A DNA stretch of 64,000 nt from a virus. Lineage: Duplodnaviria; Caudoviricetes. Both the position numbers and the translations under genes were made by a program. The stretch is from positions 110,671 to 174,670 of IMG/VR virus record IMGVR_UViG_2974655483_000001; one strand, given 5' to 3'. Shown here piece by piece: positions 1-64,000 of the stretch; the stretch's first letter is position 1, and each line of letters starts with the position of its first letter. The notes beneath the pieces were generated by a model, which saw nothing but the letters and a program-made list of their open reading frames with translations, made no database searches and had not been told where the DNA came from.

Positions 1-59
1 TTATTAATCTGCAGGAGCGTAAAATCTCCGCGTTTGCAGCATTTTTAAAGAGTTTGTGA
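1..59 (+). CDS. g21: 3' end of prohead protease (gp21), partial
   Basis: Frame reads ...INLQERKISAFAAFLKSL*, directly upstream of g22-g23 in T4-like order. Confidence 0.7.
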   Translation, partial: INLQERKISAFAAFLKSL

Positions 60-61
60 TT

Positions 62-69
62 TATAAATA
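62..69 (+). promoter_or_regulatory. T4-type late promoter TATAAATA
   Basis: Exact TATAAATA upstream of g22. Confidence 0.8.
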
Positions 70-108
70 ATAAAAGATAACGCTACTATGCATAACGGAG
101 AATATCAA

Positions 109-1128
109 ATGTCTGAGACCCTCGACAAAAACTTAGATAATATGGAGTCTGTGACCGAAGGTTCCAACGCAGTTACCAAAGACGCCAAGCCTGGCGAAAA
201 AATTGACACCTCTAAGGGTGGAGCATCTAAGGTAATTGATGTTACTTCTGATTCAGAAGAAGGTGCTAAAGGAACTAAGAATGCAGGCAAATCTGCAGCA
301 GCACCTGTAGGTAAGGCACCTGTTCCAAGTACCAAGCCAAGTGACGCATCTGCTAAAATGGAGGAAACGGAAGATGGCGAAGAAGAAGTCCTCGCTGAAA
401 CCGACCTCGACTTTACTGAAGATGTTGACGCTCTTGTCGCTGGTGAAGACCTCTCAGAAGAGTTCCGTTTAAAAGCAGCAACAATCTTTGAAGCCGCTGT
501 AACCAGTCGTGTTAACAAAGAAGCAGCAGCGTTGCAAGAAGCGTATGAATCTACGCTGACTGAAGAAGTCGAAAAGATCCAAACAGAATTGGCCGAGAAG
601 GTTGACAACTACCTGACTTATGCCGCTGAATCCTGGATGAAGGAAAATGCTCTCCAGGTTGAGCACGGTATTAAGACTGAAATGGCAGAGTCATTCTTCA
701 ACGGTCTAAAAGGTCTTTTCCTTGAGCATAACTTTAGCGTGCCCGAGGAAAAATTCAACATGCTTGACGGCATGGTTGGAGAAATTGATGAAATGGAAGC
801 TAAACTCAACGAGCAAATCGACGCTAATGTTGCTTTAAATAAGCGTATTGGCGAGTTTGTCAAAATGGAAATTGTGAACGAAGTCGCTGCAGGTCTCGCT
901 GAGACTCAGAAGGAGAAGCTTGCTTCTCTGGCAGAGGGTGTTGAGTTTGAAACTGAAGAAGACTTTCGAAAGAAAGTCGAAACGATTAAGGAATCCTACT
1001 TTACCCGTAAGGCTGAAGTTGCTTCTGCAACCGACCCCACCGAAGAAGTTTCGGAACCCCTTGTCGAAGAAAACCTAGGCGGAACAATGTCGAAATACGT
1101 TGATGCAATCGCCCGTTGGTCTAAATAA
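109..1128 (+). CDS. g22: Prohead core scaffolding protein gp22
   Basis: Acidic coiled coil, LSEEF..KAATIFEAAV motif, position before the major capsid gene; GGAG RBS favours ATG 109. Confidence 0.92.
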   Translation: MSETLDKNLDNMESVTEGSNAVTKDAKPGEKIDTSKGGASKVIDVTSDSEEGAKGTKNAGKSAAAPVGKAPVPSTKPSDASAKMEETEDGEEEVLAETDLDFTEDVDALVAGEDLSEEFRLKAATIFEAAVTSRVNKEAAALQEAYESTLTEEVEKIQTELAEKVDNYLTYAAESWMKENALQVEHGIKTEMAESFFNGLKGLFLEHNFSVPEEKFNMLDGMVGEIDEMEAKLNEQIDANVALNKRIGEFVKMEIVNEVAAGLAETQKEKLASLAEGVEFETEEDFRKKVETIKESYFTRKAEVASATDPTEEVSEPLVEENLGGTMSKYVDAIARWSK

Positions 1129-1166
1129 TTAATTAACTTTATCTACTTTTTAACTCGGAGATACAA

Positions 1167-2543
1167 ATGTCTTTACGTCAACTCCAGGAGAAGTGGGCAC
1201 CCGTTCTGAATCACGATGCTCTTCCAGAGATTCAAGATTCCCATAAGCGTGGCGTCATCGCTCAACTCCTCGAAAACCAAGAAAAAGCACAAGTCGAAGA
1301 AGGACAAATCCTTAACGAGACTCTTCAAACAACTGGCTACACTGGTGCCAGCACAGCGACAGGTCCTGTTGCAGGTTTCGACCCTGTACTGATCAGCCTC
1401 ATCCGTCGCTCCATGCCTCAGCTTATCGCTTATGATATTGCTGGCGTTCAACCGATGACTGGTCCTACTGGACTTATCTTCGCAATGCGTACGAACTACG
1501 GTTCTGAGCGCGATCCTAATGCCTCTGGTTACGACGAAGCATTCTTCAACGAGCCTAACGCTGGTTTCTCTGGTGGTCCTGGTGCATACGATCCTGGTGC
1601 ATCAAGTTCTACTGACAACGATGCAGAAGGAAACAACCCTGGACTTCTCAATGATTCCCCCGCTGGAACCTATGAGTTGACTGGCGATGCTCAGGGCATG
1701 TCAACAGGAACTGCTGAAGCTCTCGATGACTCTGCATCTAACACGGCATTCCGTGAGATGGGTTTCTCGATCGAGAAAGTCACTGTAACCGCCAAGGCAC
1801 GCGCCCTGAAGGCTGAGTACAGCATCGAGATGGCACAAGACCTGAAGGCGATTCACGGTCTGGATGCTGAAACTGAACTGGCTAACATCCTCAGCACAGA
1901 GATTCTTGCTGAAATCAACCGCGAAGTCGTTCGTACTATCGTAGTTAACGCTGTTGCTGGTGCTCAGAACAATACCGCTACTGCTGGTATCTTTGACCTC
2001 GATGTTGATTCCAACGGTCGCTGGTCTGTTGAGAAGTTCAAAGGACTTCTTTTCCAAATCGAAAGAGATGCTAACGCTATCGGTCAGCAAACTCGTCGTG
2101 GCAAAGGCAACATCCTGATCTGTTCTGCCGACGTTGCTTCTGCACTGGGTATGGCTGGTGTTCTTGACTACACCCCTGCTCTTGCTGGTAACAACGGTCT
2201 TACAGGCGTTGATGACACCTCCAGCACACTGGTTGGTACACTCAACGGTCGTATCAAGGTCTATGTTGATCCTTACTCAGCAAACGTTGCTGATAAGCAC
2301 TTCTATGTTTCTGGTTATAAGGGTACTTCACCTTATGACGCTGGTCTGTTCTATTGCCCATATGTTCCTCTTCAGCAGGTTCGTGCAATTAACCCTAACA
2401 CCTTCCAACCAAAAATCGGTTTCAAGACTCGCTACGGCATGGTCTCGAACCCCTTCTCTGGTGGTCTTACCCAAGGCAGCGGTGCTCTTACCGCCAACGC
2501 CAACAAGTACTACCGTCGTGTACAGGTTGCAAACTTGATGTGA
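1167..2543 (+). CDS. g23: Major capsid protein gp23
   Basis: DPVLISLIRR, GVQPMTGPTGLIFAMR, RALKAEYS, YCPYVPL, FQPKIGFKTRYG motifs. Confidence 0.99.
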   Translation: MSLRQLQEKWAPVLNHDALPEIQDSHKRGVIAQLLENQEKAQVEEGQILNETLQTTGYTGASTATGPVAGFDPVLISLIRRSMPQLIAYDIAGVQPMTGPTGLIFAMRTNYGSERDPNASGYDEAFFNEPNAGFSGGPGAYDPGASSSTDNDAEGNNPGLLNDSPAGTYELTGDAQGMSTGTAEALDDSASNTAFREMGFSIEKVTVTAKARALKAEYSIEMAQDLKAIHGLDAETELANILSTEILAEINREVVRTIVVNAVAGAQNNTATAGIFDLDVDSNGRWSVEKFKGLLFQIERDANAIGQQTRRGKGNILICSADVASALGMAGVLDYTPALAGNNGLTGVDDTSSTLVGTLNGRIKVYVDPYSANVADKHFYVSGYKGTSPYDAGLFYCPYVPLQQVRAINPNTFQPKIGFKTRYGMVSNPFSGGLTQGSGALTANANKYYRRVQVANLM

Positions 2544-2571
2544 TATCAGCCTTTGGGCATATCATTCTTCG

Positions 2572-2597
2572 GACCCCTCTTAGAGGGGTCTTTTTTT
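2572..2597 (+). terminator. Intrinsic terminator after g23, overlapping a late promoter (TATAAATA 2597-2604)
   Basis: GACCCCTC-TTA-GAGGGGTC followed by T7. Confidence 0.85.
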
Positions 2598-2628
2598 ATA
2601 AATAAAGTTACCAACGCAATGGTAACCC

Positions 2629-2937
2629 ATGAGATCAAATCTGGAAGAACGAAGAGAATATCAAAGACGCCGTAGAGATAAACGGAAAGATATGCTGGTA
2701 GAAAAGTTTGGTGATAAATGTCATGACTGTGGTGATACATTTCACAAGTGCATGTATGATTTCCATCATGTCAATCCCTTAGAGAAAAAGTTTGAGATTG
2801 CACCAGCATTAGATAGAAACTGGGATACAATCTTAGAGGAGATTGAAAAGTGTGTAATGCTCTGCTCAAACTGTCACAGACTCAGACATTACAACGAAGA
2901 TAGAGGTTCTACAGTATTTGCCAGTAATCTTGTCTAG
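2629..2937 (+). CDS. Small HNH endonuclease
   Basis: CHDC...DFHHVNP...CVMLCSNCHRLRH zinc/HNH pattern. Confidence 0.85.
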   Translation: MRSNLEERREYQRRRRDKRKDMLVEKFGDKCHDCGDTFHKCMYDFHHVNPLEKKFEIAPALDRNWDTILEEIEKCVMLCSNCHRLRHYNEDRGSTVFASNLV

Positions 2938-3080
2938 GTATAAATTAGTAGGCAATAATATTCGTTGCATAAAGTTAGTATTTCCTGACAAATCAGCCTA
3001 GATAGTATAGAATTATGAGGTGACCAAATGAACCCAAACTTTAATTATATTATGAGTCACATTTCCTGATAGTAAAACCA

Positions 3081-3239
3081 ATGAATAACATCACTTCTAG
3101 AAATCAATTATATGAATGGTCTCATTTTGAAGATTCTGCAGAACTAGAAAAAATTAACGATTACTACGAATGTTTAATTGAATGTACCGATACACATCAA
3201 GCATCATGTAAAAGAATCTGTAAAGAGGTGCTTATGTAA
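3081..3239 (+). CDS. 52-aa cysteine-motif hypothetical protein
   Basis: Translated by hand: MNNITSRNQLYEWSHFEDSAELEKINDYYECLIECTDTHQASCKRICKEVLM; paired CxxxC motifs; followed by a terminator. Confidence 0.75.
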   Translation: MNNITSRNQLYEWSHFEDSAELEKINDYYECLIECTDTHQASCKRICKEVLM

Positions 3240-3275
3240 GTCGTATACATATTGTACCGTGTGAAGGAAGTGAAG

Positions 3276-3302
3276 GAGGTCTCAATAGAGACCTCTTTTT
3301 TT
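3276..3302 (+). terminator. Intrinsic terminator
   Basis: GAGGTCTC-AATA-GAGACCTC + T7. Confidence 0.85.
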
Positions 3303-3335
3303 ATACCTAAATATCTCTAGATAGAATGATTTATT

Positions 3336-3926
3336 ATGATTACTGATAGTAAATTTGAGGATTTTATTGGCATCTTTGATACTGATTATGATACTTCAGA
3401 TCTTATTGAGTATTTTGAGTATCAAAATAAATGTGGTGCCACCTTTGGAAGAAAGGGATTATTTGGTAAGGAGCGAAAGGCACATGCAAGAATTGATAAC
3501 AGTTTAGTTACTGAAGAGTTTATGCTCGATCACTCCTGCGGTTATCCATACATGAGATCATATAATGAAGTTGTCAGTTCCTGTTTGGCGAGATATATTG
3601 ATAAGTATGAACAACTTCTACATTATAGATATCAACAAGTTTATTTAAATGTGCAGAAAACTTTGCCTCAGCAAGGTTATCATGCTTGGCATGACGAGAA
3701 AGGATCAATGGGATGTAATCGAAGGGTTGCAGCAACTATGATGTATCTCAATGATGTTGATGACGGTGGAGAAACTGAGTTTTTATATCAATCTAAAAGA
3801 TATAAACCAGTAAGAGGAAGAGTTCTTATTTGGCCAGCAGGTTACACTCATGTCCATAGAGGAAATCCTCCTCTATCAGGCGAAAAATATATCGCCACTT
3901 CTTGGTTAGAAAACATAAACGCATAA
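3336..3926 (+). CDS. 2OG-Fe(II) oxygenase (prolyl-hydroxylase-like)
   Basis: YHAWHDE, MYLNDVDDGGETEF, THVHRG, KYIATSW. Confidence 0.9.
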   Translation: MITDSKFEDFIGIFDTDYDTSDLIEYFEYQNKCGATFGRKGLFGKERKAHARIDNSLVTEEFMLDHSCGYPYMRSYNEVVSSCLARYIDKYEQLLHYRYQQVYLNVQKTLPQQGYHAWHDEKGSMGCNRRVAATMMYLNDVDDGGETEFLYQSKRYKPVRGRVLIWPAGYTHVHRGNPPLSGEKYIATSWLENINA

Positions 3927-3927
3927 A

Positions 3928-4476
3928 ATGGCAAACTGGTATAACGATCAATTAACAAACAGAAACTTTTTGTCTCCTATCGGATTTATATTCGTTTTGG
4001 ATAAGGCAAACAAGGTATCATTTCTGTGTCAAAAAGCAGAGATCCCTCCCATCACATTAGGAGATGTTCAGATTCCAACTAGAGGATTAGTTCCAATTCC
4101 TGTTGAAGGAAACATGCGTTACAACGATTTCACTATAGATTTTATCGTAGATGAGGACTTAGAGAACTATATGCAGATTCATAACTGGATGCGTGCATTA
4201 GGTACTCCTCAAGAGTTGAAAGAAAGAAAACTTTGGAATGATAAGTATCGGAATGATTCTACAAGAGATGCAAGATTTTCTGATGCCACTCTTCAAGTTT
4301 TAAATAATAACAACATTGCAAATTTCGATGTTGTATTTAAAGATATGTTCCCCACAGATTTATCTACACTTGCATTCGATGTTACTGGTTCTGATAATGA
4401 TTATTTCATAGCAACAGCATCATTCAAATACACTTTATATGAGATTAGAAATGTTAACAGTCAGACTAGACGATGA
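3928..4476 (+). CDS. g3: Tail tube terminator / tail completion protein gp3
   Basis: NRNFLSPIGF, FIVDEDLENY..IHNW, SDATL motifs; synteny. Confidence 0.85.
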   Translation: MANWYNDQLTNRNFLSPIGFIFVLDKANKVSFLCQKAEIPPITLGDVQIPTRGLVPIPVEGNMRYNDFTIDFIVDEDLENYMQIHNWMRALGTPQELKERKLWNDKYRNDSTRDARFSDATLQVLNNNNIANFDVVFKDMFPTDLSTLAFDVTGSDNDYFIATASFKYTLYEIRNVNSQTRR

Positions 4477-4640
4477 GTAATTGGAAACACCACGCTCTAG
4501 ATGACCCCAATTTAAAATACAAACACGCTCGAATTATTATTAATGGCCCAAAGTCCTTGTCTCAGGCATGGATATTACAAGCAATGAAATTGAAGTATAG
4601 TTATGAATCTCGAATCGCTACAAGAAATGTGGAAGACTGA
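4473..4640 (+). CDS. 55-aa hypothetical protein
   Basis: ATGA-coupled to g3; MSNWKHHALDDPNLKYKHARIIINGPKSLSQAWILQAMKLKY... Confidence 0.6.
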   Translation: MSNWKHHALDDPNLKYKHARIIINGPKSLSQAWILQAMKLKYSYESRIATRNVED

Positions 4641-5031
4641 TTCCGTATTGGATGATGATCTACATGATAATGACTCTTTGAAAATTCCTCAACTCCATGC
4701 AAAATATATGGAGTATTACAATACTTTCTCACTTATGAAGAGTGAGAGAGAGATTGAGTTGAATCGAATTACTAGAGAGAAATGGTTATATTACAAGGGA
4801 AAGGCACCAGCAGCAATCTACAAGGAAATGCCTTTTGATTTAAAACTTACAACTAAAGAAGAGATATCAATGTTCATCGCTGCTGATGAGGACATTGGAA
4901 AAATTCAATACAAGATAGGATATATAACTCAAGTTCTATGTTTCCTTGATGGCGTGCTACGACAAATTAACAATCGTAGTTTTCATATTAAAAACGCCAT
5001 TGAATGGAAAAGATTTCAGTCTGGTATGTGA
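4603..5031 (+). CDS. uvsY: Recombination mediator UvsY
   Basis: SLKIPQLHAKY, KWLYYKGKA, R.FHIKNAIEW.RF motifs. Confidence 0.92.
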   Translation: MNLESLQEMWKTDSVLDDDLHDNDSLKIPQLHAKYMEYYNTFSLMKSEREIELNRITREKWLYYKGKAPAAIYKEMPFDLKLTTKEEISMFIAADEDIGKIQYKIGYITQVLCFLDGVLRQINNRSFHIKNAIEWKRFQSGM

Positions 5032-5582
5032 TGCATTACGGTTTATATTATAAACAAGTTTCTTTTAATCGCCAGTCGATGCAAGTAGTCAATACTGCAT
5101 TATCTGGCAATTCTTTTAAGTGGCACGATGGTCAGTTGCATGATCAAAAAAATGAAACAAAACGAAAATCTAAAATAGCATGGGTGAGAGATGATCAGTT
5201 ATACATCCTGTTACTTAAGATGGTAAAGCATGTGAATAGGGATGCTGGATGGAACTTTAATATTACTGGAGTTGAACCAATTCAATATGGTTTATATGAA
5301 CCAGGGGGTACATACAATTGGCATGTAGACCAGCATCCAAAACCTGTTCGGGGTTGTGTAAGAAAGATTAGTATGTCTCTTTTTTTAAATGATGACTATG
5401 AAGGAGGGGAGTTTGATTTGGAGATATATAGTCCAGGGGTAGAACCTAGGTATAAATCTTTCAAAACAACACCAGGAACTGCCGTTTTCTTCCAAGGTGA
5501 TCAATGGCACAGGGTTAGACCTGTAACATCAGGATTGCGTAAATCTCTTGTAGCATGGTTTTATGGACCTCCGTATTCGTAA
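5031..5582 (+). CDS. 2OG-Fe(II) oxygenase (PKHD-type)
   Basis: YNWHVD, RKISMSLFLNDDYEGGEF, WHRVRPVTSGLRKSLVAW. Confidence 0.9.
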   Translation: MHYGLYYKQVSFNRQSMQVVNTALSGNSFKWHDGQLHDQKNETKRKSKIAWVRDDQLYILLLKMVKHVNRDAGWNFNITGVEPIQYGLYEPGGTYNWHVDQHPKPVRGCVRKISMSLFLNDDYEGGEFDLEIYSPGVEPRYKSFKTTPGTAVFFQGDQWHRVRPVTSGLRKSLVAWFYGPPYS

Positions 5583-7029
5583 AAAGAATGAAGTTTATCT
5601 TAAGATTGAGGCAGAACCTCATATTAATTATGAACTAGCAGATTATTTTTGTTTTGAAGTTGAGTCTGCTAAGTATATGCAGAAGCAACGTCGTTGGAAA
5701 GGATGGGACGGAAAGATCCGTTTGTACTCACCAGCAACAGGAGAAATTTATTGTGGTCTCTTAGACTATCTTTTGGAGTGGGCAGACGAGAAGAAGTATC
5801 AATATAAGTTTGAAGAGTGTAAGTTCTTTGGTCATCCTCTAGCACAGAATGAGTTCATCACTCCTGAGGGTGTTGTAGGTTTTGTAAAGTCTCTTCGCTT
5901 ACCGTATCCCGTTCGGGATTATCAGTATAAAGCAATATACGAGGCATTAAAATATAATAGAAGACTTTTATTATCACCAACAGCTTCTGGAAAGTCTCTG
6001 ATGATTTATGCATTGGTACGCTTCCATGTAAATGCAAATAGAAATATATTAATTGTTGTCCCAACTACATCTCTAGTTGAGCAGATGTATAAAGACTTTG
6101 AGGAATACGGATGGGTGTGTGCCGAAAACTGCCACAAGATATATGCGGGGCAGGAAAAATACACGAACCATCAGGTGGTAATTACCACTTGGCAATCTAT
6201 CTATAAGGAACCTCGTAAGTGGTTTGACAGGTTTGATGTGGTCATCGGTGACGAGGCACACCTTTTCAAAGCTAAATCTCTTACGTCTCTTATGGGTAAG
6301 TTGCATGAATGTAAGTATCGTATTGGATTTACAGGAACTCTTGATGGTGCAAATGTCAATCAATTAGTTCTGGAAGGTGTATTTGGTAGGTGCTCACAGG
6401 TTACAAGAACTGCACAACTAATGCAAGAAGGACATGTTGCTAAGTTGAAAGTAAAAATTGTTCTAGTAAAACATGAAGAGAAACTGTTTGAAGGTTATCA
6501 AGATGAGATCGGATACCTTGTGGAGCATGAAAGTAGGAACAAATTTATTCGCAATCTTGCTTGTGACTTGAAAGGAAATACTCTAGTGTTATTCAACTAT
6601 GTAGAGCGTCATGGGGTGCCTCTTTATGAGATGATAAATAGTTACACCGAAAGACCAGTACATTTTGTACACGGTGGTGTAGATGTTAGTGACCGTGAAG
6701 ACATTAGACTACTAACTGAAAAGTCTGACAATGCAATCATTGTTGCTTCTTATGGTACTTTTTCTACAGGCATCAACATTAAAAACCTACACAACGTTAT
6801 CTTCGCAAGTCCTTCAAAGTCCAGAGTTCGCAACCTACAATCTATTGGTCGTGTTCTAAGGAAAGGCGAAAATAAATCTCAAGCAACATTATATGATATT
6901 GCTGATGATATCTCTACCGATAGAGGTAACAACTATACACTCAACCATTTAATGGAAAGAGTTAAAGTATACAATCAAGAAAAATTTAATTATGAAATCA
7001 TAGATGTCAACTTAAAAACTTATGATTAA
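5563..7029 (+). CDS. uvsW: UvsW SF2 helicase
   Basis: SPTASGKS Walker A, DEAH, QSIGRVLR. Confidence 0.96.
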   Translation: MDLRIRKKNEVYLKIEAEPHINYELADYFCFEVESAKYMQKQRRWKGWDGKIRLYSPATGEIYCGLLDYLLEWADEKKYQYKFEECKFFGHPLAQNEFITPEGVVGFVKSLRLPYPVRDYQYKAIYEALKYNRRLLLSPTASGKSLMIYALVRFHVNANRNILIVVPTTSLVEQMYKDFEEYGWVCAENCHKIYAGQEKYTNHQVVITTWQSIYKEPRKWFDRFDVVIGDEAHLFKAKSLTSLMGKLHECKYRIGFTGTLDGANVNQLVLEGVFGRCSQVTRTAQLMQEGHVAKLKVKIVLVKHEEKLFEGYQDEIGYLVEHESRNKFIRNLACDLKGNTLVLFNYVERHGVPLYEMINSYTERPVHFVHGGVDVSDREDIRLLTEKSDNAIIVASYGTFSTGINIKNLHNVIFASPSKSRVRNLQSIGRVLRKGENKSQATLYDIADDISTDRGNNYTLNHLMERVKVYNQEKFNYEIIDVNLKTYD

Positions 7030-7441
7030 TTACGCAAGACATGATGAAGAATTCTACGGAGTTTTCAAACTTCTTAATGGTGAGGAAGTTTTAGGTAAAG
7101 CAGTGCTTACAGAAGATGAGGGTGAAACCTTAGTTTTTCTCCAAGATCCTGTTTGCACCCAAGTCATTCATAAAGAACTTGAAGAAGGGAAAATGATTCG
7201 TGGAGTGGGATTTTCAAAATGGATGCAATTTTCTAATGAGGACTTCTTCATTTTACGCGAGAAGGATATCCTTACTGTTACCTCAATGAGTAAAGAAGTT
7301 TCATACTTATACGAAGCTTTTATTCTTAGTGAAGATGACGAGAAGTCATCCAAAACCAAAGTAGAACTAGAACCCGAGATGGGTTATCTAGGTAAAATTG
7401 ATGAAGCAAGAAAACTCTTAGAGAAGATTTATAGAAGCTAG
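7022..7441 (+). CDS. Conserved hypothetical protein (Sm-like N-terminus)
   Basis: KLLNGEEVLG pattern; lies between uvsW and g55. Confidence 0.75.
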   Translation: MINYARHDEEFYGVFKLLNGEEVLGKAVLTEDEGETLVFLQDPVCTQVIHKELEEGKMIRGVGFSKWMQFSNEDFFILREKDILTVTSMSKEVSYLYEAFILSEDDEKSSKTKVELEPEMGYLGKIDEARKLLEKIYRS

Positions 7442-7466
7442 TAGTTCTCTGAACCTCCACAAGGTT

Positions 7467-7507
7467 ATTATACAGAGACTTGACGATTCTGTCAAGTATG
7501 TTATAAT
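7467..7507. promoter_or_regulatory. Overlapping divergent sigma70-type promoters
   Basis: + strand TTGACG(7480)-N16-TATAAT(7502); - strand TTGACA(7495-7490)-N17-TATAAT(7472-7467). Confidence 0.75.
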
Positions 7508-7527
7508 ATTAACAAAGCAGATACCAT

Positions 7528-8064
7528 ATGAAAACGCCTGTTAAAAAACAAAAACAACATTACGTTGATAATCAAGAGTTTCTTGCTGCAATAATTGTAT
7601 ATAAAAAGAAACTTCTTTCTGTAGCAGAGCAAGAGATTCCTGGATTTCTAGATCTTCCTCATAACAAACAGGTGCAAGCTCTTAAGAAGTGGGATAGTCC
7701 TAAGAAACCCAGAGTGAATAATTACATTGGTGGATGCTTTCTGAAGATTGCAACTCACCTTTCATATCGTCCTAACTTTATTAACTACATGTATAAGGAA
7801 GATATGATTTGTGATGGTATTGAAAATTGTATTCAATATATTAACAATTTTGATCCTGAAAAATCCAAGAATCCGTTTGCATACTTTACACAGATTGTAT
7901 ACTATGCATTCTTGAGAAGAATTCAAAAAGAAAAAAGACAGATGGAAATTAAAGATAAGATTCTAGAGAAATCTGGTTATGAACATGTCTTTAGTATTGA
8001 CGGAGATGTTGATTCGGGGTATAATCAGATCAAGTCCCGTGTGGAGATGAACTCGAAACGATGA
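7528..8064 (+). CDS. g55: Late transcription sigma factor gp55
   Basis: HYVDNQEF, LSYRPNFINY, DMICDGIENC, KSKNPFAYFTQI.YYAFLRRI. Confidence 0.96.
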   Translation: MKTPVKKQKQHYVDNQEFLAAIIVYKKKLLSVAEQEIPGFLDLPHNKQVQALKKWDSPKKPRVNNYIGGCFLKIATHLSYRPNFINYMYKEDMICDGIENCIQYINNFDPEKSKNPFAYFTQIVYYAFLRRIQKEKRQMEIKDKILEKSGYEHVFSIDGDVDSGYNQIKSRVEMNSKR

Positions 8065-9092
8065 AGATCTTATTGATTACGGACCAGCACTTTGGTGTTC
8101 GTAACGACAATCAGTATTTTATTGAGAGTTATAGAAAATTTTATACCAATGTAGTTGTACCATACATAGACGCACATAATATTAAAAATGTTATTTGTCT
8201 GGGTGATACCTTTGATAAGAGACGTTCCATCAACTTTATGTCGCTGGAAGCAGCAAAAGAGATGTGGTTTACACCTCTTCAAGAGATGGGTGTTACGATG
8301 GATATGCTTGTAGGAAACCATGATATTTATTACAAGAATACTTTACGAGTTAACGCCCCAAGTGAGTTACTTGGAGAATACAACAACATCAGAGTACATA
8401 CCAAACCTACCACTGCTGTTTTCGGTGGTCTTTCTATACTCCTTCTCCCTTGGATTTGCGATGAAAATCGTGCAGAAGTTCTGGAAGAAGTAGGAAGTAC
8501 TGAAGCAAAAGTATGCATGGGTCATCTAGAACTCAATGGTTTTGAAGCACATCCTGGTCATGTAATGCAACATGGTATGGACAAGAATACATTCTCAAAA
8601 TTTAAGAAAGTATTTTCTGGACACTACCACATGAAATCCAATAAAGGTAATGTGTATTACTTGGGTAATCCTTATCAGTTGTATTGGAATGACTATGGAT
8701 GTAAAAGAGGGTTTCATGTATTTGATACCGATACTCTGAAGACAACTTTTATTAGAAATCCATTTGACACTTTCTATAAAGTGTATTATAATAATGGAGT
8801 AAGTTTGCCAGACTCTAGCGAACTACAAGGAGCATACGTCAAACTAATCGTAGAAGAGAAGGGAGACTATGCAAAGTTTGATTACACGGTCAATCAACTT
8901 CAAGGAATGTCTCTTGGTGATTTAAAAATCATCGAAGATCTTAATGCAGAAGTATCTAGTGATTCGGTGTTGGAAACCGAAGATACTATGACTCTTCTAG
9001 ATAACTACATAGATGAAATAGATCTTAAGGTTAGTAAATCTAATATTAAGAATCTAATGAGATCTCTATACATGGAAGCATCTGAAATCTAA
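8061..9092 (+). CDS. g47: Recombination endonuclease gp47 (SbcD/Mre11-like)
   Basis: DQH, GD, GNHD, SGHYH metallophosphoesterase motifs. Confidence 0.95.
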   Translation: MKILLITDQHFGVRNDNQYFIESYRKFYTNVVVPYIDAHNIKNVICLGDTFDKRRSINFMSLEAAKEMWFTPLQEMGVTMDMLVGNHDIYYKNTLRVNAPSELLGEYNNIRVHTKPTTAVFGGLSILLLPWICDENRAEVLEEVGSTEAKVCMGHLELNGFEAHPGHVMQHGMDKNTFSKFKKVFSGHYHMKSNKGNVYYLGNPYQLYWNDYGCKRGFHVFDTDTLKTTFIRNPFDTFYKVYYNNGVSLPDSSELQGAYVKLIVEEKGDYAKFDYTVNQLQGMSLGDLKIIEDLNAEVSSDSVLETEDTMTLLDNYIDEIDLKVSKSNIKNLMRSLYMEASEI

Positions 9093-9340
9093 TGTTCGTT
9101 TTAACAGACATAAACTCAGGCGGTATCTATGCTGTAACTAGCAAAGATTCAATCAAAACTGTCACTGTGTTTGAAGATCGAGACGACGCAGAACGGTATG
9201 TACAACTACTACTTGCCGATGATTATGAAGATGAACTAGAAATTTTTGAAGTTGACAAAGACGTTGTTGCTATCAACTGTAACACATACGGATATAGTTA
9301 TTCCGTTATTGAAAAAGATGATCTGATTATCCCCCCGTAA
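9092..9340 (+). CDS. Hypothetical protein (DUF3110-like)
   Basis: FEDRDDAERYVQLL and terminal IIPP pattern. Confidence 0.7.
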   Translation: MFVLTDINSGGIYAVTSKDSIKTVTVFEDRDDAERYVQLLLADDYEDELEIFEVDKDVVAINCNTYGYSYSVIEKDDLIIPP

Positions 9341-11061
9341 TGATTACATTTGAAACTATCCGCTGGAAAAACTTTCTTTCAACAGGAGATCAGTGGACTG
9401 AGATTGACTTTTGTGAGTCATCCTCAACTCTTATTGTAGGTTCTAATGGCGCAGGGAAGTCCACTATGTTGGATGCCCTGTGTTTTGCTTTGTTTGGAAA
9501 GGCATTCCGTAAGATAAACAAACCTCAACTAGTCAATAGCATCAACGAGAAAGATGCTAAAGTGGAAGTTACCTTTAGTATTGGTAAGGAAGAGTATCGT
9601 GTGTTCAGAGGCATTAAACCAAATGCGTTTGAACTTTACAAGAATAATAAACTGGTTGATCAGGATGCTGCTACCAAGGACACACAAAAATATCTTGAAC
9701 AATCTGTACTCAAACTTAACTATAAGTCATTTACTCAAGTAGTCATTCTTGGGTCTAGTACATTTGTCCCCTTCATGCAACTTGCTGCTTCTCACAGGAG
9801 AGAGGTGATTGAAGACTTGCTTGATATTAATATTTTCTCGAATATGAATGGTCTTTTGAAAGATCGTATTCGTGCATCACAGGGTCAAAGTAAAGATTGT
9901 TCTCACATGTTGACTCTTGCTGAAGGCAAAGTCCATGCTCAGAAAAAACTAATCAACTCTCTTGAAGAAGTTAATCAGAATCGTCAAGAAGAGAAACAGA
10001 AAAAGTATGATGAGAATCTTTCTTTCATGAAGAAGGTACATGAAGATAAGTATATTGTAGAGAAAGATATTAAAGATACAGAAAGTAAAATCGGTGACTA
10101 TGATGCTGCAGCAAAAACTTTATCATCTTTGCGTCAAGGTCAGTCGGATAGAAAATCTCAACTAAAAATTATTTCCAAAGATCTGAAATTTTTTAAGGGG
10201 CATGATGTATGTCCTACATGTACACAAGACATTAGTGGCACTTTTAAAGATGACCAAATTACTACATTAACACATTCAGGCAAACTAGTTGCAGAAGAAA
10301 TTGTGCAATTTAATGTAGATGTTGCTGATGCATCTCAGATTATATCTGAGATTTCTGAGCAGTCTATGAAACTTAAAGAACTTTCTAGTAATCTTTCTGC
10401 ACTTGATCGTGATTATGTTAGACTAGAGTTTGAGAATCTTCGCATTAAAGATGAACTTGTAAAGTTACAGGAACATACTCCCAACATTGATAAAGAGAGG
10501 GAACATTTACAAAATGTCCAAGATGAGTATGCAAAAACAGAATCCGATTGTGCAGCAGTTAGCCAACAATTAGATGAGTTTCAAGTCATTGCTTCCTTAC
10601 TCAAAGATTCTGGAATTAAGAGTAGGATCATCAAAAAATATATTCCTATCTTCAATCAACTAATTAACAAGTATCTTCAATCGATGGACTTCTTTGTTAA
10701 CTTTACTCTTGATGAAGAGTTTAATGAAGTTATTAAGAGTCGTTTCAGAGATGAGTTTTCTTACGCATCGTTCTCTGAAGGTGAGAAGCAAAAGATTGAT
10801 TTGGCATTATTGTTCACATGGCGTGAAGTTGCTCGTATGAAAAATAGTGTTGCTACTAACTTACTTATTCTTGATGAAGTATTTGATAGTTCATTAGATG
10901 CTTCTGGTACTGGAGAACTTCTTCAGATTCTTCGTGGTCTTGGAAAGGATACTAATGTCTTTGTTATCTCACATAAAGGAGACATTTTAGTCGATAAGTT
11001 CTTGCGAACACTGAAGTTTGAAAAGATTAATGATTTTTCAAAGATGTCTGATGAGTCCTAA
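9340..11061 (+). CDS. g46: Recombination ATPase gp46 (SbcC/Rad50-like)
   Basis: GSNGAGKST, CPTC zinc hook, FSEGEK signature, LILDEVFD. Confidence 0.96.
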   Translation: MITFETIRWKNFLSTGDQWTEIDFCESSSTLIVGSNGAGKSTMLDALCFALFGKAFRKINKPQLVNSINEKDAKVEVTFSIGKEEYRVFRGIKPNAFELYKNNKLVDQDAATKDTQKYLEQSVLKLNYKSFTQVVILGSSTFVPFMQLAASHRREVIEDLLDINIFSNMNGLLKDRIRASQGQSKDCSHMLTLAEGKVHAQKKLINSLEEVNQNRQEEKQKKYDENLSFMKKVHEDKYIVEKDIKDTESKIGDYDAAAKTLSSLRQGQSDRKSQLKIISKDLKFFKGHDVCPTCTQDISGTFKDDQITTLTHSGKLVAEEIVQFNVDVADASQIISEISEQSMKLKELSSNLSALDRDYVRLEFENLRIKDELVKLQEHTPNIDKEREHLQNVQDEYAKTESDCAAVSQQLDEFQVIASLLKDSGIKSRIIKKYIPIFNQLINKYLQSMDFFVNFTLDEEFNEVIKSRFRDEFSYASFSEGEKQKIDLALLFTWREVARMKNSVATNLLILDEVFDSSLDASGTGELLQILRGLGKDTNVFVISHKGDILVDKFLRTLKFEKINDFSKMSDES

Positions 11062-11085
11062 ATAAACTTGGTTGGGGAAAAACTT

Positions 11086-11400
11086 TTGCTTTCTACACAG
11101 TACAGACTACGACTGGAATTTATTTGTAAATGTATTGCTAATGGCGAAGAAGTAAAATTGTCTGATATGATTTGGGCAAACAAACTTGCTAAAGCAAATA
11201 CAACTGCTAATGAAATGTTGAAGATGGCACGTCGCCAAATCACACAACAGATTGAAGAAGGAAGCACAGATGATTTTCTGAATAGGATGGGGTTAGGTGA
11301 TCCCGACCCATCCAATCATAAAACGGGATTCGATAGTGCTGATGATATCAAAGACTGGTTTCAACAGGACCGCAGTGAAGATTGGAGACAGCGAGACTAA
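11086..11400 (+). CDS. Hypothetical protein
   Basis: Probable TTG start (MLSTQYRLRLE...DWRQRD). Confidence 0.7.
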   Translation: MLSTQYRLRLEFICKCIANGEEVKLSDMIWANKLAKANTTANEMLKMARRQITQQIEEGSTDDFLNRMGLGDPDPSNHKTGFDSADDIKDWFQQDRSEDWRQRD

Positions 11401-11588
11401 TGCCACATGAATTTGATTATGTCGAAGCACCTGCTGAAGGTGAAGTTGACAAATGGGGATTTACGATAAAACCCACTATCACAGATACTGAGTGTATTTT
11501 GCGATGTTTGCGAAATGCTCCTGAGGGAACTGATAGGAAACAAGTTGCAAGATTAATTAAACAATATCATGACCAAGAAACAATATAA
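11400..11588 (+). CDS. Hypothetical protein
   Basis: TAATG-coupled ORF. Confidence 0.65.
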   Translation: MPHEFDYVEAPAEGEVDKWGFTIKPTITDTECILRCLRNAPEGTDRKQVARLIKQYHDQETI

Positions 11589-11673
11589 ACAACTGCTGCT
11601 CGATCACTTCACAGAGCAGTTGGATAAATTGACAGCAAAGGAACTGAAGGAACTTGCTGCGAGACACACATGA
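11569..11673 (+). CDS. 34-aa hypothetical protein
   Basis: MTKKQYKQLLLDHFTEQLDKLTAKELKELAARHT; ATGA-coupled to the next ORF. Confidence 0.5.
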   Translation: MTKKQYKQLLLDHFTEQLDKLTAKELKELAARHT

Positions 11674-11801
11674 AGGATTATGTCTGTATCCCCATGTGGG
11701 ATCCTATTTTCGAGATGATGCGCTATCATTGGGTTCACAAGTCAGAAAGGGATCCTGAGCAATTCGTGAAAAATCTTAATCCAGAGCAAGAAGTGCTATG
11801 A
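11670..11801 (+). CDS. 43-aa hypothetical protein
   Basis: MKDYVCIPMWDPIFEMMRYHWVHK...; ATGA overlaps at both ends. Confidence 0.6.
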   Translation: MKDYVCIPMWDPIFEMMRYHWVHKSERDPEQFVKNLNPEQEVL

Positions 11802-12097
11802 GTAGTAAGATGCTATTCCTAGTTGCTAATGGTGATAACAAATGTATCACTCATGATGGATACATTCAACTTGGTAGTTTCTCCCATAGTGTGGAGAAGC
11901 ATCTAGAGTTAAATCCTGAACAAGATTGGCAGGTAACATACTGGATGCCTGATCCATTTAGTATCAGATACCCAAGACCTAATTATCAGCATACAATGAA
12001 GGCGAATGAAGGTTCTCCTAAAACTGATAATTCTACTGATAGTAGACCAAGAGATTTCCCTGACCAAGCAACAAATAGATTGGAGAGAACATTATGA
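11798..12097 (+). CDS. Hypothetical protein
   Basis: ATGA-coupled 99-aa ORF. Confidence 0.7.
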   Translation: MSSKMLFLVANGDNKCITHDGYIQLGSFSHSVEKHLELNPEQDWQVTYWMPDPFSIRYPRPNYQHTMKANEGSPKTDNSTDSRPRDFPDQATNRLERTL

Positions 12098-12243
12098 AGA
12101 TGTGGGAGACTGAGTGTGTTGGGTGTGGTAAACTGACACCAGCAAATCAATGTCCTCAGGTAGGATGCTATGTTCCGTCCGAGAATAAATATAAAAATTC
12201 ACTATGCAAACCCTGTTGGTTAAAAAGCAAATGCAAGCAGTAA
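12094..12243 (+). CDS. 49-aa zinc-finger-like protein
   Basis: MKMWETECVGCGK...LCKPCW; two CxxC pairs; ATGA-coupled. Confidence 0.6.
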   Translation: MKMWETECVGCGKLTPANQCPQVGCYVPSENKYKNSLCKPCWLKSKCKQ

Positions 12244-12473
12244 TCTATTCAAATGGAAGTCAAGAGTGTCAGCGTATGGCAGCACTATTAGAGTCTCTTG
12301 GTGGAGAGTTTTTAGAATATAAACTCAATAATCACTTTACTCAAAGATCATTTGAAAATGAATTTGGCGAAGGGGCGACTTATCCCCAAGTATCTTTGGA
12401 TTATAAGCATGTTGGTAACATGCATGACACATTACATTTCCTGCAAGAGAAGGGAATGCTTGTAGGACAGTGA
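12231..12473 (+). CDS. Glutaredoxin-like protein (SQEC variant)
   Basis: IYS..SQEC, TYPQV cis-Pro motif, HVG. Confidence 0.75.
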   Translation: MQAVIYSNGSQECQRMAALLESLGGEFLEYKLNNHFTQRSFENEFGEGATYPQVSLDYKHVGNMHDTLHFLQEKGMLVGQ

Positions 12474-12476
12474 CGA

Positions 12477-12529
12477 AAGTGTCTCATTGGTTGTCCAACG
12501 GTAGGAATCTCTGCTATAATTACAGGGTA
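12477..12529 (+). promoter_or_regulatory. Early-type promoter (extended -10 TGCTATAAT)
   Basis: TCTGCTATAATTACAGGGTA, identical to 48550-48569. Confidence 0.7.
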
Positions 12530-12543
12530 ACCAAGAGAGACGG

Positions 12544-14655
12544 ATGAACACTCAGGAAGTCAAAGGCACTCTTGCCAAACTACTTGCTACAGAGAACCTG
12601 ACGGTAGAGCATCGCAAGGTTAGCACTGCGTGCTTCGATGTTGATAAACGTCTCCTCATCCTTCCCATCTGGAAAACTGCATCTAACACTGTCTATGACC
12701 TTCTGGTAGGTCATGAGGTAGGTCATGCTCTATATACACCTAACGAGGACTTTGGTAGCGTCTCAAAGGCATTTGTGAATGTCTTAGAGGACGCTCGTAT
12801 TGAGAAGATGATGAAGGTCACTTATCCTGGTCTTCGCAAATCCTTCTTTGAAGGTTACCGAGAACTTTGGGAGAGAGATTTCTTTGGTGTTAAGAATGAA
12901 GAGGTATCAGATTTATCTTTGATTGATCGTATCAACTTATACTTCAAAGGTAAACCTGATATGGTTTTCTCTGATGATGAAAGAACTTGGGTTGACCGTG
13001 CTGATAATACCAAATCATTTCAAGAGGTTCTCCAACTTGCACGAGAACTCTGGGAATATGTCAACCAGAAGAAAGATGAAACTGAGACTCCAATTCAACC
13101 CAAGTCGGAGAATGGTCAGCAGTCTGCAGATACAGAAGAGGAAATAAATTTTGAAGATCAAGACGAGCAAGGAGAAGATGAAGACGGTGAGTATGAAGAT
13201 ACTTCTGAATTAGAAATTCCTACATACGAGAGTGGTGGAGAAATTGATGAGACTCAATCTATAACAGATGAGGCACTGTCTCAAGCACTAGAAACTTTGG
13301 TTGATGATGATGCTAAGGAATGGGTATACTTAAGTTTACCTAAGATTGATCTTGATGATTATGTTGTTCCTTATAATGTCGTTCAAGAAAATTTGAATGC
13401 CCATTATTATGGATATGATTTTGGTGATGACCAGGAGTCCAAAGAATACTATGATCGGAATCTTTCATATGCTGTAGATCATTACAACAGTTTCAAAAAA
13501 GATACTCAGAAAACAGTCAACTACTTATGTAAGCAATTTGAAATGAGGAAGTCTGCTGATGAATACAAACGTGTAGCAACTTCTAAGACAGGGATTCTTG
13601 ATACAAACAAACTGCATACTTATAAATTCAATGATGATATTTTTAAGAAAGTTGCTATCATCCCTGAGGGTAAGAACCATGGTCTAGTAATGCATCTTGA
13701 CTGGTCTGGTTCTATGCAGAGTCAACTTCTAGATACTATGAAGCAACTTTATAATCTAGTATGGTTCTGCAAAAAATGCGGTATTCCTTTTCGAGTGTAT
13801 GCTTTCCAATCTGGATTTGTCACTAACCGACAACAGTTACCAGAAGACTTGAAGCAGAGTGAGAATGAACTTGCACTGACTAATGATTTTAGATTGTTGG
13901 AGATGTTCTCTTCCAGGCAAAATGCAAAATCATTAGAGAAGTCTATGCATCTAATGTATGTTCAGGCGTTTTCTATTGGAGGATATCGCATACAACACTA
14001 CTCTGAGTATACTCTTGGTGGTACTCCTCTTGCAGAAGCAGTGTATTGTACTCGTGAGATTGTTGCTCAATTGAAAAGAGTTGAGCGTGTCAGTAAAGTA
14101 AATGTTATTTGTCTGACTGATGGTGAGTCCAATCCAATGGGATACATTAAACGAATTCCTGATGAATACCAATATGCCAACAAAGAGTTTGCTCACTCAT
14201 ATCTCTGCCATCAACGCAATAAAATCTTCTTCCTTCGCGATTCTCAAACTGGATATACTCGCAGAATAAATCCAATTCCTTATAATACTACAAATGAGAT
14301 TGTATCTTTTTATAGAGAGATTACTGATTACAACTGGATTGGTATTCGTATTTGTAGTAAGTCGGAATTGACACGTCTTGTGCGAGAGAGTATAGATATA
14401 GATAGGAATGAATATGAATCCATTGACAAACAATGGAAGAAGGAACGCTTCGTTTCTATCAAAGGCAAAGCAGGATTTACTGAATCTTTTTATATGCCAA
14501 ATCAAGGTTCTGGCATGGGTAGTCAGGATCTTGAGGTTAAAAATAAAAAAGAAGTCGCTACTCGCGCTGAATTGACTAGAGCATTTAAGAAACATATGGG
14601 TTCTAAAATGACAAACAAGACCATCCTTAACGCATTTATTGAGCAAATCGCATGA
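12544..14655 (+). CDS. Metallopeptidase-like/vWA protein (CobT-like partner of MoxR AAA)
   Basis: HEVGH and NVLEDARIE at the N-terminus, acidic linker, DWSGS MIDAS, GGTPL, LTDGE. Confidence 0.88.
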   Translation: MNTQEVKGTLAKLLATENLTVEHRKVSTACFDVDKRLLILPIWKTASNTVYDLLVGHEVGHALYTPNEDFGSVSKAFVNVLEDARIEKMMKVTYPGLRKSFFEGYRELWERDFFGVKNEEVSDLSLIDRINLYFKGKPDMVFSDDERTWVDRADNTKSFQEVLQLARELWEYVNQKKDETETPIQPKSENGQQSADTEEEINFEDQDEQGEDEDGEYEDTSELEIPTYESGGEIDETQSITDEALSQALETLVDDDAKEWVYLSLPKIDLDDYVVPYNVVQENLNAHYYGYDFGDDQESKEYYDRNLSYAVDHYNSFKKDTQKTVNYLCKQFEMRKSADEYKRVATSKTGILDTNKLHTYKFNDDIFKKVAIIPEGKNHGLVMHLDWSGSMQSQLLDTMKQLYNLVWFCKKCGIPFRVYAFQSGFVTNRQQLPEDLKQSENELALTNDFRLLEMFSSRQNAKSLEKSMHLMYVQAFSIGGYRIQHYSEYTLGGTPLAEAVYCTREIVAQLKRVERVSKVNVICLTDGESNPMGYIKRIPDEYQYANKEFAHSYLCHQRNKIFFLRDSQTGYTRRINPIPYNTTNEIVSFYREITDYNWIGIRICSKSELTRLVRESIDIDRNEYESIDKQWKKERFVSIKGKAGFTESFYMPNQGSGMGSQDLEVKNKKEVATRAELTRAFKKHMGSKMTNKTILNAFIEQIA

Positions 14656-14795
14656 AGTGTAAAGTACAACTATTCAAAGCAGGAACAATTTTTGATGAGA
14701 TTGTTATTGCTACAGACTATGACGATGCTAAGAAAGTTGCCTTGGCACGAAACCCTGGAGCAACTATCATGGGAGTAACGGCAGTATTTGAATGA
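14652..14795 (+). CDS. 47-aa hypothetical protein
   Basis: MKCKVQLFKAG...ALARNPGATIMGVTAVFE; ATGA overlaps on both sides. Confidence 0.7.
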   Translation: MKCKVQLFKAGTIFDEIVIATDYDDAKKVALARNPGATIMGVTAVFE

Positions 14796-15304
14796 ACATC
14801 TTTGTCACTGACGAGTCACCTTACAAGTCTGCACGGGTTCTACCAGACAAGCACATTGTCAAGATGCCCCTGGAGACCTGTCAGATGCTCGCTATAGTCG
14901 CCTCAGACAAGTGGGGGCATGGTTATGGTACTTTGCCTAAGGCAGACGGTACACCCTATGCCACAGAGAAGGGAGCGTTTCGTAATCACCCCTGTACTAA
15001 GTGGGCAAACGAGACTGTGGCAAACTCTCGCTGGTTGCTGCAGCATGGGTTTGCTTTATGTGAGGAGTATGCAGCACGATATGGTAAAGTCCATACTTGC
15101 TTCAAGACTCTCCTTGCTGCTGACGAAATCATCCCCAAAGTATCCTTGGATGATCATACTCCTTTTGTCTTTGCAGGACCTGACGAGTATAAGTATGACA
15201 CCAGCATTGACATCTTCACTGCTTATAAGATGTACATTGCATCTAAGCCATGGGTGGCATCCAACTATCTGCGTGTGCCACATCACAAACCGTCTTGGGT
15301 TTGA
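14792..15304 (+). CDS. Pyrimidine-dimer DNA glycosylase-like protein (DenV/Pyr_excise superfamily)
   Basis: MNIF...DKHIVKMPLETCQML, NHPCTKW, EY..RYGKVH. Confidence 0.8.
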   Translation: MNIFVTDESPYKSARVLPDKHIVKMPLETCQMLAIVASDKWGHGYGTLPKADGTPYATEKGAFRNHPCTKWANETVANSRWLLQHGFALCEEYAARYGKVHTCFKTLLAADEIIPKVSLDDHTPFVFAGPDEYKYDTSIDIFTAYKMYIASKPWVASNYLRVPHHKPSWV

Positions 15305-15356
15305 CCCAAATCGATCCAAGACCTGCTATAATTAAAACATAAACAAAGGAGACACG

Positions 15357-16427
15357 ATGTCCCGCAAGTCTGAAATCACTACGGCACAACTTGTAGAGAA
15401 TCTTACTAGCAATTTTGGCACGGAAGTTAGTACTGTACAAGTTCGTGATGCAGCAAATGCTCTAGGTGTATCATATCCTACGGCATGTAAACGTCTTGAC
15501 TCGTACAAGTCTGGTCGTGGCAAGTGGAACTTGACTGCTCAAGAGATTGAGCAAGCATATGAAGCACCTTCAGCCAAACCTTCTGTCGATTATATTCCTG
15601 AGAAAGATGATGCCTATGTCCAGTTTGGTAATTTTCAGTCTGTACGCAAGGTTATCCAGTCCCGTAAGTTTTATCCTGTTTTTATCACGGGTCTTTCTGG
15701 TAACGGTAAAACACTTTCCGTTGAGCAAGCATGTTCTATCACAAAGAGAGAGTTAATTCGTGTCAACATCACGATCGAAACAGATGAAGACGATCTTATT
15801 GGTGGTTTTCGCCTTGTCAATGGTGACACTGTTTGGCATAATGGTCCAGTCATCGAAGCTCTGGAACGGGGAGCTGTACTTCTTCTAGATGAGATTGACC
15901 TAGCATCTAACAAGATTCTTTGTCTGCAGTCTGTTCTTGAAGGTAAGGGTATTTTCCTCAAGAAAATTGGTAAGTATGTAACCCCTAAGGCAGGATTCAA
16001 TGTTATTGCAACTGCAAATACTAAAGGTAAAGGCAGCGATGACGGTCGTTTTGTTGGAACTAATATTCTCAATGAAGCATTCCTCGAACGTTTCCCGATT
16101 ACCTTTGAGCAAGATTATCCATCTGCATCGGTAGAAGAAAAGATTCTACGAAATGTTGGTTGTGATACTATCTTTGCAGAGAATCTTGTTAAGTGGGCAG
16201 GTGTAATTCGTAAGACTTTCTTTGATGGTGGTGTTGATGAAGTGATCACAACCCGTCGTTTGGTTCATATTGCACAAGCAATGGAAATCTTCAATGATCG
16301 TTTTACTGCTATTACTATGTGTGTCAATCGTTTTGATGACGATACTAAGCAATCTTTCTTAGACCTCTATACTAAGGTTGACGCTGGAGAAGATTCCGAA
16401 TATAATGAAGAGGATGAAACCATTTAA
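15357..16427 (+). CDS. cobS: MoxR/CobS-like AAA+ ATPase
   Basis: GLSGNGKT, DEDDLIGG, LLLDEID, ATANTKG, NEAFLERF. Confidence 0.92.
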   Translation: MSRKSEITTAQLVENLTSNFGTEVSTVQVRDAANALGVSYPTACKRLDSYKSGRGKWNLTAQEIEQAYEAPSAKPSVDYIPEKDDAYVQFGNFQSVRKVIQSRKFYPVFITGLSGNGKTLSVEQACSITKRELIRVNITIETDEDDLIGGFRLVNGDTVWHNGPVIEALERGAVLLLDEIDLASNKILCLQSVLEGKGIFLKKIGKYVTPKAGFNVIATANTKGKGSDDGRFVGTNILNEAFLERFPITFEQDYPSASVEEKILRNVGCDTIFAENLVKWAGVIRKTFFDGGVDEVITTRRLVHIAQAMEIFNDRFTAITMCVNRFDDDTKQSFLDLYTKVDAGEDSEYNEEDETI

Positions 16428-16429
16428 TT

Positions 16430-16711
16430 ATGAAGTACAATGAAGACGCGCTTCTCAAGGAGTTGCGCGATTACATTTCGGGAACCTATGGTCAGCATTA
16501 TTCTGCTGGTAATGACAAGATTCAGACATTAGACCTTATTGAATCTTGTGGCGATGCTGAAGCATTCTGTCGCAGCAACATACTAAAGTATGCTTCACGC
16601 TACGATCGTAAGGGTACTGCCCGTCGCGATATTATTAAAATCTTACACTACGGACTACTTCTCCTCCACTTCTCCGACAAATCTCAAATCACTGAAACCT
16701 ATCCTCAATGA
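16430..16711 (+). CDS. Conserved hypothetical protein (DUF3310-like)
   Basis: TYGQHY, FCRSNILKYASRY..KG..RRDIIK. Confidence 0.8.
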   Translation: MKYNEDALLKELRDYISGTYGQHYSAGNDKIQTLDLIESCGDAEAFCRSNILKYASRYDRKGTARRDIIKILHYGLLLLHFSDKSQITETYPQ

Positions 16712-17376
16712 CAGTAATTTCACGTCCAACAATTGAAGTCCTTAAGAACTTCTGTTCTATTAACAAATCCATTGTCATCAAACCTGGTAATACTCTTTCC
16801 ACGCTGAGCATCAATAAGAACATTCTTGCTATTGCAGATGTTCAGGAACAGTTTGATTCTCAGATTAGTATTTACGATTTGAGTGTATTCCTTGGAGGTC
16901 TATCTCTTTTCAATGCACCAAAGGTTGATACTTCTCATCCTAACTTTGTCACAGTAAGTGACGAAAGAGGTAAGTCTAAGACTAGATTCTTCTATGCAGA
17001 CCCTGATATCATTACACAACCACCAGAAAAAGAGATCACTCTTCCATCTGTTGACTGTGATTTTGCTTTGAGTGCTGAAGTTCTTCAACAACTTCTTAAA
17101 GCTGCTTCTGTTTATCAGTTGCCTGACCTGTGTCTTTTTGGGCATGAAGGTGCTGTTCAAATTATGGTAACTGATAAGAAGAACGATACCTCTAACAGTT
17201 ACTCTGTTGATCTTCCTGATGCTGTGATTGGAGACGAAGAGTTTTGTTTCTGCTTTAAAGTGGAGAACCTGAGACTTCTTCCTGGTGCTTATCATGTTAT
17301 GATTAGCAAGCAAAACGTTGCCGAATTCCGAGGTGACGGTATCAAATACTTTATTGCTCTCGAACCTAACAACTGA
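16708..17376 (+). CDS. g45: Sliding clamp gp45
   Basis: LKNFCSINKSI, IYDL..FL, YFIALE. Confidence 0.95.
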   Translation: MTVISRPTIEVLKNFCSINKSIVIKPGNTLSTLSINKNILAIADVQEQFDSQISIYDLSVFLGGLSLFNAPKVDTSHPNFVTVSDERGKSKTRFFYADPDIITQPPEKEITLPSVDCDFALSAEVLQQLLKAASVYQLPDLCLFGHEGAVQIMVTDKKNDTSNSYSVDLPDAVIGDEEFCFCFKVENLRLLPGAYHVMISKQNVAEFRGDGIKYFIALEPNN

Positions 17377-18317
17377 TGAATGATTTTTTATGGGTAGAGA
17401 AGTATCGTCCTCAGACTGTTGAGGAATGTATTCTTCCTGCCAATGTGAAAGAAACCTTCCAGAGTTTCGTTAATCAAGGAGAGATTCCCAATCTTCTCCT
17501 TTCTGGTACTGCTGGTGTTGGTAAAACTACCATCGCCAAAGCACTCTGCAGAGAACTGGGTGCAGATTATTATGTTATCAATGGATCGGATGAAGGTAGA
17601 TTCCTGGACACTGTACGCAATCAGGCAAAATCCTTTGCTTCTACTGTGTCTCTCACTGCTTCTGCTAAGCACAAAGTTCTTATCATTGATGAGGCAGATA
17701 ACACAACCCCAGATGTCCAACTTCTCCTTCGTGCAAGTATCGAAGAGTTCCAAAAAAACTGTAGGTTCATATTCACTTGTAACTTCAAGAATAAAATTAT
17801 CGAACCTCTACATAGTAGGACGACGGTCGTAGAGTTCAATGTCAGAGGACAGACAAAGCAAGAACTTGCTGGTGCGTTTTTTACAAGGTGTCAAGATATC
17901 CTCAGGAGCGAGGAGGTCACCTTCGCTCCGAGAGTTGTTGCAGAAGTCGTCCAGAAATACTTCCCAGATTTCCGAAGAACCCTCAACGAACTCCAAAGAT
18001 ACGCTAGCACAGGGGTTATCGACACTGGTATTCTGGCGGCGCTAGGTGATGCTAATGTAGATACTCTTGTAGCAGCATTAAAGAACAAGCAGTTCAACGA
18101 TGTTAAGAAGTGGGTGACACAGAATCTCGATTCAGATCCAACTTCTATCATGCGTAAACTGTATGATAATCTATCTGGTGTCATGGGTGGTCCTAGTATT
18201 GCAGCAGCAGTTCTAATTATTGCTGAATACCAATACAAGTCTGCTTTCGTTGTAGACCAAGAGATTAATCTACTTGCATGTTTAACTCAAATTATGGTGG
18301 AGTGTGAATTTAAATGA
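17376..18317 (+). CDS. g44: Clamp loader large subunit gp44
   Basis: LWVEKYRP, GTAGVGKTT, IIDEAD, PLHSR, FPDFRR. Confidence 0.97.
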   Translation: MNDFLWVEKYRPQTVEECILPANVKETFQSFVNQGEIPNLLLSGTAGVGKTTIAKALCRELGADYYVINGSDEGRFLDTVRNQAKSFASTVSLTASAKHKVLIIDEADNTTPDVQLLLRASIEEFQKNCRFIFTCNFKNKIIEPLHSRTTVVEFNVRGQTKQELAGAFFTRCQDILRSEEVTFAPRVVAEVVQKYFPDFRRTLNELQRYASTGVIDTGILAALGDANVDTLVAALKNKQFNDVKKWVTQNLDSDPTSIMRKLYDNLSGVMGGPSIAAAVLIIAEYQYKSAFVVDQEINLLACLTQIMVECEFK

Positions 18318-18592
18318 AATTCAAAGCATTAGTATTTGTCCGTCTACGATCGCAGGTGGATGACTCTCCTGGTAATGCTGTGAGAGACGCCTGTAAGCGA
18401 TTGTCTGAGTTGGATATCAAGAAACTTAGACTTGGTAAGGTGATTGATGTTTGGTTGGAAGCAGAGACCAGAGAGTATGCTGAGAAGGAACTCGAAATGC
18501 TCTCTGATAGATTTCTTGCCAACACAGTCATGGAAGACTGGGACTACGAACTGACCGAAATTGAAAACTTCCCTAAAGGTATTGAACAATGA
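18314..18592 (+). CDS. purS: FGAM synthase subunit PurS
   Basis: V.VRLR..V.D..G.AV, LRLGK.I, LAN.VMED. Confidence 0.88.
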   Translation: MKFKALVFVRLRSQVDDSPGNAVRDACKRLSELDIKKLRLGKVIDVWLEAETREYAEKELEMLSDRFLANTVMEDWDYELTEIENFPKGIEQ

Positions 18593-18882
18593 TTGATGTT
18601 AAACTAATTCGGATGATCACTGGAGAAGAGATTATTGCCGAAGTTGTAGATTTTGCGAATGGTATTCTGACAATCAAGAATGCTCTTGCTGTCATTCCTC
18701 AACAGGGACAAATTGGATTTGCTCCTTGGGCAACAGTCATTAGTTTAGACCATCCTGATATTGCTCTTGATATTAAGCATGTTATCTATTCCGTTGAAGT
18801 ACAACCCGAAGTTGTACAACAGTATACTAAACTATTTGGTGGTCCTGACATTATCACTCCAAGTAAGCAATTGATTCTATGA
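18589..18882 (+). CDS. Hypothetical protein (Sm-like)
   Basis: VKLIRMITGEEIIAE, GFAPW. Confidence 0.75.
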   Translation: MIDVKLIRMITGEEIIAEVVDFANGILTIKNALAVIPQQGQIGFAPWATVISLDHPDIALDIKHVIYSVEVQPEVVQQYTKLFGGPDIITPSKQLIL

Positions 18883-19706
18883 GTTCATTAAAGACACCTC
18901 TTCGTTATCCTGGTGGTAAGTCTCGTGCCACCAAAAAGATGGCAGAGTTTTTTCCACTATTCAAAGACTATACTGAATTTCGTGAACCCTTTGTTGGTGG
19001 AGGTTCTGTTGCTCTTTATATCACTCAGATGTATCCTCACCTGGATATCTGGGTGAATGATTTGTATCAACCATTATATAATTTCTGGAAAGAACTTCAG
19101 TATGATGGACGCAAACTTCGTGACCAGTTGGTTGGACTAAAGAATAGTCACCCAGAACCAGTATCAGCAAAAGAATTATTTTTAAATGCTAAGGACATAT
19201 TAAACAATGATCAGACATCCAATCTATCTCGTGCTGTTAGTTTTTACGTTGTTAATAAGTGCTCTTTTTCTGGTCTCACTGAGTCCTCGTCCTTCAGCAA
19301 ACAGGCGTCAGACTCAAACTTTAGTATGCGAGGAATTGACAAACTCCCTTACTACGCAGAACTCATCCAAGACTGGAGAATTACTAATTTGTCATACGAA
19401 GAACTTCTAACTAATAAGAAGGAATCGTTTGTATATCTAGATCCTCCTTATGAGATTAAGTCTAATCTCTATGGTAAGAAAGGTGGAATGCATAAGGGGT
19501 TTGACCATGACGAGTTTTTCTTTGCATGTGATAGACATGCTTGTGACCAGATGGTATCGTATAATTCTTCCAACTTAATCAAGTCACGATTCATCGATTG
19601 GAAACCATACGAGTATGATCATACTTATACTATGCGATCGGTTGGTGAGTATATGAAAGACCAGCAACAACGTAAAGAACTGCTTCTACTTAACTATGTC
19701 GTATGA
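18879..19706 (+). CDS. dam: DNA adenine methyltransferase (Dam/D12 class)
   Basis: PLRYPGGKS, EPFVGGGSV, YLDPPY. Confidence 0.93.
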   Translation: MSSLKTPLRYPGGKSRATKKMAEFFPLFKDYTEFREPFVGGGSVALYITQMYPHLDIWVNDLYQPLYNFWKELQYDGRKLRDQLVGLKNSHPEPVSAKELFLNAKDILNNDQTSNLSRAVSFYVVNKCSFSGLTESSSFSKQASDSNFSMRGIDKLPYYAELIQDWRITNLSYEELLTNKKESFVYLDPPYEIKSNLYGKKGGMHKGFDHDEFFFACDRHACDQMVSYNSSNLIKSRFIDWKPYEYDHTYTMRSVGEYMKDQQQRKELLLLNYVV

Positions 19707-20100
19707 TGACAGGTATCCTCTTAAGGATTATCTAAACAGTATCAATATCTCCAAAGAAAATCTTATGGAAGATGAAGATCCTGCTTGGGAAAAGAACTAT
19801 CCTCCATTCATCATCAATAAATGTATGTCTCATCATATGGATACTGTGATGTTTGCGAACGAGATGAATATGTATTCTGGATTAGATAAAAAACTCCAGT
19901 ATGATTTTTTTATAAATATCGTGAGGACCCGTAAGAGATTTTCTCCATGGGGCAAGAAGGAAAAGGTGAAGGATATTGAACTTGTTAAAGAGTTCTATGG
20001 TTATTCGACCGAGAAAGCTGCACAAGCTCTCAGGATTCTATCTCCTACCCAACTTGATGTTATTAGATCTAAATTGAATAAAGGGGGTAAGAAACGATGA
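19696..20100 (+). CDS. g62: Clamp loader small subunit gp62
   Basis: YPPFIIN, ANEMN, QYDF, RKRFSPW. Confidence 0.92.
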   Translation: MSYDDRYPLKDYLNSINISKENLMEDEDPAWEKNYPPFIINKCMSHHMDTVMFANEMNMYSGLDKKLQYDFFINIVRTRKRFSPWGKKEKVKDIELVKEFYGYSTEKAAQALRILSPTQLDVIRSKLNKGGKKR

Positions 20101-20522
20101 ATGAGATTAAAGAGATCCAGTGGACAAAGAATGATATGATAGAAGTGAACCTTAAGGAACCAGATGATTTCCTTAAGGTTCGTGAAACTCTTACTCGTAT
20201 TGGTGTTGCTTCTAGAAAGGAGAAGAAACTATATCAATCTTGCCATATTCTTCATAAGAAGGGTCAATATTATATCGTTCATTTCAAAGAGTTGTTTGCA
20301 CTTGATGGTAAAAAAGCAAATTTTTCTGAGAATGATTTACAGAGACGTAATAGAATTATTAAACTGCTCTCTGATTGGGGACTTGTAGAAATAGTAAAAG
20401 AAGATTCTGTAACTGATGCAGCACCTTTGAGTCAGATCAAAGTGATTGCCTATAAAGAAAAAACAGAATGGACGCTAGAGTCTAAGTATAATATTGGAAA
20501 AAAACGACAGACGAATGAGTGA
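20097..20522 (+). CDS. regA: Translational repressor RegA
   Basis: DDFLKVRETLTRIGVAS, LYQSCHILHKKG.YYIVHFKELF. Confidence 0.97.
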   Translation: MNEIKEIQWTKNDMIEVNLKEPDDFLKVRETLTRIGVASRKEKKLYQSCHILHKKGQYYIVHFKELFALDGKKANFSENDLQRRNRIIKLLSDWGLVEIVKEDSVTDAAPLSQIKVIAYKEKTEWTLESKYNIGKKRQTNE

Positions 20523-21153
20523 GTTTAATTATCATGTGAAGCAGTTTCAATCTCCAGGATATTTGTTGATTGAAGTTCCTTCTGATGTGAGGAAAGAGTT
20601 GGAAGAAACTATCGAAGTCTTACATAAAACATCTGAGTCTGATGCTCGCATGACTTTGCGAGGACATCTTAATCAGGAATGGCATCTTCCAATTGGTAAA
20701 GAGATGCAACTCTTTACTAAGAACTTATCAAACCTTTATCTACAGCATTTTGGAATGCAACCTAGTATGGGTATTGCAGAAACTATGCGTGATATGTCTA
20801 AAGTTGATTTTAATTTAGAAAAACTTTGGATTAATTATCAAAAGAAGTATGACTTCAATCCTCTGCATATTCATTCGGGTGTCTTTTCTTTTGTCATATG
20901 GGTAAATATACCATATGATTTACAAGAGGAACGAGATAGATATGTAACAAATGGAAACGAAACTGCTAATTTTGTATTTCAATATATGAATGCTATTGGT
21001 GGATTAGATGCAGAGCATCTTCCTATTGACAAAAGTTTTGAATGGAAGATGGCATTCTTTCCCGCACGATTGAGTCATGCAGTAAATCCATTCTACACTT
21101 CGGATGAGTATCGAATTTCTATATCGGGTAACGTATATTTGAATGATAAATAA
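20515..21153 (+). CDS. 2OG-Fe(II) oxygenase-like protein
   Basis: WINYQ..DFNPLHIH, FFPA.L.HAV.PF, RISISGN. Confidence 0.85.
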   Translation: MSEFNYHVKQFQSPGYLLIEVPSDVRKELEETIEVLHKTSESDARMTLRGHLNQEWHLPIGKEMQLFTKNLSNLYLQHFGMQPSMGIAETMRDMSKVDFNLEKLWINYQKKYDFNPLHIHSGVFSFVIWVNIPYDLQEERDRYVTNGNETANFVFQYMNAIGGLDAEHLPIDKSFEWKMAFFPARLSHAVNPFYTSDEYRISISGNVYLNDK

Positions 21154-21173
21154 AAGAGCCTCGCTGTTCGTCA

Positions 21174-21593
21174 ATGCCAGAAGAAGTCAAAAAAGATGAA
21201 CCTAAGAAAAAGGGTATCATTGGTAAAATTAAAGAGGCAGCAGATGATAAAGAAGAGCAGCTTGCTATTCTGTCTACTTTTGTTAGGCTCGGCATCCTTG
21301 TTTGGTCTGGCGGAATACTCACGCTGGCATACATCAAACTTCCACCAGCACTTGGAATTCCTGAACAAAAACTAGATCCAACTTTTATCGCCAGTGTCTT
21401 TACTGGGGTGCTAGCTACCTTCGGTGTTCAGGCAGCAAAGAAAGCAGGAGAAGGTGGTGGTAGTAATGGTGGCATCAGTAAAGACCAGATGGAAAGATTG
21501 ATTGAAAAGGCAGCACAAACTGCACCTTCACAGACTATTCGTCTTGAGCAGGGACCAATCAAAATTTCTACTGACGATTCATACAAAATGTAA
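21174..21593 (+). CDS. Two-TM membrane protein (holin-like topology)
   Basis: Two hydrophobic segments with charged termini; ATAAATA upstream. Confidence 0.7.
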   Translation: MPEEVKKDEPKKKGIIGKIKEAADDKEEQLAILSTFVRLGILVWSGGILTLAYIKLPPALGIPEQKLDPTFIASVFTGVLATFGVQAAKKAGEGGGSNGGISKDQMERLIEKAAQTAPSQTIRLEQGPIKISTDDSYKM

Positions 21594-21604
21594 CGGAGAA
21601 TAAA

Positions 21605-21868
21605 ATGCAAAAAGTAATTAATGTTTTAGCAGTACTATCATTTGTAGGAACTGCTGGTATTGTCGGCGGTGGTGCTGCAGTATATCTCAATAAGGATTCT
21701 ATTGTTGAGAACATCAAATCCCAAGTTGCAGCAGCTGCTGGTGAAGCAATTGCTGGTGCTCTACCTGGAATGATGGACTCTGCAATGCCAGAACTACCTG
21801 GTGCTACTGGTGGCGCTATTCCTGCACTTCCATCTACGACGGGTGGTGCTATTCCGTTTGGTATGTAA
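21605..21868 (+). CDS. Membrane-anchored Ala/Gly/Pro-rich protein
   Basis: GGAG RBS, N-terminal hydrophobic helix. Confidence 0.75.
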   Translation: MQKVINVLAVLSFVGTAGIVGGGAAVYLNKDSIVENIKSQVAAAAGEAIAGALPGMMDSAMPELPGATGGAIPALPSTTGGAIPFGM

Positions 21869-21870
21869 TC

Positions 21871-22440
21871 ATGACCAAACTAAAGATTGTAGCTGGTGCT
21901 GTCGGTGGTTTATTTGCTATCGCACATGTTGGTTTGTTGGGATATGTAATCCACAGACCGAGACAACCTCAGGTTCCTATTATCAATATTCCTAAGGGTG
22001 ATTATTCATCTTACAGAATCAAAGCAGGTAAGGATGGATATGAGGTTGAGTATCGTGCAAACGATCCTGCTATCCTTGAGTCCCAAAAATCTTTATCTCT
22101 AGATAAAGATAAGAAAGGATTCTTTGGTGGTAACACCACCGAGGTTAGACGAGAGTGGCGTCAAGACCAATTCACTATGGACGGCACACGCAACCTAGGA
22201 GGTGCCGTATCAGAGGGCGAGGGAAAGTCTGCAAAAGACATAGAGTGCATCGTGGCGGACGCTGGAGCACGATCACAAGGTGCAATGGCAGGTAGTGCTA
22301 TCGCTGCTGGTGTCGCTGTTCCTGCTGTTGTTGGCATCCCTTATGTTGGATGGTTAGCAGGTGGATGGGCATTGCTGCTAGGACAAAAAGCAGGGTCCAG
22401 TATCGGATCTACAGTTGGTAGTGTATTTAATGATTGCTGA
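21871..22440 (+). CDS. Membrane protein with C-terminal glycine-zipper-like segment
   Basis: N-terminal TM; GAMAGSAIAAG...GWLAGG...GQKAGSSIGSTVG. Confidence 0.75.
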   Translation: MTKLKIVAGAVGGLFAIAHVGLLGYVIHRPRQPQVPIINIPKGDYSSYRIKAGKDGYEVEYRANDPAILESQKSLSLDKDKKGFFGGNTTEVRREWRQDQFTMDGTRNLGGAVSEGEGKSAKDIECIVADAGARSQGAMAGSAIAAGVAVPAVVGIPYVGWLAGGWALLLGQKAGSSIGSTVGSVFNDC

Positions 22441-23246
22441 TGGACATACCTAATATTAATATTCCGAATAACAATATTCGTATTGGTGATATTCGTGATG
22501 TGAATATAAACATAATGCCTGATTGGATGACTAATCCTCCACAGGCAATACCAATTTACCCACCCGTGACTTCACAGGTGGGTATTCCTATTGTTAATAT
22601 ACCTGGATGTGTTGAGTCTCATAGAGATAGTAGTGAGAATCAAACACTCAAAGATGAAGATAGTGATGGTGTTCGGGTATATTGTGATGCAGGAACTCCT
22701 AGTTTCAATCCAATAGATTATGATCCTCGTAGATTAAAGATAACAACAGAGTCTTCCCCACCTCTACCAGTTATCCCAAACACTCCAGAAGCACCAGAGA
22801 CTCCTGCTACACCAACACCTCCTAAGACTGATGCTGCAAAAGTAGAGTGTCCTAGTAGAGCACAAGAATTAAAAAACCCTGTTGGAAAAATCATAGAGGG
22901 TAATAAAAAGATTACTGGGTATGAGACAGTAGGAAAAGAATGTCTCCCTGTATTTGAAACTCTTAATATAACGGATCAGATTGTCCAGAACATACCATCA
23001 GCAGGTATGATAACTGTTACCGCCTCAATTGCTGTAGTTGCGACGACTTCTGCACTGCTTGCAAAGCCTCTTGCTGATCTTTTGTTAAAAGTGGTGAAAC
23101 CTGTGACGAAGAAAGTGGTGAAGAAGATTGCTGCCTTACGGGGAAAGAAACCCCCTGTGTTGTCTGAGTCTGAGAGGAAGGCGGCACAGCGTGATCGGAA
23201 CCGTGCGATAAAGGTCCTACGGTCGGCACTGAAACCGAAGGGATAG
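22434..23246 (+). CDS. Pro-rich protein with one TM helix and a basic tail
   Basis: 270-aa ORF; TVTASIAVVATTSALLA hydrophobic segment, then Lys/Arg-rich. Confidence 0.75.
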   Translation: MLMDIPNINIPNNNIRIGDIRDVNINIMPDWMTNPPQAIPIYPPVTSQVGIPIVNIPGCVESHRDSSENQTLKDEDSDGVRVYCDAGTPSFNPIDYDPRRLKITTESSPPLPVIPNTPEAPETPATPTPPKTDAAKVECPSRAQELKNPVGKIIEGNKKITGYETVGKECLPVFETLNITDQIVQNIPSAGMITVTASIAVVATTSALLAKPLADLLLKVVKPVTKKVVKKIAALRGKKPPVLSESERKAAQRDRNRAIKVLRSALKPKG

Positions 23247-24294
23247 AGTGACGATGTTGCTTGACGGTATTAACATTTTGCACCACGACATCGGCACACA
23301 CTTTATAGTAAGGACTCCTAGGGTGGAAACTAATTCCCTGCTGCATTAACTGACCACAATTCTTAAGTCTCGCAATCTCAAAGTCTAATCTTTTGTTAGC
23401 AATCATTTGTTGCTGCATTTGGATCTGAGTATCTGCTGCTTGCTTACAACGCTCTTGTAATCCACCATCAAGTGGGAAAGAAAGTGTTGCAGATAAACCA
23501 AGACTTGTACTGTTATTAATTGCATCACCAGTCCTTACTGGTTTTCTCCATAATTCTGACCCTGGATTATCGGGCACACCATCCCCCATCATTTCCATAG
23601 TGGTGATAGTCATATCTTGACCATCTTCATATGCACGAACAGTTTCGCCTTCTGAATTTGTATATGATCTATCATCATACCAAGGTTCCCAAGGAAAGTT
23701 TTTTACTACTTTCTGAGTTTCTACCATCTGACCTTGAAAATCTCTGTTATCATATTGAGGTTCCATATAGTATTGCTCAAATGGATCCTTCTGACTACGA
23801 GCATGAGTAATGAATGGTGTGATGTTAGCAGTCGGTCCTTGACATGCGATACCACCACCATATTGATTGGTGATGTATGGTCCTTGTAAGACCTGAATAG
23901 CTTGGTTGGTCACTGAACCTGAGCTATTCGCGATTGGATTAGCAGTCGCAGAAACACCTCCCACATCAGCAGCACTGACGGGAGATGCGATTAACAACCC
24001 AATTACTGGGTAAAGATACTTGTAGTATCTGTTACGCTGGTAACTTCTGTTGTTCTTTGGATTACAGTCTGATTTGTTACCCCTGGACCCATGTAGGTCT
24101 GGGTGAATTGGAATGCTGCTCCTGGTTCTTTGATTGTGAAACTCTGTCCATTTAAATCTAGACCAGAGTTGGCGCTTGTTACTTGCCCCTCTGTTCCTCC
24201 TAATGGATTCACTATCACCGAGTTTGTCGTTGGGTTCGGACTGAGGGATTGCCCCCCGTTGGTCACGTTTGTTCCCGATACTGAATATTGCCAT
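23017..24294 (-). CDS. Putative exported protein (start uncertain)
   Basis: Signal-like YKYLYPVIGLLIASPVSA followed by a beta-rich region and a Cys-containing helical region. Confidence 0.7.
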   Translation of the reverse strand: MAIFSIGNKRDQRGAIPQSEPNDKLGDSESIRRNRGASNKRQLWSRFKWTEFHNQRTRSSIPIHPDLHGSRGNKSDCNPKNNRSYQRNRYYKYLYPVIGLLIASPVSAADVGGVSATANPIANSSGSVTNQAIQVLQGPYITNQYGGGIACQGPTANITPFITHARSQKDPFEQYYMEPQYDNRDFQGQMVETQKVVKNFPWEPWYDDRSYTNSEGETVRAYEDGQDMTITTMEMMGDGVPDNPGSELWRKPVRTGDAINNSTSLGLSATLSFPLDGGLQERCKQAADTQIQMQQQMIANKRLDFEIARLKNCGQLMQQGISFHPRSPYYKVCADVVVQNVNTVKQHRHSIPSVSVPTVGPLSHGSDHAVPPSSQTQTTQGVSFPVRQQSSSPLSSSQVSPLLTKDQQEALQAVQKSSQLQQLRR

Positions 24295-24479
24295 CCTGTT
24301 GCATAATCTATAGAGTTAATAGTTTCAGTCACCTTCGATGTTGTTTCTGTGTGACTGGTCATGCTTCCCTGAGTGAAGTTTGGGACCACGGGGACCGCCA
24401 GGGCAGGAGCAAGTGTGACAAATGCACCCACCACACTTAGGACACACCAAAGAATCGTAGTAGTCTTTCCAGAAGTCAT
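24003..24479 (-). CDS. Putative secreted Thr/Ser-rich protein
   Basis: GGAGG RBS; signal peptide ending APALA; VPVVPNFTQG. Confidence 0.8.
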   Translation of the reverse strand: MTSGKTTTILWCVLSVVGAFVTLAPALAVPVVPNFTQGSMTSHTETTSKVTETINSIDYATGWQYSVSGTNVTNGGQSLSPNPTTNSVIVNPLGGTEGQVTSANSGLDLNGQSFTIKEPGAAFQFTQTYMGPGVTNQTVIQRTTEVTSVTDTTSIFTQ

Positions 24480-24499
24480 GATTTCTGACCTCCATTTAT

Positions 24500-24994
24500 T
24501 TAGTGTATGATTGAGAGTTCACTTACGAACTGACCTGTAGCATTCGTACCAGCTCCACCAGCCGTCAAACTAATTGCACCAGTAGTCCCAATAGTACCTG
24601 CTAGAGTTCCAGCAGTTCCTGCAGTTGTGGAAGTAATGTTGCCGAAGTTTGCTACATCACCAACAGTCACTGCTGCTGCTGGGATTGCATCACCTTGAGT
24701 ATATGACTGACTGAATGAGAAAGCAGATTCTGCAGTTCCTTGGACTGCTTCAATAGTACCAGGAGAATAAATTCCACTAGTAATGGTGCCAGCAGAAACA
24801 GCATCAGCAGTTGTTCCGTCAGTAGTGCCAATGTTGTTGCCTGAGATTGAGAATGTACTACCAAGTCTTGTGACATTAGAAGCAGCAGCATCGACAGTCA
24901 GTTGAACACTAGAAGATAATTTATGTGTAAGGGCACCTGCATTTGCTGCTGGTGCGGTCATCAGTAACATTATGAAGGGTAAAAACCTTTTCAT
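24500..24994 (-). CDS. Putative secreted Ala/Gly/Thr-rich protein
   Basis: MKRFLPFIMLLMTAPAANA signal peptide; small-residue beta-rich body. Confidence 0.8.
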   Translation of the reverse strand: MKRFLPFIMLLMTAPAANAGALTHKLSSSVQLTVDAAASNVTRLGSTFSISGNNIGTTDGTTADAVSAGTITSGIYSPGTIEAVQGTAESAFSFSQSYTQGDAIPAAAVTVGDVANFGNITSTTAGTAGTLAGTIGTTGAISLTAGGAGTNATGQFVSELSIIH

Positions 24995-25098
24995 ACGATT
25001 TACCAAATAGGTATGTATAGTATGTAGGTGAGGTATCCCTTACATAGAGGTTCGGGATATTACACAATGCATTAAACTGGATACTTGTTAAATACTAC

Positions 25099-25154
25099 TG
25101 GTTGCCTTCGGGGACCACACAATACAATCTCGCTTTATAAGGAGAAGTTACATG
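25099..25154 (+). promoter_or_regulatory. Structured hsp20 5' UTR, ROSE-like RNA thermometer candidate
   Basis: cUUCGg hairpin 25099-25117; TCTC(G)CTT-TAT-AAGGAGA pairs the SD with a bulged G. Confidence 0.6.
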
Positions 25155-25598
25155 GACCTTACTAGATGGACATCGAAAGATGTTGATAAAATTTTTGATG
25201 CTGCAAACAGATACAGCGTCGGACTAGATGATATCTTTTATCGATTGCATTCATATGGATCGAATCATCCTGGTGGACAATATCCTCCATACAATATCGT
25301 CAAAGAATCAAATGTTAAATGGCGTATTGAATTAGCACTTGCTGGATGGGATCCAAAAGATGTTGAGGTTACTACTGAGTCAAATATACTCCTAGTAAAA
25401 TCTGTTGCACCTAAGAATGATGGTGAAGATGATGAGTATGTGCATCGTGGATTGTCTTCACGCACCTTCACTAGGGGATTCAACCTGAGTGATGATGTCG
25501 AAGTCGGCACAGTCAGTTTCAATAATGGATTACTTGTGGTAGAATTACGAAGAATCATTCCTGATCATCAGAAACGAAAGGTTTATGAAATTCAATAG
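25152..25598 (+). CDS. hsp20: Small heat shock protein Hsp20
   Basis: YPPYNIV, IELALAG, YVHRGLSSR.F.R.F.L, NGLL. Confidence 0.95.
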   Translation: MDLTRWTSKDVDKIFDAANRYSVGLDDIFYRLHSYGSNHPGGQYPPYNIVKESNVKWRIELALAGWDPKDVEVTTESNILLVKSVAPKNDGEDDEYVHRGLSSRTFTRGFNLSDDVEVGTVSFNNGLLVVELRRIIPDHQKRKVYEIQ

Positions 25599-26550
25599 CA
25601 AAGCAATCGCAACAATCGCTGCTGCTGCTCCTCTAATGGTGGCATGTGGTGGCACATCTACTACATTCAGACTTGATGGAGCAGGTGCTACATTCCCTGC
25701 TCCATTGTATCAAGCATGGTTTCAAACCATGGCAGGTGAAACTGGTAACCAAGTAAACTATCAAGCAGTTGGTAGTGGTTCTGGTGTCCGTCAATATATT
25801 GCTGGTACTGTTGACTTCGGTGCCAGTGATGGTGCTGTAAGTGATGAGAAACAAACCATCCCCATGGTCCACATTCCTATGACTGGTGGTGCTATTGTTC
25901 CTGCTTACAATATGCCTGGTTGTGATGTCAAGATGACACAGACACAACTTGCTGATGTGTATCTCGGTAAGATTACTAACTGGTCTACCTTTGGATGTGA
26001 TAGTAAAACTATCGTTCCTGTCTTCCGTTCTGATGGTAGTGGCACCACAAAAGGTTTCACTAACTCACTATCAGCATTCTCTCCCGAATGGAAAGAGAAT
26101 GTGGGCACAGGTAAGGCAGTAAAGTGGCCTGCTGGTGTTGGTGGTAAAGGTAACTCTGGTGTTGCCGCACAAGTTAAACAAGTTCCTGGTGCCATTGGTT
26201 ACCTGAACTATGGTTATGTGACTGGTGATAAGTTTCAACAAGTATCCCTACAAAACAAAGCAGGTAACTATGTCAAAGCAAATGCTGAAACATCTGCGGC
26301 AGGTCTATCGCGAATCGTCTTGGACGATCAGCTTCGTGGTGCTGACGCTAACCCTGCTGGTGCCAATGCATACCCTATTGTCTCCCTTACTTGGGTCCTA
26401 GCATACCCTGAGTCTAAGGAAGGTGTAAAGGAAACTCTTCGTTATATGTTGAGTGAGAAAGCACAGGCAATGTCTGATGGTCTTGGTTATGTCCCTCTTC
26501 CAGAGGACCTGAGACAGAAAGCACTTGCTGCTGTTGAAACTATCAACTGA
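25585..26550 (+). CDS. pstS: Phosphate-binding lipoprotein PstS
   Basis: Lipobox MVAC, GAGATFPAPLY, YQAVGSGSG, DFGASD, RSDGSGTT, YPIVSLTW. Confidence 0.97.
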   Translation: MKFNSKAIATIAAAAPLMVACGGTSTTFRLDGAGATFPAPLYQAWFQTMAGETGNQVNYQAVGSGSGVRQYIAGTVDFGASDGAVSDEKQTIPMVHIPMTGGAIVPAYNMPGCDVKMTQTQLADVYLGKITNWSTFGCDSKTIVPVFRSDGSGTTKGFTNSLSAFSPEWKENVGTGKAVKWPAGVGGKGNSGVAAQVKQVPGAIGYLNYGYVTGDKFQQVSLQNKAGNYVKANAETSAAGLSRIVLDDQLRGADANPAGANAYPIVSLTWVLAYPESKEGVKETLRYMLSEKAQAMSDGLGYVPLPEDLRQKALAAVETIN

Positions 26551-26575
26551 TTAACTACCTATATAATGTACAACC

Positions 26576-26601
26576 AAAGAGACCTCACGGGGTCTCTTTT
26601 T
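26576..26601 (+). terminator. Intrinsic terminator after pstS
   Basis: AAAGAGACC-N6-GGTCTCTTTTT. Confidence 0.8.
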
Positions 26602-26614
26602 GTTTGGAGTTACT

Positions 26615-26842
26615 ATGAATGTCTATGTAAATTTAAAACCGAATACTTACGATGGCGATACTGATCTCTTGACAGTAGAAGTCCCAGCATCTTATACTGA
26701 GGAACTTCTAAAGCATGTCAGACCTATCGCAGAACAAAAGAATATCGACGAAGCCAAAATCCTTAAGGATATTATTAGGGAAGCAGTAAACGAAATTGAA
26801 AGGAGGAATTATGAGCGTAAGAATCGTAAGAACAAGAAGTAA
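26615..26842 (+). CDS. Hypothetical protein
   Basis: GGAG RBS before ATG 26615. Confidence 0.7.
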   Translation: MNVYVNLKPNTYDGDTDLLTVEVPASYTEELLKHVRPIAEQKNIDEAKILKDIIREAVNEIERRNYERKNRKNKK

Positions 26843-27161
26843 CGAAGATGTGATCTGTGACCTCTATGAAGTTACAACACAAGAAGAACCAGACAAAGCA
26901 GTAGGGTTTCAAATGAAAAATCCGTACTCGGTCTGGATTTCTGCACCTAAAACATCTACGGTAGTCGAACAAACTGAAGAAGAAGTCACTGCTAAAATCA
27001 GTGAACCATCTATTAACTTTGAACCTTGGGCACCTCTGTCTAAAAACAAAGACCTTATGATGAAACTAGATGAGATTGTTACAGTCTACGAGACTCATGA
27101 AGAAATTGAAAGCAAGTACAACCAACTGATTGAGGCAGAAAATGGAACAACAGTCGATTAA
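26811..27161 (+). CDS. Conserved hypothetical protein upstream of g43
   Basis: AGGAGG RBS; EDVICD...PW.PLSK pattern. Confidence 0.75.
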   Translation: MSVRIVRTRSNEDVICDLYEVTTQEEPDKAVGFQMKNPYSVWISAPKTSTVVEQTEEEVTAKISEPSINFEPWAPLSKNKDLMMKLDEIVTVYETHEEIESKYNQLIEAENGTTVD

Positions 27162-27387
27162 GTTAGTTCTTCTGAGAGAAAGAAAAGAATATCTTGTCGG
27201 TAGTATTACCGAATTAGATGAAGAACCAAGTCTCTTGATTGAGAAGTGTATGGAAGTTCTTGAGGATGGAACTCTTAGAGAGTTTCCTCTTCATGCTGAG
27301 CAACGTGATTTGTTCTTGACATCCGAGTGTGTTTTGACTATACTGGATCCAAGTCCTAATGTGCTGGAGACATACAAAAACGCATGA
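27142..27387 (+). CDS. Hypothetical protein
   Basis: ORF ATGA-coupled to g43. Confidence 0.7.
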   Translation: MEQQSIKLVLLRERKEYLVGSITELDEEPSLLIEKCMEVLEDGTLREFPLHAEQRDLFLTSECVLTILDPSPNVLETYKNA

Positions 27388-29882
27388 GTTCGTTTTACAC
27401 CAACATTCAACTCGCTGGCGATACAATCTTGTATAGGGGATATGAAGACGGACAACCCGTCTCATATCGAACAAATTTCTCCCCAACACTGTATATTCTT
27501 TCTCGCAAAGAAGAAGAGTTTAAGACCCTAGAGGGTAAGAATGTATCGCCCATACAGTTTCAAACTTCTAGAGAAGCACGAAACTTCATTCAGCAATATG
27601 ATGGTGTTGAAGGGTTTGAAGTTCATGGATATGAGCGATTCGTATATCAATATATTCGTCGTGAGTTTCCTGATGAAGTCAACTATAACATCAGTCAGAT
27701 GAAAATCTATGCATTGGATATTGAGGTCCAGTGTGAGAATGGATTCCCTGATGCCGAAGCAGCAGCAGAAGAAATGCTATCCATCACCATTAAAGATATG
27801 GTGACAAAGAAGTATTATAGTTGGGCAACTCGGGAGTTTGAAGCACCTGAAGGTGTCGAGACACATATCTTCTGGACAGAACATGAAATGCTAAACCATT
27901 TTATTAATTGGTGGGTGCAAAATACTCCAGATATTTTGACGGGTTGGAATGTGAATCTTTATGATGTTCCATACATTGCTCGTCGGATTAGTCGTGTGCT
28001 AGGTGAGAAGTGGATGAAGAGTCTATCGCCCTGGAACCGTGCAAATGAGAGAGAAGTATATGTCAAGGGACGCAAAAATATTGCTTATGATATCTCTGGT
28101 GTCAACATTCTTGACTATCTCGATCTTTATCGTAAGTTTACATATACAAACCAAGAATCTTATCGTCTAGATCATATTGCTTTTGTTGAATTGGGTCAAA
28201 GAAAACTTGATCACTCTGAGTACGAAAACTTTAGAGATTTCTATACCAGTGATTGGCAGAAGTTTATGGAGTATAACATCCAAGACGTTGAGTTGATTGA
28301 CCGACTGGAAGATAAGATGAAGTTGTTGGAACTTGCCATCACTATGTCTTATGATGCTAAGGTAAACTTTGAAGATGTTTATAGTCAAGTCCGTATGTGG
28401 GACACGATGATCTATAATTATCTAACTGATAGAAAAACAGTTGTCCCCGCAAGGAAAGGTGCTAAGAAAGATGAAAAATACGCAGGAGCATATGTCAAGG
28501 AACCGATTCCTGGAAAGTATGATTGGGTGGTGTCTTTTGATCTCAACTCTCTGTATCCTCATCTTATCATGCAGTACAATATCTCGCCCGAAACCTTACT
28601 CGATGCGAGGCATCCAACAGCAACAGTTGATAAAATACTTAATCAAGAACTAGATATTGATGGGGAGTATTGTGTATGTGCTAACGGTGCTCAGTATCGT
28701 AAGGACATCCATGGGTTTCTACCTGAAATAATGCAGAAGATCTACGATGAACGAACCATTTACAAAAAGAGGATGCTTGCCGCTAAACAAAATCTTGAAC
28801 ATGCCACCACACCTGCAGAGACCGCATCATTACAAAAGGATGTGTCCAAGTTCAACAACATCCAAATGGCAAGAAAAATCCAACTCAACTCTGCCTATGG
28901 TGCCATTGGAAACCAATACTTCCGATACTACAATCTGGCAAATGCTGAGGCGATTACCCTCTCGGGTCAAGTCTCGATTAGATGGATTGAGGGAAAGGTA
29001 AATAGTTACTTAAACAAGTTACTTAAAACCGAGGATCATGATTATGTTATTGCCTCTGATACTGATAGCATCTACATCTGTCTTGATTTACTTGTCCGTT
29101 CTGTATTTCCTTCACAAGATGTTCCTCCAGAGAGGATTGTTGGATTCCTTGACTCCGCTTGCAAAGAAAGAATCGAACCCTTCATTGAAAAATCCTACCA
29201 AGAACTAGCAAATTACGTTAGTGCTTATGACCAGAAGATGGTCATGAAGAGAGAGAACATTGCAGACAAAGGTATCTGGACCGCTAAGAAACGATACATC
29301 CTTAATGTATGGGATAGTGAGGGAGTTCGTTATGAGAAACCTAAACTAAAAATCATGGGTTTGGAGGCAGTTAAGTCTTCTACTCCTGGTGCATGTCGCA
29401 CTGCAATTAAAGAATGTATGATTGTTATTGTCAATGAAACTGAAGAAGCAGCACAAAAATATATTGCTGACTTCAGAGACAAATTTTCTTCGTTGCCAGT
29501 TGAAGACATTTCATTCCCAAGGGGAGTTAACGGAATAAATAAATGGTCTAATCCAGCAACGATCTATAGTAAAGGCACACCAATTCATGTGCGTGGTGCG
29601 TTGCTTTATAACTTCCATAACAAGAAGAACAAACTAACTCACAAGTATCCTCTGATACAAGATGGAGATAAATTAAAGTTTGTTTACTTAAAGACTCCCA
29701 ACAAAATCGGTGAAAATGTTATTAGTTATTTGAACACATTTCCCAGAGAGTTAAAGCTTGACAAACAGGTAGACTATGACCTACAATTCTCAAAGTCTTT
29801 CCTAGACCCTATTAACGTTATTATGGATACGATTGGATGGAAATCAGAAAAAATAGCATCGCTGGAGTTCTTATTCGGATGA
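27384..29882 (+). CDS. g43: Family B DNA polymerase gp43
   Basis: DIE exonuclease motif, SFDLNSLYP, KIQLNSAYG, ASDTDS, KKRY. Confidence 0.99.
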   Translation: MSSFYTNIQLAGDTILYRGYEDGQPVSYRTNFSPTLYILSRKEEEFKTLEGKNVSPIQFQTSREARNFIQQYDGVEGFEVHGYERFVYQYIRREFPDEVNYNISQMKIYALDIEVQCENGFPDAEAAAEEMLSITIKDMVTKKYYSWATREFEAPEGVETHIFWTEHEMLNHFINWWVQNTPDILTGWNVNLYDVPYIARRISRVLGEKWMKSLSPWNRANEREVYVKGRKNIAYDISGVNILDYLDLYRKFTYTNQESYRLDHIAFVELGQRKLDHSEYENFRDFYTSDWQKFMEYNIQDVELIDRLEDKMKLLELAITMSYDAKVNFEDVYSQVRMWDTMIYNYLTDRKTVVPARKGAKKDEKYAGAYVKEPIPGKYDWVVSFDLNSLYPHLIMQYNISPETLLDARHPTATVDKILNQELDIDGEYCVCANGAQYRKDIHGFLPEIMQKIYDERTIYKKRMLAAKQNLEHATTPAETASLQKDVSKFNNIQMARKIQLNSAYGAIGNQYFRYYNLANAEAITLSGQVSIRWIEGKVNSYLNKLLKTEDHDYVIASDTDSIYICLDLLVRSVFPSQDVPPERIVGFLDSACKERIEPFIEKSYQELANYVSAYDQKMVMKRENIADKGIWTAKKRYILNVWDSEGVRYEKPKLKIMGLEAVKSSTPGACRTAIKECMIVIVNETEEAAQKYIADFRDKFSSLPVEDISFPRGVNGINKWSNPATIYSKGTPIHVRGALLYNFHNKKNKLTHKYPLIQDGDKLKFVYLKTPNKIGENVISYLNTFPRELKLDKQVDYDLQFSKSFLDPINVIMDTIGWKSEKIASLEFLFG

Positions 29883-30037
29883 AACAGACAAAGTTTATTG
29901 TAACCTATCAGAAAGCATTCAGTGCTGGTGCTGCCAGAGAAGAAAAACTTTTTGATGAATTGAAAGATGCCCAATGGTTTGAGCGTGCTATGAAACGGTC
30001 ACAACACATCACAACATTATTAGAGGTTAAAGAGTGA
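29879..30037 (+). CDS. 52-aa hypothetical protein
   Basis: ATGA/GTGA-coupled between g43 and uvsX. Confidence 0.65.
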
Positions 30038-31044
30038 ATTTTCTTAAAGAAGTAGTAAAGGAGATTGACAATGAATATGCAGGATTGGTCAGCGACGGTG
30101 TTGCTGCAGGAGATACCAGTGGTTTCATTGATACTGGCAGTTATATCTTTAACGCTTTGGTATCTGGCTCAGTCTATGGTGGTGTCCCAGGAAATAAGAT
30201 TACCGCTATTGCAGGAGAGTCGTCTACTGGCAAAACTTTCTTTTGCCTTGGGATTGTACAGCATTTTCTCGACAGTAATCCTGATGCAGGTGTAATTTAT
30301 TTTGAATCTGAATCTGCTATTTCTAAGCAGATGATTGAGGATCGTGGTATTGCATCAGACCGTATGATGATTGTACCTGTATCTACCATTGAAGAATTTC
30401 GTACACAGTCTTGTCGTATTCTTGACAAGTATATGGAGCAGAAGGAAGATGAACGTAAACCTTTGATGTTTGTTCTTGATTCCTTAGGTATGCTTGCTAG
30501 TAACAAGGAAGTAGAGGATGTAGCGAACGATAAGCAAGTTCGTGATATGACTAAGAGTCAGTTGATTAAAGGTGCCTTCAGGGTCCTTACACTCAAACTA
30601 GGCAAGGCAAATGTACCTATGCTGGTCACCAACCATACCTATGATGTCATTGGTTCCTATGTGCCCATGAAAGAAATGGGTGGCGGTAGTGGTCTCAAGT
30701 ATGCATCTTCTACTATCATCTATCTGTCTAAGAAGAAAGAGAAGGATGGCACAGATGTTGTTGGTAACATCATCAAATGTAAAGCACAGAAGTCACGTTT
30801 GACCAAAGAGAATAGTCAGATTGAAACTCGTTTATATTATGATCGTGGTCTTGACAAATACTATGGACTCTTAGAACTTGGTGAGAAGTATGGGATGTGG
30901 AAAAATGTTGCTGGTCGATATGAAATGAACGGTAAGAAAGTCTATGCCAAGGCAATCTTAAAAGATCCAGAAACATATTTCACTGAGGAAGTAATGCAAG
31001 CACTGGATGAAGCAGCAGCAAAGGAGTTCCGTTATGGCAGCTAA
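30034..31044 (+). CDS. uvsX: RecA-like recombinase UvsX
   Basis: [26 protein letters not shown]. Confidence 0.96.
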
Positions 31045-31600
31045 ACTTGTAGATTATATCAAAACTTATAATGGATTGGTTGATGAACAGTTTTGCAAAA
31101 ATGTAATTGAAACATTTAGTAAATCTAATGGCGAATATATTGATAACAACCAGCGACCTTCCTTTACGGAATTAAATATATCTCGTCGTTTTTTGGATAA
31201 AGATCCTAACTGGATTGATATCCAAAATAATTTGACTAAGGTATTCATTGATGCAGTAGAACTGTACATGGATGATTTGGATTCAGGTCCAGACTTCCCT
31301 GAAAAGTATGCATTTGAGGAACATCGTCTCAAGATGTATCACCCCAATGGATATGATCAGTTTAAAGACCATGTTGATGTTGGAGATTATAAGTCTGCTA
31401 GGAGATTTCTAGTTTGCTTTCTATACTTGAATACTGTGTCTGAAGGAGGGGAGACATCTTTTCCTAAACTTGACTACCAAATTGCTCCAGAGTGTGCTAA
31501 GATACTAGTGTTCCCTGCTACCTGGCAGTGGAGGCACGCGGGTCTTCCTACAGTCTCCGAGAACAAGTACATCGTTGGAACCTACCTGCATTACGTTTAA
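31034..31600 (+). CDS. 2OG-Fe(II) oxygenase
   Basis: [33 protein letters not shown]. Confidence 0.9.
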
Positions 31601-32985
31601 TGAATTTAGAAGTAACCATTCTCAGTAACCTCATCTATAACGAGAGGTATACACGCAAGGTACTTCCTTTCATCAAGTCAGACTATTTTACTGCTCGTGA
31701 ACATAAGATTATCTTCTTAGAGATTCATGAGTACGTTAGTCAATATGATGCGTGTCCCAGTCTGAATGCAATTGGTATAGAATGTCAGGAACGAATTGAT
31801 CTTACTGAAGATCAGTTTAAAGAAATTATTGGAGTTTTAAATGTCCTTTCCGATGATCCCTCGGACTACGATTGGCTCGTTGATACTACAGAAAAGTGGT
31901 GTCAGGAGCGTGCGATTTACTTATCTCTTATGGAATCTGTCAAGATTGCTGACGGGCAAGATTCCAAGAAAGATAAAGGTGCTATCCCTTCGATTCTTTC
32001 GGAGGCACTTGGAGTATCCTTCGACCAACATGTAGGACATGATTATGTCTCGGATTCAGAATCCCGATACGAATACTATCACAGGAAAGAAGGTAAGATC
32101 CCTTTCGACCTCTCGCTCTTCAACAAAATCACAAAGGGTGGTCTACCTAACAAGACTCTTAATATTGCACTCGCTGGCACTGGTGTAGGTAAGAGTTTGT
32201 TTATGTGTCATGTTGCTTCTGCTGCATTACTTCAAGGTAAAAATGTTTTATACATTACAATGGAGATGGCAGAGGAAAAGATTGCAGAACGAATTGATGC
32301 TAATCTTCTTAACATTCCAATCCAGCAACTTGGTGATCTTCCGAAAGTAATGTTCGATAAGAAGATTGCAAGTCTTGCTAAGAAAACTCAAGGCAAGTTA
32401 ATTATCAAAGAATATCCTACTGCTTCTGCTCATGTTGGACATTTTAAGTCTCTTGTTTCTGATCTTGCTCTTAAGCGGAGCATTAAACCCGATATTATCT
32501 TTGTGGATTACCTTAATATCTGTGCTTCCCAGAGATATAAAGGGAGCATTGTCAACTCCTACACCTACGTCAAAGCAATCGCAGAAGAACTTAGGGGTTT
32601 TGCTGTGGAGTGTGACGTTCCTATTATCAGTGCTACGCAGACCACTCGTTCAGGTTTTGGTAGCACTGATGTTGACCTTACTGATACTTCTGAATCCTTC
32701 GGACTCCCTGCTACTGCTGATCTTATGTTTGCCCTTATTAGTACGGAGGAGCTTGAGGGCATGAATCAATTGATGGTCAAGCAATTGAAGAATAGATACA
32801 ATGATACAAACTCGTTCAAGAGATTTTGTATAGGTATTGACAGAGCGAAGATGAGGTTGTATGATGTTGAGGAATCTGCTCAAGACGACCTTGTTAATTC
32901 TGGACAAGGCACCGAACCTCAACAGATTGATTTAGTTAAAAAATTTACTGCCAAGAAAACATTTCAAGATCTTAAGTATGATTGA
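31600..32985 (+). CDS. g41: Replicative helicase gp41 (DnaB-like)
   Basis: LAGTGVGKS, EMAEE, DYLNI, SATQTTRSG, QLKNRY. Confidence 0.97.
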   Translation: MNLEVTILSNLIYNERYTRKVLPFIKSDYFTAREHKIIFLEIHEYVSQYDACPSLNAIGIECQERIDLTEDQFKEIIGVLNVLSDDPSDYDWLVDTTEKWCQERAIYLSLMESVKIADGQDSKKDKGAIPSILSEALGVSFDQHVGHDYVSDSESRYEYYHRKEGKIPFDLSLFNKITKGGLPNKTLNIALAGTGVGKSLFMCHVASAALLQGKNVLYITMEMAEEKIAERIDANLLNIPIQQLGDLPKVMFDKKIASLAKKTQGKLIIKEYPTASAHVGHFKSLVSDLALKRSIKPDIIFVDYLNICASQRYKGSIVNSYTYVKAIAEELRGFAVECDVPIISATQTTRSGFGSTDVDLTDTSESFGLPATADLMFALISTEELEGMNQLMVKQLKNRYNDTNSFKRFCIGIDRAKMRLYDVEESAQDDLVNSGQGTEPQQIDLVKKFTAKKTFQDLKYD

Positions 32986-33379
32986 TTTTATTAAGTATGC
33001 CCAATTTGTATCTGCGGTCACGTCGCAAGAAAGCAAAGACTATACTAGTTTTGCCAACCGAGTCTATGAACTCGCAGAAGATGGTGTTCCTACCGAGCGA
33101 TTGCTTACTGCTTCTGTAGGTCTTTGTGCAGAGTCTGGTGAGTTTACTGAGATTGTAAAGAAGATGGTCTTCCAAGGAAAACCTGCTAGTGAAGAAAACT
33201 TCTATCATATGAAGCGCGAACTAGGCGACATCATGTGGTACTTTATGCAAGCATGTTTGGCACTAGATGTTTCTCCCGAAGAGATTGTTGAAATGAATGT
33301 AGAGAAACTCAAAGCACGCTACCCTGGTGGTGAGTTTGATGTTCGCTACTCCGAAAATCGTAAGCAAGGAGACCTCTGA
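32978..33379 (+). CDS. mazG: MazG-like NTP pyrophosphohydrolase
   Basis: GLCAESGEFTEIVKK, RELGDIMWY, NVEKLKARY. Confidence 0.93.
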   Translation: MIDFIKYAQFVSAVTSQESKDYTSFANRVYELAEDGVPTERLLTASVGLCAESGEFTEIVKKMVFQGKPASEENFYHMKRELGDIMWYFMQACLALDVSPEEIVEMNVEKLKARYPGGEFDVRYSENRKQGDL

Positions 33380-33498
33380 TGGACGGAGCAGTACACGCTT
33401 GGAACACCATGTCATACGGGGAGGGGTTCCTCTTCTCCGTCTGGATCTTGGGAATGTATTATGTCAAACTACAAATGGATAAGAGGTTTGGACGATGA
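33379..33498 (+). CDS. 39-aa hydrophobic hypothetical protein
   Basis: AGGAG RBS, TGATG coupling; MDGAVHAWNTMSYGEGFLFSVWILGMYYVKLQMDKRFGR. Confidence 0.65.
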   Translation: MDGAVHAWNTMSYGEGFLFSVWILGMYYVKLQMDKRFGR

Positions 33499-33836
33499 AT
33501 TTTACACAAGAAGATCTGTGGCAACAGATTGCAACCCTTGGATGGGATGTTAGACACGATAAGATTGTGATTGAACTTGGTGGCACAGTAGTTTCTGGAA
33601 TCCATCAAGGAGAAAATTACAATAAGAAGTGGGCATCTCCTTTTGGACATCGTAAGTACAATAAGGATGCGTTCATTGTTCTTAAAAATCTATCTCGAAA
33701 TGACGATACAAAATCACAACCTTTAGACAGAGAGCACAAACCTCATCATGGAACCCCAACTACCGCAACGACAACCCGAGACACCCCAACAGAAGAGGCA
33801 GTTTCGTCAGACAGTAGTGCAAACACAACTGAATAA
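33495..33836 (+). CDS. Hypothetical protein
   Basis: ATGA-coupled ORF. Confidence 0.7.
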   Translation: MNFTQEDLWQQIATLGWDVRHDKIVIELGGTVVSGIHQGENYNKKWASPFGHRKYNKDAFIVLKNLSRNDDTKSQPLDREHKPHHGTPTTATTTRDTPTEEAVSSDSSANTTE

Positions 33837-33951
33837 CATTTGTCAATGTGTAAGTGGTAAATGGTATAGAACTCATTACTGGGATCCTGAAGGAAACCGA
33901 ACGGATAAATTTGTTATTGAGTTTCCACCTGAAGAGTTTGATGACGTTTGA
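33748..33951 (+). CDS. Hypothetical protein
   Basis: Fills the gap before the next TGATG-coupled ORF. Confidence 0.55.
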   Translation: MEPQLPQRQPETPQQKRQFRQTVVQTQLNNICQCVSGKWYRTHYWDPEGNRTDKFVIEFPPEEFDDV

Positions 33952-34157
33952 TGCTTAGTCTTTGGATTCACATACGAGCATTCTTTGCTGTTGTAGTGGT
34001 GAGTTGTTCTCATCCTGTCAACTGGGCACAGTGTGTTCGTGTGGACCAATGGTTATTGCCTGAGGTTGTTCAGGGATATAAACTATGGACAGGGCAGGAA
34101 AAAATCTATGAAAAAGAAGAGCAGTATCTAAATAGTTTGGATGATTCCATAGAGTAA
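33951..34157 (+). CDS. Hypothetical protein
   Basis: Hydrophobic N-terminus, C..P.NW..C..VDQW pattern. Confidence 0.65.
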   Translation: MLSLWIHIRAFFAVVVVSCSHPVNWAQCVRVDQWLLPEVVQGYKLWTGQEKIYEKEEQYLNSLDDSIE

Positions 34158-34158
34158 G

Positions 34159-35331
34159 ATGGCAACTAACGCTAAAGAAACTGCCAAGCAGGAAAATGGA
34201 TCTAGGTATTTCTTTGAGTCGGTAATTGAGAGAGGTAAAGAACCTACTGATGCTGAAATGAAAAAAGTATATGATGGGTTCGGTCCAGAATGGAGAGCAA
34301 CATATACAAAACAAACCGCAGCATTAAAAAAATATTTGGGTAGTAGTAAAGGGTATGAATATTCCAGAGACAATGGAATAATGCCTTACATTGAAGAAAT
34401 TGCTAAGAAAGAATGTGGTGTATCTGTGAAGGACCGTTGGAATCCTATGGATATTGTTCTTGTTAAAAAGAGTTTGAAGAATGTTGTGCAAGGTACAATT
34501 CGTGAGTTAACAAATATTGATGGTATGTCTAAGGATGCTAAACTTACTCTCCTTAATGCTTATATGAGAGATGCTCTTAAGGAAAAAGTTTTGATTGGTG
34601 TTTCTCTAAAAGCAATTGCAGCAAAAAAGAAAACTGCATCTGCTGAAGTTGCAAATGCAGGTGGGAAAGGTGGACAACCTGCTCAAATTGATGCAGTGAA
34701 AGGATCTTTAAAATGCACATTAACTCTAGGGAAGAAAAAGAATTACTTGTTTGATACAGGTGAACTTGGATTTGACATGCAAACTCAGAAGGGTGGACAA
34801 ATCCATGGTCAATCTAGAAACTTTCAATATTCTAAAGAAAGAAATCTTGTACAGACCGACCTAACACCTAAGGGTAAGGATGCTGGTGCTAAGTTAGGAA
34901 AGGTATCGAGTGTTGCTTTGGATAAGTTTCTAGGTAGTTTGAATCTTGAGCGTCCAACTTCAGCGGCAAAGCATCGTCACATTCCAGCTGTAGGTAAGTG
35001 GAATGATGCTGATAAAAAATATTGGATTAGTTTGTATAATAAGTTAAAGAATACTGGCGTTGATTTTGGTGAGGTTGCTGTATATGAAAACAATCAAAAA
35101 GTTGCTGAGGGATTTGAATCGGTTTTAGACTACGCAATTAACTATGAAACTCAAAAAGCAGATAGAAGTTCTGGTGGTAGATTTTCTTCTAAACTAATTG
35201 CTATGGAATGGGCACACATATGGGTGCAGATTGAAAAGAAAAAGAAGACTAGAGAGTGGTGTACTTCTTTATATTATGGTGCTAAGAAAGAATTTGGAGA
35301 CTCTAACGGACCTTTCCTCAAGATCTACTGA
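34159..35331 (+). CDS. Putative PD-(D/E)XK-like endonuclease
   Basis: DRWNPMDIVLV...LIGVSLK pattern; basic; CTAAATA upstream. Confidence 0.55.
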   Translation: MATNAKETAKQENGSRYFFESVIERGKEPTDAEMKKVYDGFGPEWRATYTKQTAALKKYLGSSKGYEYSRDNGIMPYIEEIAKKECGVSVKDRWNPMDIVLVKKSLKNVVQGTIRELTNIDGMSKDAKLTLLNAYMRDALKEKVLIGVSLKAIAAKKKTASAEVANAGGKGGQPAQIDAVKGSLKCTLTLGKKKNYLFDTGELGFDMQTQKGGQIHGQSRNFQYSKERNLVQTDLTPKGKDAGAKLGKVSSVALDKFLGSLNLERPTSAAKHRHIPAVGKWNDADKKYWISLYNKLKNTGVDFGEVAVYENNQKVAEGFESVLDYAINYETQKADRSSGGRFSSKLIAMEWAHIWVQIEKKKKTREWCTSLYYGAKKEFGDSNGPFLKIY

Positions 35332-35406
35332 CACCCTAAGAACTGGCACAACCCTGGTTGCAACTGCCTTCTGCCATGCTATAATATGTGTATAGACAGA
35401 GGACGG

Positions 35407-36303
35407 ATGCCAAACAAACACCTGGAGCACCTAGAGGATTCCATCTTTGATGGTCGTCGGGTTGCTCTTGCTGCTGTCAAGGAGGCACTGACTGTCAAGA
35501 AGGTCAGCGTCAAGTGGGATGGTGCTCCTGCTATCGTGTTCGGCACTAACCCTGCCAATGGTCAGTTCTTTGTGGGCACCAAGTCTGTATTCAACAAAAA
35601 GAAAGTTCTAATCAACTACACCTATGAGGACATTGAGACGAATCATAAAGGGAACGTTGCAGATATCCTTCGCTTATGTCTGCGTCATCTTCCTCGTATC
35701 AGTGGTATTATCCAAGCTGATTGGATCGGTGTCGGTGGCGGCAGTGTTTATTGCCCTAATACTGTGGAGTATCGCTTTGCCACTCCGATTGCTCAACAAA
35801 TTATTCTAGCACCACACACTTCTTATACTGAGGTATCACCTAATGCAAATGCAAAACTCGGTGTCACTTTACAATCTACTAATAGTGTTCGATTCATTGA
35901 TACTAATGATGCAATTGTTGGTAAGTGGTCTGCAGTAAAACTTGTTGCTGAGATTGTTGCTCTGATTCCTTTCTGTAAGATTGCTAAGAGTGCAGAACTC
36001 AAGAAGCATGTCAATACATTTATTCGTATGGGTGAGATACCCAGTCCTGAAATGATGTTCAATGTCTTCAATGCTAAATATAAAGGTGAGGTTAATCTGA
36101 CCACCTTTATGGTGTGGCATAAAATCTTCCAACTGAAACAGCATCTACTTAATGCGGTTGTACCTAATGATAATGTTGAGTGTTTCATTGATGGCAATCT
36201 TTCTTTGCATGAAGGATTTGTTATCCCCTCAAACAACCCATACAAACTTGTAGATAGACTGACTTTTAGTAAAGCAAACTTTAACTTAAATAAAACTTGG
36301 TAG
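35407..36303 (+). CDS. Ligase-fold nucleotidyltransferase-like protein (DUF6267-like)
   Basis: HLEHLED, VKWDGAP (KxDG), EGFV, KLVDR..FS.ANF; early-type promoter at 35341-35385. Confidence 0.75.
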   Translation: MPNKHLEHLEDSIFDGRRVALAAVKEALTVKKVSVKWDGAPAIVFGTNPANGQFFVGTKSVFNKKKVLINYTYEDIETNHKGNVADILRLCLRHLPRISGIIQADWIGVGGGSVYCPNTVEYRFATPIAQQIILAPHTSYTEVSPNANAKLGVTLQSTNSVRFIDTNDAIVGKWSAVKLVAEIVALIPFCKIAKSAELKKHVNTFIRMGEIPSPEMMFNVFNAKYKGEVNLTTFMVWHKIFQLKQHLLNAVVPNDNVECFIDGNLSLHEGFVIPSNNPYKLVDRLTFSKANFNLNKTW

Positions 36304-36304
36304 A

Positions 36305-37462
36305 ATGAAAAAGTTCAGTGCTTTCCTAACTGAAGCCGAAAAATCATTTGCAGCAAAGTCTGCACAAACATTAAAATTAAAACATGTAGGTTACGGACGT
36401 TATGCCGACGCTTCGGGCAACGTAACTCACATGTCGAAGGATGGTAAACTTGTAAAAGTTGACCCCCAAAATCCCGACATTACGCCGAATCAACAGAATG
36501 GAGAAGAAGAAACTGGAGACGGCTCGGGTGCGGTCGATCAAGGCACAATATCTATTACATTTGGAAGATTTAATCCACCTACGGTTGGGCATGAGAAACT
36601 TCTAGCAAAAGTAGCTAGAGAGGCAAAATCAAATGGAGGAGAGTATAGAATATACCCCTCAAGGTCGGAGGATCCTAAGAAGAATCCCCTTGACGCAGGC
36701 ACTAAAATTAAATATATGCGGATGGCATATCCCGATCACGCGAACGCGATTGTTGACAATGGGGACATGCGTACTATCTTTGATGTTCTTACCGCCCTCG
36801 ATTCTGACGGGTATAGCAGCGTTAACATTGTGGTGGGAGGTGACAGGGTTAGCGAGTTCAACAGTCTTGCACAGAAATATAACGGAGAGTTATATACATT
36901 CGACGAAATCAAAGTAACCTCTGCAGGAGAAAGAGACCCTGATGCTGAAGGTGTAGAAGGTATGTCTGCATCTAAGATGCGTAAGGCAGCAGCAGAAGAT
37001 GACTTTGATGCATTTAGTCAAGGTACTCCAGAAGGTCTTGGTAAGGATGGTTCTGAGAAGTTATTTTTAACACTGCGACAAGCAATGAAAGTTGAAGAGT
37101 ATGGAGACTTTGCTGATGCATCGTTTCAATTGTATGAGATTGCACCAAAGTTGGATCCTAAAGGTATGCGTGAAGCATACTTCGACAATAAAATGTTTCC
37201 AGTAGGAACTTTTGTTGAAAATGTAAATACTGGTATTCTTGGTAAAGTTGTTAGTAGAGGTAGTAACTATATCATCTATATTGATGAGCAGGAATCTGTT
37301 TATAGAGGATGGTTCAAGGATTTAATTGAAAGAAATGATATTAAATTCTTTAACTTTACACCTGCTGGAGAGATGGGTACAGATAAACTTGCTAACTATA
37401 TGAGAAAACTTACCCCTGGTGAGTTTATTAGGAAGATAAATAAAAAGGACAAGGACGCTTAG
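36305..37462 (+). CDS. Cytidylyltransferase-family (HIGH) nucleotidyltransferase
   Basis: FGRFNPPTVGH, VVGGDR, MSASKMR; N-terminal MKKFSAFLTE. Confidence 0.85.
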   Translation: MKKFSAFLTEAEKSFAAKSAQTLKLKHVGYGRYADASGNVTHMSKDGKLVKVDPQNPDITPNQQNGEEETGDGSGAVDQGTISITFGRFNPPTVGHEKLLAKVAREAKSNGGEYRIYPSRSEDPKKNPLDAGTKIKYMRMAYPDHANAIVDNGDMRTIFDVLTALDSDGYSSVNIVVGGDRVSEFNSLAQKYNGELYTFDEIKVTSAGERDPDAEGVEGMSASKMRKAAAEDDFDAFSQGTPEGLGKDGSEKLFLTLRQAMKVEEYGDFADASFQLYEIAPKLDPKGMREAYFDNKMFPVGTFVENVNTGILGKVVSRGSNYIIYIDEQESVYRGWFKDLIERNDIKFFNFTPAGEMGTDKLANYMRKLTPGEFIRKINKKDKDA

Positions 37463-37466
37463 TAAA

Positions 37467-38939
37467 ATGAATCTCAGAGATCTTCCCGATATGTCTGCTG
37501 CCTATAAACAGGTGCAGGAAAAGAACGATGGTAACCTCGCTAACAACGCTCCTCCTTATGATAAGGTAACCCGCCGTGATGTTATCACTGGTGCCAAGGG
37601 TAAGGATGAGATGGGTGGTAAGCGTAAGAAGCACGATTGTGCTAAGAAAGTTAATTACGAAGGTAAAGAGTTTGATGTCATCCCTGAAATGCACACCATG
37701 CTTGAAGATGGTACAGTAACTCATTATGATATTGAAGATGCTGAGTATATCTACGAGAACGTCCCTGTCGGAGATCTTGAGATTCTGATTTCTGAGAAGC
37801 ACGAGCACTTTGATAACTACGATAAGAATGCTGAGGTTCTTGGGGAAGGTATTGATGCCAAGGGTGCTGCTCGCATGGATGCTGCTAAGGGTAAGAAGAA
37901 AGAGACTCAAGACGAAATTGATAAGCGTCTTATGATGGGTAAGTATTCTCCCTCAGCTAAGAAAGAAGCATTTGCATTCTCAGAAGAAGACTTTGCTGAG
38001 TTGGAAACTCTTGGAGAAGAGATTGATTCACTGACTGATGAGCAACTCATTGATGTCATGGAAGATATTATCCTTGAGATGGCACAAGATGACCAAGACT
38101 TGATTGAAATCTGTGAGCACCTTGAGGGTGTTGAGGTTCTGTCTGAAGAGAAGACTAAGCAACTTGAACTCAAGTTACAACCTTCCCGTATGGATCGTCT
38201 GAAGGGTGCTGCTAAGAAAGCAGGTGAAAAGGTTGGTGCTGCTGCTAAGAAAGCAGGTAGTGCAGTCAAGACAGGCGTCAAGGCAGCAGGTAAGTCTGTT
38301 GCTAAGAATGCAGGTAAAGCAGTTGGTGAATTCCAAGCAGCACGCACCAAAGCAAAGCGTGCATCGATGGAAAAAACTCCTGCCAAGTCCAAGTCATCTG
38401 ACGATGATGGTACTGGTGGTAAGTTGGATGGTGTTCTGAGCAGCATCAGAAAGTCTAAAGGTACAGGTTCAAGTTCTAGCAGTAGTTCCGACAGCGGTTC
38501 TTCTTCTAGTGGTGGCGGGGAAAGAGATGCAGGTTCTGAGGCACGTCAGCGTCTCACTGCTAAGAAGAAAGGTCCTAGTCTTCTGAGAAGAGCAGCAGGT
38601 GCTGTTGGTAGAGGTCTGAAGAAAGCAGTTGGTAAGACTGCTCGTGCAGTATCGAGCGGCAGTGGCAAACTTGCCAAGCGTCTTGGCGAAGATTATGATC
38701 AGATTGCACACTTGTATGAGTCTGGACTCTTCTCTATCGAAGAGATTGAGAATGTAATTGAAGAGGGTTACAAAGAACTGCCCAAGAATAAAATGTTCCG
38801 TAAGGCAGGAAACTTAGGTCGTGAGGTTGTAAGTCCTTCTACTACTGATGCAAAGCGTCAGAAGTCATACGATCGTTCCAAGAAAATTGTTAAGACTCTC
38901 AACAAGGAAACTGAAAAACAAGAAAGAGGGGAGAAGTGA
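37467..38939 (+). CDS. Putative internal head protein, modular charged low-complexity
   Basis: Alternating acidic and Lys/Ala-rich blocks separated by (L/I/V)-x-E motifs. Confidence 0.65.
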   Translation: MNLRDLPDMSAAYKQVQEKNDGNLANNAPPYDKVTRRDVITGAKGKDEMGGKRKKHDCAKKVNYEGKEFDVIPEMHTMLEDGTVTHYDIEDAEYIYENVPVGDLEILISEKHEHFDNYDKNAEVLGEGIDAKGAARMDAAKGKKKETQDEIDKRLMMGKYSPSAKKEAFAFSEEDFAELETLGEEIDSLTDEQLIDVMEDIILEMAQDDQDLIEICEHLEGVEVLSEEKTKQLELKLQPSRMDRLKGAAKKAGEKVGAAAKKAGSAVKTGVKAAGKSVAKNAGKAVGEFQAARTKAKRASMEKTPAKSKSSDDDGTGGKLDGVLSSIRKSKGTGSSSSSSSDSGSSSSGGGERDAGSEARQRLTAKKKGPSLLRRAAGAVGRGLKKAVGKTARAVSSGSGKLAKRLGEDYDQIAHLYESGLFSIEEIENVIEEGYKELPKNKMFRKAGNLGREVVSPSTTDAKRQKSYDRSKKIVKTLNKETEKQERGEK

Positions 38940-39571
38940 TGCTAAGTTTTAAAGCACTATCCGAAAGGAAAACTAAGGTCAAGATTAATCCCAGACAATC
39001 TGAGATTACTGAAAAGGAATGTGGATGTGATGATAAGAAAAAGAAAAAGTGTCCTAAGTGTGAAGGCAAAGGATGCAAGCATTGTGGTGGCACAGGTTAC
39101 CATGATGAAGATGGCGATGGTGCCGACATGAGCGAAGCGAAAAAGAAAGACGATTCTTATCTGGAGGTGAACTTCAAGAAGCGTCAAAAAAATAATGAGA
39201 AAGCTCGTAAAGAGATGGATAAAGTTCCAGGACAAAAAAACCCTCACTTTGAATCTAAGGAGAATTCAGCCTATGTCAGTCAAGAAGAAGTTTCAGAAGA
39301 AAGCACAGAAGAAGTCGCAGAAACTGAAACCCTCTTGACATTTAAACAATATGTTTCTGAGGAAGGTGCAGATTCATTGAAGGATCGTCGCATGGAGCGT
39401 GGTGGTGTTGGTGGTAACCAGCGTTACAACAAACCAATTAGTAACACACCTAATACCTTTGGCAAGAAAAAACCAAAGTATGATGGCATGTCAGCACTTG
39501 ATAAAGTAAAGGCAAGTATTGAGAAGCAGTATGGTAAAGGTGCCATCATGGACACCAAAAAGAAAAAGTAA
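38936..39571 (+). CDS. Putative internal head protein with CxxCxGxG zinc motif
   Basis: MLSFKALSE, CPKCEGKGCKHCGGTG, LTFKQYVSE. Confidence 0.65.
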   Translation: MMLSFKALSERKTKVKINPRQSEITEKECGCDDKKKKKCPKCEGKGCKHCGGTGYHDEDGDGADMSEAKKKDDSYLEVNFKKRQKNNEKARKEMDKVPGQKNPHFESKENSAYVSQEEVSEESTEEVAETETLLTFKQYVSEEGADSLKDRRMERGGVGGNQRYNKPISNTPNTFGKKKPKYDGMSALDKVKASIEKQYGKGAIMDTKKKK

Positions 39572-39605
39572 GCATATATAGATTAGATCCCTTTGGTAAC
39601 TAATC

Positions 39606-39809
39606 ATGCTTGCATTTCTACTCCCACTAGCGTCGAAAATCATTAAAGATGCCGTTTCAAATATTCCAGAGAATGAAGAACTTGGTGAGAAAATGGTTGA
39701 GATCTGTCTTGTTATTCTTTCTAAAGCAGTTAAGTTGACTAAGACTGATATGGACGACCAACTTCTCGAAGTTGTTAAGAAGGCAATGGTTTCACGCGAG
39801 GGAGAATGA
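39606..39809 (+). CDS. Hypothetical helical protein
   Basis: 67-aa ORF followed by a terminator. Confidence 0.75.
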   Translation: MLAFLLPLASKIIKDAVSNIPENEELGEKMVEICLVILSKAVKLTKTDMDDQLLEVVKKAMVSREGE

Positions 39810-39811
39810 TT

Positions 39812-39842
39812 AAAGGGGCGTAGTCCCCTTTTTTTATAAATA
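39812..39842 (+). terminator. Terminator with overlapping late promoter TATAAATA (39835-39842)
   Basis: AAAGGGG-cgtagt-CCCCTTT + T-run. Confidence 0.75.
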
Positions 39843-39871
39843 AATATATTGGAATTAATACGGAGTAACCC

Positions 39872-40492
39872 ATGTCTCTTTACGGGAGAACTGACAGCGA
39901 CGCAAATAAAACTCAAGCAGGACTCGCCCGTGGTAACGGTGCTGGATCCGCTACTGAGACAATTGTGTTTATTGATGCTGCCGAAGCAGCATTGAACGAG
40001 AACGCTTCTCGTGGTATCACTGGTCCTGGTTGGTGGGCATATAAGACCTACACTGATGGCGCTGGTAATACTCGTCACAAGGCAGAATGTCTTGCCTTCA
40101 TCAGCAACCCTGATGGCACAGAAACACAAGCAGATGATACTATCGCAGCAGACGTAGCATCGGCAGTAACCATTACGGTTCAACCTGCAGCATCTACATC
40201 TTCTAGTGAGGCTGGTACATTCACGCTTACCACTACCACCACTGGAACACCTGGTGCTCTGTCTTATGTCTGGCAACGTCAGACCGCAGCAGCAACAACC
40301 CGTTGGGTTAACATTGCAGCAGACACTGACGCTGGTATCACCTACGCAGACTTCACTACTGCAACTCTTGCATATAGTGCTTACGGTGATGATTCACTTG
40401 ACGGTTATAAGTACCGTGTCAAGATCACCTCAGCAGGTGGTACTGAAGAAGTCATCTCTGATGGTGCAGCAACACTGACCTACGGCGATTGA
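39872..40492 (+). CDS. Virion structural protein with Ig-like domain
   Basis: ITVQPA...LSYVWQ...DGYKYRVKIT...SDGAATLT; late promoter and GGAG RBS. Confidence 0.8.
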   Translation: MSLYGRTDSDANKTQAGLARGNGAGSATETIVFIDAAEAALNENASRGITGPGWWAYKTYTDGAGNTRHKAECLAFISNPDGTETQADDTIAADVASAVTITVQPAASTSSSEAGTFTLTTTTTGTPGALSYVWQRQTAAATTRWVNIAADTDAGITYADFTTATLAYSAYGDDSLDGYKYRVKITSAGGTEEVISDGAATLTYGD

Positions 40493-40495
40493 TAA

Positions 40496-40858
40496 ATGAA
40501 ATTTGACGAACTGAATGAGTCCAACTACATTCTGTTCGCCATTAAGCATTATGAGAATCCTGCTTGTGTAACGCGAGAGGATTTTGATGAGGACATCAAA
40601 CGCTTTAAGTATCTGAAAAGACTCTTAAAGCGTTATGTGCGTGGAGGGTCATTAAGAACTCACCTAGTTATTAATCATCTTATTATTCTTTATAATGTTT
40701 TTGGTGAAGCAGCAACTCCCTTATTATTTTTCAGACTTGAAAGAGAGTATTGGAGTATTTTGAAAACTGTATTACTTTATTTGAATAAATACCCTATAGG
40801 GATGCTTCCAGGTCTGGAAGTTGATGAGGATCTTAAAGAGGAACTGGAGCAATTATGA
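40496..40858 (+). CDS. Conserved T4-like hypothetical protein
   Basis: FAIKHYENP.C, DIKRFKYLKRL, NHLIILYNVFG. Confidence 0.85.
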   Translation: MKFDELNESNYILFAIKHYENPACVTREDFDEDIKRFKYLKRLLKRYVRGGSLRTHLVINHLIILYNVFGEAATPLLFFRLEREYWSILKTVLLYLNKYPIGMLPGLEVDEDLKEELEQL

Positions 40859-41412
40859 CAGTTATGACTGCTGGTACTGGAGGATTTAGTGGCGCTTCAG
40901 ATGCTACAGGACCTACTGCTGGATTTGATCCTGTGATGAAGTTTCGTAGTAAATTAAAAAAGAAAAGTAAAGAGGATAAGAAACTTGTGATGCCTGGTAA
41001 CAAACTAGGCGAATCAAAAGAAAATCCTTCAATGCCATCCAGACTTTTTCAGTATAAAGTCACAATCCCTGAAGTTGGTGAGACTATTGTCTATGCAAGT
41101 TCTCCTGCAGAACTGAGACAAAAGATGCGTCTGTTAATAAACTATCGCTATAGAGGTGAGATTAAAATTGAAAGAATACTACCTGCTAATGCTGGTAAGT
41201 TCTTTATGGACAAGCGTATGAATCATTTGCGTAACGTCAAAGAGAATGTTGATAAGCAAATGCAGCAGCAAATGACGCAGCAGCAAATTGCCAACGAAAA
41301 GAAAAAAGTTAATATGAAAATTAAGGAGTTGCAAAGTCAACTTCAAAAGAAAACTGCATCCTTGAAATTAAAAGCAAGGGCAGGTGGCGCACAAGCAACT
41401 GTAGATAGGTAG
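40855..41412 (+). CDS. Hypothetical protein
   Basis: ATGA-coupled; GGFSG...AGFDP N-terminus. Confidence 0.75.
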   Translation: MTVMTAGTGGFSGASDATGPTAGFDPVMKFRSKLKKKSKEDKKLVMPGNKLGESKENPSMPSRLFQYKVTIPEVGETIVYASSPAELRQKMRLLINYRYRGEIKIERILPANAGKFFMDKRMNHLRNVKENVDKQMQQQMTQQQIANEKKKVNMKIKELQSQLQKKTASLKLKARAGGAQATVDR

Positions 41413-41414
41413 CT

Positions 41415-41789
41415 ATGGAAAATCAAATCAATGCAGCCATTTTAGAAAGATTAGAAAGAGTTGTAGATACGCTACAAGACAACTCTATTCAAATGGGCAA
41501 GCTTCTTGCTGTCCATAATGAAAAACTAGATAAGCAAGATAAGGTTGATACGATTCTGTTTGAAAAGTTGGACAGATTATCTGCAGATTTAAATCGAGAG
41601 ACTACTGCGATTAAGAAAGGGTGTGAAAGAGATATCCGTCTTATTGATGATAGACTTAGAGTATTAGAAAAGAAGATGTGGAGTATTGCAGGAGCACTAG
41701 CAGTGATTAGTGTTTTGATTTCCCCTCTTGGACAAAAAATTCTTGGAAATGCATTGACACCACCGCCAGTAGATGGTAGACTACGATAG
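41415..41789 (+). CDS. Coiled-coil protein with C-terminal TM
   Basis: KLLAVHNEKL, RLRVLEKKMW followed by a hydrophobic helix. Confidence 0.75.
   Translation: MENQINAAILERLERVVDTLQDNSIQMGKLLAVHNEKLDKQDKVDTILFEKLDRLSADLNRETTAIKKGCERDIRLIDDRLRVLEKKMWSIAGALAVISVLISPLGQKILGNALTPPPVDGRLR
41754..41782 (+). promoter_or_regulatory. sigma70-type promoter for primase
   Basis: TTGACA-N17-TAGACT. Confidence 0.65.
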
Positions 41790-41807
41790 TCCTACAGCAT
41801 CTCAAAG

Positions 41808-42806
41808 TTGTCTGAATTTGTCGATGCTCATTATGTAAGTCTCCTTTCAGGACGACTGGAAAAGTTTGCTCGTAAGAAGGCAGACCTTTATAACTTTCGC
41901 TGTCCTTACTGTGGTGACTCTCAGAAGCATCGTAACAAGGCACGAGGGTACTTCTTTCGTATCAAGGCAGACATGGTGTTCAAGTGCCATAACTGTGGCG
42001 TAGGAAGGACGCTACCAAATTTTCTAAAAGACAATGCACCTGATCTTTATGATGAATATATCATGGAGAGGTACAAGTCTGGAACAACTGGTAAAGGGTC
42101 ATATGTGCCCAAACCAAAACTAACTAAGTTTGAAAAACCGAAGTTCAAAAAGAAAGGAGAACTTCAAAGTATCAAAGAACTAAATAATGAACACCCTGCA
42201 GTTGGATACCTTCTCGGTCGTAAAATTCCTGAGAAATATTTCTCGGATTTATTCTATACTGATAAGTTTTTTACCTGGGTAAACACACAGAAACCAACGT
42301 TCAAAGATGTCAAAAAGGATCACCCCAGAATTATTATCCCTTTCATTGACACAGATGGAACTTGGTTTGGATTTCAAGGAAGGTCCCTAGCATCAAAGGA
42401 TAAGTTGAGATACATCACTATCATGCTGGACGAATCCAAAACTAAAATTTTTGGTCTTAATAGAGTAGACTTCAATAAGACCATATACATTACAGAAGGA
42501 CCGTTTGATAGTTTGTATATTGACAATGCAATTGCTATGGCAGGAGCAGATGTTGATTGGGAATTATTACGAGACAAAGAAGTTGTTTTCGTCTATGATA
42601 ATGAGCAGCGTAACAAAGAGATCATTGTTCGTATGCAAAAAGTCATCGACAAAGGATATGAGATTGTCATCTGGCCAAAAAATCTAGAGGATAAAGATTT
42701 AAATGATATGTTCCTTGCTGGACATGATGTCCAATCTCTAGTAGAATTCAACACTTACAGCGGACTACAAGCACAGATTAAACTAAGCGAATGGAAAAAA
42801 GTATGA
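41808..42806 (+). CDS. g61: DNA primase gp61
   Basis: CPYCGDS...CHNCG zinc finger, FQGR, EGPFDS, KDLND. Confidence 0.96.
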   Translation: MSEFVDAHYVSLLSGRLEKFARKKADLYNFRCPYCGDSQKHRNKARGYFFRIKADMVFKCHNCGVGRTLPNFLKDNAPDLYDEYIMERYKSGTTGKGSYVPKPKLTKFEKPKFKKKGELQSIKELNNEHPAVGYLLGRKIPEKYFSDLFYTDKFFTWVNTQKPTFKDVKKDHPRIIIPFIDTDGTWFGFQGRSLASKDKLRYITIMLDESKTKIFGLNRVDFNKTIYITEGPFDSLYIDNAIAMAGADVDWELLRDKEVVFVYDNEQRNKEIIVRMQKVIDKGYEIVIWPKNLEDKDLNDMFLAGHDVQSLVEFNTYSGLQAQIKLSEWKKV

Positions 42807-45103
42807 AAGAAATCCAGGTAATCAAGAGGGATGGGGTGAGCGAACCTCTAAATCTTGATAAAATTCATGTGATGGTTGAGCGTGCTTGCAATGGACTTGC
42901 TGGTGTGTCTGAGTCTCAGGTAGAAATGAATGCCAATCTACAATTTTTTGATGGCATTAAGACTTCAGATATTCAAGAAATCTTGATTCGTTCTGCTAAT
43001 GATCTTATCTCATTAGATGCTCCTAACTACCAGTTTGTTGCTGCTAGACTTCTTTTGTTTGGTCTAAGGAAGGCAGTATATAATGGACATCCAGATGGAC
43101 ATCCTCCCTTACTGGAGCATGTGGAGAAGTGTGTATCGAGAAAGATTTATGATGCGTCCATTCTTAAAAAATATACAGAGCAAGAGTGGGAAAAACTATC
43201 TGGTTATATGGATCATGAACGGGATTATCTATTCACCTATGCTGGAGTACGACAGGTTGTAGATAAATACTTAGTGCAGGATCGTAGCACTGGGAATCTT
43301 TTTGAAACACCCCAGTACATGTACATGATGATTGCTGCTACGTTGTTTCAAGATGACGATAAATTTTACAGACTAGAATACGTCAGAAAATACTACGATG
43401 CAATCTCCAAACACCGAATCAACATTCCAACCCCCGTCATGGCAGGAGTGCGAACGCCTCTCCGTCAGTTTGCGAGTTGTGTTCTCGTTGATGTTGATGA
43501 CACCCTCGATTCTATCTTTAGCAGTGACATGGCTATTGGTAAATATGTTGCACAACGTGCAGGAATCGGCATCAACGCAGGTCGAATCCGTGGCATCAAC
43601 GCTAAAATCAGAGGTGGAGAGGTACAACACACAGGCGTGGTCCCCTTCCTTAAAAAGTTTGAATCAACTGTACGATGCTGTACACAAAACGGCATCAGAG
43701 GTGGTTCTGCTACAGTTCACTTTCCTATCTGGCACCAAGAAATAGAAGACATTATTGTTCTTAAGAATAATAAAGGAACAGAAGACAACCGAGTGAGGAA
43801 ACTTGACTACTCAATCCAACTATCAAAAATTTTCTACGAGCGTTTCATTGCGAATGGAGAGATTAGCCTCTTCTCACCGCATGACGTACCAGGTCTCTAT
43901 GATGCTTTTGGTACTGATACATTTGACGATCTCTATGTACGCTATGAATCAGATGACTTTACTCCAAGAAAGACTATCGGGGCACAAGAACTCTTTCTAA
44001 GTCTCCTTAAGGAGAGAGCAGAGACTGGTCGTCTTTACTTGATGAATATTGACCACTGTAATAGTCACTCATCCTTTAAGGATAAGGTGAACATGTCTAA
44101 CCTGTGTCAGGAAATCACCCTGCCTACTGATCCTATTAGTCACATTGATGATCCTAAAGGAGAGATTGCTTTGTGTATTCTGTCTGCTATCAATGTTGGC
44201 AAACTAAAGAACCTTGATGAATTAGATGAACTCTGTGACCTTGCTGTGAGGGGTCTGGATGCCTTGATTGATTATCAGGAGTATCCAGTTGAGGCAGCAA
44301 AGCAAAGCACCATAAACAGGCGTTCTCTTGGCGTTGGTTATATTGGTCTCGCACACTACTTGGCAAGGCATGGTGCATCATATGACAGTACTAAGGCACA
44401 TGACCTAGTACATAAACTGACTGAGCGTTTCCAATTTGCTTTATTGTCAGCATCAAATAGTCTCTCAATGGAGAAGGGTCCTTGCGGATATTTTGGTAAA
44501 ACTAAGTACGCTGATGGAATTCTTCCAATCGATACATATAAGAACGACGTTGATGAGATTGTACCGAATGACCTTCAGTGTGATTGGGAATTTCTTAGAG
44601 GCAGGATCAAGCAGTACGGTCTTAGGAACTCAACATTGTCCGCACAAATGCCATCGGAAAGCAGTTCCGTTGTGTCAAATGCAACCAATGGAATCGAGCC
44701 TCCTAGAGCATACTTGTCCATTAAGAAGTCCAAAAAAGGACCTCTTAAGCAGATTGTTCCACAGTATAGTACGTTGAAAAATGCATATACTCTGCTTTGG
44801 GACATGCCTAATAATGATGGATACATTAAAATTGCTGCAGTGATGCAGAAATTCTTTGACCAGGCAATCTCTGGTAACTGGAGTTACAATCCAGAAATGT
44901 ATCCTGATAATGAAGTGCCCGTGTCTGTGATGGCAAAAGATCTTCTTACTACTTACAAGTATGGATGGAAGACTTCTTATTATCAGAACACATATGATAA
45001 TAAGAAAGATGGCGATGAAGAACCAGCACCTGAAAGTGTTGACAATTTAATAACCGAACTGCTAGAATCCGAGGAGGAAGACTGTGAGTCCTGCAAAATC
45101 TGA
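42803..45103 (+). CDS. nrdA: Ribonucleotide reductase class I alpha subunit
   Basis: ATP cone (VIKRDG), QFASC, SNLCQEI, NATNGIEP, terminal CESC. Confidence 0.98.
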   Translation: MKEIQVIKRDGVSEPLNLDKIHVMVERACNGLAGVSESQVEMNANLQFFDGIKTSDIQEILIRSANDLISLDAPNYQFVAARLLLFGLRKAVYNGHPDGHPPLLEHVEKCVSRKIYDASILKKYTEQEWEKLSGYMDHERDYLFTYAGVRQVVDKYLVQDRSTGNLFETPQYMYMMIAATLFQDDDKFYRLEYVRKYYDAISKHRINIPTPVMAGVRTPLRQFASCVLVDVDDTLDSIFSSDMAIGKYVAQRAGIGINAGRIRGINAKIRGGEVQHTGVVPFLKKFESTVRCCTQNGIRGGSATVHFPIWHQEIEDIIVLKNNKGTEDNRVRKLDYSIQLSKIFYERFIANGEISLFSPHDVPGLYDAFGTDTFDDLYVRYESDDFTPRKTIGAQELFLSLLKERAETGRLYLMNIDHCNSHSSFKDKVNMSNLCQEITLPTDPISHIDDPKGEIALCILSAINVGKLKNLDELDELCDLAVRGLDALIDYQEYPVEAAKQSTINRRSLGVGYIGLAHYLARHGASYDSTKAHDLVHKLTERFQFALLSASNSLSMEKGPCGYFGKTKYADGILPIDTYKNDVDEIVPNDLQCDWEFLRGRIKQYGLRNSTLSAQMPSESSSVVSNATNGIEPPRAYLSIKKSKKGPLKQIVPQYSTLKNAYTLLWDMPNNDGYIKIAAVMQKFFDQAISGNWSYNPEMYPDNEVPVSVMAKDLLTTYKYGWKTSYYQNTYDNKKDGDEEPAPESVDNLITELLESEEEDCESCKI

Positions 45104-46244
45104 ACTACAAGGAATGACCGTATTTAACAAGAATAAAGTAGACACAAAGAAACAACCCATGTTTTTTGGGCAACCTCTTGGAGTGCAGAGGTATGATTCA
45201 TATAAGTATCCTGTGTTTGACAAACTAACTCAGCAACAACTGGGTTATTTTTGGAGACCAGAAGAAGTATCCCTACAGAAAGACCGTGCCGATTACCAAA
45301 CTCTATCGCCAGAGCAGAAGCACATCTTCACTAGTAACCTTAAGTACCAAATCATGTTGGATAGCGTACAAGGGAGGGGTCCTGGGATGGCTTTTAGCCC
45401 TTACTGTTCACTCCCTGAGTTAGAAGCATGTATGAATGTGTGGCAGTTTATGGAGATGATTCATAGTCGCTCTTATACTTACATCATCAAGAATGTATAT
45501 TCAGATCCTACAGAAGTCTTTGATACTATTTTAGATGATGAGCGTATTTTGGATAGGGCATCATCAGTGACTGAATCTTATGATGACTTTATCAATCACG
45601 CTCACGAGTATGATAATGGAACCATGTGGGAACTGGCAAAGGATGGTCACTATGCAGGACAGTTTGATCGTCGTGAACTGAAACGTAAACTCTATCGTGC
45701 AGTTGCTAATGTGAATATCCTTGAGGGTATTCGTTTCTATACATCCTTTGCATGTTCATTTGCTTTCGGTGAGAACAAACTCATGGAAGGTAGTGCAAAG
45801 ATTCTTTCATTGATTGCTCGTGACGAATCTCAGCATTTGAATCTGACTCAAAATATTCTTCGTAAGTGGTCGGAGGGTGATGACCCAGAGATGGAAGTCA
45901 TTGCTAGAGAGGAACAATCATGGGTAATGAGTATGTTCCAGCGTGCTGTAGATGAAGAGAAGATGTGGGCAGAGTATCTATTTAAAAATGGATCTATGAT
46001 TGGATTGAATGAGCGTCTTCTTCATAACTATGTTGAGTGGATTGCTAATCGTCGTATGAAAGCAATCGGCATCAAACCTATGTTTGACATCCCTGCTAAA
46101 AACAATCCGTTACCTTGGACGGAGCACTGGTTAAATAGTAAAGGACAGCAAAATGCACCTCAAGAAACGGAGATTGAAAGTTATGTCATCGGAGGAATCA
46201 AACAAGACGTTGAAGCAAACACCTTCGCAGGATTCTCCCTCTAG
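45084..46244 (+). CDS. nrdB: Ribonucleotide reductase class I beta subunit
   Basis: FWRPEE, EMIHSRSY, LEGIRFY, RDESQH, APQETEI.SY. Confidence 0.97.
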   Translation: MSPAKSELQGMTVFNKNKVDTKKQPMFFGQPLGVQRYDSYKYPVFDKLTQQQLGYFWRPEEVSLQKDRADYQTLSPEQKHIFTSNLKYQIMLDSVQGRGPGMAFSPYCSLPELEACMNVWQFMEMIHSRSYTYIIKNVYSDPTEVFDTILDDERILDRASSVTESYDDFINHAHEYDNGTMWELAKDGHYAGQFDRRELKRKLYRAVANVNILEGIRFYTSFACSFAFGENKLMEGSAKILSLIARDESQHLNLTQNILRKWSEGDDPEMEVIAREEQSWVMSMFQRAVDEEKMWAEYLFKNGSMIGLNERLLHNYVEWIANRRMKAIGIKPMFDIPAKNNPLPWTEHWLNSKGQQNAPQETEIESYVIGGIKQDVEANTFAGFSL

Positions 46245-46572
46245 TGATGAATGCTATAGGGCAATCCTAGATGCAGCAGAACACGGTTGGGATGACCTAT
46301 TAGATAAGGCAGACCAACCAGCAAACCCTTTCGCAGAAGAACTTTGGTTAATGGAAAAGAAAAAAGCACAGCAACAAAAAGAAACTGATGACATCGTTGT
46401 CAATATGGATGGTGGTGTTGGCGGTAGTTGGCAAACTGTAGAAACCCCTGAAGAACGCAACACCCGTCATAGTGTTGATAAGGGTGAAGAGTTTATCAAA
46501 AGTGGTATGACCCTTATCACAGACATTGATAGTGATAAGTATCTTAAATCAGCACGACGCAATTCAAAATAA
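46183..46572 (+). CDS. Hypothetical protein
   Basis: ORF between nrdB and the riboswitch region; start uncertain. Confidence 0.6.
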   Translation: MSSEESNKTLKQTPSQDSPSSDECYRAILDAAEHGWDDLLDKADQPANPFAEELWLMEKKKAQQQKETDDIVVNMDGGVGGSWQTVETPEERNTRHSVDKGEEFIKSGMTLITDIDSDKYLKSARRNSK

Positions 46573-46617
46573 GTATGCTACAATATAAATATAAGTGGCA
46601 GCGCAAGTTGCCATTTA

Positions 46618-46842
46618 CGTTCATCCCTTCGGGGACGCAAGTAAGTCGCGGAACGGAGCCGTTCATCCCATGCTAGAACTATTATTCTATTCGTCACTCA
46701 CATGTGCTCAAGCTGATAGCATTATGCTACGGATGAGAACAAATGAGAATATTCCTCCCGAATATAAGGTGGAATTGATTGAGGTCATGAAGGAATCAAC
46801 GCCTGATTGCTATCCATGGGACGCAAACGACTGAAGGAACGG
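46618..46842 (+). ncRNA. Glutamine riboswitch (glnA / Downstream-peptide type), double-aptamer arrangement
   Basis: CGTTCA-P2-CGCA-AGTA-AGTCG...CGACT-GAAG-GAACGG; second CGTTCA-P2-CGCA core inside; upstream of a YRG small protein; TATAAATA at 46584. Confidence 0.8.
46670..46834 (+). CDS. 54-aa protein nested in the riboswitch
   Basis: GGAG at 46655; MLELLFYSSLTCAQADSIMLRMRTNENIPPEYKVELIEVMKESTPDCYPWDAND. Confidence 0.7.
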   Translation: MLELLFYSSLTCAQADSIMLRMRTNENIPPEYKVELIEVMKESTPDCYPWDAND

Positions 46843-46876
46843 GGGAATAAACCACCCTAACTTCAGGAGTAACAAC

Positions 46877-47044
46877 ATGAACACATTACAAATGGTCAAA
46901 GAGCAGATCCAAAAGGCATCTGCAGTTCACAACGCACAAATTTCTCACACTTCATATCGTGGTGTTGAGTATTCTACTCGTTGTGTAGAGTCTAAAGAGA
47001 CTCATGGCACATTCTGTTATCGTGGTCGTACTTACAGCAAGTAA
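46877..47044 (+). CDS. 55-aa DUF4278-like (YRG motif) protein
   Basis: AGGAG RBS; MNTLQMVKEQ...TSYRGVEY...FCYRGRTYSK. Confidence 0.8.
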   Translation: MNTLQMVKEQIQKASAVHNAQISHTSYRGVEYSTRCVESKETHGTFCYRGRTYSK

Positions 47045-47065
47045 ATATTATTTGCATACGAACAC

Positions 47066-47090
47066 AAAGCACCCTTAGGGGTGCTTTTTT
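47066..47090 (+). terminator. Intrinsic terminator, followed by TGCTATAAT -10 for talC
   Basis: AAAGCACCC-TTAG-GGGTGCTTT + T-run. Confidence 0.85.
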
Positions 47091-47126
47091 GCTATAATAA
47101 ATACTGACAACCTATACGGGAGAGTC

Positions 47127-47783
47127 ATGAAACTTTTTCTGGACTGTTCTGACCCAGAGTTAATTGCCTCTGCATTTGAGACTGGACTAATAGACGGAGT
47201 TACAACAAACCCCAGTCTCATGTTGAAAGCAGGAGAGGATCCTAAGCATATCATCAAAGAAATCTCAGCAATCTTTCCATGGAACTCTTCAGTATCTGCT
47301 GAAGTAGTTGGAGATACTGCAGAAGAGATGCTTGATATGGCACAGGAGTACCTGGAGATCGGACCAAACATTACTATCAAAGTTCCATGCACAGTTGAAG
47401 GACTGAAAGCATGTAGAGAACTAGCAGACGAAGATGTACACGTAAATGTAACATTGATTTTTAGTACAGCACAAGCAATTCTTGCTGCAAAAGCAGGAGC
47501 AACATATGTTTCTCCTTTTGTTGGTCGTGTTTATGATCAGCATTGGAATGGAATCTATTTGATTGAACAGATTGCAGATGTATTTGCAACTCATCAGGTC
47601 AAAACTGAAATCCTTGCAGCATCTATCAGAGATCCTATTCAAGTAACAGATGCCTTTAAAGTGGGTGCTGATATTTGTACAATCCCATTACCCATGTTCT
47701 ATCAACTCTACAAACATATTCTTACCGATAAAGGTCTAGAACAGTTTGATAAAGATTGGACATCACTACAAGAGAAAATCTAA
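47127..47783 (+). CDS. talC: Transaldolase (TalC/FSA family)
   Basis: DGVTTNPSL, IKVP, NVTLIFS, YVSPFVGR, LAASIR. Confidence 0.97.
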   Translation: MKLFLDCSDPELIASAFETGLIDGVTTNPSLMLKAGEDPKHIIKEISAIFPWNSSVSAEVVGDTAEEMLDMAQEYLEIGPNITIKVPCTVEGLKACRELADEDVHVNVTLIFSTAQAILAAKAGATYVSPFVGRVYDQHWNGIYLIEQIADVFATHQVKTEILAASIRDPIQVTDAFKVGADICTIPLPMFYQLYKHILTDKGLEQFDKDWTSLQEKI

Positions 47784-47950
47784 TGCCTAGGTCACAAATG
47801 TTGAAAGTTGATATGGAAGCCCGTCTTTACAAATTAAAGACTGAGTTGTATGAAATGGAAAACCATAAAGGTAAAACTGGGCAATGGTGTGATGGTGCTC
47901 ATCATGCCTACAACGAAGTTCTAAAAGTCCTACAAGAATATCGAGTATGA
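47783..47950 (+). CDS. Hypothetical protein
   Basis: TAATG-coupled 55-aa ORF. Confidence 0.7.
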   Translation: MPRSQMLKVDMEARLYKLKTELYEMENHKGKTGQWCDGAHHAYNEVLKVLQEYRV

Positions 47951-48099
47951 ATAAAAATAATTTAAAAGTCTTGATACACGACCTTGAAGTTGCTTTATAC
48001 GAACTCAAGGCAGAAGTTTACTCCGATACAGAATCCTACCTAGATAGTGAGAATGTGAGACGAGTACACACATACGATGACGACGGAGAAACCGACTAA
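47947..48099 (+). CDS. 50-aa hypothetical protein
   Basis: ATGA-coupled; ELKAEVYSD..SY. Confidence 0.7.
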   Translation: MNKNNLKVLIHDLEVALYELKAEVYSDTESYLDSENVRRVHTYDDDGETD

Positions 48100-48535
48100 T
48101 GAAAAAGAAATTGACTATGAAAACCCCTGGATTTTTGAAGGACAACCTTTTCTATCTAAGGACATTGACGACTATTATGGTTTTGTCTATTGTATTACAA
48201 ATAGTCTCACTGGGAAGAGATACATCGGAAGAAAATATTTTCAGCAGTTACGAAAGCCTAGAACTGGAGGTAGGCGAGTTAAATCTGAAAGTGACTGGAA
48301 ACGATACTACGGAAGCAGTGCTGAATTATCTGAAGAACGGAAGCGGTTCGGGAATCTTGCCTATAAACGGGATATAATCAGCCTACATAAAACCAAGGGA
48401 CTCACAAACTTTGAAGAGACCCGACAATTATTTCTCAATAATGTACTTACGGAGGCATTTGAAGATGGCACACCAGCATTTTACAACTCAAACATCCTTG
48501 GCAGGTACATGCGTAAAGATTATTTTAGACCTTGA
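48077..48535 (+). CDS. GIY-YIG-like nuclease
   Basis: GFVYCITN...RYIGRK, YYGSS, FYN.NI. Confidence 0.75.
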   Translation: MTTEKPTNEKEIDYENPWIFEGQPFLSKDIDDYYGFVYCITNSLTGKRYIGRKYFQQLRKPRTGGRRVKSESDWKRYYGSSAELSEERKRFGNLAYKRDIISLHKTKGLTNFEETRQLFLNNVLTEAFEDGTPAFYNSNILGRYMRKDYFRP

Positions 48536-48569
48536 CGCTCGCTGAGTCGTCTGCTATAATTACAGGGTA
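48532..48569 (+). promoter_or_regulatory. Early sigma70-type promoter
   Basis: TTGACG-N17-TATAAT. Confidence 0.75.
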
Positions 48570-48586
48570 GTCAAGGAGAGTTCAAC

Positions 48587-48739
48587 ATGAACACAGAGTT
48601 CTACGAGGCATTGAGTAACGAAGACGCACTGCTCGACTTATTTGTTGATCAGTTACATCGTTTTGCTGAATTGGAATTGGAAGAACCTAAGACTACTACT
48701 GGGTCAGTAGCTCAGATGGATAGAGCAACTGCCTTCTAA
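48587..48739 (+). CDS. 50-aa acidic protein overlapping the tRNA
   Basis: AAGGAG RBS; reads through the 5' half of the tRNA and stops at TAA in the anticodon loop. Confidence 0.6.
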   Translation: MNTEFYEALSNEDALLDLFVDQLHRFAELELEEPKTTTGSVAQMDRATAF

Positions 48740-48774
48740 GCAGTCGGTCACAGGTTCGAGTCCTGTCTGACCCG
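48701..48774 (+). tRNA. tRNA-Arg (anticodon UCU)
   Basis: GGGTCAG/CTGACCC acceptor stem, ACTGC-CTTCTAA-GCAGT anticodon arm, GGTTCGAGTCC T arm; CCA not encoded. Confidence 0.95.
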
Positions 48775-48813
48775 TTGCCCTTCGGGGCATATGGTCTACC
48801 AGAGGTAAAGCAT

Positions 48814-49023
48814 ATGACTACAACGCAGAAGTTTTCTTCCTGTCTCGACATCCTTTCGGAAGCAGTTGACAGACAAGTAACACTTGACATTGAGTATCCT
48901 ATTCTTTATAATAAAGTTGTGAAATTTTACGAGGAGAAAGGTGTCAGTTTTTACGGTGATGTAGACGAAAATTATTTTATCCTTTTGAGTAAACTAGAAC
49001 AAGACCTTTGTTATGTCAATTAA
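48814..49023 (+). CDS. Hypothetical protein
   Basis: GAGGT RBS before ATG 48814. Confidence 0.7.
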   Translation: MTTTQKFSSCLDILSEAVDRQVTLDIEYPILYNKVVKFYEEKGVSFYGDVDENYFILLSKLEQDLCYVN

Positions 49024-49375
49024 AAAGATAGTTGCTAAGTACGTCTCTCTAATCCAAAAGATTCCAGAGAGGCATTACTGGCCTATTTTTATTATCTTAT
49101 CTTTATACTTCATCGTTCCGATGAGTGAGATTACAGTCACACTTGCAGCAATCCTCTATTTCAAATTTGAAAAGAGGATCGCCCCAGTGGTAGGCAAACT
49201 CACCAAGAGATTGCCTAACTGGTTGAGGTTTGGTGGTAGTGTCATCTTCTTCCTTGTGATGATTGATGACACCTTGTTCTATTTTGCCTTGATTGCTCTA
49301 GCATTCTGGAGCAGTCGGCAGATCAAAAACCAAAGTGGCACACCCTCTTCACAAGATGATGACGGTGTGCTATAA
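49013..49375 (+). CDS. Multi-TM membrane protein
   Basis: Several hydrophobic segments. Confidence 0.7.
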   Translation: MSIKKIVAKYVSLIQKIPERHYWPIFIILSLYFIVPMSEITVTLAAILYFKFEKRIAPVVGKLTKRLPNWLRFGGSVIFFLVMIDDTLFYFALIALAFWSSRQIKNQSGTPSSQDDDGVL

Positions 49376-49397
49376 TTAAAAGGTACTCAGGAAATCT

Positions 49398-49643
49398 ATG
49401 AAAACACTCCCCAAAGTTCTTCTTGAACGCTCTCCTTATCGGTATGTCTCTATAGGAGTATTAGAAAATGGGTTCCCTGATTACCGAATCCAAAAGTTTG
49501 ATGAGTGGACCAAGCGTTATAGGGACATGTATCTCTGTGACAATGGTATGCAAATCACCACTGCTATGGAAGACTTTGAATACACCAAATGGTTAGACCC
49601 TGAAGGTGTTCCATGTTACATTCGCGACTCAGTAAAACTATGA
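49398..49643 (+). CDS. Conserved hypothetical protein
   Basis: Early-type promoter at 49333-49376; PDYRIQK, DMYLCDN, YTKWLDP. Confidence 0.75.
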   Translation: MKTLPKVLLERSPYRYVSIGVLENGFPDYRIQKFDEWTKRYRDMYLCDNGMQITTAMEDFEYTKWLDPEGVPCYIRDSVKL

Positions 49644-49924
49644 ATTCTTATCAAAAAGCAATCAAAGCACTTGAAGAATGCGTCAAAGACGCTATGGAAA
49701 ACGATGTTGACCCTGGTCTTCAGATGGAAATCTGGCGTCACTATCAGGGGTTAAAATCAATCCAACGCCAACTTCCTAAAGAGACTAACCTATCATTCAA
49801 ACTGGATGGTATCGATCGTGTGATGGAAATGTATGACTCTGAGTACCCTACTCAAGCAGCACAACCTGTTGATGTTGGACTTGGAGGTTTTGGTCAGGGA
49901 AATGATGTGATCACCTTTGGATAG
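49640..49924 (+). CDS. Hypothetical protein
   Basis: ATGA-coupled. Confidence 0.7.
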   Translation: MNSYQKAIKALEECVKDAMENDVDPGLQMEIWRHYQGLKSIQRQLPKETNLSFKLDGIDRVMEMYDSEYPTQAAQPVDVGLGGFGQGNDVITFG

Positions 49925-50064
49925 TCTTTGCCAATAGACTCTAAACTAGATGGTTTTTGACTGTATGGCAGTCGCATATAGGGTAACTAGTTTCTTTATT
50001 TTCTGCTCCAAAATAAAGTGGCGTGCATGACACCTCTACTGTAGGACCCATATGGGTCCTTTTT
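49923..50064 (+). ncRNA. Structured ncRNA, manA/wcaG-motif-like
   Basis: Multiple stems, GTTTC-stem-TGGCG element, terminal AGGACCC/GGGTCCT terminator. Confidence 0.55.
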
Positions 50065-50071
50065 ATTAACT

Positions 50072-50620
50072 ATGCATTTTTTATTAGACCAAGTTATATT
50101 AGTTGCTCAGATAGATCCTGAAGCGTTTCAGGAGTTGTCTGACCATGCTTATGATGCATTGGAGAGAAAGCATCCTTTGAGAGATGATCCTTTAGTCTCT
50201 CTTAAAGAAGAGTATCTATTAGACGTTCCTTATAAATTTGAGGAATGGATAACAAAGACCATCGATGAACAATTTCTTTTACATAAAGAAAGGAGTGGTA
50301 TTTATGGTGTTGACCACACAAAACTAAAAATGAAAGGTCTTTGGGTAAATAGAATGCATAAGGGAGATCAACATTTCCCTCATCAACATGATAGTTCTTT
50401 CTACTCTTTCTCTGCCTACATTAAGACCACTGCCGATGATGCTCCATTCTTGTTTATTAAGAATGATCAGGGACGACCTGTCAATATTGGTGAGGAAAGT
50501 ATGGGACATGTTCTTATCTTTCCATCAACATTAGTTCATACGGTCTATCCAAAACAAACGGATGGTGAACGCATATCTGTGTCAGGTAACATCATTATTG
50601 ATACCTTGACAAATCTATAG
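50072..50620 (+). CDS. 2OG-Fe(II) oxygenase-like protein
   Basis: WVN...PHQH, IFPS.L.H.V.P, RISVSGN. Confidence 0.85.
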   Translation: MHFLLDQVILVAQIDPEAFQELSDHAYDALERKHPLRDDPLVSLKEEYLLDVPYKFEEWITKTIDEQFLLHKERSGIYGVDHTKLKMKGLWVNRMHKGDQHFPHQHDSSFYSFSAYIKTTADDAPFLFIKNDQGRPVNIGEESMGHVLIFPSTLVHTVYPKQTDGERISVSGNIIIDTLTNL

Positions 50621-50634
50621 ATTTGCTATATAAT
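50606..50634 (+). promoter_or_regulatory. Consensus sigma70 promoter for hli genes
   Basis: TTGACA-N17-TATAAT. Confidence 0.75.
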
Positions 50635-50660
50635 TAGGACATAAATCTTTACAAAAGGAA

Positions 50661-50879
50661 ATGACTGTAACAACCAATGAGCAAGGACAACAAAACTTGT
50701 TCGCTAAAGAACCCACCATGTACATGTCAAAGGAATCCCTTGACAGATACGGCATCGAGACCTATGCTGAAAGAGCAGAAAAACTCAATGGTCGTACCGC
50801 TATGATTGGATTTGCAGCAGCAGTTATTTCATATGCGACTACTGGCAGTGTATTTTTCTTTGGTGCCTTCGGCATCTAA
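50661..50879 (+). CDS. hli: High-light inducible protein
   Basis: NLFAKEP, AEKLNGRTAMIGF. Confidence 0.93.
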   Translation: MTVTTNEQGQQNLFAKEPTMYMSKESLDRYGIETYAERAEKLNGRTAMIGFAAAVISYATTGSVFFFGAFGI

Positions 50880-50907
50880 TCAATTCAACTCTACTAAGGA
50901 CAAAACA

Positions 50908-51015
50908 ATGAACGAAAACGCAGAACGCATCAACGGTTGGGCAGCAATGATTGGAGTCATCGCTGCTCTTGGAGCATATGCTCTGACAGGTCAAATCATT
51001 CCTGGTATCTGGTGA
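50908..51015 (+). CDS. hli: High-light inducible protein (35 aa)
   Basis: AERINGWAAMIG...TGQIIPGIW. Confidence 0.93.
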   Translation: MNENAERINGWAAMIGVIAALGAYALTGQIIPGIW

Positions 51016-51039
51016 TAAATACATTTTTGAGTACGATAA

Positions 51040-51177
51040 ATGCCTACTGATCTCTATCAAGACATGGAAACACTCAATGCTCTTTACGAAGAACTATGTT
51101 GGGATCCAGAAAAACCTTTAGAGTTTAAGGCAGACTATGAGAATGATAGAATTATCATCAAACTCAAGAAGGACTAA
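51040..51177 (+). CDS. 45-aa hypothetical protein
   Basis: MPTDLYQDMETLNALYEELCWDPEKPLEF...; ATAAATA upstream. Confidence 0.65.
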   Translation: MPTDLYQDMETLNALYEELCWDPEKPLEFKADYENDRIIIKLKKD

Positions 51178-51267
51178 ATAAAAACATATCGTCGTCGCAA
51201 CCAACGGGGTAACTGGCACAATCCAGTTGACACCCCGTTTTTTATGTGATATAGTAATGAGGTTCTG

Positions 51268-51840
51268 ATGAAATCCATGTCGTATCCTATCATTGCTGCA
51301 GCAGTCGCAGTGGCAGCACCATTCCTAATGACTCTTCCAGAGGCACCACCTGAGGTTGTTTCTATTCCAGTTGTAGAGAGTGAATGGAAGTGCCCTGACT
51401 GCACCACTGAGGAGCAGTATGTACTTGCAAAACTGCAAGAGAAGACAAAAATTACTGATAAGAATGCTCTTGCTACGATCATGGGTAACATCAAACAGGA
51501 GAGTAAGTTCATCTCTAATATTTGTGAAGGTGGTGCTCGCGTCTCCTATACTGAATGTAAGTCTGGTGGATTTGGTTTGATTCAGTGGACCAGCATCGGT
51601 CGTTACAAGGGTCTTGGTAACTTCTGTGCCAGGTTCTCTTGTGACCCATCTTCACTCGAAGGTCAAACTCGTTACATGATTAACGAACCTATCTTCCAAC
51701 GTGTCCTTCCTGAGTTTGAGGGTAGTGGACAAAGCATTTCTCAATACATGGTTCCTGCTTACTACTGGTTAGGTTGGGGAATCAAAGGTAATCGTGAAGT
51801 CTATGCTTACGATTATGAGAGCAAACTCACTTGGGTATAA
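51268..51840 (+). CDS. Lysozyme-like protein (phage tail-tip lysozyme family)
   Basis: ALATIMGNIKQES, GFGLIQWT..GR; hydrophobic N-terminus. Confidence 0.8.
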   Translation: MKSMSYPIIAAAVAVAAPFLMTLPEAPPEVVSIPVVESEWKCPDCTTEEQYVLAKLQEKTKITDKNALATIMGNIKQESKFISNICEGGARVSYTECKSGGFGLIQWTSIGRYKGLGNFCARFSCDPSSLEGQTRYMINEPIFQRVLPEFEGSGQSISQYMVPAYYWLGWGIKGNREVYAYDYESKLTWV

Positions 51841-51858
51841 TTACTCAACTGTTATTGG

Positions 51859-51892
51859 TTGACAGATTTGGAACTTCCTGCTATACTAAATA
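51859..51892 (+). promoter_or_regulatory. psbA promoter: sigma70-type with overlapping late-type element
   Basis: TTGACA-N17-TATACT overlapping CTAAATA. Confidence 0.7.
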
Positions 51893-51948
51893 GGTCAGCA
51901 AGTTAAGGAACCAACACATTTCTTAACAAGACTTAACACCCCACAAAC

Positions 51949-52045
51949 CAAGACCTATAGGGTGTATAAAAACGTCTTTCATATCCTTGCCTTAGGGTGG
52001 CGAGGAAATAGTAAAACCATCATCTCCCTGATGATCTTACTTTTT
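51949..52045 (+). ncRNA. Structured psbA leader (PhotoRC-II-like motif)
   Basis: AGGGTG repeats, TCCTTGCC/GGCGAGGA stem, AGTAA..ATCATC-TCCCT-GATGAT..TTACT stem in the psbA 5' UTR. Confidence 0.7.
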
Positions 52046-52057
52046 TAGTTCAAAACA

Positions 52058-53137
52058 ATGGCTACAACAACTCTTTCAAGACAACAAACCTCTCCATGGA
52101 ATGATTTCTGTGAGTGGGTAACATCAACTAACAATCGTTTGTATGTTGGTTGGTTCGGCGTACTGATGATTCCAACTCTGTTGGCAGCAACCATCTGTTT
52201 CATCGTCGCCTTCGTCGCTGCTCCCCCTGTGGACATCGACGGCATCCGTGAACCCGTCGCTGGTTCACTCATGTATGGCAACAACATCATCTCTGGTGCA
52301 GTTGTTCCATCTTCCAACGCAATTGGTCTTCACTTCTATCCCATCTGGGAAGCCGCATCACTTGATGAGTGGCTGTATAACGGTGGTCCTTTCCAACTCG
52401 TAGTATTCCACTTCCTGATCGGCATCTATGCCTACATGGGACGTGAATGGGAACTCTCTTACCGTCTTGGTATGCGTCCATGGATCTGCGTAGCATACTC
52501 TGCACCTGTTGCAGCAGCATCGGCAGTCTTCCTGGTCTATCCTTTCGGTCAAGGTTCTTTCTCTGACGCAATGCCCTTGGGTATCAGTGGTACATTCAAC
52601 TACATGCTTGTCTTCCAAGCAGAGCACAACATTCTGATGCATCCCTTCCACATGTTGGGTGTCGCAGGTGTCTTCGGTGGTTCACTGTTCAGTGCAATGC
52701 ACGGTTCTTTGGTTACATCTTCACTCGTCCGTGAGACGACTGAAACTGAGTCACAGAACTATGGTTACAAGTTCGGTCAAGAAGAAGAGACATACAACAT
52801 CGTCGCAGCCCATGGTTACTTCGGTCGTTTGATCTTCCAATATGCATCATTCAACAACTCCCGTTCCTTGCACTTCTTCCTCGCTGCATGGCCTGTTGTC
52901 GGCATCTGGTTCACCGCCCTTGGCGTGTCAACCATGGCATTCAACCTGAACGGTTTCAACTTCAACCAGTCCATCCTTGATGGTCAGGGTCGTGTGTTGA
53001 ACACCTGGGCAGACGTTCTGAACCGTGCAGGTTTGGGTATGGAAGTTATGCACGAGCGCAATGCTCACAACTTCCCACTTGACCTGGCAGCTGCCGAGTC
53101 AACTCCTGTTGCTCTTACCGCACCTACTGTCGGTTGA
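52058..53137 (+). CDS. psbA: Photosystem II D1 protein
   Basis: [40 protein letters not shown]. Confidence 0.99.
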
Positions 53138-53155
53138 TACCTAACCTGGTATAAT

Positions 53156-53187
53156 AAAGGGGGGGGACTTCGGTCCCCTTTCTTTTT
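53156..53187 (+). terminator. Terminator after psbA
   Basis: GGGGAC-TTCG-GTCCCC + T-rich tail. Confidence 0.85.
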
Positions 53188-53205
53188 CTCTTCATATATT
53201 AAGAT

Positions 53206-53346
53206 ATGATAAGTAAAGATACTCCATCAAAACTTGCCGAGATCATTCGTGATACTTGGCCACAACTATACTGGTTAAAAGATTTAAAAAAGGAAACAAA
53301 AAATGACTACAACAACACTAAAAGCACCAACAAGGGGGTGGTTTGA
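53206..53346 (+). CDS. 46-aa hypothetical protein between psbA and psbD
   Basis: [23 protein letters not shown]... Confidence 0.55.
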
Positions 53347-54358
53347 TGTCCTGGATGACTGGGTTAAACGCGACCGCTTTGTATTTGTGGGCTGGTCTGG
53401 ACTCCTTCTTCTTCCCACTGCTTATCTTGCCATTGGCGGTTGGCTTACTGGCACAGCTTTTGTTACGAGTTGGTACACCCATGGCCTTGCTAGTTCCTAT
53501 CTTGAAGGTGCTAACTTTCTTACGGCAGCTGTCTCGACGCCTGCTGACGCTATGGGTCATTCTCTTCTTCTACTTTGGGGTCCTGAGTCTCAGGGGAATT
53601 TCCAGCGGTGGTGCCAGATTGGGGGACTCTGGAATTTTGTGGCACTCCACGGAGCCTTTGCTCTCATTGGTTTCATGCTTCGGCAATTTGAACTTGCTCG
53701 CCTGATTGGAATCAGACCCTACAATGCGATTGCTTTCTCTGGTCCTATTGCTGTCTTCGTTAGTGTCTTTCTCATCTACCCTCTGGGTCAATCAAGTTGG
53801 TTCTTCGCTCCCTCCTTTGGGGTAGCAGCAATCTTTAGATTCCTACTCTTCCTCCAGGGCTTTCATAACTGGACTCTAAACCCCTTCCATATGATGGGAG
53901 TTGCTGGTATACTAGGTGGAGCATTGCTATCTGCTATTCACGGAGTTACAGTTGAAAATACATTGTATGAAGATGGAGAACAAGCAAACACCTTTAAGGC
54001 GTTTGATTCGACACAGGAAGAAGAGACTTATTCTATGGTCACTGCAAACCGCTTCTGGTCGCAGATCTTCGGTGTTGCGTTTTCTAACAAGCGGTGGCTT
54101 CATTTCTTCATGCTCTTTGTGCCTGTTATGGGTCTATGGGTCTCCTCTATTGGCATTATTGGGCTTGCTCTTAATCTTCGTGCTTATGATTTTGTAAGTC
54201 AAGAGATTCGTGCAGCAGAAGATCCTGAGTTCGAGACTTTCTATACCAAGAACATCTTATTGAACGAAGGACTACGTGCATGGTTAGCACCTGCCGACCA
54301 ACCTCATGAGAACTTTATCTTCCCTGAAGAAGTTCTACCAAGAGGTAATGCGCTTTAA
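53303..54358 (+). CDS. psbD: Photosystem II D2 protein
   Basis: [34 protein letters not shown]. Confidence 0.99.
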
Positions 54359-54447
54359 TAAGGATTCTCGTTATTAAAACTTTACCCCAAAACCTTTACA
54401 ACGACAAATAATATGATATAATATGAGGGTTAAACACCCTCTTTTTT

Positions 54448-55146
54448 ATGGAAGTAATTATAGAAGGCAAGGTAAAGACTGTATACCAAGGTGACGACGC
54501 TGATCGTGTCATCATTGAGTATCACGATAAAGTCACTGCTGGTAATGGTGAGATGGTTGACCATCCTTTAGGAAAAGGATCCCTCTGCTGTAGTATCTCA
54601 TCTATCATCTTTGAGAAACTTGCCAAAGAACTTATCCCAACACATTATATTAATATGGTTGGTGCTAATAAGATGATCTGTAGAAAGGTAGACATCGTTC
54701 CACTAGAAGTTATTTGTAGGAATCGTGCTGCTGGATCTATTGTTCGTGAGACAACTTTGGTAGAGGGCACTCCACTACCACAACCGATTGTTGAGTTCTT
54801 TCTGAAGGATGATAGTAAGCATGACCCTCTCCTGACACCAGACCGTGTGCGTCTGATGGGATATGATCCAGAACCCTTCATTGAGATGACATTACGGATT
54901 AACGATTATCTCCGTCAGATGTTTTATATCATGGGTATTGACCTTGTAGATTTTAAAGTTGAGTATGGTTATGATGCTCATGGTGATTTGTATCTTGCCG
55001 ATGAGATTAGTCCTGATAGTATGAGGTTGTGGAAGATTGGTGGTGATGAACGATTTGATAAGGATCTATTCAGAAAGGATGAAGGAGATATTGTACCTGC
55101 CTATCGTGAGATTCTAGATAGACTGCAACCATTAGCAGTCCAATGA
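54448..55146 (+). CDS. purC: SAICAR synthetase
   Basis: EGKVKTVY, PLEVICRNRAAGS, LVDFKVEYG, LADEISPDSMRLW, DKDLFR. Confidence 0.95.
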   Translation: MEVIIEGKVKTVYQGDDADRVIIEYHDKVTAGNGEMVDHPLGKGSLCCSISSIIFEKLAKELIPTHYINMVGANKMICRKVDIVPLEVICRNRAAGSIVRETTLVEGTPLPQPIVEFFLKDDSKHDPLLTPDRVRLMGYDPEPFIEMTLRINDYLRQMFYIMGIDLVDFKVEYGYDAHGDLYLADEISPDSMRLWKIGGDERFDKDLFRKDEGDIVPAYREILDRLQPLAVQ

Positions 55147-55415
55147 AACACCACATCCCTGACATCATTAGAAAGAATTCTTTTGATTGCTTCAAGAGTT
55201 TGAATGCTGCTGAGAGAGCAGTTGTTATGTTTGGTGAGGAAGAGTATCGTAAATCATTAGATCTTGAGAATGATGATGCTCCCTGTTGGAAGATACCAAG
55301 TGGAGAGTCAACATCTTTTGTTGGTTGGAACCCTATGTGTATCCCAACAATGGATTACATCGTATGGAAACTAGACCGTCGTGAAAAAATTGCCAGAGGT
55401 GAAATCATTGGATAA
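55143..55415 (+). CDS. Hypothetical protein
   Basis: ATGA-coupled to purC. Confidence 0.7.
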   Translation: MKHHIPDIIRKNSFDCFKSLNAAERAVVMFGEEEYRKSLDLENDDAPCWKIPSGESTSFVGWNPMCIPTMDYIVWKLDRREKIARGEIIG

Positions 55416-55578
55416 ATTATCTAAAGAAGAGATGAGATCTAAGATCAAAGAGTTCTCTACACTTCTCAAAAGTCAAAGAGAACACTGGGACAAGGAAGAC
55501 AAGATTGGATTTACATATTCTTGTGATCTAATCTCACAATCATTGATTACTTTATACATTCGTTTAGGAAGAGACTGA
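55408..55578 (+). CDS. Hypothetical protein
   Basis: GAGGTG RBS before TTG 55408; TGATG-coupled to purM. Confidence 0.6.
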   Translation: MDKLSKEEMRSKIKEFSTLLKSQREHWDKEDKIGFTYSCDLISQSLITLYIRLGRD

Positions 55579-56507
55579 TGGACTACAAAACTTCTGGAGT
55601 TGACATTATTAAGGGTCGTTCCTTTGTAGAGTATCTAAAGGTACTAGCACCTAACATTGGTGGGTTCAGTGGAATGATGGAAGTCCCATCAGGATATGAG
55701 AAACCTGTATTAATATCTGGTGCTGATGGTGTCGGAACTAAAATTAACATTTGTAGGATTGCATTTGATTACTCCACTATTGGTCAGGATCTCGTTGCTA
55801 TGTGCGTCAATGACGTTATATGTTCTGGTGCTAAACCATTATATTTTTTAGATTATATCTCTACCAAATCACTTGATGCTAACGTCAGTGACATTGTGTA
55901 TGGAATTAACGTTGGTTGCACAATGGCAGGGATGGAACTTATAGGTGGTGAAACTGCTGAACATTACAGAGCAAATGATTATGACCTTGCTGGTTTCTGT
56001 ACTGGTATTGTAGAGAAGAATGAGATTGTTAATGGTAGTAACATCAGACCTGGTGATGTAGTCATTGGTATTGAGAGTAGTGGACTTCATAGTAATGGAT
56101 ACACACTCATCAATGATATGTTGTGGAGACATAAAATTTTCTACAAGGATATGCCTGAGTTGCTGAGACCTACCACCATCTATGCCCGTCTAATCCAGTA
56201 TCTGTTGGATGAGATTCCTATCTTAGGCATGGCACACATCACAGGTGGAGGACTGCCTGAGAACCTCCCACGATGCCTTCCAATGGGTCTTACAGTTGAT
56301 GTTGACTATGATGCTTGGGAGAGACCAGAACTCTTTAACAAGATCCAGGAGGCAGGAGACATTGCTGAGAATGAGATGCGAAATGTATTTAATCTTGGTA
56401 TCGGATTCTGTTTGGTAGTGCCGCAAGAAGTGGTAACACTAACTCAGAACTTGATTGCTGATACACCATTTGGTATGCGATCATGGGTTATTGGAAAGGT
56501 TCAGTAA
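55578..56507 (+). CDS. purM: AIR synthetase
   Basis: DGVGTK, DLVAMCVND, GGETAE, SSGLHSNGY, AHITGGG, FNLGIG. Confidence 0.96.
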   Translation: MDYKTSGVDIIKGRSFVEYLKVLAPNIGGFSGMMEVPSGYEKPVLISGADGVGTKINICRIAFDYSTIGQDLVAMCVNDVICSGAKPLYFLDYISTKSLDANVSDIVYGINVGCTMAGMELIGGETAEHYRANDYDLAGFCTGIVEKNEIVNGSNIRPGDVVIGIESSGLHSNGYTLINDMLWRHKIFYKDMPELLRPTTIYARLIQYLLDEIPILGMAHITGGGLPENLPRCLPMGLTVDVDYDAWERPELFNKIQEAGDIAENEMRNVFNLGIGFCLVVPQEVVTLTQNLIADTPFGMRSWVIGKVQ

Positions 56508-56519
56508 TCAAAATAAATA

Positions 56520-56543
56520 GAGGAGTTAAGACTCCTCTTTTTT
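56520..56543 (+). terminator. Terminator after purM
   Basis: GAGGAGT-TAAG-ACTCCTC + T6. Confidence 0.75.
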
Positions 56544-56544
56544 A

Positions 56545-58755
56545 ATGGCGTATTATTATCCTGAAGGATATTTTGGACCTATTTGTGATGCTCCAGCAAC
56601 TGCTGAGGATATTGCATTTAGAAGACGCCCTTCGCCTGTTGAACGAGAAGATAAGGATGAAAGAGTTTTCGTTTATCCTCAGGATGGAATAATTGGAGAA
56701 CCCTGGTGGACGGAACTGGATAAAACCTTAGGGTTTATTCCTACGGCAATAAAATCTATTAAGTGTAAGCAAACACCAGATGGTAGTTTCTACGACTGCA
56801 TTTATCAGTATATAAACGATGAATTTATTCTTAAGCAACCTATAACCCCTAATGAACTTATTGGTCTCAAGGATAACTTTACATTCCCTGACTTTACTCC
56901 ACAAACTTGCTCTCCATTTGATCCTGATATTAATATTAAACCTAGAACATTCTTCCTTGCAGATGGAACGCCAGTAGTAAAGAATACAAAAGCACGTTCT
57001 TCACCAGTTACTTTTGATGTTAATGCTTCGTCTAGGTATGTTGTTCTAGATTCAGGATTGAGTGTTGAGTGGAACAGTACAGGAACAGCATTGGTAGCTA
57101 CTGGTAGTGGTAGTTCTAATGTAGTGCTCAGATTAAAATGGGACGACAATCCAAGCACAGGAGGAACTGCTGTAGATACTATTACAATTGTTGATTCTGA
57201 TAGTACTAGTGTTACCTGGACTCAATCTGGGGAAAAGGGACAAGAAGATAATATAGTTGCATTAACAGCAGGAACTTATAACTTAGCCTATACTGGTTTG
57301 AATTCTGCAAATAACCCAATTAATGTTGATGGAGATACCCTAAAGTTAAAGGACGGTGAAAGTGATGATACGAATGCATCTTTCAAGATTCAGGAAAACT
57401 CAAATCAAGAGTTTGGATATAACCAGCATCAGTGGAATGAAGATGGAAGAAACTATGGTGTTTGGGTAAACCCTGAGGTCTGCACATTACCCGACATTAC
57501 ACAAGAGGTAACCTATACAATTGACATTGAACAGACTGGTGTTTATGGATTTAGTTTTGGTTCTGACAATAGGGGAACCCTTGTATTAGATGGAACGGAC
57601 ACTCTATTCAATGACGTTGGAGCAGGAATTTTTGATTCTAGTTGGGCAACTGTTAGTCAAAGCACACCCCATACAACGACTAGAACCTTACAGAGGGGGA
57701 AGATTCTATTAACAGTTGCATGTACTAATGTGGCAAATGAGGTTGATGGTGATGGTTTGCCAACTGGCAGATCCTATAAGTGGAAGGATAATCCTGGAGG
57801 ATGGTTTATCAAAATTTGTAAAGGTGGTGCATGTACATCAAGTAATAGTATTAGTGGTTGGTTTCCCTCAGGACCAGACACCCGCTGGAGTGATTTTATG
57901 AATACCTATGCAGTATTCCCCTCCGTTACAGACACTTTGTCTGGTATACCTCAAAGTGCAACCTGGAATATCAGTGTTCCTGCTACAGATGACTATGTGT
58001 TAAAATTATCAGCAGACAATAGTGCTACTATTACTCTAGATGGAAGTAATGTATTGACTCACTCTGGTTTTACAACCGATTCAACTACTACATTAACTGG
58101 TCTTACTGTTGGTGCTCATACAATCGGAGCAACAGTCACTAATGGTGCATCAGCCAGCGGAGTAATTGATAATTGGGCGAACAATCCTGCTGGTGTTGCA
58201 TGGACTATTACTAGACCTGCATCATCAACTACGGCAGCAGTTACGACTACAACCAATATCCCTAATGATATTGATGCAGAGTTTAATAGTGATGGAGATA
58301 TTGTAGTCACAGGGAATGGTAGTGGACAAATACAATTAATCTTTGAGTGGGATGATAATCCAAATACCAATGGCACTGCATTGGGACAGTTAAATATTGC
58401 AGGTAAAAATTTCACTCAAACTACGGGCAAGGAGAGAGGTTCAGATTCCTATAAGTTTACAGCAACGGCAGGTCAGACTTACTCGATAACGATCTCTGAT
58501 AATCCAAATGGATTTAGACTGCGAAACAATAATAGTCAATTATGTTTTATGGATAGGGATGATGACGACTGTAATGCTAAACTAATAATATCCTCAGTTA
58601 AATCTACAGGAGAAGTATCTTCAACAACATCTGAGAATGTTACTACCGTAGTTGATGAAAGTGTTATTGCTTCTTCTCTGGATTTATCTACTGCAGTTGA
58701 CAGTTCAAACTTAATATGGCATACTAGGTTGGCGTCTGGATACGAATACTACTAA
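56545..58755 (+). CDS. Large beta-rich, probably structural protein with PA14-like repeats
   Basis: Two WDDNP modules and two (S/A)DN..T..LDG modules; Thr/Ser/Gly-rich. Confidence 0.7.
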   Translation: MAYYYPEGYFGPICDAPATAEDIAFRRRPSPVEREDKDERVFVYPQDGIIGEPWWTELDKTLGFIPTAIKSIKCKQTPDGSFYDCIYQYINDEFILKQPITPNELIGLKDNFTFPDFTPQTCSPFDPDINIKPRTFFLADGTPVVKNTKARSSPVTFDVNASSRYVVLDSGLSVEWNSTGTALVATGSGSSNVVLRLKWDDNPSTGGTAVDTITIVDSDSTSVTWTQSGEKGQEDNIVALTAGTYNLAYTGLNSANNPINVDGDTLKLKDGESDDTNASFKIQENSNQEFGYNQHQWNEDGRNYGVWVNPEVCTLPDITQEVTYTIDIEQTGVYGFSFGSDNRGTLVLDGTDTLFNDVGAGIFDSSWATVSQSTPHTTTRTLQRGKILLTVACTNVANEVDGDGLPTGRSYKWKDNPGGWFIKICKGGACTSSNSISGWFPSGPDTRWSDFMNTYAVFPSVTDTLSGIPQSATWNISVPATDDYVLKLSADNSATITLDGSNVLTHSGFTTDSTTTLTGLTVGAHTIGATVTNGASASGVIDNWANNPAGVAWTITRPASSTTAAVTTTTNIPNDIDAEFNSDGDIVVTGNGSGQIQLIFEWDDNPNTNGTALGQLNIAGKNFTQTTGKERGSDSYKFTATAGQTYSITISDNPNGFRLRNNNSQLCFMDRDDDDCNAKLIISSVKSTGEVSSTTSENVTTVVDESVIASSLDLSTAVDSSNLIWHTRLASGYEYY

Positions 58756-58991
58756 TGGACCTACCCAAAATTAAAAACGAAAATCTTCCTGACAAACTTA
58801 AAGAAATGTTAGGAAACTCTGACGCAGAATTTGATTCTTTGATGGACCCATTAGATGCTCTCAATATTGGAATGAATCTAGATGAGTACAATATTCAACG
58901 CAAAGAAACTGCTTTGAAGTTGGTTGAAGCACGCAAAAAATTACAAGAACTTCGTAAACTTGAAAGAAAAAATAAAAATGACAGTATTTAA
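58755..58991 (+). CDS. Hypothetical protein
   Basis: TAATG-coupled. Confidence 0.7.
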   Translation: MDLPKIKNENLPDKLKEMLGNSDAEFDSLMDPLDALNIGMNLDEYNIQRKETALKLVEARKKLQELRKLERKNKNDSI

Positions 58992-59068
58992 TCTGTATAA
59001 ATACTCACCGTTACACGAAGTAACAAATACAACAAATTGACGGTGCCTCAACTAATCGCATCTCTTTG

Positions 59069-59097
59069 TTGACAGCACCCCCTTAAGGTGCTATACT
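59069..59097 (+). promoter_or_regulatory. sigma70-type promoter
   Basis: TTGACA-N17-TATACT. Confidence 0.7.
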
Positions 59098-59174
59098 TAT
59101 TCTAACGAAGACAAGTCGAGTCTTCTTTCATCCGTGGGATACTCCACGAGATATACTTAAAGGTAAAATTTCAA

Positions 59175-59546
59175 ATGTTTAAAACTGTATTCGCAGCAAC
59201 TGCTGCTCTGTTCGCTTCTGCTGGTGCTGCATTCGCTGGCCCCTACGTCAACGTGGAAGCTAATTCTGGTTGGACGGGATCGGATTACTCTGGAACCGCA
59301 ACAGACCTTCACGTAGGCTACGAAGGCGCTATTGGTGACTCTGCATCATACTATGTCCAAGGCGGCGCTAGTGTTGTCTCCCCTGACAGCGGCGAGAGCG
59401 ACACCGTTCCTTCTGGTAAGGCAGGTGTTGGCGTCTCCCTCACCGAGGCACTTGGTGCATACGGCGAAGTCTCGTTCGTTGGTAGTGGCGACGAAGATAT
59501 CGATCGCGGTTATGGAACCAAAGTGGGTCTGAAGTACAACTTCTGA
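59175..59546 (+). CDS. Small outer-membrane beta-barrel-like protein
   Basis: Signal peptide ending AAFA, amphipathic strands, terminal KYNF beta-signal. Confidence 0.8.
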   Translation: MFKTVFAATAALFASAGAAFAGPYVNVEANSGWTGSDYSGTATDLHVGYEGAIGDSASYYVQGGASVVSPDSGESDTVPSGKAGVGVSLTEALGAYGEVSFVGSGDEDIDRGYGTKVGLKYNF

Positions 59547-59598
59547 TAAATAATGTGGAGACCTTTCGTGCGGTCTCTACAAAAGTCGGAACACCCAT

Positions 59599-59622
59599 GG
59601 GACTCTTAGGAGTCCCTTTTTT
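59599..59622 (+). terminator. Intrinsic terminator
   Basis: GGGACTC-TTAG-GAGTCCC + T6. Confidence 0.85.
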
Positions 59623-59636
59623 ATTCTAGAGGTATT

Positions 59637-59873
59637 ATGAATTTTCAAGTTTATACGAGAACTGGTTGCCCATACTGCACAAAAGTAAAACAAGTTCTTG
59701 AAGGTAAGGGATATTCTTACACTGAAAAGCAGTTGAATCGAGATTTCACACGTGAAGATTTCTACAAGCAGTTTGGTGTTGGTAGTACTTTTCCACAGGT
59801 AGTTAAAGATACTGTCAATCTAGGAGGATGTACAGAAACTGTGCGTTATATGAGAGAAAACAATATGCTATAG
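59637..59873 (+). CDS. nrdC: Glutaredoxin
   Basis: CPYC, TFPQV, LGG. Confidence 0.92.
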   Translation: MNFQVYTRTGCPYCTKVKQVLEGKGYSYTEKQLNRDFTREDFYKQFGVGSTFPQVVKDTVNLGGCTETVRYMRENNML

Positions 59874-59953
59874 TGTCTAAATATTTTTGAAGTTAACACA
59901 AAGGAGGAGTTGGTTCCATATTATTACACAAGACTTAAAAGGGAGAGGGAACC

Positions 59954-60190
59954 ATGTTAGTTGCGCTAGTAGTATTAGTAATCCTTGGAGCATTTATCTT
60001 AGGAATTACAGTTTCTTGGTTAGCAAAGGGGTATGTAGAGGACTTCATCGAAAATGCAGCATATGCAAAATCAGTAACACATCCAGAAATGTTTGATGCT
60101 GATGGTAATATGATTCAAGATGACCTCATCTATGTCAGACCAGACATTCAATACTGGACTGAACTAGAAAATGATGAAGATGATGAATGA
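59954..60190 (+). CDS. Membrane-anchored hypothetical protein
   Basis: N-terminal TM, HPEMFDADG. Confidence 0.75.
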   Translation: MLVALVVLVILGAFILGITVSWLAKGYVEDFIENAAYAKSVTHPEMFDADGNMIQDDLIYVRPDIQYWTELENDEDDE

Positions 60191-60205
60191 ATTTAGGAGT
60201 TAATT

Positions 60206-60673
60206 ATGGCTACACGATCGATTGATAACAGCAACTCTAGGTTGCTTCTTAGTGAGGTCTTGCGAAAGGTCTCTAATGCAAAAACAAAAGGCGAAAAAGT
60301 GAATCTCCTTCGCAAACATAACAGCATTGCACTTCGTCAATTGTTGATTATCAACTTTGACGATAGTCTTACTTGTTTGTTGCCTGAAGGAGACGTTCCA
60401 TACACACCAAATGACGCACCAGTTGGTACAGATCACTCTCGCTTAGAGCAAGAGTATCGTGGTCTATACCGTTTCTTTAAAGGGGGTGCAGATAATCTCA
60501 CTTCAATGAAGAGAGAAACAATGTTTGTTCAGTTGTTAGAAGGTCTTTCCGAGGAAGAAGCAGAGTTGCTTGTTCTCGCAAAGGACGGTCGTATGAATGA
60601 CAAATACAAACGCATTACCAAATCAGTAATTCAGGAGGCGTTTCCTACTATTATCTGGGGTGAAAGAGGTTGA
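60206..60673 (+). CDS. Conserved T4-like hypothetical protein
   Basis: LLPEGDVPY, KRETMFVQLLEGL..EEAELL..AKD. Confidence 0.85.
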   Translation: MATRSIDNSNSRLLLSEVLRKVSNAKTKGEKVNLLRKHNSIALRQLLIINFDDSLTCLLPEGDVPYTPNDAPVGTDHSRLEQEYRGLYRFFKGGADNLTSMKRETMFVQLLEGLSEEEAELLVLAKDGRMNDKYKRITKSVIQEAFPTIIWGERG

Positions 60674-60924
60674 ACGTTATCCATAAGGAATGCGACCCAT
60701 CTCTCGGAGAGGATCGGTCACTTCCATACACCTCATTCTTAATTGAGTATTGTCAAGACGGTATCACTAAGTTTGATATTGTTGCTTCTAGTAAAGCATC
60801 AGAAATTTTTGATTACTATTGGGACTTATATAAAAAAGACCTAATTAATATGAAAGCAACCGAAGGTAGAGTTAATCCTAGAACATGGCAAGATCCAAAT
60901 CAAAAGAAAAAGAAAAGCAAATGA
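60670..60924 (+). CDS. Hypothetical protein
   Basis: TTGA-coupled; IFDYYWD, EGRVNP. Confidence 0.7.
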   Translation: MNVIHKECDPSLGEDRSLPYTSFLIEYCQDGITKFDIVASSKASEIFDYYWDLYKKDLINMKATEGRVNPRTWQDPNQKKKKSK

Positions 60925-61175
60925 CGATCTACTTTGATAAACGTGCATTTGAACAGAAGGAAGAAGAGAACCAAGAAGAACTAGAAATTCTAAAGAAACG
61001 AGAAGAGGGAGCAGCGGCTATCGTTGCAACAGTTCTTTTCTTTACCAAACCCCTAGTTTTTATGCTACTATGGAACTGGTTGATGCCAGGTATCTTTGGA
61101 CTTGCCACTATCGGTTATCTAAAGTCATTTGGTTTGTACTTGATCGCCCGTATTATTATCGATAAGAATGACTAA
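60921..61175 (+). CDS. Membrane protein
   Basis: MLLWNWLMPGIFGLATIGY hydrophobic pattern. Confidence 0.7.
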   Translation: MTIYFDKRAFEQKEEENQEELEILKKREEGAAAIVATVLFFTKPLVFMLLWNWLMPGIFGLATIGYLKSFGLYLIARIIIDKND

Positions 61176-61878
61176 AGTATGTTTGATCTCTGTTACTCCT
61201 GAGGCAGAGAAAACAATTGGATACATTGCTCGTGTAAGTAATCCAGCAAATCAGGAGAACCCTAAAATTTCTGGACTGTTAAAGTATTGTATTAAGCATG
61301 GACATTGGTCTGTGTTTGAGCAAGCATCTATGACACTAGAGATTAACACCACTAGAGCAATCGCAGCTCAGGTGCTTCGTCACAGGTCGTTTACATTCCA
61401 AGAATTTTCACAACGCTATGCTGATTCTTCCCTACTCTCGGAGAAGATCCCTCTACCTGAACTACGCAGACAAGACACCAAGAATCGTCAGAATTCTATT
61501 GATGATATTGATGCGTTTACCAGACAGAAGTTTGAAATCTTGATGCAGCATCACTTCAAAGAAGCGATGAATTTGTATCAAGAGATGCTGGATAATAATA
61601 TTGCAAAGGAATGTGCAAGAAATGTGCTACCATTATGCGTAGGCACAAAAATGTACATGACGGGCAATCTCAGAAATTGGATCCATTACATCCAACTGCG
61701 TTCCTCCAATGGCACCCAGAAGGAGCACATGGACATTGCAAACCTTGCCAAGCAGCATTTCATCTGTCAGTTCCCAGTCATCTCTGAGGCGCTTGGGTGG
61801 TGCTCTGAGGGTGATTGCGGATGCCCCGAGCAACTAGATGAATGTAACTGCATTCAACCTTCTCTGAGGATTGACTGA
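61168..61878 (+). CDS. thyX: FAD-dependent thymidylate synthase
   Basis: HWSVFEQ, RHRSFTFQEFSQRY, KECAR, NLRNWIHY, TQKEH. Confidence 0.97.
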   Translation: MTKVCLISVTPEAEKTIGYIARVSNPANQENPKISGLLKYCIKHGHWSVFEQASMTLEINTTRAIAAQVLRHRSFTFQEFSQRYADSSLLSEKIPLPELRRQDTKNRQNSIDDIDAFTRQKFEILMQHHFKEAMNLYQEMLDNNIAKECARNVLPLCVGTKMYMTGNLRNWIHYIQLRSSNGTQKEHMDIANLAKQHFICQFPVISEALGWCSEGDCGCPEQLDECNCIQPSLRID

Positions 61879-62057
61879 TGTATGAAGAACTAAATTGTTT
61901 TGAAGAAGCACTTAAGCACTTCGGAACAAGAGTTGAGATCATCACTGCTATGGAAGTAGCACGAAAGATATCACCTGAAGATGCCTATCAGATGATTAAA
62001 GATGAACTCAAAGAAGTTAAATTATGTCGTAAACAATTCAAAAAAGAGGAGTGTTAG
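61878..62057 (+). CDS. 59-aa hypothetical protein
   Basis: TGATG-coupled; FEEALKHFGTRVEII.AME..KISPEDAYQMIK. Confidence 0.7.
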   Translation: MYEELNCFEEALKHFGTRVEIITAMEVARKISPEDAYQMIKDELKEVKLCRKQFKKEEC

Positions 62058-62059
62058 TA

Positions 62060-62290
62060 ATGCCTTTATATAATGTAATAAATAAGGTCACTGGTGAGAA
62101 GCAGGAGTTCTCCAAAACCGTTGCCGATTATGAACAATGGCGTGCAGATAATCCCGATTGGGATAAAGATTGGCACGCTGGTGTTGCAGGTACGACTTAC
62201 GGTAACCCTAAACAATCCGATGGATTCAAGGAAGTAATGTCTAAAGTCCAAGCAGCACACCCTCGATCAAACCTCAGTAGATTTACTTGA
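62060..62290 (+). CDS. Conserved hypothetical protein upstream of phoH
   Basis: MPLY...TGE, DGFKEVMSKV...HP. Confidence 0.75.
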   Translation: MPLYNVINKVTGEKQEFSKTVADYEQWRADNPDWDKDWHAGVAGTTYGNPKQSDGFKEVMSKVQAAHPRSNLSRFT

Positions 62291-62291
62291 T

Positions 62292-63053
62292 ATGGCAAGA
62301 GCAAGAAAGAGAAACACTACTAGCAATCCTGTTACTTCTAACATGAGTGCAAAGCAGATTAAAAGAAAGAAACCTCTTGATAAGAGTTACATGGTTCCTA
62401 TTAAACCATTGACTCCTAATCAAGAGACTGTTTTTGAGCAGTATGGATTGGGACAAAACGTATTACTTCATGGTGCTGCAGGTACAGGTAAAACCTTTAT
62501 CGCTCTTTACCTTGCTCTACAAGAAGTACTTGACGAATACAGTCCTTATGATAAGATATACATTGTAAGGTCTCTTGTACCTACAAGAGAGATTGGTTTC
62601 CTTCCTGGAGACCATGAAGATAAGTCAGCACTGTATCAGATTCCATACAAAAATATGGTAAGGTATATGTTTAGTATGCCTGATGACAATTCATTTGATA
62701 TGCTTTATGACAACCTCCGAGCGCAAGAGACTATTTCATTTTGGTCTACTTCTTTTATCCGTGGAGTTACTCTTGACAATGCCATTGTTATTGTCGATGA
62801 GTTCTCGAATCTTAACTTTCATGAATTAGACTCTATGATTACTCGCATTGGTGAGGACTCTAAGATTATGTTCTGTGGTGACATTACACAATCGGACTTA
62901 GTTAAGAGTAATGAAAAGAATGGAATATCTGATTTCATTCAAATCCTTCAGCAGATGCGTGAGTTTACTTGCGTTGAATTTGGTATCGATGATATCGTTC
63001 GCTCGGGTTTGGTTAAATCGTACCTTGTCACTAAACACAATCTAGGTTTTTAA
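62292..63053 (+). CDS. phoH: PhoH-like ATPase
   Basis: GAAGTGKT, REIGFLPG, FIRGVTLD, VDE, GDITQSDL, DIVRSGLV. Confidence 0.96.
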   Translation: MARARKRNTTSNPVTSNMSAKQIKRKKPLDKSYMVPIKPLTPNQETVFEQYGLGQNVLLHGAAGTGKTFIALYLALQEVLDEYSPYDKIYIVRSLVPTREIGFLPGDHEDKSALYQIPYKNMVRYMFSMPDDNSFDMLYDNLRAQETISFWSTSFIRGVTLDNAIVIVDEFSNLNFHELDSMITRIGEDSKIMFCGDITQSDLVKSNEKNGISDFIQILQQMREFTCVEFGIDDIVRSGLVKSYLVTKHNLGF

Positions 63054-63736
63054 TGTTTAATTTTATTGATGTTGATCTTAACGAACACGTTGAGGTCGAA
63101 GCTGTGAATGATAATGGAGTTAGATATTATCCCATCCCTGGTGCAGATAAATACTATCCGAGTGTTACTTCAATCACATCGTATAAGAGCGCAGACTTTT
63201 TTAAAAAATGGCGCAAGAAAATTGGTGAAACTGAAGCGAATCGTATTACCGCTAGAGCAACACAGAGAGGCACTGCCTTTCATAGCATCACTGAAGATTA
63301 TATCAAAGGTGAACTGAATTTGGAACAATACATGACAAATAACCCATTGTCTGTTAGAATGTTTCAGTCAGCAAAGTCTACGCTAGATCGTATCGACAAT
63401 ATCCATTGTCTAGAGACATTTTTGTATTCGCATTACTTAGGTTTAGCGGGTCGGGTAGACTGCATTGCTGAATTCGATGGTGAATTGGCAGTAATCGATT
63501 TTAAAACTTCAACTAAAGAAAAAAAGGAATCCTACATCGAGAACTATTTTGTTCAAGAGACTGCATACGCAGCAATGTTCCTTGAAAGATCTGGTTTAGA
63601 GGTAAAGAAAATTGTCACACTTATCGCCACCGAAGAAGGAACTATTCAAGTGTTTGAGAAGTACAATCTTGATGACTATTTACAATTACTCAAGTCCTAC
63701 ATTGAAGAATTTGTTAGGGGAAGAACTTATGCCTAA
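63053..63736 (+). CDS. PD-(D/E)XK exonuclease
   Basis: YPSVT, RGTAFH, AGRVDC, IDFKTS, YFVQETAY. Confidence 0.9.
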   Translation: MFNFIDVDLNEHVEVEAVNDNGVRYYPIPGADKYYPSVTSITSYKSADFFKKWRKKIGETEANRITARATQRGTAFHSITEDYIKGELNLEQYMTNNPLSVRMFQSAKSTLDRIDNIHCLETFLYSHYLGLAGRVDCIAEFDGELAVIDFKTSTKEKKESYIENYFVQETAYAAMFLERSGLEVKKIVTLIATEEGTIQVFEKYNLDDYLQLLKSYIEEFVRGRTYA

Positions 63737-63980
63737 AGACCAAGGAGACGATAAGTTTCTCACTCCTATCAAATTCTCTCAAGAGATTGAGAGGTTAGTT
63801 AAAATGAGTGATGGTTTGATTTCATACATTGAAGCAGTAGTAACTTACTGCCAAGAGAATGAGATCGAAATAGAAACCGTCCCTAAGTTGATGTCTAAAC
63901 CCCTCAAAGAACGTCTGCGACATGAAGCAGAGCGTTTGAACTATATGAAAAAACGATCTAAAGGAGTATTGCCGCTGTGA
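63729..63980 (+). CDS. g33: Late transcription coactivator gp33
   Basis: FSQEIE, YIEAVV.YC, SKPLKERL..EA..LNY, terminal LPL. Confidence 0.9.
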   Translation: MPKDQGDDKFLTPIKFSQEIERLVKMSDGLISYIEAVVTYCQENEIEIETVPKLMSKPLKERLRHEAERLNYMKKRSKGVLPL

Positions 63981-64000
63981 CTGGATATGAAGTGTATCAA
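63977..64000 (+). CDS. g59: Start of helicase loader gp59 (partial)
   Basis: GTGA-coupled MTGYEVYQ after g33; call rests on synteny. Confidence 0.55.

Follow-up and report, generated by a model that had tools for sequence, protein, structure and literature searches.

A stretch of 225 nt in the window (the whole 64,000-nt stretch of viral DNA analysed here), at positions 46618-46842, is predicted to fold into a double glutamine aptamer composed of a type 1 (glnA-like) outer core and a circularly permuted inner core, and one hairpin of the inner core, P2', encloses the whole of a protein-coding gene, ORF1. Judged from conservation and covariation, the P3 helix of the outer core opens into a second three-way junction that forms the inner core, with its own P1' hairpin, P2' and CGCA strand. 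P3 is thus common to both cores, and each core takes its CGNA strand from one half and its GAACG strand from the other. We consider it probable (roughly 60%) that the element acts as a nested double glutamine sensor, in which glutamine turns on the downstream gene, ORF2, and occludes the start of ORF1, and in which ribosomes reset the sensor. Riboswitch aptamers are usually pictured as compact, contiguous and untranslated, and phages are said to employ riboswitches rarely. Among the articles searched, we found no description of a gene nested within an aptamer in this way.

Layout of the cassette and its two cores

The aptamer is part of a self-contained cyanomyovirus cassette (46584-47093) made up of a promoter, a 5' hairpin, the riboswitch with embedded ORF1, ORF2 and a terminator (Table 1). 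The promoter is probably the T4-type late-promoter-like motif TATAAATA. A motif of this kind occurs 25–28 nt (once 44 nt) upstream in 13 of 135 related elements, and 72 of the 135 instead carry a sigma-70-like promoter ending 7–8 nt before CGTTCA. Hairpins are also found in relatives at the equivalent site of the 5' hairpin, with sequences that differ from it. Every motif of the original prediction, together with the ORF1 start and stop codons, GGAG and the terminator, was recovered at its expected position. ORF1 likewise occupies the P2' loop as predicted: the ribosome-binding site lies at the inner P1, the P2' 5' strand holds the ATG, and the stop codon is part of the E-loop.

Table 1. Predicted features of the cassette, in window coordinates
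Feature	Coordinates	Strand	Remarks
T4-type late-promoter-like motif TATAAATA	46584..46591	+	Read from sequence; aptamer begins 26 nt downstream
5' hairpin TGGCA...TGCCA	46596..46613	+	Inverted repeat between promoter motif and aptamer; detected on the minus strand
Outer P1 5' strand CGUUC and junction A (CGTTCA)	46618..46623	+	Pairs with 46837-41
Outer P2 hairpin UCCC uucg GGGA	46624..46635	+	Covaries in relatives
Outer CGCA linking strand (46636-39) and E-loop 5' half AGUA (46640-43)	46636..46643	+	C46638 is the long-range partner of G46842
P3 5' strand AGUCG, common to both cores	46644..46648	+	Pairs with CGACU 46828-32
GGAACGG and loop GAGC: inner P1' 5' strand (46651-55), inner long-range partner G46656, ORF1 Shine-Dalgarno GGAG (46655-58)	46650..46659	+	Covariation
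Inner P1' 3' strand CGUUC and junction A	46660..46665	+	Covariation; pair probability 0.94-0.97 (unconstrained fold)
P2' 5' strand UCCCAUG, holding the ORF1 start codon	46666..46672	+	Pairs with 46815-21; probability 0.83-1.0 (unconstrained fold)
ORF1, 54 aa, phrog_504, filling the P2' loop	46670..46834	+	ATG 46670, TGA 46832-34; dN/dS 0.30
P2' 3' strand CAUGGGA	46815..46821	+	Pairs with 46666-72
Inner CGCA linking strand	46822..46825	+	C46824 pairs with G46656
P3 3' strand CGACU (46828-32) and E-loop 3' half GAAG (46833-36)	46828..46836	+	CUGAAG 46831-36 doubles as anti-Shine-Dalgarno strand
Outer P1 3' strand GAACG and long-range partner G46842	46837..46842	+	Covariation in relatives
CUUCAG (46861-66), pairing with CUGAAG and overlapping ORF2 Shine-Dalgarno GGAG (46866-69)	46861..46869	+	Pair probability 1.0 without ligand
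ORF2, 55 aa, YRG-motif DUF4278/IF17-like, phrog_545	46877..47044	+	dN/dS 0.25
Intrinsic terminator of cassette	47066..47093	+	Terminator 47066-87, then T run

The outer core has the features of Glutamine-I RNAs, namely P1 with its junction A, P2 followed by CGNA, an E-loop at the base of P3 and the long-range pair, and its AGUAAG...CUGAAG E-loop matches that of the crystallised glnA RNA. Both window cores contain the full set of core nucleotides of the solved glutamine pockets. The inner core has no E-loop and its long-range G sits within a hairpin loop of 3–4 nt, a geometry that, to our knowledge, is absent from the solved structures.

The window element has no Rfam match at gathering thresholds. 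Its sub-threshold scores, 25.8 against 35 bits for RF01739 (46616-46659) and 24.5 against 33 bits for RF01704, concern the 5' part only, and the matches span 46616-46663 as a single unit, RF01704 with mismatched stem columns. We attribute the shortfall to the 142-nt ORF insert. With Rfam's Glutamine model, the natural ORF-less element of phage ACG-2014f does pass, scoring 41.1 bits against a cut-off of 35 over the outer core, the inner core being taken as a 41-nt insert in P3. In phage Bellamy the best Rfam alignment was to the second unit (34.5 bits). A covariance model that we built from the ORF-less form could not span the 225-nt element owing to a search length limit, and forced a wrong 3' half (46616-46734, 30.2 bits). 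A 2017 survey reported just two glutamine aptamers in cyanophages (PMC5473149).

Conservation and covariation among relatives

We collected 189 unique elements from cyanomyovirus genomes and IMG/VR contigs, and found the locus conserved in 405–412 phage records. The nested arrangement is not unique to the marine cyanophage of the window: relatives occur in four modular variants, with or without ORF1 and with or without a further embedded gene, ORF0, and natural versions lacking both are present in, for example, Bellamy and ACG-2014f. Once the ORF interior was removed in silico, the window element matched the profile of the ORF-less relatives from end to end (67.4 bits, E 3.8e-21), and none of the shuffled controls did so. 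A pattern search of 185,579 species genomes of cellular organisms returned just 11 matches, mostly on phage-sized MAG or SAG contigs, so the double motif looks phage-specific.

Within an alignment of 29 ORF-less elements, pairing holds in 96.5% of the cells in helices and double changes occur at 11 pairs, a result matched by none of 500 shuffles. In 6 unique elements the closing pair of outer P1 is U-A in place of C-G, the compensating change lying in the far 3' strand and not in the near GAACG; that of P1' is G-C, C-G or A-U, changing with the adjacent CGUUN. Three of the four pairs of outer P2 show double changes in the ORF-less alignment, and pairs 1–4 of P2' are kept in 101/101 ORF1-bearing elements as CG, UA, UG or AU. 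Compensatory variants of P3 include AUUCG/CGAAU, AGUCA/UGACU and G.U forms, and longer 8-bp types of this helix also covary.

The long-range pairs covary crosswise between the two halves. For the outer pair, CG[G]A goes with C after the far GAACG in 65/65 cases and CG[C]A with G in 187/189. The inner pair is C:G, G:C or U:A in relatives, with loop C accompanying far CG[G]A and loop A accompanying CG[U]A; 19 of the 27 variants at this position are compensated and 8 are not. No A37 variants of the inner GAACG were found in IMG/VR. In solved structures, the positions of the long-range pair touch glutamine or cap the pocket that holds it (PMC6698751). The proposal of an outer glnA-type aptamer carrying a second core inside P3 is thus borne out by covariation in the homologous loci, which extends to P2', P3, both P1 helices and each long-range pair.

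Embedded genes and the expression platform

The last six codons of ORF1 encode the P2' 3' strand, the CGCA strand and the P3 3' strand, and the UGA stop falls within CUGAAG, the strand of the E-loop and anti-Shine-Dalgarno helix. By codon position, the non-consensus fraction is 0.39, 0.22 and 0.47 in the interior of the gene and ~0.06–0.10 at each position in these last six codons. The stop offset is fixed in 90 of 101 relatives. Other phages carry an ORF0 of 59–75 aa in the outer P2 loop (30/189 elements) with P2 strands that still covary: pairs 1–3 are kept across ORF0 in 36/36 cases, and the stops UGA, UAA and UAG are matched by UCUCA, UCUUA and UCCU in the 5' strand. With dN/dS of 0.27 for ORF0 beside 0.30 for ORF1 and 0.25 for ORF2, all three evolve as coding genes, and ORF1 is under purifying selection.

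Families of embedded ORFs swap between the P2 and P2' positions. Their AUG lies 4–5 nt past CGUUCA in nearly all cases, and their stops are always inside a conserved RNA strand (the P2 3' strand, AGUAAG or CUGAAG); with starts and stops in or by core strands, a translating ribosome must melt core helices. Among elements with a short P3, the P1' loop reads AG(N), giving GGAG, in 69/71 of those with ORF1 versus 0/12 of those without. In many elements with ORF1 and a long P3, the loop lacks GGAG.

The ORF1 product matches no Pfam family, PHROG and Atlas label it 'unknown', and 80/80 homologues are unnamed phage or metagenome proteins. AlphaFold predicts a small three-helix protein (pLDDT 76). Some annotators give a form of 79–82 aa, with its start at GTG 46595 and a frame that runs on through the aptamer; we rejected this form because the P2 lengths of relatives differ by non-multiples of three. 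We likewise rejected the idea that the RNA loses the ORF by excision: no clean joint was seen in metatranscriptome contigs, and the apparent 'skips' were relatives with another ORF interior. Contigs from RNA libraries, X2 (46643-46795) and X9 (46654-46869), bridge the aptamer halves and ORF1 unbroken, as contigs that are no proof of transcription, ends or strand.

ORF2 is present downstream of 133/139 elements, and the YRG motif is found in 133/139 downstream ORFs. Against Pfam DUF4278 (PF14105), the window ORF2 scores a sub-threshold 20.9 bits (E 4.6e-4, cut-off 25.3), and its homologue at the equivalent position in P-SSM7 scores 30.3 bits; the original prediction placed a YRG-motif, DUF4278-like gene and a terminator here, and the DUF4278 match of the window ORF2 is weak. 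The anti-Shine-Dalgarno helix CUGAAG/CUUCAG links the outer core to ORF2 and competes with outer P3, the E-loop and P1. It covaries as G-C in 54, G-U in 48, A-U in 44 and A-C in 0 of 146 cases. Two complete cores precede this one expression platform.

Proposed mechanism, rival readings and known systems

The DUF4278 gene gifB is turned on by glutamine through a type 1 riboswitch (PMC6212724). By analogy with this Synechocystis leader, L-glutamine would bind both cores, stabilise P1, P3 and the E-loop, break the anti-Shine-Dalgarno helix and turn ORF2 on. The IF17-like ORF2 product may inhibit host glutamine synthetase, and the shared P3 could couple the two sites and give a steeper response. 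The ORF1 start region, with its Shine-Dalgarno sequence in the P1' loop and its AUG in P2', would be usable only when the inner core is open, and ORF1 would be translated mainly co-transcriptionally or at low glutamine. A ribosome reading ORF1 would unzip P2', the inner CGCA strand and P3 and terminate on the anti-Shine-Dalgarno strand, and its passage may both reset the sensor and briefly expose the ORF2 Shine-Dalgarno sequence. This anatomy is consistent with all three functional proposals of the original prediction: that folding and translation exclude each other, that the sensor has two outputs, and that ribosomes may reset it. The ORF1 start may also be occluded at any glutamine level, because P1' and P2' form without ligand in the nearest-neighbour model. 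A more general version, which we hold tentatively and rate a little short of an even chance, is a ribosome-gated multi-output riboswitch, in which glutamine would hide embedded starts (ORF1, and ORF0 elsewhere) and expose the IF17-like gene, and ribosomes would force the RNA to re-sample glutamine. If so, one RNA of ~230 nt would integrate metabolite level and translation activity during infection.

A simpler account is that the double aptamer controls ORF2 only, that ORF1 and ORF0 fill insertion-tolerant loops of compact genomes without regulation or feedback, and that the aptamer simply forms on ribosome-free RNAs. We think this unlikely, while giving it real weight: P2 loops are the aptamer's non-conserved periphery, all four combinations of loops and ORFs are found, the swapping of ORF families fits recombination at repeated conserved motifs, and the loop GGAG is often missing in long-P3 elements with ORF1. 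What speaks against it is the fixed position of the ORF ends relative to CGUUCA and the conserved strands, which obliges ribosomes to melt core helices, and the near-perfect association of GGAG with ORF1 in short-P3 elements. The chances are poorer for a positive coupling relay, in which a terminating ORF0 ribosome opens the ORF1 start and an ORF1 ribosome on CUGAAG opens the ORF2 Shine-Dalgarno sequence. Glutamine would then modulate only the tightness of the relay, and ORF1 and ORF2 would rise together, not reciprocally. The ORF1 stop does lie within the anti-Shine-Dalgarno strand, 43 nt before the ORF2 AUG, and ORF0 stops in or beside the strands preceding the ORF1 start, but ORF-less elements have an identical expression platform, so control of ORF2 needs no upstream ribosome.

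Other readings dispute the fold or the ligand. It is very improbable that there is no metabolite sensor here and that the motifs are modules for recombination or processing, set between small genes much like T4-type promoter-stem-loop cassettes, with a superficial likeness to glutamine aptamers. The motifs do flank shuffled small-gene modules, and promoter-hairpin elements lie immediately upstream; against this, both cores keep every core nucleotide of the solved pockets, the helices and tertiary pair covary, an ORF-less member exceeds Rfam's curated threshold, and the downstream gene is like the DUF4278 genes that glutamine riboswitches control. We see a negligible chance that the element is two side-by-side tandem aptamers, with P1 helices 46618-22/46651-55 and 46660-64/46837-41 and the ORF in the P2 loop of the second. 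The sub-threshold Rfam matches do treat 46616-46663 as one unit, the second unit gives the best alignment in Bellamy, and the nearest-neighbour energies are close (-64.2 kcal/mol for tandem versus -65.4 kcal/mol for nested), values that do not separate the folds and that both lie ~11 kcal/mol above the ligand-free minimum. However, the P1 closing pairs fit the nested fold in 189/189 elements and the tandem fold in only the 127 uninformative ones; in 62/62 informative cases the tandem fold would mismatch (C.C/G.G or similar) and the nested fold pairs. The long-range pairs also covary between CGNA of one half and GAACGN of the other, P3 covaries, and RNAalifold on the 29 ORF-less elements gives the nested fold.

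Under the nested double-sensor reading, one or two real genes interrupt a glutamine sensor whose long-range helices and ligand-linked tertiary pair selection has nevertheless preserved. The element occurs in several hundred cyanomyovirus genomes and viral contigs and was missed by covariance-model scans, and RNA-family searches should allow for gene-sized insertions. It would allow the meeting of metabolite sensing and ribosome traffic on shared helices to be studied in a natural setting, and would give structural biologists a double aptamer of natural origin that is circularly permuted and interlocked. It also suggests that the phage controls nitrogen assimilation of its host by way of an IF17-like peptide.

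Among known systems, the outer core resembles Glutamine-I (glnA RNA, RF01739), including the Synechocystis gifB/IF17 leader (PMC6212724) and the crystallised Synechococcus aptamer (PMC5393176), in its three-way junction, CGUUCA, P2, CGNA, E-loop and GAACG with the long-range partner, in its place upstream of a DUF4278-like gene and in an anti-Shine-Dalgarno pairing that uses the 3' side of the aptamer. Its P3, by contrast, is not a hairpin and opens onto the second, circularly permuted core. Further differences are a long-range pair that is C:G, the type 2 form, instead of G:C, a hairpin that encloses a protein-coding gene, and a score of the element below the Rfam threshold. Glutamine-II (Downstream-peptide, RF01704; PMC6698751) precedes short DUF4278 ORFs in picocyanobacteria that serve these phages as hosts; the window element has its C:G long-range pair and its signature of CGUUCA, CGCA and GGAACGG. 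In contrast to Glutamine-II, a pseudoknot hairpin around GGAACGG was looked for in the window and is absent, its equivalent being ordinary P1 in the outer core and a closed hairpin in the inner one.

Like tandem riboswitches, such as those for glycine and the 'tandem glnA RNAs' (Weinberg et al. 2010, PMC2864571), the element would place two cores for one ligand before one platform, suggesting a steeper response, but its cores are nested and interlocked through a shared helix, with strands drawn from both halves. Group I introns and other structured RNAs with loop ORFs likewise carry an ORF in the loop of a peripheral helix, and the helix here closes over >140 nt; the window element differs in having neither splicing nor a homing enzyme, and in that the ORF ends overlap strands of the sensor and expression platform. 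Finally, as in leader-peptide attenuators and MS2 coat/replicase control, ribosome passage through an ORF would remodel the RNA that controls a downstream gene, although here it is a metabolite aptamer that would be remodelled, and the ORF encodes a conserved protein rather than a sensor peptide.

The double aptamer locus and its relatives

The cassette carries a glnA-like type 1 aptamer (P1, P2, CGCA, E-loop and P3) with a second core (P1', P2' and CGCA) inside P3; one gene, ORF1, occupies the P2' loop and a DUF4278/IF17-like gene, ORF2, lies downstream. All motif coordinates of the original prediction proved correct when the window sequence was re-read. The virus belongs to the S-RIM12/Syn33 group of T4-like cyanomyoviruses (locus identity 99.8%); nrdB and talC flank its cassette, and the central motif is single-copy in the complete 174,670-bp record. 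Using blastn, the locus was matched in 405–412 phage records, every one a Synechococcus or Prochlorococcus myovirus. We retrieved 26 diverse phage loci, added several hundred viral contigs by IMG/VR pattern scans and built the main tables on 189 unique complete elements.

Features of the cassette and its surroundings (window positions)
Feature	Positions	Strand	Remarks
139-aa ORF	46153-46572		shares ~90 nt with the nrdB end in another frame
ORF1	46670-46834	+	54 codons
CUGAAG	46831-36		P3 3' end and E-loop 3' half
CUUCAG	46861-66		overlaps ORF2 SD
ORF2	46877-47044	+	55 codons
Intrinsic terminator	47066-87	+	closes cassette
tRNA gene	48701-48774		71.5 bits
PhotoRC-II RNA (RF01717)	51924-52019		79 bits, well over threshold

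Four conserved pieces keep an invariant order among relatives: 5' half a (CGUUCA and the P2 5' strand), 3' half a (P2 3' strand, CGCA, AGUA, P3 5' strand and GGAACGG), 5' half b (CGUUCA and the P2' 5' strand) and 3' half b (P2' 3' strand, CGCA, P3 3' strand, GAAG and GAACGG). All four loop combinations occur among the 189 elements: a P2 hairpin with ORF1 in P2' (129), hairpins in both (30), ORF0 in P2 with ORF1 in P2' (21) and ORF0 in P2 with a P2' hairpin (9), where ORF0, a gene of 59–75 aa, fills the first hairpin's loop (in Syn10, S-CAM1 and S-TIM4, among others). The otherwise phage-specific double motif was also seen on contigs filed as unrelated bacteria or archaea (a Streptomyces viridochromogenes contig, L149; a Nonlabens xiamenensis contig, L154; and L148, L151, L153 and L155-156), which probably represent phage DNA binned into MAGs or assembly contamination. 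The 139-aa ORF has no family (DUF4944 match weak, E 0.055), and its counterparts in relatives are shorter ORFs. Rfam at curated thresholds reported only the tRNA and PhotoRC-II, the latter a known photosystem-associated motif of cyanophages, across the whole window, and not the double aptamer.

Nested topology and embedded genes

With thresholds relaxed, the models Glutamine (RF01739; 25.8 bits versus a cut-off of 35) and Glutamine-II (RF01704; 24.5 versus 33) both matched positions 46616-46663 only, squeezing the element's 5' part into one small aptamer. ORF-less elements, present in Bellamy, ACG-2014f and 28 more viral contigs, span 84–102 nt in whole and have a small hairpin as P2' (UCCC-uucg-GGGA, UCCA-ggaaac-UGGA and others). 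ACG-2014f passes the Rfam Glutamine threshold (41.1 bits) in an alignment that follows the outer reading, in which the inner core becomes a 41-nt P3 insert. After ORF interiors were cut out in silico from 110 ORF-bearing elements, 110/110 matched the ORF-less profile end to end (median 65 bits), including the window element at 67.4 bits (E 3.8e-21); shuffled controls gave no match. The ORF insert explains why the window element scores below the Rfam threshold, and ORF1 is, on sequence grounds, an insertion in a hairpin loop of the aptamer, in keeping with the original prediction of a gene nested in an aptamer stem.

The rival to nesting is a tandem fold. RNAalifold predicted, for the ORF-less set, an outer P1 spanning the whole element and an inner P1' hairpin. 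In 52 unique elements GAACG of 3' half a reads CAACG, and in 4 it reads AAACG; the neighbouring CGUUC is then CGUUG or CGUUU, with C and G retained in the outer strands. In six elements the outer P1 strands change jointly to U and A. Nested pairing fits 189/189 elements, whereas tandem pairing is mismatched in 62/62 informative ones, and we regard these closing-pair variants, as comparative evidence, as decisive for nesting. In both solved riboswitch classes a long-range pair, here the CGNA base with the base 3' of GAACG, caps the glutamine pocket (type 2: C19:G41; PMC6698751). In the outer core, a 3' half a reading CG[G]A goes with C following GAACG in 3' half b in 65/65 unique elements, 35 of which enclose ORF1, and one reading CG[C]A goes with G in 187/189. 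The corresponding inner base is the first loop base of P1': at 11 loci it is C and 3' half b reads CG[G]A, at 8 it is A and 3' half b reads CG[U]A, and 8/27 variant loci are uncompensated. The pairs covary crosswise, so each core combines the CGNA strand of one half with the GAACG of the other, in support of the predicted outer glnA-type aptamer with a second core inside P3; both cores keep the ligand-binding-pocket architecture.

Covariation likewise upholds the predicted P2' and P3 helices. Pairs 1–4 of P2' are paired across ORF1 in 101/101 elements with changing types (CG, UA, UG and AU; for example, UCCC/GGGA swapped for UCCU/AGGA in S-RIM8 and S-WAM2), and 0/1000 partner shuffles equalled the observed pairing. 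Across ORF0, P2 pairs 1–3 are paired in 36/36 elements, and the ORF0 stop codon, located in the P2 3' strand, shows covariation with the opposing 5' strand (UGAGA-UCUCA, UAAGA-UCUUA and UAGGA-UCCU). P3 shows compensatory variants (AUUCG/CGAAU in S-TIM4, AGUCA/UGACU twice, and G.U forms) and two longer, 8-bp types with two conserved A.C/C.A mismatches and end pairs alternating among U-A, A-U and G-C. In the 29-sequence ORF-less alignment, 96.5% of cells are paired in the full proposed structure and 11 pairs have double changes; 0/500 shuffles reach this pairing and register shifts drop it to 34–55%. The 8-bp P3 (loci L023 and L027-L146) pairs AGCCGACU with AGCCGACU, or GGACGACG with CGCCGCCC, and retains its mismatches at positions 3 and 6 despite sequence change; these may be a specific non-Watson-Crick motif.

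ORF1 behaves as the real gene it was predicted to be: its dN/dS is 0.30 (ORF0, 0.27; ORF2, 0.25), and its interior is most variable at the third codon position and least at the second (non-consensus fractions 0.39/0.22/0.47). The last six codons are nearly fixed at all three positions because they (W-D-A-N/H-D) are the RNA motif. The ORF AUG lies 4–5 nt past CGUUCA in almost every case, the ORF1 stop is the U(G/A)A of CU(G/A)AAG in 90/101 elements, and ORF0 can also stop at the UAA of AGUAAG. Among short-P3 elements, a P1' loop of AG(N), making GGAG, was found in 69/71 with ORF1 versus 0/12 without. PHROG assignments were phrog_504 (ORF1), phrog_6471 (ORF0) and phrog_545 (ORF2). Embedded ORFs fall into a few families, probably distant paralogues (hhalign 87–95%), whose members occupy either loop and have a hydrophobic N-terminus and two conserved cysteines in common. 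The cysteines lie ~35 residues apart (loci L007, L019, L026, L070 and others), and proteins of one small cluster carry a clear Sec-type signal peptide. In S-CAM1 (L017, 536-760) and S-CAM3 (L025), ORF1 ends …WYWSDHE, 15–18 nt before the P2' 3' strand; the RNA motif is therefore untranslated there, and both are natural controls separating RNA from protein constraint. The ORF1 frame is open upstream to GTG 46595 (46595-46834), and many public gene calls read 79–82 aa through the aptamer, probably an annotation artefact because the P2 lengths of relatives do not keep to multiples of three.

Expression platform and proposed switching

CUGAAG complements CUUCAG, and in the computed ligand-free ensemble their helix reaches probability 1.0 as part of a local anti-SD hairpin (-17.4 kcal/mol) that also sequesters G46841 and G46842; P2, P1' and P2' are already formed (0.83–1.0), and outer P1 and P3 are unformed. 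The variable anti-SD base covaries with its partner (G-C 54, G-U 48, A-U 44, A-C 0), and its G/A change preserves the ORF1 stop codon (UGA or UAA). The window has TATAAATA, of T4 late-promoter type, 26 nt upstream of the aptamer and followed by a 5' hairpin. In 72/135 relatives a sigma-70-like promoter (TTGACx-17-TATAAT; for example, loci L005 and L020-L024) ends 7–8 nt before CGUUCA, which would start the RNA at the aptamer; the -10 box of this promoter is often within a hairpin, resembling promoter-stem-loop cassettes of T4-type phages. Given these differing promoters, the cassette seems tied to infection phases that differ from phage to phage. Marine metatranscriptome contigs run unbroken from the aptamer halves through ORF1, which argues against ORF excision without proving transcription.

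Our main reading, with a probability of roughly three in four, is that glutamine would bind both cores and stabilize P1, P3 and the E-loop at the expense of the anti-SD hairpin, the loss of which would turn ORF2 on; by analogy, glutamine turns on gifB, the DUF4278 gene of Synechocystis (PMC6212724). The rival readings are that the element is not a sensor and that it acts as a positive coupling relay. Within the glutamine switch, the odds are even that the two sites are coupled through the shared P3. Since the ORF1 start region lies within the inner core and its stop within the platform, folding and ORF1 translation might be mutually exclusive, with a ribosome that reads ORF1 opening the sensor and terminating on the anti-SD strand; we advance this tentatively, the rival being that ORF1 is passive cargo.

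Relation to known glutamine riboswitches

Published work listed T4-like cyanophage glnA RNAs as Rfam matches and described 'tandem' glnA RNAs (PMC2864571), and a 2017 survey had only two cyanophage examples (PMC5473149). The searchable literature on glnA RNAs, which does not cover Ames and Breaker 2011, mentions neither nesting nor genes within the aptamer; that work possibly noticed nesting in ORF-less forms earlier. Compared with the glnA type 1 aptamer, the outer core is member-like in every sequence feature tested, Rfam score excepted; the inner core is a circular permutation without the E-loop.
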